This document shows positions 1 through 43,322 of a stretch of DNA of 43,322 nt, one piece after another. The DNA is from Octopus bimaculoides (taxonomy: Eukaryota). How positions within the stretch are numbered: the stretch's first letter is position 1; each line of letters opens with the position of its first letter. Below the pieces are notes generated by a model, which worked only from the letters and a program-made list of their open reading frames with translations, made no database searches and had not been told where the DNA came from. The stretch is from contig NC_068982.1 in NCBI RefSeq assembly GCF_001194135.2, positions 101,226,175 through 101,269,496 on the forward strand. Direction: 5' to 3'. A program made the position numbers and the translations under genes.

Positions 1-157
1 GGTTTCTTAAACATTCACTTGAACAAAACTGTACAAATCCAAATATATGGTACCCTAGGCATAACACCTACATGAACTTCTAACTTGTTGTCTCTTGAGG
101 TCTCTGGGTGAGACTTGGATCCAACTTGTACAAATGCAAAACAAAAGTCAAACATAA

Positions 158-218
<61 letters not shown>
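1..218 (+). mobile_element. Probable 3' UTR end of a non-LTR retrotransposon with (AAT)n tail (possibly R4/Dong-like)
   Basis: Non-repetitive sequence (..GAGGTCTCTGGGTGAGACTTGG..CAAAAGTCAAACAT) runs directly into a long (AAT)n at about 160-218. No ORF is visible. Clade assignment is inference from the AAT tail only. Confidence 0.4.
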
Positions 219-219
<1 letters not shown>

Positions 220-775
220 AATACCACGCAGTGGCTCTCATGGCTTCTCATCTTAACTGATTGGAAGTATTATCATGTATTTTGTTTTGTCTTGGTATAA
301 AAGATGGGCTACAGTAAATATTCTGCTCAATACCACAGTTGTTTGACCTTAACCAGTTGAGCATGTCACTTGATAGCTGATGATATGTGCATCTCTGATC
401 ACGAGCAGAAGTCGTTGGGGCGCATCATAGCCATGTGCTGAGAGGAATTCTTTGGGGTTTGAATAATTCACCTCTGGAAATATTGGTGTTTCGTTCATAA
501 TCCTTAAACAAACCTTATTCAGGGACCTTTTGAGCGGGATGAGCTACTCGACCTGAAGAAAATTCTAACTGGACCCCACCTGCAAGGTCATGCGCTGTTT
601 ATCTTGATATGAGATCACCATGTCGCGCACATATGGTTGTGATGCATGTGCCTGTTGTACCCTTATCAGACGGATAGTCATGATGGGTATATTGGGCTTC
701 GTATAATTGCACCCCAGTGTCACTTTGATGGCATGCACTGCTCTCTCACTCAATAATAATAATAATAATAATAAT
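219..775 (+). repeat. ~530-bp unclassified interspersed element bracketed by (AAT)n arrays
   Basis: More GC-balanced block starting at the end of one (AAT)n and ending ..GCACTGCTCTCTCACTC followed by (AAT)n 753-775. No credible ORF. Single copy in this window. Confidence 0.4.
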
Positions 776-1100
776 NNNNNNNNNNNNNNNNNNNNNNNNN
801 NNNNNNNNNNNNNNNNNNNNNNNNNNNNNNNNNNNNNNNNNNNNNNNNNNNNNNNNNNNNNNNNNNNNNNNNNNNNNNNNNNNNNNNNNNNNNNNNNNNN
901 NNNNNNNNNNNNNNNNNNNNNNNNNNNNNNNNNNNNNNNNNNNNNNNNNNNNNNNNNNNNNNNNNNNNNNNNNNNNNNNNNNNNNNNNNNNNNNNNNNNN
1001 NNNNNNNNNNNNNNNNNNNNNNNNNNNNNNNNNNNNNNNNNNNNNNNNNNNNNNNNNNNNNNNNNNNNNNNNNNNNNNNNNNNNNNNNNNNNNNNNNNNN

Positions 1101-1161
<61 letters not shown>

Positions 1162-2209
1162 ATGTGTATGTGCAAGCTTGCATACACAACAAGGGCCAGA
1201 GAATAAATTACAAGAAATATAAGAGATATAATAAAACAGAGAGGTTAAAAGAGGGGTATTAAAGAAGTAACATCTTTGTTTTTGCTGTAGTTCGTTATCT
1301 TTATGAATGTCTATATGTTTTTCTCAACATTTCGACCTGTCTTAATTGTAAAAGGAAACATAATAATGCGCACTCAAAGTCTAAAATCGCCCCACCATCA
1401 ACTTCAAAAACGCAAGTTGCAAAGAAGTATAAGGACTTTTATCACCGCAATAGGATATTACTGAGACAGCGGAGAATTTATTATAGCTACATAAACAGCA
1501 TAGACATAAAAGAAAAACAAAGATGACATAAAATTAATAGTTAAAAAGGTTTTTGAGATTTAAATCGAGATTAAAACAGAAAATTCGAATAAAAGAAGAA
1601 AGTACTATATGAAAGTGAAAAATGAAATAAAATAAAATAAAATAAACAGAAAAGAGAGAACGAAAGAAATGAAATTCCATAGAAATTTTGGTTGAAGGAA
1701 TTACTGTTCTAAAAGCAATAAAACAAATTTCCATTTGTAGAAACAACTATTCTTGGCAGTTATATATACAAACAAGTGTTTCTTTTAGTTTCTTGTCATA
1801 CAAGTAAGTATTTATAAATATCTCGTAAGAAAGAGGAATCTCGTTCAATCTTATTTTATAAGGTTATGTAATAAAATTTTTGCATTTATCTCTCGATGAT
1901 ACACCGAGGGGTCCATGAGATGAGGCTTGTGCTAATATAACATGGTTGACTTGTATATGAAAGCATTTCTACAAATATTGTCTCGATCCACGCACACCTA
2001 TCCAAATACATATTTAATATACAGAAGTGCTTGTGCGCTTGTGTCTATGATTTAGCACACACACACACACACACAAACACATATATATATTATATATATA
2101 TACACACACTCTATGTAAATATACTTATGTTTTTGGTTTTAAGTACGAAACAGTGTGTCTAATGTGTATGCAGATGTATAGACAGCTTCCTAGAATTATG
2201 TCTACATTC

Positions 2210-2261
<52 letters not shown>

Positions 2262-2418
2262 NNNNNNNNNNNNNNNNNNNNNNNNNNNNNNNNNNNNNNN
2301 NNNNNNNNNNNNNNNNNNNNNNNNNNNNNNNNNNNNNNNNNNNNNNNNNNNNNNNNNNNNNNNNNNNNNNNNNNNNNNNNNNNNNNNNNNNNNNNNNNNN
2401 NNNNNNNNNNNNNNNNNN

Positions 2419-2476
<58 letters not shown>

Positions 2477-3145
2477 TATAAACAAATACACAAAACACAA
2501 GCATATATGTAAGAATTCATACTCTCTCTCTCACACACACATACACACACACACACACACATAAACACAACACACACACACATGTATGTACGTATTCATA
2601 TATTTATCAATAAAACCACACAGTTCGAAAGTGAAGGCAAAAGCTGTCTATTGTTATCTTAATACGAGAAATATTACTGTCTTCTGCTGAAGAAGACAAT
2701 TAATTTCAAGAGATCCAAATGTGATACAGCACTTAAAACTCTTAAAACTTGATTCTGTTCGCTATTCAAATACGGAATATCAATAGTTATTTCTAATGAC
2801 TAATTCAAATGTATCTTTATATATGTATATATAAACACACACACACATATATATATAATTTCCTCTCTTCTACTACTCTCTATTTTGCAAACGCTCACCT
2901 ATAAATGCATACGCATATAAATACATACATACATTTACAGGCACACACATATGTATGTGCGTGCGTGTGTATGTATATAAACACACACACACATATATGT
3001 CGTTAACCCACGTTCTTCGCATGAATATATAAATGTGCACACTGGAATATACAATCAGATATTAAAATCCTTACTTTTCCAAACAATACATTAACAAATA
3101 CAAGGTGTTCAGAAAGTCCCTGCGCAGTTGTACACACGCGCACCC

Positions 3146-3176
<31 letters not shown>

Positions 3177-3699
3177 NNNNNNNNNNNNNNNNNNNNNNNN
3201 NNNNNNNNNNNNNNNNNNNNNNNNNNNNNNNNNNNNNNNNNNNNNNNNNNNNNNNNNNNNNNNNNNNNNNNNNNNNNNNNNNNNNNNNNNNNNNNNNNNN
3301 NNNNNNNNNNNNNNNNNNNNNNNNNNNNNNNNNNNNNNNNNNNNNNNNNNNNNNNNNNNNNNNNNNNNNNNNNNNNNNNNNNNNNNNNNNNNNNNNNNNN
3401 NNNNNNNNNNNNNNNNNNNNNNNNNNNNNNNNNNNNNNNNNNNNNNNNNNNNNNNNNNNNNNNNNNNNNNNNNNNNNNNNNNNNNNNNNNNNNNNNNNNN
3501 NNNNNNNNNNNNNNNNNNNNNNNNNNNNNNNNNNNNNNNNNNNNNNNNNNNNNNNNNNNNNNNNNNNNNNNNNNNNNNNNNNNNNNNNNNNNNNNNNNNN
3601 NNNNNNNNNNNNNNNNNNNNNNNNNNNNNNNNNNNNNNNNNNNNNNNNNNNNNNNNNNNNNNNNNNNNNNNNNNNNNNNNNNNNNNNNNNNNNNNNNNN

Positions 3700-3776
<77 letters not shown>

Positions 3777-3858
3777 TATATATATACACATATATATACA
3801 TATATATACACATATATATACGTATATACACACACATATATATATACATATATATATG

Positions 3859-3893
<35 letters not shown>

Positions 3894-3967
3894 CGTCTAC
3901 CTGGATGTTTTGTCCCTTTCTTGTATCACCTAACTGTCTTGATGTTTTGCGTTCTTGTCCCATTCTG

Positions 3968-4010
<43 letters not shown>

Positions 4011-4049
4011 GATCTCACGTGTGTGCGTGTTGTGTGTGTTGTGTGTCTG

Positions 4050-4230
4050 TGTTTGCCACCCTCCAACGCTTGACAACTAGTTTTGGTGTGTTTACGTCCC
4101 TGTGACAGAAAATGTAGTAAGCTTTAAAAAAAATAACATGTACTAGTGTCGATTCATTCGACTAAAAATTCTTCAAAGCAGTGTTCCAGCATGGCCGCAG
4201 TCTATTGACTAAAACAAGTAAAAGAAAATA
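4050..4230 (+). mobile_element. SINE 3' module (family D here), preceded by a TG-rich spacer
   Basis: CGCTTGACAAC..GTGTGTTTACGTCCC..CCAGCATGGCCGCAGTC..TGACTAAAACAAGTAAAAGA, matching copies at 16.9, 28.4, 41.5 and 43.0 kb. Confidence 0.85.
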
Positions 4231-4328
4231 TGATATTCCTGTGCATCTTTGATGCCAACAGATACCATATACATACATACAACAATGTATATCGTATCTG
4301 TTGGCATCAAAGAGGCACAGGTATATCA
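4231..4328. ncRNA. 98-nt near-perfect hairpin, candidate pri-miRNA or hairpin RNA
   Basis: Arms 4231-4274 and 4285-4328 pair at 41 of 44 positions, including a perfect 20-bp run TCTTTGATGCCAACAGATAC/GTATCTGTTGGCATCAAAGA, with a 10-nt loop. The hairpin is certain; RNA function is inferred. Confidence 0.45.
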
Positions 4329-4520
4329 GACGCACCTTGATTTCAGCAGTGCATATTCAAGAAAAAAAAAACCAACACATTTTGACTGCATTAAATCTCA
4401 TGCGAGGTTCATAGTTGCAGATACGACCTGAGTTTGTTGTTTGAGAAATTTTGGGGAAGGAAAAATGTGCGGTGTCACGTGTCAGACACACACATATGCA
4501 AGTGTTAATCAGAATCAGGA

Positions 4521-4933
4521 AATAATCTTTTCTACTCTAGGAACAATGCCCGAAATTTTTGGGGAGATGGCCAGTCGATTAGATCGACCCCAGTACGCAA
4601 CTGGTACTTAATTTATCGACCCCGAAAAAACGAAAGGCAAAGTCGACCTCGGCGGAATTTGAACTCAGAGCGTACGCTAAGCATTTCGCCCGGCGTGCAA
4701 ACGTTTCTTATTTCTTTATTGCCCACAAGGGGCTAAACATAGAGGGGACAAACAAGGACAGACAAAGGGATTAAGTCAACTACATCGAGCCCAGTGCGTA
4801 ACTGGTACTTAATTTATCGACCCCGAAAGGATGAAAGGATGAAACTCAGAACGTAACGGCAGACGAAATACCTATTTCGTTATTGCCCACAAGGGGCTAA
4901 ACATAGAGGAAACAAACAAGAACAGACGAACGG
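4521..4933 (-). mobile_element. Tandem or nested array of three tRNA-derived SINEs (family B here)
   Basis: Copies 4521-4708, 4709-4872 and 4873-4933 (cut by gap). Two show the core ACTGGTACTTAATTTATCGACCCCGAAA and B-box-like GAATTTGAACTC/GAAACTC; the third shows only the tail. Confidence 0.9.
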
Positions 4934-5244
4934 NNNNNNNNNNNNNNNNNNNNNNNNNNNNNNNNNNNNNNNNNNNNNNNNNNNNNNNNNNNNNNNNNNN
5001 NNNNNNNNNNNNNNNNNNNNNNNNNNNNNNNNNNNNNNNNNNNNNNNNNNNNNNNNNNNNNNNNNNNNNNNNNNNNNNNNNNNNNNNNNNNNNNNNNNNN
5101 NNNNNNNNNNNNNNNNNNNNNNNNNNNNNNNNNNNNNNNNNNNNNNNNNNNNNNNNNNNNNNNNNNNNNNNNNNNNNNNNNNNNNNNNNNNNNNNNNNNN
5201 NNNNNNNNNNNNNNNNNNNNNNNNNNNNNNNNNNNNNNNNNNNN

Positions 5245-5296
<52 letters not shown>

Positions 5297-5534
5297 TGTG
5301 TTTTGTGTGAGTGTGTGAAGGGTTATCTCGTCTAAACGGCAAATAAGCGTCCAGTCGTTCAGTCAACTGAGCAATCTCCTCGTTGTATTAGCTTGTGAAG
5401 AGATTGAGTATCTCACACACACACACATACACTTAATGTAAATCTCAAGTAGAATCACAATGGCGTTCAATAACCCAGTTTCAATCACAAGGCTTCAGTA
5501 AACTTGAAGCTTCGGTAAAAGTAGTTTACAGACA

Positions 5535-5589
<55 letters not shown>

Positions 5590-5590
<1 letters not shown>

Positions 5591-5662
5591 GCAACACAAC
5601 GGAATTGAGCTCAAGACCTCATGATTGCGAAGTGAACCTCCCAACCATTCGGCCAGGTATGC
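5590..5662 (-). mobile_element. Degraded tRNA-like SINE head fragment
   Basis: Minus strand reads TGGCCGAATGGTTGGGAGG..GTCTTGAGCTCAATTCC, i.e. A-box-like and B-box-like motifs at tRNA spacing. Confidence 0.5.
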
Positions 5663-6375
5663 GTTTGTGTGTGTGTATGTGAGGAAGCGTGAAAGAGGTT
5701 CAGAGGTAGTGGCGGGGGGAGATTGTTTTGAGAGTTAATGTGTATTAGTAGTGTAAGACTAATGTAACTGGAGAAGAGTAAGTGACAAGTAACATAAGAC
5801 TTTAGTAATTAATAGGAACTTTGTTTTGTTCTGTTAAGAAAAACAAAGCAATTATGAAGTATGAACAAAATTGTATAAACGAACGGATGATAATGGAAAC
5901 TACATAGTAAGAATGCACCCTGGTAAGTGACGGGTGAGGGTTTGGTTTTTGTAGTTAGCATCATGTGTTTCTGCTGAAATATACGATAAACTTACGTACC
6001 ATGGGTACTTAATTAGAGGTGACCTAGGAGTAAACAACAACTACTTCAGAAAAGATTGTAATAGCTTTATCGTAGCAATGATACTGTTGGCTGCCATTTT
6101 GCGTATCGTAAAGAGAATGGCGAGCTGAGTAAATAAGAAGAAAACATTATTCTCCTATTCAATAGTTAACTTGTATTGGAGAGAGTTAAATGCAGGATCA
6201 GTGCTAAACCTATCATTACAATTTTTCGCAAAAAAAAAAGAATAGAGTAAAAATATAAACAAAATGAAACCCTAAGTTTTCAGTTTCTTCCTCTAAGCTT
6301 TAATTGCTACCAAACAAATATCTCAAATATTAATAATACAACTTCTTTCTCTCATAATATAATATAATATAATAT

Positions 6376-6410
6376 ATTAGCAATGCACCCCGACGTTGCT
6401 CGGGTGTTAT
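6376..6410 (-). mobile_element. Probable Helitron-type 3' terminus
   Basis: Minus strand: GC-rich hairpin CACCCGA-GCAACG-TCGGGGTG, then CATTG, then CTAAT (one change from CTAGT), next to a (TATAA)n run. This matches the hairpin+CTRR Helitron end rule. Confidence 0.55.
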
Positions 6411-6494
6411 GCCCTACAACCACATTGTATAATTTGTTCCTTTCTTGTGGACAGAATCGGCACACGAGGAGTATGAAGCAAACAACTCTTCTTT

Positions 6495-6654
6495 ATAAAC
6501 GCTGCAGTTTCCGTCTACCAAATTCAGTCACAAGTCTGTGGTCAGCCGAAGGCTATAGTAGAAAACACTTGTCCAAGGTATCATCCAGAGGAACTGAACG
6601 TAGAATTATGTGGTTGGGAAGCAAACTTTTCAACCACACGGTCATTCTTGTACC
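6495..6654 (-). mobile_element. tRNA-derived SINE 5' module (family A here)
   Basis: CAGTTTCCGTCTACCAAATTCAGTCACAAG..GGCTATAGTAGAAAACACTTGTCCAAGG, homologous to 28683-28837 and 42829-42989. Confidence 0.85.
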
Positions 6655-7104
6655 TAATATATGTGTGTTTACATTTGTGTCCTGCTATGTCTCAAAGTTA
6701 GCAGTTCATCAAGCAGAGATCTATAAAATAAATACCAGATTGAAATACGTACTGAGGTCAGTATGGTCAATTAAACTTTTAAAGGTGATACCCCATCATG
6801 GTGACAGTCAAAAGACTAAACCCAGTAAAATACTGTTTAAAGGCTTTATGGTTTCAAATTTAAGTAAATGGATTACTAACCACAAGATAATGAGTTAAAA
6901 ACTTCGTATGAAACTTCCACTCGATACGATAACACTATATGTACATCTCATTCTACTTGACTTCCAGCAATTAACAATTGTAATTTGAAGTTGGATGTTT
7001 AGCAGTAAGAAAGATGTCTAGATTTCTTTAAAAATTGTGCAAAATATTCTGAGAAAAAGTATTTTTTCACTACAACAAAACACACATACACATACAGGTG
7101 TGTC

Positions 7105-7262
7105 TGTCGTAACTTGAGCTACTACAAATAGCAGCTAAATCTCTCTTAAAACACACCCTTTCATAAAAAGAAACAAATTTACAGCGTTTCAGGAAGAAAA
7201 AATACCCAAAACTATGCAATGGGTCTGCTACATCAAAGGCAACTGTGGGCTAAACAAAACAC
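7105..7262 (+). mobile_element. Interspersed repeat family E (SINE-like, CAA-rich tail), degraded
   Basis: CAAATAGCAGCTAAATCTCTCTTAAAACACACCC..TGGGCTAAACAAAAC, shared with 18.2, 33.2 and 35.0 kb copies. Confidence 0.65.
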
Positions 7263-7590
7263 AGACAAACATACTTCACATTAAAAGATTATCTACTAAA
7301 CAGTATAATAAAATTGACAGTATATCTTCGAAGTTTCATTCCCAGGTAAAACTTCATATATTTTAAACATTTTCTCATTATGCTCTATGTAAGACATAAA
7401 AATTGTGGAGGCAGAGTTGCTTCCCTTAACTAAAAACCTCAAAATTGTGCGACTCGATCTCGTTTGTGAGGTTATTCTTATAGTAAAAAAGAATTGTGCA
7501 AAAGACGCCTCATTTGGTAGCTGAAAGATTACTGAATCTTTAGATACCTCATACGTCAAAATCGGCAACTCAGTTTTCGAATCCATGAGG

Positions 7591-7673
<83 letters not shown>

Positions 7674-7675
7674 TT

Positions 7676-7706
<31 letters not shown>

Positions 7707-8122
7707 CTGTCTTATATATACATATAGATTAAACAAATAAAACATCATCTGTTTTTTGCTTCAGCTTTTCCTCTTCATCAATTTTTGTTTCTTTCATTTG
7801 TAAGTATCTCGAATGACGCAATTCATTGTCGAGGCCAATGAATAGAAGTATTGGCGTATAATTAATATATTAAGGACATATTAAATATCTATAAATAAAT
7901 ATACGCCTGCGTTTTTACTCTATGTATTGCAGACATAGTATATCTATCATAATAAATAAATAAATATACGCGTGCGGTTGTACTCAAAATAAATTTGGAT
8001 AGTTAATGAATCAAATATGCTAGAGAAGTTTTAATCGCAATTAATTTTTCTACGATACTGTGTTGATAATCAGTCGCTACGAAAATTTCAAAATAATGTT
8101 TCGATAGCTTAAGCATCCCACT

Positions 8123-8290
8123 GGTGCAGGCATGGGTGTGGGATTGAGAAGCACGCTTTGCAACCCTGCGGTTTTGAGTTCGGTCCCACTGCGTGACACT
8201 CTCAACAAGTGCTTTCTACTATAGCTGCATCAATGTCTTGTAAGTGAGTGAATTTGATAGACGGAAACTGTGTTGAAGCTCGTCGTATTT
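8123..8290 (+). mobile_element. tRNA-derived SINE family A, followed by (TA)n
   Basis: GGTGCAGGCATGGGTGTGG head, GAGTTCGGTCCC B-box-like motif, CAAGTGCTTTCTACTATAGC core, GATAGACGGAAACTG..CTCGTCGTAT end. Confidence 0.85.
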
Positions 8291-8496
8291 ATATATATAT
8301 GTACATATATATATATACTTATATATATATATATATNNNNNNNNNNNNNNNNNNNNNNNNNNNNNNNNNNNNNNNNNNNNNNNNNNNNNNNNNNNNNNNN
8401 NNNNNNNNNNNNNNNNNNNNNNNNNNNNNNNNNNNNNNNNNNNNNNNNNNNNNNNNNNNNNNNNNNNNNNNNNNNNNNNNNNNNNNNNNNNNNNNN

Positions 8497-8800
8497 TACA
8501 CACCATACTAATCATGTCTGTCAGGCATGTGGAAGGGAGTGTGATTCAACAGGAGGACTTAAACGACACGCAAAGGTACATGGAGCCCAATTACAACAAA
8601 AGCCAGCTATTGCCAGTAAAGGTTTTGGATGCCAACTCTGTGCAAGACATTGTCGATCTTTGGCTGGGCTAAAAAGTCACATTCGATCACAGCACCGTTA
8701 AGTTAAGCTTCGTGTAATGGCCATACTCGATAACGAGGGGGCAGCCATCATGTATGTATGTATGTATGTATGTATGTATGTATGTATGTATGTATGTATG
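8497..8800 (+). mobile_element. 3' end of a LINE (RTE-like): ORF C-terminus with two C2H2 fingers, short 3' UTR, (TGTA)n tail
   Basis: Frame ending TAA at 8699-8701: CQACGRECDSTGGLKRHAKVH and CQLCARHCRSLAGLKSHIRSQH. About 49-nt UTR (GGCCATACTCGATAACGAGGGGGCAGCCATCA), then (TGTA)n 8751-8800. No TGEKP linker. The 5' part is lost in an N-gap. Confidence 0.75.
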
Positions 8801-10874
8801 AATATGAGTACAGTATTTAAATGAATGTGAATGTGTGAATGCAATGCAATTGGAAATACGTTGTATATATTTTGCTTGCATCTGATAATACACTCCATCT
8901 GTTTAAAGTTTGGTCTTTGAGTTTATGATTCATGTACTTCTGATGATGGCTTTTCAACCTCTCTGTGATTCTCATGAAATTACTAAATGATGGCCCTATT
9001 GACCAGCTTAAAAAACCAAGGCCTATTTATAAAAGAAAACCGCCAATTCATCCGAAACATGTTTGTTTTAAAGGTTGTTTTTTTTTTAATTTGTGATTGA
9101 TGTAATTTTTTCTTTTAATGACTCCACCCAACAAAAGTTAGTTGTTATAGTAGTTGCACTATTTTTGAATAATTTTTTTTTGTTATTTTCTTTTATTTCA
9201 TTTTAATTTCAAGTAAAATTACAACTTGCGGCAAGTTAAATAAATAGCTTAAAATAACTTAAAATAATTTAAAATGATGTAGAAATAAAATTAAAATACC
9301 AAAACAATTACAGAAACAAAAAAAAAAATTATATTAAAAAAAATAAAACAAATTCGATCGAAAAGATGAAATTAAAAATCAGAAACAAAAATATAAATAA
9401 TCAAATAGAAATATGAAATAAAAAGAAACCCAATTGATTTTGTACTTCCCTCCTACTTTACAAAGATTTCTTTTATAGTTTTCTTTTCTTTCTTTCTGTT
9501 CCGTTTCAAACGATTCCTCAAGTATCTCTTATTGAATAATAATAATGATAATAATAATAATAATAATAATTTTTTAAGATATAAAAATTGGGAAAAAGTG
9601 GAAAAAAAATTCTTTGTATAGGCAAGACCTCCAGAAGGAGATACATTATTATTATTTTTTTCTTCCCGCATGCAAGCTTCTCAGCATTCTTCTGGAAGTT
9701 ACTACTAAGTTGCCACCACAGTGATACACTTCCTGCCACAAAAGAACCATTCACCACCACCACCAACAACAACAACAACAACAATGACAGCTCCACCAGC
9801 ACCACCGCCATCACTACAACCTCCAACACCACCCAAAACAACCAATATATCCACCCCACTTGTCTTCCTTCCACTTTACAAAACCCATTCACAATATCCA
9901 TACCTTCTTGCCATCATTTCCATACGTCCCACTTCAAACAATATCCTATTCTATGTTGAAGCTTAATAAAGCATTTAAAAAGAAATAACAAAAGAAGAAA
10001 AAAAAAACAAGAACAAAAACGGAAAACTAACAAAACAAAATCGCGATCACCGCCGCCGTCATTACCATCTAATGCAATAACAACAAGAACTAACCAAAAA
10101 ACCAAAACCCGTATGTAAAACCTCCAAGAACATCAATTCCTGTTTCCTTTCATGTTTGAGTTTCCGCTTTTTTCCCTCCTCTATGTTTCCGATTAAGTCA
10201 ACCATATGACACATTACAATCCGCTTTTACACAAGCACACACCCACCTAATTTATATATATGTATATATGTTCACACACATAACAAAACGACATATTCGT
10301 TGATTAGTTAGGTTAAAGCATTACTTTAAAAAAACAAAAAAAAAACAAAAAAAAAACATTGTTTTGCAACTGGTTTCGGCGGTCGGGAATGTAGAACGGT
10401 AACAGACACTAACAGCAACGAAAGAAACTCCTACAAATTCCTTTTTAGCAAGGATTGACAAATTTAGCAGCTGCCAAGAGTTATTCAAATAAGACTTCCA
10501 GTGTGAGCATGTTTTCATAGCTGGACCATATCTTAGCTAAGTTTGTCCTGGTGGCTTGTAATAACAATAGAAAACTAAATCTTTTGCTTTGATTATTAGC
10601 GGTGTTTTTCCCTATCCTAAAACAACTATAACTTCCTCTTATAACAATTTTTCTCTCAAAAATTTCAGAATGTTCCCATTTCCACCTTGAAAGAACATTG
10701 CAATGTGTAATGTTACTCTAAACATATGGACAATCTCCGACAAGTTCATTTCATTTAGGTTGCTAATCCATGAGAGAAATGCATCAACATCCCAACTTAA
10801 CATTCCTTTTACGTCAGAAATATAAGATCTTTTATTAAAATAAACCAGAAAGTGGTAAAACACTTCGTGGACGA

Positions 10875-10960
10875 AACGAACCGATCGAGTGACCTCTACG
10901 GGGTCGGTCCATCTGTCAGTTAAAAACAACAGCAAAATCTCTTTCTGTCTTTAAAAAAAG
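10875..10960 (+). mobile_element. Family E fragment (5' part)
   Basis: GAGTGACCTCTAC..AAACAACAGCAAAATCTCTTTC resembles the E motif CTAGAAATAGCAGCCAAATCTCC and its upstream segment. Confidence 0.4.
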
Positions 10961-11979
10961 AAGCATATTGTCGATATACAATGCTTGAGAAAGGACGAGT
11001 TACTTACAAATGAAGCTCCTTTGATTATAAGAGTTTTCAATCCAGGTCGATGGCTCCAAATATTAACTCACGAGAAGAGGGTTGTTGTTTAAGAAAAATG
11101 AGATGAGGTTTCAGAGAACCAGCTACCGCCAGTTAACTACATTTCTGTAAACTTTAGTACAAGATTACATATTTTAAAGTAGTGATCTTTTGATTATATA
11201 GACTTCAGAACATAACTTGTATTTAATTTATCGATCGCACTGGAAGAATAAAAGGCAGTACCGACATCAATGTGATTAAAATTAAAGAACGTAAACAGAT
11301 ACAGAGTGAACAGTATTTTTATCTGACCACTAACCGACTGTTTTCGAATTCTGTTAAGTAATACTAAGTTTTGCTTTTTACTCTGAAGAGACTAATGTTC
11401 TGAAGTATACGTGGAAAACAGATCCTCACATTGTCGGTATTTGTTGTTCGACAATGGATGAAAAACAAACCGATTCCCGTAAGAATGTGGATAAAAATCT
11501 TTATCATTTTTATTGAGTTTTGACTTGATTTGGTTGAGTATTTAAGAGGATGCCAAAGCGAACAACTTTTCACTAACATCTATCTTGGTCTCTCTCAGTC
11601 CCAAGCAAATTTTATGCTTGCAGGTGCATGACCCGTGAACTGGGATAGAAGAGGACACGAAACTGTGCACCAGAAGACAGGGCAGCATCCCAAAACATTA
11701 TCCTCTTTCCACTCCTATCTGGTGTTGAATCAACATTAGAAGTTATTTTTAAGTTGTACCCTCTGTCAAACAGCGACACTTCGTTTAAAAGAATATACAA
11801 TCGGAATCGAAGCGAGAAGACGTCTTAAAAGACATCATGATTGAGTTTTTACTCAGATCACGAGATAAAACGAATTCAATCAGTGCTCGAAACCAGTTAG
11901 GAAAATACAGCTCAGCAATCTAGTCATGTTTAACGTAAAAAACATAAGCAAAATATGAGGAAATATATAAGTTGATATT

Positions 11980-12180
11980 TTGATTAGATCCGGTCAGGTT
12001 TAAGCAGACCGATGATTAATGGCATTACAGCTGACATCGTCATTCTCTTAGTCATTGCATATTTACGAGTTCACAATTGAATGTGTTGTTCTCGTAGAGG
12101 GTTGCGTATAATTTGAGGGAAGTTCGGTCGATTTTTATAGCAGTACAGGCCATTACGTAGAGGCTCCCTTGTTGACTCGT
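11980..12180 (-). mobile_element. Family E copy, degraded
   Basis: Reverse complement contains ACTGCTATAAAAATCGACCGAACTTCCCTCAAATT..GCTGTAATGCCATTAATCATCGGTCTGCTTAAACCTGACC. Confidence 0.6.
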
Positions 12181-13234
12181 AATTTTTTAATGTTGAAGTA
12201 TGTGTGCGTGTGTATGTGTGTGTATGTATAAAATAATAACGACAGAAGTAGTATTAATACTAAAAGTTAATATTTATCACAACTAAAAGTGGATGTTCTT
12301 TTAGAGCATAGAATACTGCGATAGTTGCCATAAGAGAACCTCCAATATAAGCTTTTTGGTGCGTATAAGCACCCTTATTTGTACTGCTAGCTGAAGATAA
12401 TCAACAGCCATCGCTACCGTTAGGACTACCAGAACACGTGATTTCTGCCTTGCCAACAGTAGACACAAGATATACGACACATAATATGATTAAGAAGTTC
12501 ACTTCAGATGCAACTCTGTGATTTCAGTTTCGATTCTACTGCACACCAACTTGAACACGTCTTGTACCAGAGCTTTGGGTCGACCAAAGGAGAGAAATTT
12601 GGTAGATGGAAACGTAATTCATCGCCAGGCTTAACACCACCGCCTGGGCCATGGATGCCTTTAGCAGAGTCCACTCTGTTGTAAGAATTCCAGCCAGGTG
12701 TGCGATCTGAGTATAACTTCCATCACTAGTCACGGAAGTACTGAAAAGAGTGATAGGTTCTATCGTTTCGAATTTGACTGTGGAGTGATAGGAAAATAAA
12801 AAGGTTAAATAAATGTTTATGCAGAAGATAGGAAAAAAACCGAATTACTATTACAAAGAACAGATATGAAAGATGCCTACAGAGAACGAATTGTTTGCAG
12901 CATTGTTTTTAATCTGACAAAAAAACAAAAAACAAAAAAAAACAGAAACACTAGTGGGACTTCAGTTACCATTTCTCTTATTGTTGGATTCTATTTTATG
13001 AATTGAATAGATGTTATTGATAACGTTGAAGTGTGTTCAGTCTCTGGAGGAAGCAAAATATTGTTTTAAAAAAACTGAATACGGAATAAGTAATTCAATG
13101 ATTACGAGACAAACAACTATTTCAAGATAAACAAAAACAAATACATTTCGGTTTCGGAAATGAACTTTAGTTAATTTCTTAAAGCTTCTTAGTCACAAAG
13201 TTTTTGTGCCATATCTGTTACAGAAATGTAATTT

Positions 13235-14000
13235 CATCTTTACATTTACAGAATTGCATTGAAGCCTTACTGTAACAAAAATCAAATCATCTCTTACCTT
13301 TACAAAATTGTAACGTGTCCTACAATCATATATTGTATCATGTCCCTAACACTGACAAAATCGTATTGTATTCCTAACATTGTATTGCGTCCTACAAATT
13401 TTAAAAGGTATTGTGTCCTACACTGACAAAAATGCATTGTTTCCTAACATTTACAAATACTTACCTTACAAAATTGTATGTTGAGTCCCTAAGACACAAA
13501 ATTAAATTTTATCTCTTATGCTCATCCAACTGTATTTTTTCCTTTACTTAGAAAAACACATTGTATGTCCCAAACATTTACAAAATTGCTTTGCTGCTTC
13601 TAAAACTTACTACACATGTTGTTTCCCTTAAACTTACAAAATTCTTACACTTACAGAATCACATTTTATTCCTTACACTTGCAAAATTGCATCGTGTTCG
13701 TAACCTTTTCAAAACTGTTTTCTTTCTTAAGCTTACAAAATAGTTTTTTGTCCCAAACTCACAAATTAGTAACTTATCCCAATACTTACTTCTGTTTTTG
13801 TTGTTCTTAGTACTGTTATTGTTGATGCTGTTTATTCCATGTACTGTATCAACTGTATTGTGTCAAACATTTGCATAATTATGCTGTTTCCTAACACTTA
13901 CAACATTGTATTGTACCCTACACACACAACAGTACATCGTGATACGAACTCTTTCAAAACTGTATTGTGTCTCTAATACTTACAGAATTATATTTTACAC
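13235..14000. repeat. Degenerate ~27-28-bp minisatellite
   Basis: Many imperfect units resembling CTTACACTTACAAAATTGTATTGTGTCC, e.g. CTTACCTTTACAAAATTGTAACGTGTCC and CTAACACTGACAAAATCGTATTGTATTC. Interrupted near 13790-13840. Confidence 0.8.
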
Positions 14001-14295
14001 AATTGCGTTTGATCTTCCGTTGGAAAACTTCATACAAATCAACTGAATTGTTATTGGTGGAAGAAAAGAAAGATGAGGTGGCAGAAAGAATAGATTGCAG
14101 GATTTAGTTTTGTTCCTTAAGGTTTAAAGCTGAGACTTTTTTAGCTTTGATAAAATGTATACAAGTTATATACTGAGTTCATATTATCGCCCGCATAATA
14201 CTATGCGCCTATGTTAATGCGACAAATCACATTATTCTCATTCTCTATTGTTGTTGTTATTATTATAATTATTATTAAGAAATAATTATTATCAC

Positions 14296-14470
14296 GGCAG
14301 CGAGCTGGCAGAATCATTAGCAAGCCAGGAAAAATACTTAGCAGCAGTTCGTCTGCTTTTACGTTCTGAGTTCAAATGCCGCCGGGGTCGACTTTGCTTT
14401 TCGGTGTCGATGTAATCGACTTACCCACTCCTCCGAAATTGCTGGCCTTGTGCTAAATTTTGAAACCTCT
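14296..14470 (+). mobile_element. SINE family B with internal deletion
   Basis: GGCAGCGAGCTGGCAGAATCATTAGC (A box), GAGTTCAAATGCC (B box), GGGGTCGACTTTGC; lacks the central AAGTACCAG segment seen in other copies. Confidence 0.9.
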
Positions 14471-14523
14471 ATTGTTGTTGTTGTTTCTGTTGTTGTCGCC
14501 GGCGTCATTGTCTGGCTAGTGTC

Positions 14524-14671
14524 AGTTTTCTCTGATGTCATTGGCGACAACTTCGAATCGAACCTATTTACTTGAAATTTGAAACTAACATTTATGTTGT
14601 CAAAGTTGCTTTGACACGGTACTTTCGACAAACAGTGTTAGAGTGAAAAGAAGGAGGAGGAAGAAGAGAAG
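14524..14671 (+). other. Candidate non-coding first exon of a + strand host gene
   Basis: Inr-like TCAGTT at 14522-14527, purine-rich GAAGAAGAG end and strong donor AAG|GTGAGT (intron starts 14672). Confidence 0.35.
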
Positions 14672-14930
14672 GTGAGTTGGTCATTTCATATAATAAATGA
14701 CATCTATAAATAAAACCACAGGAAACAAGCATGGAACAAACAACAAACACCAAACAACGACGACGACAGTGATAACAACAGAAATAGAAGAAGTAGGCAA
14801 TAAGAAAACAGTTTAATGTTTTGTGTATTGGACAGAAGGTTTAGGTGAGGTCTGACACATTGTTGTCAGTAAACTGTAGAATACAAGAATATTGTTTTCT
14901 CACTTGACTCCCTATTTTTTTTATATACAG

Positions 14931-15506
14931 CCGGCAAGAAGAATAGCGAAAAAGTCAAAAGTCGCCGATCAACTTTCGGTCATTTACGCAATAATTTAGA
15001 CAAATAAAACATCTTTGAAAGCGATGGAGTTCTGCAGAAATGGTTCGAATGATTGTAACCAAGAACAAATAGAATAAAACAAAAGAGAAGATGAATGTGG
15101 CTAAAAGAAGAAGAAAAAAAAAACCAAGCAAACAACTTAAAGATAGTTGTAGCAGTATAGAAAAAAAATAATAGATAAAAAAATATTAATAAACGAAGAG
15201 AATCAGTTAAAACGGGACAAACTGAAATAAAGAGAAATATAAAACATCGCTGGGAATGTCCTTGGCGTCTTCTAGAAAGAATTTAAATTTGAACAAAATA
15301 AAACGAACGAACAGCTTAAGGGGCTCTTGTTTGTTGGGATATTCTGGAAAAATAAAAACATGTTACAGAAAACAAGAAGAAAAAGAAGAAAAAAAAAAAC
15401 CTGCCGACAATTGAACAATGTTATTTGTCTCCAGAACGGTCCTGCACTCAATATTTAATGGCTGCTGTCAAGCAGAAGTAGCCATCACTCCCTGTTCCCA
15501 ATGAAG
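14931..15506 (+). other. Candidate 5' UTR exon ending in ATG AAG, containing a 28-aa uORF
   Basis: Acceptor TTTTTTTTATATACAG| at 14930 gives a 259-nt GT-AG intron from 14672. A-rich body. uORF 15418-15504 (MLFVSRTVLHSIFNGCCQAEVAITPCSQ*). Donor AAG|GTGATT at 15507. Confidence 0.3.
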
Positions 15507-15602
15507 GTGATTGCAGCTATATACTCTCACACGATGTTTCTGTCGTCCTTTTTTTTCTCTTTTCCTTCCTTACCTTCTTTATTCTCTCTGTCTCTCTCTG
15601 TT

Positions 15603-15675
<73 letters not shown>

Positions 15676-16159
15676 NNNNNNNNNNNNNNNNNNNNNNNNN
15701 NNNNNNNNNNNNNNNNNNNNNNNNNNNNNNNNNNNNNNNNNNNNNNNNNNNNNNNNNNNNNNNNNNNNNNNNNNNNNNNNNNNNNNNNNNNNNNNNNNNN
15801 NNNNNNNNNNNNNNNNNNNNNNNNNNNNNNNNNNNNNNNNNNNNNNNNNNNNNNNNNNNNNNNNNNNNNNNNNNNNNNNNNNNNNNNNNNNNNNNNNNNN
15901 NNNNNNNNNNNNNNNNNNNNNNNNNNNNNNNNNNNNNNNNNNNNNNNNNNNNNNNNNNNNNNNNNNNNNNNNNNNNNNNNNNNNNNNNNNNNNNNNNNNN
16001 NNNNNNNNNNNNNNNNNNNNNNNNNNNNNNNNNNNNNNNNNNNNNNATATATATATATATAGTTGCTAACTCGCATACACTGTAGTTCATGTCACTTAAT
16101 CGTGGTCATATCTAAGTTTAAGGCCCTGTTTACTTTACACATGCGCAGAGGTAGCCTCA

Positions 16160-16325
16160 ATGTTGTTGTTCGATATTCTAGAAGTTACCAGCTAAACCTT
16201 CCTCAAATTACATTTTGAAAGGGAAGAAAACATTTTACATAGTCCTATGTGTATCATTAATAAAGATGACATTGGCTGGAATGCTTTTCATAATAATTCT
16301 GCCCACTCAGAGTTGGTCTGGCAAA
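16160..16325 (+). mobile_element. Family E copy, degraded
   Basis: CTAGAAGTTACCAGCTAAACCTTCCTCAAATTAC..GGCTGGAATGCTTTTCATAA. Confidence 0.6.
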
Positions 16326-16584
16326 GGTGAAGGAGAAAAAAGCAAAAGGGGAGGAGGAGAGGAGGAGGACTCATCTTCCTTCTCTTCATCTGTGCCTAAG
16401 GGGAAAAGATCAAAATTTCATTGTATTTTCAGAATTAATAAGATATGTGTATGCAACGCTTCTTCTTTAATGACTAAGAAAAGCAGGCAATAGTTGAAGG
16501 AAGGGCTCAATATGACTTCGAAGTTTCCTCAAGCAAGGCTGAAGGTGTTTGATGAAATCGGTGAAACATAGAAGTCTATGATAA

Positions 16585-16739
16585 TGTTTGGCTGTGTAGT
16601 AAGAAGCTTGCTTCACAACAACATGGTACCGTGTTTCAGTTCCACTGAGTGGCAACTTGGGCAAGTCTCTTCCACTATAACCTCGAGCTGACCAAAGCCA
16701 TTGTGAGTGGATATGGAGGACGAAAACTGAAAGAAATCA

Positions 16740-16783
<44 letters not shown>

Positions 16784-17085
16784 AAGCACTAGATAGTACT
16801 TCTGTGGCTATTAAGTTATCTTGACTCTTATTTCTAGTAATACTGGTGCTGATCAGTGCCTTTTGTCATTTTAGAAACGTATATATTTCTGCCTATATAT
16901 ACATGTGTGTGTGTGTTTGTGTGTCCCATCACTGGTGTCGGTGTGTTTATGTACCCGTAGAATAAGAACCCGGTTTAAAACAAGAACTAGGACCAATTCA
17001 TTCGAAAAAATTATTCAAGGCTGTGCCCCGGCACGGATGGCTGCAGTCTAATGACTGAAAACAAGTAAAATAAAGATAAAAGGTA
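16585..17085 (+). mobile_element. Composite SINE: A module, TA/TG spacer, D module
   Basis: A module 16585-16745 (GGCAACTTGGGCAAGTCTCTTCCACTATAAC..GAAAACTGAAAGAA), (TA)n plus about 130 bp plus (TG)n, D module about 16920-17085 (GCAGTCTAATGACTGAAAACAAGTAAAA). Confidence 0.8.
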
Positions 17086-17272
17086 TAATTAGTGTCAGTT
17101 TGTGTGTGTGTGTATGCGTGTGTGTGTGTGTGTATATATATATNNNNNNNNNNNNNNNNNNNNNNNNNNNNNNNNNNNNNNNNNNNNNNNNNNNNNNNNN
17201 NNNNNNNNNNNNNNNNNNNNNNNNNNNNNNNNNNNNNNNNNNNNNNNNNNNNNNNNNNNNNNNNNNNNNNNN

Positions 17273-17303
<31 letters not shown>

Positions 17304-17974
17304 TACGTAGACACCAATTCATCCACACAACTGAATTTTGAAGATTTTGTCTGCGCACTTTTCTGCCAATTGCGACAGCTTTTTTCTTTTTTCTTCTGTT
17401 TTTTATTTTTTAAATTTTTTTAAGAAGACAGGTTGTCATGTGATATCTGACTGTTATTTCTAGCACGTCGGACGAATCACACAGAAATTTCCTTTGTAAG
17501 AGTAATGCGATCGAATCAATCTAAATCAATTAAGAATTGATCTGAATTTAGTTTGTTTATGACTGCGTTAAGCGGGGTTTGAAATACAAAACACCAAATT
17601 TACATTAGCAGGCAGCTCTGGTTAACAAAATATAGTGGGGTTTTTTTTGGGTAATAGATAAGATAGTTGAAAAAGATGGATTTGATAATAAAGCCAGATG
17701 ACAAAATGTAGATGTATAATATACACACCCTTGAGGATATACGGTCTATAATATATTCATTATCACTACATTGGTACAGTAAGACATCCGTTTTACAAAA
17801 CTCACACATATACACATATATAGAGCTACGTGTAAACAAATTCTGCTCTGTTATGTCTGCTATAACATTTAGTCTTCTTCACTTCCTGGTGTGTGTATCC
17901 ACTGCCATGATTAGTTTTCCTTTGCCTTTACATTATTTTTGTGGTTATTAATAATAAAGAAAAGACTCTAGTGC

Positions 17975-18100
17975 ATGGTAGAGTCGGTAGAGCGCCAGAC
18001 AAAATGCCTTGCTAAATATAATCACGTCTCTTTTACATTCTTAGTTCAAATAATAAGGAGTTTCATAATGATTTCCATTCTTCTGGGTCGATAAGAATGA
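17975..18100 (+). mobile_element. Degraded SINE family B
   Basis: TGGTAGAGTCGGTAGAGCGCCAGACAAAATGC..TAGTTCAAAT..GGGTCGATAAG. Confidence 0.55.
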
Positions 18101-18199
18101 AAAGAGTGTGAGAAAGGAGATAAATTAAATAAGAATAAAAGCTCTTACCTATTCGCTGCATTCCCAAGATGGAGTAAGAAACAAAAAAAAACCTTCTGT

Positions 18200-18415
18200 G
18201 CAGTCACTTAACCTGCTAGAAATAGCAGACAAACCTTCCTTAACTTAAAACCGTGCCTTTCAGTTAAAAAACAACAACAAACAAAACAACTGGTAGAACA
18301 CATTGTATAAGATGTGTATGGTGCATGCATATATATATATACACTAAGTTTGAAAATAAAAGACGGTTGGAATGCCCTTGATTGATCAGAGCTAGCCGAG
18401 GAGCTAAAACAATCT
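18200..18415 (+). mobile_element. Family E copy
   Basis: TTAACCTGCTAGAAATAGCAGACAAACCTTCC..GGTTGGAATGCCCTTGATTGATCAGAGCTAGCCGAGGAGCTAAAACAA. Confidence 0.7.
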
Positions 18416-18519
18416 ATTACGAGTGCAACGATAATATTCATCTCAAACACAGAATGGATGGCATAGAGTATTTCATGGGGAAAGGTATAGTCCTTAAGAT
18501 CAATCCTAGTACGCCTCTG

Positions 18520-18625
18520 ATGAAGTTTTTCCAACTCCTGAAGGATAAAAGTCAAAATTAATATTGTGAGGATTTGAACCCATGACTCAAAGATCAGCAA
18601 GTAAATAGCGCAGGACATTTGGACG
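18520..18625 (-). mobile_element. Highly degraded SINE family B
   Basis: CTCCTGAAGGATAAAAGTCAAAATT..GGATTTGAACCCATGACTCAAAGA aligns by eye to CCCCGAAAGGATGAAAGGCAAAGTCG..GAATTTGAACTCAGAACG. Confidence 0.5.
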
Positions 18626-19210
18626 TTAAAGATCAATAAGTCAGTCTGAGAGGGAGAAAGCATGGGTCAGAGAGAGAGAGAGTGGGGGTGGGGAAAGAGC
18701 GCGATAGAACACAGCAGGTAGATTGTGTAGGTATTTATTATTCAACCTGCATTTAGTTATCCAGGGCATCTACAGATTAGACAGTGCTGTGGTACAGTTG
18801 TTTTGTAGACTAGACGTTTTCTGAGACACATGAAAAGGCTGAAAGTACATGAAGCACCAGAGAAAGAGGCTGAATACTCTCACAGACATATAAATGTATA
18901 CATGTGAATATAACACACACACACACACACACACACATACACACAAACGTATAGAGTGAGAGAGAAATGGTGGAAAAATAGATATTACCAATTAGACAGG
19001 TGTGTGTGAGTGTGTGTGTGTATGAAATAGAGAGACAAGAAGATTTTAGGAGATGAACAAATATACTGAAGCAAGTACATTAAGAGATTGACAGATTATA
19101 TCTGAGGAGAGAGCAAAAGCGATTGATAAAGAGGAAGTAAGGTGAAGAGATAGAATCAGGAAACAGACGATCAACGATAACGATTGCGTGTTTAGGTGTA
19201 TGGTGCATGC

Positions 19211-19251
<41 letters not shown>

Positions 19252-20494
19252 NNNNNNNNNNGTGTGTGTGTGTGTGTGTGTGTGTATGCATGTATGTATG
19301 TATTTATTTACGCATGTGTGTGCGTGTATTTATGTGTGTTGTGTATAAATGTATTTCTCTTCTCAGCTTCTCTCTCACCTCTCTTTCACAGTCTCATCAT
19401 TTCTTTCTCTTTCAACTAGAGCCTCTAGCTCTTTCTGCCTTCTTTTCTCTCTCCCTTTGTTCTCCTTCCTTCGCTTACTGTCTCTCTGTCTCTTCCCGTA
19501 CCGCCTCATACTCTCTCTTTTACTAACATAAGCAAACAGATTTTATCAATGGACGTTATATATATATATATATATATATATGTAGGATATTGTAAACACT
19601 CGCAGTATGAGATCGGAAAAGAACAGCTCACTCACTGATGGCTATCGAACTGAGTGTTCCCCGTCTGACAACCTATATGTTATATTATATGTGTAACCCA
19701 GTGTAAGTTCTTCGTCGGCAAATAATAAGAACTAATAATTTAAGCGTTTGAATATGTTTTATGATGTGAAGAAAAAGAAGAGAAATATGCTAACTTTGGA
19801 AGTCCTTTGAGGAACCAAACATAAAAATCTTAACACTGAGACGCACAAACCACGAATGTATATCATAGTGTTGAGATTTGTATTTTTTGAAAAAATGCAA
19901 GCATATGAAACGTTAGACGCCTTTACTTCCACAAAGCATAAAACATTATATTCTACTCTTTAAGATACGTACATAGTACAAGATTGGTAGGTGTCTAAAA
20001 AATAATGGCTAAAAAATTTAGGCTTATAAAGGCCCTAGAGGAAAGTATACAACAACCGAAGTAACACGATTTCAATCGAGTTAGATTTCATCCTTTGTCC
20101 TCTGAGATTATATCAGTTATTGTTCCGAACAAATTATTTGCCGACTTAGATTAACATAGATTTAAGTAATACAGAAGTAATCAAGTCACCTACTCTACAG
20201 CTTCTACATAAGCGTTTTGATCACTAATTGTGTTATTTTTTATTATAGTCTCTCAAGCTTTCAGCTCAAATCTTGCTGCACCTAACTTTGCTCTCACCAC
20301 TCTAGGGTCGATGAATTAATGCGCCAGCCAAATACGGGCCTGTTGTCATCAACTTCACCGTTCTCTTATGTACAAACTGTAGTGGTCGTGTACTGATATT
20401 TGTCAGCATCATGGTAGTTGATTACAAATATAAAGGAAAACAGGATTAATGTTTAACTCGCAGTGTCATGTCAATCATCTAAACTTATACACAT

Positions 20495-20535
<41 letters not shown>

Positions 20536-20547
20536 ACATGTACACAT

Positions 20548-20710
20548 CCACGACACGCTTCTGCACAGCTTCAGTTCGGTAAATATCACTCACAAGATTA
20601 CTGATTCACTCGAGACCACAGAACAAACCACTTGTCCAATATGGCGCGCACCAATATCGAACCTGGAACCTAGTAGTCATGAAGCGAATTATTTAACTAC
20701 ACAGCTATGT
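20548..20710 (-). mobile_element. Degraded SINE family A
   Basis: CTTCAGTTCGGTAAATATCACTCACAAG..CCACTTGTCCAA..ATCGAACCTGGAACC..TAACTACACAGCTATG. Confidence 0.65.
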
Positions 20711-20775
20711 TTGCAATTATGTACATACGCTGATACATAAATGCGACACACACGCGCACGCACACACACACACAC

Positions 20776-20826
<51 letters not shown>

Positions 20827-21294
20827 CATCTGTATGTATATGCATGTACAATTCCACTGATTAAATACCGCAAGGCTCCTGCTGTTATGAATTATTCTGT
20901 TGATGCCAGAATTCAAATTACTGATGTTGCTATAACAGCTGTACGTTTCATGAAATATTTAACCAGAACTCTCTTGTTGGAAACAGCTGTGCTAGGAACA
21001 CGAAGAACTTGATTTCAGACAACAGCAAAAGAGCAGCAGGCTTCCGGTATTTAACCAATGCAACTGTGCCAATATCAACTCATGCCCACTTGATTGCAAA
21101 TAACTCAGCACCTTTTCCCTTCTCTGCCTCAGTTATCCCAAACCTTTCACGTTTTATCCGCTTTAACACTCCTCCCTAATAAACACATCCTTTCTTCACA
21201 ACTCTATCGTAGCTAATTACATCCGCTGTTCTCCTGCTTAGCGGTCTATTTATCCCCTGCTACATATTCCTTTTACTCTTTATATCTTCTCTTT

Positions 21295-21681
21295 ACGTGG
21301 AGGCGCAATGGCCCAGTGGTTAGGGCAGCGGACTCGTGGTCATAGGATCACGGTTTCAATTCCCAGACCGGGCGTTGTGAGTGTTTATTGAGCGAAAACA
21401 CCTAAAGCTCCACAAGGCTCCAGCAGGGGATGGTGGCGAACCCTGCTGTACTCTTTTACCACAACTTTCTCTCACTCTTACTTCCTGTTTCTGTTGTGCC
21501 TGTAATTCAAAGGGTCAGCCTTGTCACACTGTGTCATGCTGAATATCCCTGAAAACTACGTTAAGGGTACACGTGTCTGTGGAGTGCTCAGCCACTTGCA
21601 CGTTAATTTCACGAGCAGGCTGTTCCGTTGATCGGATCAACTGGAACCCTCGACGTCGTAAGCGACGGAGTGCCAACAACA
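21295..21681 (+). mobile_element. Full-length tRNA-derived SINE (family C here) with double-hairpin tail
   Basis: GGAGGCGCAATGGCCCAGTGGTTAGGG (A box), GGTTTCAATTCCC (B box), tail GTTCCGTTGATCGGATCAACTGGAAC..CGTCGTAAGCGACG..GTGCCAACAACA. Candidate 8-bp TSD CTTCTCTT at 21286-21293 and 21682-21689. Confidence 0.9.
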
Positions 21682-21892
21682 CTTCTCTTAGTATTCCTTG
21701 ACTCTTCACTTTCTCTTCTTTTCGGCCTCTGATTCATCAAATATATAACACCTGTGTAAGTCTGTGATTTATGATATAACCTATTCATTTCGAAAGTAGT
21801 CTCGCGAAACTCAGAGTAACAAAGGTGAAAAATTTATTGCAATTAGTATTTTGTCGTTATTGTTGTTATCATCACGATTATTACTATTGTCA

Positions 21893-22112
21893 TTGAGAGG
21901 ACAAAACCGTTAGCACGCCGGACAAAATGCTTAGTGGCACTTTCGTTCGCCTTTATGCTCTGTGTTCAAATTCCGTCGGGGTCGACTTTGGTTTTCATCC
22001 TTTCGGGGTCGATAAATTAAGTACCAGTTGTGTACTGGGGTCGATGTAAATAACTAGCCTCCTCCCACCAAAGTTTTCGGCCTTATGCCTATGCAGAAAA
22101 GATTATTATTAA
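21893..22112 (+). mobile_element. SINE family B (tail type 1)
   Basis: AAACCGTTAGCACGCCGGACAAAATGCTTAG..GTTCAAATTCC..CATCCTTTCGGGGTCGATAAATTAAGTACCAG..GGCCTTATGCCTATGCAGAAAAGATTATT. Confidence 0.92.
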
Positions 22113-22651
22113 CTACTGTGTCCTTTTTCCTTATACGTATATATACCCATTCGCACACAGATATCTGTATGCCCATACATACATACATGTATACATACAT
22201 ACATGTATGTATGTATGTATGTATGTATGTATGTATGTATGTATATTATGTATGTACGTATGCATGTATGAAGGTAGGTAAGTGTGTATGTATGATTATT
22301 CTTTTCACCGGAGTGTGGCCTACATATTGTCATTTCATCAAGCAACACACTCAGTAGTTGGAGGTGTATTGAAGGCAAGGGTCAAAGCAGAGCAGCCAAC
22401 ATTATGTTCGTTTATGATTGAACGCGTGTCATGTGACTGAACATGTTGTTGCAAGAGCCAAGGGGGAGTGTTCTTTGTGTGGATGAATGAGGGGAGAGAA
22501 CTACAGCGCTTTGAGGGAATGGCAAGTGATGGATAGTGGCATCTAGTCAATGGACAGTGGCAGGTTAGATGAGATCATGATCTCGAAGACAATGAGATGT
22601 CAAGTAAAAAGAGAGGCGAGTTTTGAAAGAGAGTGGGAGGAGAAAGGGCGA

Positions 22652-22719
<68 letters not shown>

Positions 22720-23845
22720 NNNNNNNNNNNNNNNNNNNNNNNNNNNNNNNNNNNNNNNNNNNNNNNNNNNNNNNNNNNNNNNNNNNNNNNNNNNNNNNNN
22801 NNNNNNNNNNNNNNNNNNNNNNNNNNNNNNNNNNNNNNNNNNNNNNNNNNNNNNNNNNNNNNNNNNNNNNNNNNNNNNNNNNNNNNNNNNNNNNNNNNNN
22901 NNNNNNNNNNNNNNNNNNNNNNNNNNNNNNNNNNNNNNNNNNNNNNNNNNNNNNNNNNNNNNNNNNNNNNNNNNNNNNNNNNNNNNNNNNNNNNNNNNNN
23001 NNNNNNNNNNNNNNNNNNNNNNNNNNNNNNNNNNNNNNNNNNNNNNNNNNNNNNNNNNNNNNNNNNNNNNNNNNNNNNNNNNNNNNNNNNNNNNNNNNNN
23101 NNNNNNNNNNNNNNNNNNNNNNNNNNNNNNNNNNNNNNNNNNNNNNNNNNNNNNNNNNNNNNNNNNNNNNNNNNNNNNNNNNNNNNNNNNNNNNNNNNNN
23201 NNNNNNNNNNNNNNNNNNNNNNNNNNNNNNNNNNNNNNNNNNNNNNNNNNNNNNNNNNNNNNNNNNNNNNNNNNNNNNNNNNNNNNNNNNNNNNNNNNNN
23301 NNNNNNNNNNNNNNNNNNNNNNNNNNNNNNNNNNNNNNNNNNNNNNNNNNNNNNNNNNNNNNNNNNNNNNNNNNNNNNNNNNNNNNNNNNNNNNNNNNNN
23401 NNNNNNNNNNNNNATATATATATATATATATATATATATAAAGATATATGTATATATATTGTAATGCATTAATATGAAAATAGGCTGTTAGTCGGCGAAG
23501 ATGAAAGAAAAGAAAGCATAATAATAATGATTACATCCTTTGAACATTGCCCTGATAATCAGCGCAAAATCTCAGAAACACGTGCATGCATGTGCAACCA
23601 TATAGGCACACACAGACAGACTCTTATGGACACTCCCAAACACACACATACACCCATGCACCCACATACATATGCACAAATATACAAACACCTTCCCCTT
23701 TATGTCACTGTCTAGAAGTGTTAGATAAGACTATGGGTACAGCTCTTCTTTCATCCAAGTACTGAAAAACTAAACCACACTCACTCCTGTGAACACATTG
23801 ATAAACGTTTATAAAGATCTAAGTATACATACATCATACACACCA

Positions 23846-23900
<55 letters not shown>

Positions 23901-25296
23901 NNNNNNNNNNNNNNNNNNNNNNNNNNNNNNNNNNNNNNNNNNNNNNNNNNNNNNNNNNNNNNNNNNNNNNNNNNNNNNNNNNNNNNNNNNNNNNNNNNNN
24001 NNNNNNNNNNNNNNNNNNNNNNNNNNNNNNNNNNNNNNNNNNNNNNNNNNNNNNNNNNNNNNNNNNNNNNNNNNNNNNNNNNNNNNNNNNNNNNNNNNNN
24101 NNNNNNNNNNNNNNNNNNNNNNNNNNNNNNNNNNNNNNNNNNNNNNNNNNNNNNNNNNNNNNNNNNNNNNNNNNNNNNNNNNNNNNNNNNNNNNNNNNNN
24201 NNNNNNNNNNNNNNNNNNNNNNNNNNNNNNNNNNNNNNNNNNNNNNNNNNNNNNNNNNNNNNNNNNNNNNNNNNNNNNNNNNNNNNNNNNNNNNNNNNNN
24301 ATATATATATACTTGTGAGTGTGTGTATGTCTACGTGTGTGGTAAGTACATAACTTTTTGACTCATATTAATACTTTATTTTTACATGAAAAGTATTTCA
24401 TCAAGATTCATAACCAACTGACAAACAACAGCAGCAGCTAGGCTCATAGAAACCAAAATGAACAGGGCTTTACCTCACCTATTTCATGTGATGAACGCAA
24501 GTGTTAGTTAGCAAAATGAAATATATGAATAAATAAATAAATAAATAAATAGATAAATAACTGTCAATCATTCTTCTAATCACAAATCACTCCACTAAGG
24601 ATATAATGTTTTTGGACACGATGTGAGTAAGCTGACAAAAAGATGAAAGAAAAAAAATAAACTAATCAAAAAAGAAAATTGAAAATCAAGAAAAAGCGGG
24701 AAAACTAGAGAGATAGGTAAATAAAAAGATATAGATAGAAAACAAAGACGGAGAGGAAAGAGAAAGAGAGCAAATAAACTTCGGCTAAGACCAAAAAGAA
24801 CTTCAGTGAGCAGACGTGATAATATTAACAAGCAGTGCACTCGATGACAAATAATTGCCCAGCTTTATGACATTAAATGAAAAAATAATTGCAGTTAGAG
24901 GAAATACAACTGCCACGTGGCTTCATGATTTTTTTTCTTTGTTTATTTGTGTTCGTTCCGTTTCTATCTTTTTTCTTATTTTCTTTTTTTCGCGCCTTCG
25001 GGCGACATTCAGCACCGTTGGGGGACTTAAATGAAAAGTGGGCAATTTGTTTTTTTTTTTGTTTGTTTTTTTTTAATATCACCATCACCATCATCGTCAT
25101 CATCACTATCACGACCATGTCCATCGTCAACATCGTCATAATTTTCATCATTATATTTAACACTTATAATAGATGAAATGAAACAAAATGAATGTCACAT
25201 CTGGTCACATTCTGTCGCCGTATAAAACTTCTAAAGCATAGCTATGTTTTGATGCAGCGATAAATGAAGTGTATAAATAAATAAATAAATATATAA

Positions 25297-25329
<33 letters not shown>

Positions 25330-25805
25330 NNNNNNNNNNNNNNNNNNNNNNNNNNNNNNNNNNNNNNNNNNNNNNNNNNNNNNNNNNNNNNNNNNNNNNN
25401 NNNNNNNNNNNNNNNNNNNNNNNNNNNNNNNNNNNNNNNNNNNNNNNNNNNNNNNNNNNNNNNNNNNNNNNNNNNNNNNNNNNNNNNNNNNNNNNNNNNN
25501 NNNNNNNNNNNNNNNNNNNNNNNNNNNNNNNNNNNNNNNNNNNNNNNNNNNNNNNNNNNNNNNNNNNNNNNNNNNNNNNNNNNNNNNNNNNNNNNNNNNN
25601 NNNNNNNNNNNNNNNNNNNNNNNNNNNNNNNNNNNNNNNNNNNNNNNNNNNNNNNNNNNNNNNNNNNNNNNNNNNNNNNNNNNNNNNNNNNNNNNNNNNN
25701 NNNNNNNNNNNNNNNNNNNNNNNNNNNNNNNNNNNNNNNNNNNNNNNNNNNNNNNNNNNNNNNNNNNNNNNNNNNNNNNNNNNNNNNNNNNNNNNNNNNN
25801 NNNNA

Positions 25806-25837
<32 letters not shown>

Positions 25838-25933
25838 TACATTCATTCATTCAAATACACGCGATTAATAAGCCCATATGCATAATATATGGAAGCCTAT
25901 ACTGAGTTGTCTTTCCCTACCTTTATCTGTCTC

Positions 25934-25969
<36 letters not shown>

Positions 25970-26605
25970 CACACACGCATACAGACACATACACACACAC
26001 ACGCATATGCGCGTCCCCCCCCCCCTAGACACATACGCGCGCCACCCCGAGCCCCATACATGTAACTAAAGTGGAACCATCGCAAAAAGGCTTTTTCCGT
26101 TGATCTAAATAATACAGGGGTCTAAACAAACAAATGAAAATATAAACCTATTGTGTGGTTTATATTTTAGCATATTTCTATTCTTTTTTATTTTTATTGT
26201 GAAAAGTGTATTTGAAAACACACACACATACACACATACACTCACTCATATAAATAAATAAGTATATATTATTTATTACGTTATATAATATTTATACATA
26301 CTCATATACGCATAAATATTACATACATAAACACTTAAACTGCATAAACATGTACGACAAGCATAAATTACTGTAGCACATACATATAATACATTATAAA
26401 TTATGCAGGTTTATTTATATATATGAAGAGAAGCGGACATTCTTATAAAAATTACATACGACGCTTTTGGCTTTGTCTGAGATTGTTTGTTTGAGAGAGA
26501 AAGAGAGAGGGAGGTGGCCGAGTGAAAAATAGAGAGGGGGAAGAGTGAGAGAGATAAAGCTGTATGTAATCTCTCTCTCTCTCTGTCTCTCTCTCCCTCC
26601 CTATT

Positions 26606-26660
<55 letters not shown>

Positions 26661-27412
26661 AAGTTATTTCTCTGTACGAACAACACCGTAAAATCAAATG
26701 TGATGACTCTCAGAAGAGAAATGACGACCACGTAATAATATTTAGAAACCAGAAGTAAACAGCCAAGGCTTTTTAGATGGAATACTGACATGATTCTTTT
26801 TTTTTTGTTTGTTTGTTTCGTTATTGTCAGAGACGAATAAATAGATAGAAATAAAGAAATAGAAAAATAAAAAATGTTTGGAATACAGAAAGGGTATAGA
26901 ATTCCACCACGAATTGTTGATATCAATGGAATCATTGAGCNNNNNNNNNNNNNNNNNNNNNNNNNNNNNNNNNNNNNNNNNNNNNNNNNNNNNNNNNNNN
27001 NNNNNNNNNNNNNNNNNNNNNNNNNNNNNNNNNNNNNNNNNNNNNNNNNNNNNNNNNNNNNNNNNNNNNNNNNNNNNNNNNNNNNNNNNNNNNNNNNNNN
27101 NNNNNNNNNNNNNNNNNNNNNNNNNNNNNNNNNNNNNNNNNNNNNNNNNNNNNNNNNNNNNNNNNNNNNNNNNNNNNNNNNNNNNNNNNNNNNNNNNNNN
27201 NNNNNNNNNNNNNNNNNNNNNNNNNNNNNNNNNNNNNNNNNNNNNNNNNNNNNNNNNNNNNNNNNNNNNNNNNNNNNNNNNNNNNNNNNNNNNNNNNNNN
27301 NNNNNNNNNNNNNNNNNNNNNNNNNNNNNNNNNNNNNNNNNNNNNNNNNNNNNNNNNNNNNNNNNNNNNNNNNNNNNNNNNNNNNNNNNNNNNNNNNNNN
27401 NNNNNNNNNNNN

Positions 27413-27459
<47 letters not shown>

Positions 27460-27848
27460 CACGTATATGCATACATACACATATACGTGCATATACGTCT
27501 CTATATTCTCTATAAATGCATACAGACAAACGCACACATACATATATATATGTATGTATTATGTATGTATGTATATGCATGTAGGTAGGTGTATGTATGC
27601 GCATGCGTGCATATGCATGCAGACACACACACGTATATTCACACAGACAAAAATCTCTCTCTTTCTCTCTCTCCCTCTTTCAAACACACACACGCACACA
27701 CATATATAAATATAAGCAAGCAAATCATACACTCAAAGGTACATGCATGCCCCACAGATTGTTAGAACAATGTTTTAGTGTATGAATAAAAGTAAGAGAG
27801 AGAGAGAGAGGGGGGAGAGAGATTGAGAAATAGAGAGAGAGAGAGGGA

Positions 27849-27893
<45 letters not shown>

Positions 27894-28066
27894 GAAGAGA
27901 GAGAATTAGACAGAGAGAGAGAGAGAAAGAAAGAGGAACGGGGTGCTGGAATTGTTAGATAGGGTGTTTGGGTTACAGAGATTTTTATAAAGGCGTTTTA
28001 GAACACGGTGACGAGTTAACAGCATTTACATTCCCAAATGGTAATTTACGCATGTTAGAATATATT

Positions 28067-28113
<47 letters not shown>

Positions 28114-28424
28114 ACACACACTTGCACGTGAGGCCGTCTAGCATCCTATACATATGCGTAAACGCTTGCATAAAAAATCCTTCACTTACATCTCTGTAGA
28201 GTGAGCTTTGATAAGCCGGCATTGCATGCGTTCCCATACGTGCAATATTACCCCTCCCCCACTCGAAAAAAAAAAACATGCTACAGACATAGAAAACCAA
28301 AACACTACTCGACAAATGCCCTACCATGCGTTGCATCAGTTAAGCCACAGTAAACTGAGTTTTAGAGTTTTGATTTACGAATGAGAGCAATTTATGAAAC
28401 AAAACTAAATTCATATATATATCT

Positions 28425-28837
28425 CTTTTCTTTTTATTTGTTTCAGTCATTTGATTGCGGCCATGCTGGAGCACCGCCTTTGGTCAAACAAAATCGACCC
28501 CCCAGGCCTTATTCTTTGTAAGCCTAGTACTTATTCTATCGGACTCTTTTGCTGAACCGTTAAGTTACGGCGACGTGAACACACCAACGTCGGTTGTCAA
28601 GCGACGGTGGGGTGGACAAACACTGACACACAAACATGCACAGACAGACACACATACACACACACACACACACACATATATTATATACGACGGGCTTCTT
28701 TAAATTTCCGTCTACCAAATCCACTCACAAGGCTTTGTTCGGCCCGAGGCTATAGTAGAAGATACTTGCCCCAAGGTGCCACTTAGTGGGACTGAACCCG
28801 GAACCATGTGGTTGGTAAGCAAGCTACTTACTACATC
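28425..28837 (-). mobile_element. Near full-length composite SINE (A module, (TG)n spacer, D module)
   Basis: A module 28683-28837, CA-rich spacer about 28620-28682, D module 28425-28620. Closely matches 42829-43150. Confidence 0.92.
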
Positions 28838-29124
28838 CGTTTATGATATTTACATTATAGGTAATTACGTCTAGGTATTGATATACATGTACATATGAAG
28901 AAGAATCATATGTATGTATGTATGATATTGGCAAGAAGACAAAGATTAAATTTAGCAAATCTTCAATAGTCCTTACAATTGTTTCTGTACCATCCCTTTT
29001 TCTACCTTATTGCTTGTAATTGATTCCGTGTGGAAATCACGTCATTTTTCACACTGAATTTTTCATATGCAACATGATTAGTGATAATTGTAACGATATT
29101 GAAACAACTGTAAAGAATATTGAT

Positions 29125-29315
29125 TTCAAATTTTGGCACAAAATTTCGAGGTGGAGTGGGGTGGAGGTCTTGTCGATTACACCGACTCCCAGAATCCAAC
29201 TGGTATTTACTTAATCGGTCCCGAAAAGATAAAAGACAAACTCGACCTCGGTGGAGTTTGAACTCAGAACGTAAAGACGGACGAAATGCCGAAAACGATC
29301 TTGTTAGCTAGCAGC
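29125..29315 (-). mobile_element. SINE family B
   Basis: GTCGATTACACCGAC..AACTGGTATTTACTTAATCGGTCCCGAAAAGATAAAAGACAAACTCGACCTCGGTGGAGTTTGAACTCAGAACGTAAAGACGGACGAAATGCC. Confidence 0.88.
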
Positions 29316-29614
29316 CTTAATTGTAAAGAATATTAAAACTGTGCCAAATTAATTCTTCGACTCCTTACCAGTATTATGTATTACTTGTCAAAATACCTGG
29401 AATTCCTGTACCAATAAACATCAAATTTAGGAATACACCTATTTTCTACCTTTTCAAATGCTAGACTATATATAACTGATGAAGAATTAGGGCTTTCTCT
29501 ATCGGTCCTATGTCTACATTTTTTAGCTATCGTTGTTTATTTAATGCATTTTTCATTTATTGAATAACTGAACGCCACGCATTCCGACTTTTGTTAATAG
29601 TAAGTTTTCATATA

Positions 29615-29646
<32 letters not shown>

Positions 29647-30303
29647 NNNNNNNNNNNNNNNNNNNNNNNNNNNNNNNNNNNNNNNNNNNNNNNNNNNNNN
29701 NNNNNNNNNNNNNNNNNNNNNNNNNNNNNNNNNNNNNNNNNNNNNNNNNNNNNNNNNNNNNNNNNNNNNNNNNNNNNNNNNNNNNNNNNNNNNNNNNNNN
29801 NNNNNNNNNNNNNNNNNNNNNNNNNNNNNNNNNNNNNNNNNNNNNNNNNNNNNNNNNNNNNNNNNNNNNNNNNNNNNNNNNNNNNNNNNNNNNNNNNNNN
29901 NNNNNNNNNNNNNNNNNNNNNNNNNNNNNNNNNNNNNNNNNNNNNNNNNNNNNNNNNNNNNNNNNNNNNNNNNNNNNNNNNNNNNNNNNNNNNNNNNNNN
30001 NNNNNNNNNNNNNNNNNNNNNNNNNNNNNNNNNNNNNNNNNNNNNNNNNNNNNNNNNNNNNNNNNNNNNNNNNNNNNNNNNNNNNNNNNNNNNNNNNNNN
30101 NNNNNNNNNNNNNNNNNNNNNNNNNNNNNNNNNNNNNNNNNNNNNNNNNNNNNNNNNNNNNNNNNNNNNNNNNNNNNNNNNNNNNNNNNNNNNNNNNNNN
30201 NNNNNNNNNNNNNNNNNNNNNNNNNNNNNNNNNNNNNNNNNNNNNNNNNNNNNNNNNNNNNNNNNNNNNNNNNNNNNNNNNNNNNNNNNNNNNNNNNNNN
30301 NNN

Positions 30304-30353
<50 letters not shown>

Positions 30354-30716
30354 ATACTCTGGCATGTAATGAACAAATATTATTTATTACGCAGCCGTAC
30401 TAATTAGAGTCAACTGCTTAAAGGCTCATAAATTAAAAGTATTCGTTAATAACTAATTACTTCCTATGAGCTGCGAGAGAAGGCAATGCAAGATATGAGC
30501 GACGTGAGCGTAACTGGGAATTGAAACCAGCTCACGTACTTGTTACAATGGCAATATACCTCTTGGTCTACAGCGTTCGCTACTATCAATTATCATCAAC
30601 ACGTTTGTTTTTGAATCACCTGCACGCGCAAATACATATAGTTTGCAATGCAGGCATATCTAAATGTGACTACAAATGCATTCGTAAACGCATACATGTG
30701 TGCTGCGTATATTGTC

Positions 30717-30763
<47 letters not shown>

Positions 30764-30769
30764 TGAATA

Positions 30770-31010
30770 CATTTTTCAATTCCGCTATTGTATTCAACAT
30801 GGATGCCATGCAAGTAATAAAATCCAAATTAGGATTACATGAAAAATATGGCGTCACTTTGAACGTTGAAGTTATCTTCACAATATCACCAAAGGAAAAA
30901 TATGCAGATGACACAAGCGTTTCAGCAACGCTTCAATCGTAATCATTAGCCTTCCACATACACTCAGTTGTTTAGGCAGCTCAAACAAAAGAGAAGACTC
31001 TTGTATAATG
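30770..31010 (+). pseudogene. Decayed LINE reverse-transcriptase fragment (RTE-like)
   Basis: Frame reads NSAIVFNMDAMQVIKSKLGLHEKYGVTLNVEVIFTISPKEKYADDTSVS, with YADDT at 30901-30915. SAIVFN and GVTLN resemble the SPxLFN and GxxING motifs upstream of YADD in non-LTR RTs. Stops follow, and the 5' side is replaced by (TG)n. Confidence 0.6.
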
Positions 31011-31148
31011 TGCATAAATATGGTGATAATGAGATAATTATTATGCATCATATGTGTGCGAAACACACGCATACACACACAAATACATGTATATACGCAC
31101 AACACACATATATGCCTCTCTCTCCTTCTCTTTCTCTCTGTATGCGCG

Positions 31149-31194
<46 letters not shown>

Positions 31195-31384
31195 TAGATA
31201 GATAGATAGATACATACATACATACATACATACATAGATAAAAAGATAGATAGATATAGATAGATATGTACGTGCGTATGTTTGTATATATTTCTGCGTG
31301 TGTGTACACAGACACACACACACATATACACACACACACTCATATAAACATACAAACACATGCACACATAAACATATTACATAA

Positions 31385-31635
31385 ACGGTTCTTCGTCGGT
31401 TGCGACGATAAGAATTCAGATGTTTGTTCATCTGAATTACCTGCTCCTTTCACGACATGGCTGCACCCTTGAATTGCCTATAAAATCCATCCCACGTACA
31501 GTTTCTGTGAACTTAATTTCATTAACAGGTGTTGGAACAACCATAAGCACAGGTAGAAGATAGCAACTGTCTTACGCGTAGTGGGATCAAACTTGGACCT
31601 TATGTTTGCAAAGCTATCTTTTTAATTATCCTGCA
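31385..31635 (-). mobile_element. Old SINE: degraded A-like head plus C-type double-hairpin tail
   Basis: 31385-31480 aligns by eye to the reverse complement of the family C tail (..GACATGGCTGCACCCTTGAATT vs ..GACAAGGCTGACCCTTTGAATT). 31480-31635 is a degraded A-like module (GTAGTGGGATCAAAC). Confidence 0.55.
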
Positions 31636-31706
31636 ATGCAGAGTCTTGTCTATCAGTCTTGTGTATCTTAACTCACTTGTCTACCACCCAACCAACCAAC
31701 ACACCC

Positions 31707-31786
<80 letters not shown>

Positions 31787-31828
31787 CTCTATCTATCTGT
31801 CTGTCTGTCTGCCTGCCTGCCTGCCTGC

Positions 31829-31894
<66 letters not shown>

Positions 31895-31895
31895 G
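31707..31895. repeat. Symmetric compound tetranucleotide microsatellite
   Basis: (ATCT)n-(CTGT)n-(GCCT)n-(CTGT)n-(ATCT)n. Confidence 0.95.
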
Positions 31896-31982
31896 TTTAT
31901 ATTTTTATCTGTCAATAATGTATACTTATGTATATATGCTTATATATATAAATGCATAATGTATATGTATTTGTGTATGTAT

Positions 31983-32019
<37 letters not shown>

Positions 32020-33179
32020 GAAATAGAATGGGAGAGAGAGAGAGTGGGGAGAGGGGGCAGAGAGAGATAGCTGAAGCATGTGATGGCCGAGACAGAGAAA
32101 GAAATGGAAAATGAATGACAAAGAATCAAAGAAACAGAATGCGTGGATGAAGTGTTTTAAAATAAAAAAAAAAGAAGCTAGATGCTATGCTAGTTGCTCC
32201 AGCAGTAGTGAGCATTATAAAGTGGAAACGGACATTAGCTGCTATTGAGTGAAAGGAAAATATTGGACATCCTGTCACTGTGCTGGTTTGATTCTGATAA
32301 CGGCCGATATTAGAATATTCATACATATAATGGGAATCTTGGTTACAGTGGTGAGCTGACTGTGGTGAGGAAGTGTAAAGCATATCAGCTTCAAAATATA
32401 GTGCTTCTCATATCTTCGATATCATACATATTCATATTTTTGAATTTACAGGCATCGCCAGCTTTGTTCTTTTAGAGCTCTATAAGTATTGTCTTTCATT
32501 TTCTTTTTTTTTTTCTATATTAGCCTCAATGTTTTTCTGGTACATTTGTGATACTGTGAAATTAACATTCAAGATCTAACAAGGTTTATAACTCTTTTAA
32601 GCACTGCTTGCTGTATTACTACAGTTGAAATGTATTGTAATCATTCACACACTAACGAAGTCTTTACTTTTGCTTGCACAAATTGTAAGAAATAACAGCC
32701 AAATCGTCTTCAGATCAGAATGTTTTACTTAAATAGGAAAGGAAACTGTTCTGGATATATTACGCCAGGTTAAAAAAAAAAAAAAGAAAGACAACTTTTA
32801 TGAAAATGTTTAAGCTTATATTATTCAACGAATAGTTTCTGTATTTAGAATTCAACAAGGTGCATTTTGAAAGAAAATCAACTGCCATTCCTAACAAGCC
32901 GAATGATTTCATAGATGCTTCTTTCAGTGTGTATATATGTGCATATATATGTTTCTATTGTTTCAAGCCAAATTGACGATGTATAAGGGCTACTAAACCA
33001 GCGATCGATAGTTCATAACCTGCCATCGTTGTTGAATTTGTCACCTCACTGTAAATAGGGTTTAGATACATCTAAAATCTAGCAAGCAGCGGGAGTATTA
33101 TGAAAGTGACGAATGTTTCATCAGCTTTTCTGTTGAATATTCTTTCGATAACACGAGATGATGAACCCTCAGTGTATTC

Positions 33180-33345
33180 GTTTGATTTGCTCAAAATAGC
33201 AAGCAAATCCCCCTCAGAGCACACATTTAATAATGTAGGGACAAGTTTTAAAAAATAAGATGGGCTATGACTTGACTGTTTTTAGATCATAGGTCTGTTT
33301 AGTTGGGGCTGAACTGGGACCCAGCAATAACAGCAATAACTTACA
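33180..33345 (+). mobile_element. Family E copy
   Basis: TTTGATTTGCTCAAAATAGCAAGCAAATCCCCCTC..GATCATAGGTCTGTTTAGTTGGGGCTGAACTGGGACCCAGCAATAAC. Confidence 0.7.
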
Positions 33346-34014
33346 TAACAATAAGCTCAATGAAATTTCTTATTCGACACGCAAACTACTCGTTACTATC
33401 ATAAAAGAAAAATGAGATACTGGGTGATATAGACCAGGGTACAGTATTGCTAAAAAAAAAATTTTTTTTAATGCAACAGCAGCAGTAACATCATCAACAA
33501 CGACAACATGGCGTACAGTCTATTTGGTGCCGTCCCTTCAAACCAATCTTTTATGAGAGCTAGCATGCAATCAATATGTCCGCCTGTCTCTGCAGTACAT
33601 GGAGATGGAATGTTTTCATAATTTGTTTTTGCAGACTTCCACATTTCCATTGATTAATTAATTATCATCAGGAAGTGTGTCAGTATATAAAACAGATACA
33701 TGTATGAAAGCGTGTACGCACGCGAAGACGTGTGGGCGTGTGAGTGAGTGCGCGTCTTGTGTTTGGGGATTAAATTTCAATACGTATGTAAGAAGGTCAG
33801 GGTCGGATTAACCATTTAACAAAATAAGCACGTGCTTTAGGGCAGCAGAGGAAGAGAGATACTACATAGTATTTTCCAGCGCTATATTAACCATGATGCA
33901 AATGGGAAATTCTGACTAGTCGTTTTATTAAAAACATGAATGAAAATGTGCTGAATATTTTGCATTTTTATCTTTCTTGCCCTAGTTATAAGTAAATACT
34001 ATTATTCCATAGCG

Positions 34015-34338
34015 TAAAAGCGCTTGACTTAGTGGTTAGGGCATTCGGTTTACGTTCATAAAGTCGTGAATTCGATTCCCAGCAACGCGTTGTATCCTTG
34101 AGGAAGACACTTTAGTTCACATTGCTTCAGTCGACACAGCTGACAAAAAGTGAGTTGTAACCGTAATTCAAAGGGCCACTTTTGTGTCACGCTGAATCTC
34201 CTTCAGAACTACATTAAGGGTGGGTACACGTGTCTGTGGAGCTGGCTCAGCCACTTGCACGTTAACTTCACCAGCAGGATGTTCCGTTGATCGGATCAAC
34301 TGGATGGAACACTCGTCGTCGTAAGCGACAGAGTGCCA
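34015..34338 (+). mobile_element. tRNA-derived SINE sharing the family C tail but with a different central domain
   Basis: Head TGACTTAGTGGTTAGGGC..GAATTCGATTCCC, centre TCCTTGAGGAAGACACTTT, then GTAATTCAAAGGG..CACGTGTCTGTGGAG..GTTCCGTTGATCGGATCAACTGG..GTCGTAAGCGAC as in 21500-21675. Confidence 0.9.
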
Positions 34339-34845
34339 GTTATTTCATATTAAACACGTAAAATAGAAACATGTAAAAAAACATTATATTAAAAATAAGT
34401 TGTGGCCTTGTGGACTGGCCTAAGGGATCGCATGAAGAAGAAAACTGAATTTTTTTAAATGTATTATATAGTACTCAGTGCATTGTGTCGAAATGTCTTG
34501 TCAGTTAGACAATGAAAGGGTCGAAGGGCACTGTTGGTGGGCTGTGCTTGGAGCATTGGTCTTAATCTGGCCCTTAGGAGGTGATCGTATAAAGTAAGCG
34601 ACAGGAAAGATGGATAATTAGAGCGAAGAAGAGAAAGACAAAGACGGTGTCTTCATTTTAGAGTACATTAGTGTGATGAATGTCGAAATGCGGGTACAGT
34701 TGTATATTATTTGTACACGTATATATATGCGGACCTCTTTATAACAATAAGGACATCTCTGTTGGCAAACAGACACAGACACACATACATAAACGCGCGT
34801 ACACATACACACACATACACATCGTGCGCGTGCGCGTGCGCGCAC

Positions 34846-34878
<33 letters not shown>

Positions 34879-35044
34879 TACATACACAAACGCACATGCT
34901 GGTTAATTTCAAACACTCATGGAGACTAGATACACATTCACTCTAGACGAGGACACAATATCCTTTTTACAATGTATTAACTTTCAGAGGCCAAAATAAG
35001 AAATATTTTCCGTTTCAAGTCAAAAATGTTCGCCTCTTTGACTA

Positions 35045-35235
35045 CTCATATCTGCTAGAAATATCAGCTGAATCTCCTTCAAATTGCATCTTGACTTCTT
35101 AGAAAACACTACATCGGATAATGTGGTTCAGGCCTTCTCGTACAAAGGAAAAAAGAAGTGGGATGCTGACGATTGGAATGTCTTTGATCATAAATTTGCT
35201 CGAACAGGGCTGAGCTGGGGCGAAACAACAGCAAC
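35045..35235 (+). mobile_element. Family E copy
   Basis: ATCTGCTAGAAATATCAGCTGAATCTCCTTCAAATT..TGGAATGTCTTTGATCATAAATTTGCTCGAACAGGGCTGAGCTGGGGCGAAACAACAGCAAC. Confidence 0.75.
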
Positions 35236-35623
35236 CATATAATAATGATGACAACAATAATAATAACAATAGTAACGCCCCCGTCCACATTTGTTTATGA
35301 GAAACAGGTGTAAGGGAAGTGGCTCGGAGTGTAAATATTGGAGAAGAGGAGAGGGCTGGTCTGCCGCGATGAAGGGAAGATAATGTGTTTTGGTGACTGT
35401 AATACTGGTTCGGCTAAGAGAGCGTCTCCGCGTGTGCTTGTGTGTGTTAGTGTGTGTGTGTATGAGTGTGTGTGAATGTATGTGTGTGAGTGAGTGAGTG
35501 TGAATGTGTGTGTGTGTGTATGTGTCTGAATGTATGTGTGTGCGTGTGCGCGTTGGTGCTTGTACTTGTGTGTTGCTGTGTATAAAATATACGTTTTAAA
35601 TACATAAATGTATTTTCACAAGT

Positions 35624-35667
<44 letters not shown>

Positions 35668-35772
35668 GCATAAATATTTATATTATTTACAAGTATATTT
35701 GTATGTTTTATAGATGCATGTGTGAATGTGTGTGTGTGTATATATATATATATGTGCTTGTGCTTTGTTTGT

Positions 35773-35815
<43 letters not shown>

Positions 35816-36804
35816 TGCGCGCGTTTGTGTGCATGTTAGCAGATGGAGGGACGGCAGTTTGCGTGAGAGAGTATGCAAAAAAGTCTGCAAAGCCGTATGA
35901 GTCTCAGCAAGTAACAAACATGGAACAAGCCAGCATCTATACACGTGCATACGTAACATGCGCGCATTAAATTTATTGTGGGTGCATGTGTGTATGCACA
36001 TGTGTATATATATATATGTGTGCATGTGTGTCACTGTGTGCTTCTGTATGTGTTGCTCCTGTGTTTATGAAAATATATCGGTATATGTAAAAGAAGGAGA
36101 GTAAATTTAGCAATTGTTCAATTGTGATATACATATTACACATACATATATGTATTTATACATAATGTATGCATCATATGTGTCTGTGCGTGCTTAAAAA
36201 CCGAATGTATATTCTACAGAAACTTACGCTAAGGGCATATATTCAAGAGTGCTATAGATACACTTTTAGGTTTTACTTTTTATGTTTTTTTTTTGTTGTT
36301 AAAGGGTTTTGTTTTTAACGTTTTTCATTTTTGATATATTTTCTCTCGTTTTTTCATTTTTTAACGTTATTTATACACATGGTATACTGCCTGTTACTTA
36401 CACATATGACATACATTTTACCTAATTATATTGTTCAGCATGCTACATCTCAGTTAATCTTATAATATTGAGCTCTTTTTGCTTCAGTACCCTCTGTGTA
36501 CGCTAGTGGTTATACGGGAAGATGGAGGGGAAGGAGAGGTTAGAAAGACTGACGTAGCGGTAGATAATAAAGTGGAGCAACCGAAAGAGTGGGGTAAAGA
36601 ATCAGTTAACATAGGAGTTTGTATGCAATACCTTTACTCGTTGTAGTTCTTTTGAAGCCGAAACTACGACGACATGGGTGTGTTTTTGCATGTCAGTACC
36701 TGTGTGATTGTCAATGCTTTTATGTTTCTCTGTGAGTATATATGTATGTGTGAATGGGTGCGTGTGTAGACAGACAGACAGACAGACAGACCGATCGATC
36801 TATC

Positions 36805-36840
<36 letters not shown>

Positions 36841-36841
<1 letters not shown>

Positions 36842-37072
36842 GCGGCGAACTGGCAGAAACGTTAGCACGACGGGCGAAGTGCTTAGCGGTATTTCGTCTG
36901 CCGCTACGTTCTGAGTTCAAATTCCGCTGAGGTCGACTTTGCCTTTCATCCTTTCGGGGTCGATTAAATAAGTACCAGTTACGCACTGGGGTCGATATAA
37001 TCGACTTAATCCGTTTGTCTGTCCTTGTTTGTCCCCTCTGTGTGTAGCCCCTAATGGGCAGTAAAGAAATAA
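36841..37072 (+). mobile_element. Full-length, young-looking SINE family B (tail type 2) inserted in (GATA)n
   Basis: GGCGGCGAACTGGCAGAAACGTTAGC..GAGTTCAAATTCC..GCCTTTCATCCTTTCGGGGTCGATTAAATAAGTACCAG..TAGCCCCTAATGGGCAGTAAAGAAATA, with (GATA)n on both sides. Confidence 0.95.

Positions 37073-43322: not shown

What the first reader, a model, noticed from the sequence alone, without database searches (positions are those of the whole stretch)
4231..4336. 98-nt near-perfect hairpin with canonical pri-miRNA geometry
Seen: 44-nt arms pair at 41 of 44 positions (mismatches T.T, A.G, C.C) around a 10-nt loop, by far the strongest non-microsatellite inverted repeat noticed in the window. If the 5' Drosha cut precedes A4245, a 22-nt duplex forms with 2-nt 3' overhangs at both ends (5p 4245-4266 AUCUUUGAUGCCAACAGAUACC, 3p 4295-4316 UAUCUGUUGGCAUCAAAGAGGC). 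A basal UG then sits at -14 (4231-4232) and a CNNC (CACC, 4333-4336) at +17. Established: these are known pri-miRNA processing determinants, and coleoid cephalopods carry many lineage-specific miRNAs and heavy ADAR editing of dsRNA. Inference: a young miRNA, endo-siRNA hairpin or editing substrate. Caveats: the cut site was chosen to fit the motifs, the apical segment (28 nt) is long, and a tiny MITE or fold-back would look similar.
Basis: partly seen in the sequence, partly recalled or inferred. Interest (0 to 1): 0.72.

Follow-up and report, generated by a model that had tools for sequence, protein, structure and literature searches.

The report
Lone 98-base DNA palindrome beside a SINE
A real 98-base near-perfect palindrome sits just after a SINE-like repeat; it is most likely a young local inverted duplication, and nothing available here shows that it is a working microRNA gene.

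Summary
Positions 4231-4328 form 44-nt arms paired at 41 of 44 positions around a 10-nt loop. RNA folding energy is -61 kcal/mol on the + strand and -64 on the - strand (z about -12). It is the only complex-sequence hairpin of this strength in the window.

The microRNA reading could not be tested, because no small-RNA, transcript or cephalopod genome data were reachable.
- For it: UG sits at the stem base, CACC lies 17 nt after the proposed 3p cut, and the proposed precursor is 72 nt.
- Against it: the predicted stem is a continuous 44 nt, outside the 33-39 nt optimum measured in mammals. The CACC is predicted to be base-paired. The hairpin is far more perfect than typical animal microRNA precursors. 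No Rfam family reaches its threshold. Both strands fold equally well.
- The UG and CNNC combination arises by chance in about 1.4-3.4% of placements, and the cut site was chosen to fit.

The hairpin begins where a SINE-like repeat ends. Its apex looks like the (ATAC)n/(GTAT)n microsatellite palindromes common in this window. My best reading (about 0.5) is a one-step inverted duplication, either a replication template switch or fold-back repair, with no function. A palindromic MITE is the main rival (about 0.2). A processed microRNA has a probability of about 0.05. Interest is low.

The parts
4231..4274 (.). Left arm of the palindrome (44 nt). The first 6 nt (TGATAT) are continuous with the AT-rich tail of the upstream SINE-like repeat.
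4275..4284 (.). 10-nt loop or spacer (ACATACAACA).
4285..4328 (.). Right arm (44 nt), the reverse complement of the left arm at 41 of 44 positions.
4246..4265 (.). Perfect 20-bp core helix, pairing with 4294-4313. It is bounded by the A.G and C.C mismatches. This is complex, non-repetitive sequence found nowhere else in the window.
4267..4292 (.). Apical part: an AT-rich 8-bp helix (ATATACAT/ATGTATAT) plus the loop. It resembles the (ATAC)n/(GTAT)n microsatellite palindromes seen elsewhere in the window. Pair probabilities are 0.92-0.998.
4333..4336 (+). CACC, a CNNC motif 5 nt from the stem base and 17 nt from the proposed 3p cut. It is predicted to pair with 4349-4352 in a small downstream hairpin.
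4020..4230 (+). Context: the 3' part of a SINE-like repeat whose A-rich tail ends where the palindrome begins. At least four other copies lie in the window, and none carries the hairpin.

Best explanation
This is a young, single-locus DNA palindrome. It was probably made in one mutational step that copied about 35-44 nt of neighbouring sequence in reverse complement. The step would be a replication template switch or fold-back repair, nucleated at a short AT-rich ATATACAT/ATGTATAT palindrome of the (ATAC)n/(GTAT)n microsatellite type, next to the tail of a SINE-like repeat. Three later substitutions, or errors at birth, account for the three mismatches. It most likely has no function. If the locus is transcribed, either strand would fold into a 44-bp near-perfect duplex that enzymes acting on double-stranded RNA (ADAR, Dicer, perhaps Drosha) could act on, but that would be a by-product.

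Shown: the palindrome, its uniqueness in the window, its position at the SINE tail, and its microsatellite-like apex.
Inferred: the template-switch origin, which arm is the source, and neutrality.
For: - The arms are 10 nt apart and 93% complementary over 44 nt of complex sequence. That cannot arise by chance, so a duplication event is required.
- The arm sequence occurs only at this locus in the window, even with sensitive searches.
- The hairpin starts where the SINE-like repeat ends. In the two copies with the best-preserved 3' ends (42995-43177 and 28654-28419) the tail runs into AT or ATAC-type simple sequence. TGATAT at the arm base looks like such tail sequence, so its mirror ATATCA is probably the copy.
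- AT-rich (ATAC/GTAT-type) microsatellite palindromes are frequent in this window, at 22174-22241, 38921-38974, 39702-39849 and 43168-43311. They would offer the short inverted repeats that nucleate template switching.
- Arm divergence (7%) is much lower than divergence among SINE copies (about 18-27%), so the event is younger than the SINE insertion.
- No non-palindromic target-site duplication is present.
- Template switching is documented to create perfect hairpins of 15-83 nt in a single event. It produced tens of thousands of them in primates, of which about 1% became annotated miRNAs (PMC10710096).
Against: - No outgroup or ancestral sequence was available, so the event itself is not shown and the source arm is not identified.
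- A palindromic MITE inserted into an (AT)n tract would look the same. The candidate duplications AT, TA and ATAT are themselves palindromic and so cannot be judged.
- Genome-wide copy number is unknown.
- UG at the base and CNNC at +17 are mildly unexpected by chance (1.4-3.4% over both strands), and they fit a processed hairpin.
Confidence: 0.5

Rival explanations
1. It is one copy of a short palindromic non-autonomous DNA transposon (a MITE or fold-back type). Such an element consists almost entirely of two terminal inverted repeats. Human Made1 is an example: 80 bp, two 37-bp TIRs and 6 bp between them. Here it would have inserted into the AT-rich tail of the SINE.
For: The size and architecture, 44-nt arms with a 10-nt spacer, closely parallel Made1 (PMC1784062). 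AT, TA or ATAT flank possible element boundaries, which is compatible with a TA or 4-bp duplication in an (AT)n target. The window is repeat-rich with several SINE-like families. One copy in about 38 kb of resolved sequence does not exclude a family of thousands of copies in a gigabase genome.
Against: There is no second copy or single-arm relative in the window. No non-palindromic duplication is present. The pairing extends 2-5 bp beyond each candidate TSD, so the TSD itself would lie inside the palindrome. The termini resemble no TIR consensus I can recall (from memory, not tested). Exact-pattern scans of the metagenome, viral and prokaryote collections found nothing, but those collections are not expected to hold this organism.
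Confidence: 0.22
2. It is a young, lineage-specific small-RNA gene. A transcript folds into the hairpin. Drosha cuts before A4245 and after C4316. Dicer then releases a 22-nt duplex (5p 4245-4266, 3p 4295-4316). Alternatively Dicer alone makes siRNAs from the near-perfect duplex. The origin could still be a template switch or a MITE.
For: - The hairpin is very stable.
- UG is at -14/-13 and CNNC at +17 from the proposed cuts, the positions documented for human pri-miRNAs (PMC6004053). CNNC is 5 nt from the stem base, within the enriched 5-6 nt range (PMC5340965).
- The proposed precursor is 72 nt, under the <80 nt limit seen in mollusks. The 3p starts with a paired U and the 5p with a mismatched A, as is typical for 3p-mature loci (PMC11701709).
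- The stretch from the base to the C.C mismatch is exactly 35 nt.
- The joint motif chance is 0.7-1.7% per strand.
Against: - No expression, processing or conservation evidence could be obtained.
- The predicted stem is 44 nt, not 35, because the apical helix has p >= 0.92. That lies outside the 33-39 nt optimum. For the 44-nt stem of MIR579, shortening to 37 nt improved processing and an added CNNC helped only the shortened form.
- The CNNC is predicted to be paired.
- There is no apical UGU at the 5p/loop junction.
- The free-energy index (MFEI) is 1.68; from memory, animal precursors are nearer 1. Pairing is 93%, so this is 'too perfect', as expected of fresh inverted repeats.
- No Rfam family reaches threshold, and the arm core is absent from the held supplements of the octopus miRNA study, although those files carry no full miRNA sequences.
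- Both strands fold equally well.
- No promoter or host gene was identified.
- The base rate for such hairpins becoming miRNAs is about 1%.
- The cut site was chosen to fit the motifs.
Confidence: 0.05
3. It is an assembly or library artefact: a fold-back chimera, or a graph traversal through a palindromic microsatellite that wrote one flank twice in opposite orientations.
For: The window is a short-read scaffold with 16 N gaps, nearly all bordered by simple repeats on at least one side. The apex of the hairpin is microsatellite-like.
Against: The hairpin lies mid-contig (contig 3700-4933), about 530 and 600 nt from the nearest gaps. Unique, unrelated sequence continues on both sides. The arms differ at 3 positions, whereas an artefactual re-traversal would give identical arms. 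A 98-nt structure should be spanned by single reads, assuming typical short-read lengths of 100-150 nt; the read length of this assembly is not known.
Confidence: 0.04

Closest known systems
Template-switch-mutation (TSM) hairpins, as described in primates (Monttinen, Frilander and Loytynoja 2023, PMC10710096)
   Same: A short inverted copy lies next to its source and gives near-perfect pairing for a whole stem in one event. The size is within the reported range (15-83 nt). The locus is single-copy. Most such hairpins are not miRNAs.
   Different: The locus sits in repeat and microsatellite sequence, which that study excluded. The organism is different and was not verified.
Made1 MITE / hsa-mir-548 family (Piriyapongsa and Jordan 2007, PMC1784062)
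   Same: A nearly perfect palindrome of about 80-100 bp, made of two long inverted repeats and a very short spacer. It forms a highly stable RNA hairpin if transcribed.
   Different: Made1 is a dispersed multi-copy family related to the mariner-like element Hsmar1. Here only one copy is seen, no informative duplication is present, and no related autonomous element is known.
Canonical animal pri-miRNA (Microprocessor substrate; MirGeneDB criteria)
   Same: A stem-loop with UG at the base and CNNC about 17 nt from the putative cut. A 22-nt duplex with 2-nt overhangs can be drawn, and the precursor is under 80 nt.
   Different: The stem is 44 nt rather than about 35. It has almost no bulges or mismatches. 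The CNNC is predicted to be paired and there is no apical UGU. It resembles no known family, and there is no read evidence and no conservation evidence.
Drosophila-type hairpin RNAs (hpRNA endo-siRNA loci)
   Same: A near-perfect inverted repeat that would give Dicer a fully paired substrate.
   Different: From memory, hpRNAs have stems of hundreds of bp and target a gene from which they derive. This stem is 44 bp, and no complementary target exists in the window.

Membership tests
Canonical animal miRNA gene (MirGeneDB criteria) | Hairpin with at least 16 complementary nt between two 20-26-nt arms and a loop of at least 8 nt | tested here: met
   For the proposed 4245-4266 / 4295-4316 duplex, 19 of 20 duplex positions pair and the inter-arm segment is 28 nt (criteria text).
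Canonical animal miRNA gene (MirGeneDB criteria) | Small-RNA reads from both arms with 2-nt Drosha and Dicer offsets and homogeneous 5' ends | not testable with these tools
   No small-RNA data are reachable. This is the defining test.
Canonical animal miRNA gene (MirGeneDB criteria) | Conservation in at least one further species, or sequence membership of a known family | tested here: not met
   No Rfam family reaches its gathering score in the whole window. Sub-threshold hits score 31-39 bits against cut-offs of 67-245 and match on structure only. The arm core is absent from the held supplements of PMC9699675, but those files carry no full miRNA sequences. Orthologues in other species could not be searched.
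Canonical animal miRNA gene (MirGeneDB criteria) | Microprocessor-compatible stem of about 35 bp (33-39 nt) between single-stranded flanks and an open apical loop | tested here: not met
   The predicted stem is a continuous 44 nt. The apical 8-bp helix has pair probabilities of 0.92-0.998. The optimum and the improvement when the 44-nt stem of MIR579 is shortened come from mammalian assays, so this is a preference and not proven for this organism. The stem is 35 nt only if the apical helix is counted as loop.
Canonical animal miRNA gene (MirGeneDB criteria) | Auxiliary motifs: basal UG, single-stranded CNNC at +16 to +18, apical UGU | tested here: inconclusive
   UG and CNNC are present at the right distances, with a chance rate of 0.7-1.7% per strand. 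The CNNC is predicted to be paired. There is no UGU at the 5p/loop junction. Whether the motifs matter in this taxon was not verified.
Palindromic MITE (Made1-like) | Multiple dispersed copies in the genome | tested here: inconclusive
   There is only one copy in the 43-kb window. The source genome could not be searched, and scans of other collections are uninformative.
Palindromic MITE (Made1-like) | Target-site duplication flanking the terminal inverted repeats | tested here: inconclusive
   Only AT, TA, ATAT and GC are found. Each is its own reverse complement, so each is expected inside any palindrome. There is no duplication at the outer boundary 4231/4328.
Template-switch-born hairpin | An inverted copy of at least 15 nt lying next to its source sequence | tested here: met
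   The arms are 44 nt, 10 nt apart and 93% complementary. The threshold is taken from PMC10710096.
Template-switch-born hairpin | An ancestral or outgroup sequence that lacks the inverted copy and is explained better by one switch than by point changes | not testable with these tools
   No related genome is available.
hpRNA / endo-siRNA hairpin | A long inverted repeat (hundreds of bp) with a complementary target gene | tested here: not met
   The stem is 44 bp. No other sequence in the window is complementary to the arms. Genome-wide targets were not testable.

The most novel reading that the evidence does not exclude
The hairpin is a new microRNA or short hairpin-siRNA gene caught soon after birth. 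It would have been created in one step by a template switch at a microsatellite palindrome on the tail of a SINE, and would already carry a basal UG and a CNNC at working distances. That would be a non-primate example of de novo small-RNA gene birth by template switching, in a lineage said to have expanded its miRNA set.
Probability: 0.04. Interest if true: 0.45.

Novelty: new member of a known kind. Interest (0 to 1): 0.15.

Why it matters
As it stands it matters little. Short near-perfect palindromes are a common by-product of replication errors and transposon activity in large repeat-rich genomes, and about 99% of them never become small-RNA genes. If small-RNA reads showed clean processing, the locus would be a tidy example of how a miRNA-like hairpin can arise in a single mutation next to a retroposon tail. 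It would also be a natural ADAR substrate in an animal known for heavy RNA editing. For genome scans, the useful lesson is that a hairpin can match pri-miRNA motif positions by a post hoc choice of cut site at a rate of a few percent.

Tried and rejected
- Rfam: the whole window at gathering thresholds gave no match. A permissive scan of 4100-4460 gave only structure-driven, far sub-threshold hits to miRNA families on both strands. I rejected these as evidence of membership.
- Octopus miRNA study (PMC9699675): I searched its supplements for the arm core and for six candidate seed-match 8-mers. Nothing was found, but the held files lack full miRNA sequences and some are truncated, so this is uninformative.
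- Full-text search of the paper library for the arm core and the SINE core found nothing.
- Exact-pattern scans for both arm cores with a variable loop in metagenome, viral and prokaryotic genome collections, and for the 20-mer core in metagenomes, found nothing. These collections are not expected to contain the source organism.
- BLAST against plasmids and phages found nothing.
- I tried to reach eukaryotic assemblies through proteins. Exact look-ups of four window ORFs found none on record. Homology searches with the ORF spanning the hairpin and SINE tail and with a C2H2 zinc-finger ORF found no candidates. So the organism, copy number and orthologues stayed out of reach.
- A Pfam scan of ten ORFs to find a host gene matched only the zinc-finger fragment.
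- tRNA search for Pol III heads found none. Pol III read-through from either neighbouring SINE looks unlikely. The left copy has an internal deletion and a TTTT at 4081-4084. On the minus strand, A-runs at about 4462-4466 and 4361-4371 would terminate transcription before it reached the hairpin (read from the sequence).
- A weak similarity of the hairpin to 22160-22216 turned out to be shared ATAC microsatellite only.
- A possible SINE target-site duplication (ATGAT) that would have marked the left arm as ancestral did not line up with the repeat's 5' boundary, so I dropped it.

Full report
**What is there.** Positions 4231-4328 are a 98-nt near-perfect palindrome. The arms are 4231-4274 and 4285-4328 and the loop is 4275-4284. 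Forty-one of 44 positions pair, and the mismatches are T4237.T4322, A4245.G4314 and C4266.C4293. This gives helices of 6, 7, 20 and 8 bp. The + strand RNA folds at -61.2 kcal/mol (z -12.2) and the - strand at -64.2 (z -12.8). As DNA it folds at -40.2 (z -13.2). No shuffle came close. My own scans of the window for hairpins gave it a score of 35. With loops up to 80 nt, every other hairpin scoring 16 or more was a microsatellite. With loops up to 40 nt, the next complex-sequence hairpin scored 12 and block-shuffled controls never exceeded 11.

**Surroundings.** The window is a short-read scaffold. It holds 5,550 N in 16 gaps, nearly all bordered by simple repeats on at least one side, and is about 36% G+C. 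The hairpin lies in the middle of contig 3700-4933.

- Immediately to its left, 4020-4230 is the 3' part of a SINE-like repeat. Other copies lie at 42995-43177 (+), 28654-28419 (-), 16979-17074 (+) and 41581-41644 (+).
- The better-preserved copies end in ...GCAGTC(T/A)A(A/T)TGACT(G/A)AAAC, followed by an A-rich tail. In the two best-preserved copies (42995-43177 and 28654-28419) the tail then runs into AT or ATAC-type simple sequence. None carries the hairpin.
- The hairpin starts exactly where this tail ends. Its first six bases (TGATAT) look like tail sequence.
- To the right, 4329-4520 is unique in the window. From 4521, two copies of a second SINE-like family follow.
- No gene, exon, tRNA or Rfam RNA was found nearby.
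- The organism could not be verified with these tools. From memory the repeats resemble octopus SINEs, but that is a recollection and not a result.

**Copy number and relatives.** The arm sequence occurs only at this locus in the window, even with word size 7. The one weak similarity, to 22160-22216, is shared ATAC microsatellite. Searches outside the window found nothing. I tried metagenome, viral and prokaryote collections, plasmids, phages, the paper library, and the supplements of the octopus miRNA study. None of these can be expected to contain this genome, so genome-wide copy number and orthologues remain unknown. Attempts to reach eukaryotic assemblies through window-encoded ORFs failed.

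**Testing the miRNA reading.** Some features fit.

- With a 5p cut before A4245, UG falls at -14/-13 and CNNC at +17. These are the positions documented for human pri-miRNAs (PMC6004053).
- The CNNC is 5 nt from the stem base, inside the enriched 5-6 nt range (PMC5340965).
- The 72-nt precursor is under the <80 nt seen in mollusks. A paired 5' U on the 3p arm and a mismatched 5' A on the 5p arm match the tendencies of 3p-mature loci (PMC11701709).
- The stretch from the base to the C.C mismatch is exactly 35 nt.

Other features do not fit.

- The apical 8-bp helix is predicted with probabilities of 0.92-0.998, so the predicted stem is a continuous 44 nt. In mammalian assays the optimum is 33-39 nt. 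For MIR579, whose stem is 44 nt, an added CNNC gave no gain, shortening the stem to 37 nt gave a mild gain, and the two changes together gave a larger one.
- In a 160-nt context the CACC is predicted to pair with 4349-4352 (p about 0.93), whereas the motif is described as lying in the single-stranded 3' segment.
- There is no UGU at the 5p/loop junction.
- Pairing is 93% and the free-energy index (MFEI) is 1.68; from memory, animal precursors are nearer 1. This is the signature of a fresh inverted repeat.
- Both strands fold equally well.
- No Rfam family reaches threshold. The permissive hits score 31-39 bits against cut-offs of 67-245 and match on structure only.
- Using the window's own sequence as background, UG at the base plus CNNC at the right distance occurs in 0.7% of placements per strand with the narrow window and 1.7% with the broad window. 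That is 1.4-3.4% over both strands, and the cut site was chosen to fit.

The defining tests are reads from both arms with 2-nt offsets, and conservation. Neither can be run here.

**Base rate.** In the primate lineage, template switching produced 6,054 hairpins of miRNA-like size in genic regions, and 0.9% of them are annotated in miRBase. Fewer are in MirGeneDB: 18 of 111 template-switch miRBase loci (PMC10710096). I start from a prior below 1%. I allow a moderate boost for the two motifs and a penalty for the long stem and the occluded CNNC. That puts a truly processed miRNA or siRNA locus at about 5%.

**Origin.** A 44-nt complex sequence repeated in reverse complement 10 nt away requires a duplication event. 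Two known processes make such objects.

(a) A replication template switch or fold-back repair copies adjacent sequence in reverse complement in one step. Several things favour this.
- The locus is single-copy in the window.
- The apex (ATATACAT ... ATGTATAT around an ATAC-rich loop) has the same character as the microsatellite palindromes that are frequent here, at 22174-22241, 38921-38974, 39702-39849 and 43168-43311. These would provide the short inverted repeat that nucleates switching.
- The outermost arm bases appear to be SINE-tail sequence, and their mirror image appears on the far side.
- Arm divergence (7%) is far below divergence among SINE copies (about 18-27%), so the event post-dates the SINE.
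- There is no informative target-site duplication.

[quoted passage not shown] This cannot be excluded. AT, TA and ATAT flank possible boundaries, but each is its own reverse complement and is expected inside any palindrome. One copy in 38 kb says little about a gigabase genome.

An assembly artefact is unlikely. The hairpin is mid-contig, unrelated unique sequence lies on both sides, and the arms differ at three positions.

**Mechanism, committed.** The most likely account (about 0.5) is a young local inverted duplication with no function. If the locus is transcribed, it would form a 44-bp duplex open to ADAR and Dicer as a by-product. A MITE copy is at about 0.2, a functional small-RNA locus of either origin at about 0.05, and an artefact at about 0.04. 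The remainder is unassigned.

**Transcription.** No promoter is evident. Pol III read-through from the left SINE copy is unlikely because that copy has a 26-nt internal deletion and a TTTT at 4081-4084. Read-through from the right SINE on the minus strand would meet T-runs (A-runs on the + strand at about 4462-4466 and 4361-4371) before it reached the hairpin (read).

**Comparison and novelty.** The locus behaves like a template-switch hairpin and looks like a Made1-type palindrome. Membership of the miRNA class is not established, and one processing preference (stem length) is not met under the predicted structure. It is a new instance of a known, common kind of sequence feature. Interest is low (0.15). 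The most novel reading still open is a newborn miRNA made by template switching at a SINE tail. That has a probability of about 0.04 and moderate interest if true.

Noticed in passing
window 8497-8701 (+): The end of an ORF carries two C2H2 zinc fingers (Pfam zf-C2H2 family hits). It is cut upstream by the N gap at 8337-8496. No homologue turned up in the large protein database. It could be a gene fragment or a transposon protein tail.
   Followed up: partly
window 4020-4230, 42995-43177, 28419-28654, 16979-17074, 41581-41644: A SINE-like repeat family with a conserved ...CCAGCATGGCCGCAGTC...GACTGAAACAAATAAAAGAA 3' region. In the two best-preserved copies the tail runs into AT or ATAC-type simple sequence. 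The copy next to the hairpin has a roughly 26-nt internal deletion.
   Followed up: partly
window 4521-4933; also 21954-22107, 36855-37006, 29172-29273, 14360-14451: A second SINE-like family. Two adjacent copies lie just right of the hairpin. On the minus strand it has a tRNA-like GAGTTCAAATTCC (B-box-like) segment, although ARAGORN calls no tRNA.
   Followed up: no
window 4222-4228 and 4359-4365: A 7-nt direct repeat AAGAAAA brackets the hairpin plus 30 nt of right flank, and the second copy leads into an A10 run. It could mark an insertion into a poly(A) tail, but in such A-rich sequence it is probably chance.
   Followed up: partly
window 4332-4352: A small predicted hairpin (GCAC...GUGC, p about 0.93) directly downstream of the big one would sequester the CNNC motif.
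   Followed up: yes
window 22174-22241, 38921-38974, 39702-39849, 43168-43311: AT-rich microsatellite tracts that switch strand sense, with ATAC-type units giving way to GTAT-type units, and so form long low-complexity palindromes. They recur in this window and are possible hotspots for fold-back or template-switch events.
   Followed up: partly
window, all 16 N runs (for example 3177-3699, 4934-5244): Nearly every assembly gap is bordered by simple repeats (CA, TA, GA and similar) on at least one side; the gap at 40367-40683 is the exception. The scaffold therefore under-represents these tracts, and distances across gaps are estimates.
   Followed up: yes
window 2006-2101: A second, much weaker complex-sequence inverted repeat: 39-nt arms with many mismatches, an 18-nt loop and a score of 12.
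   Followed up: no
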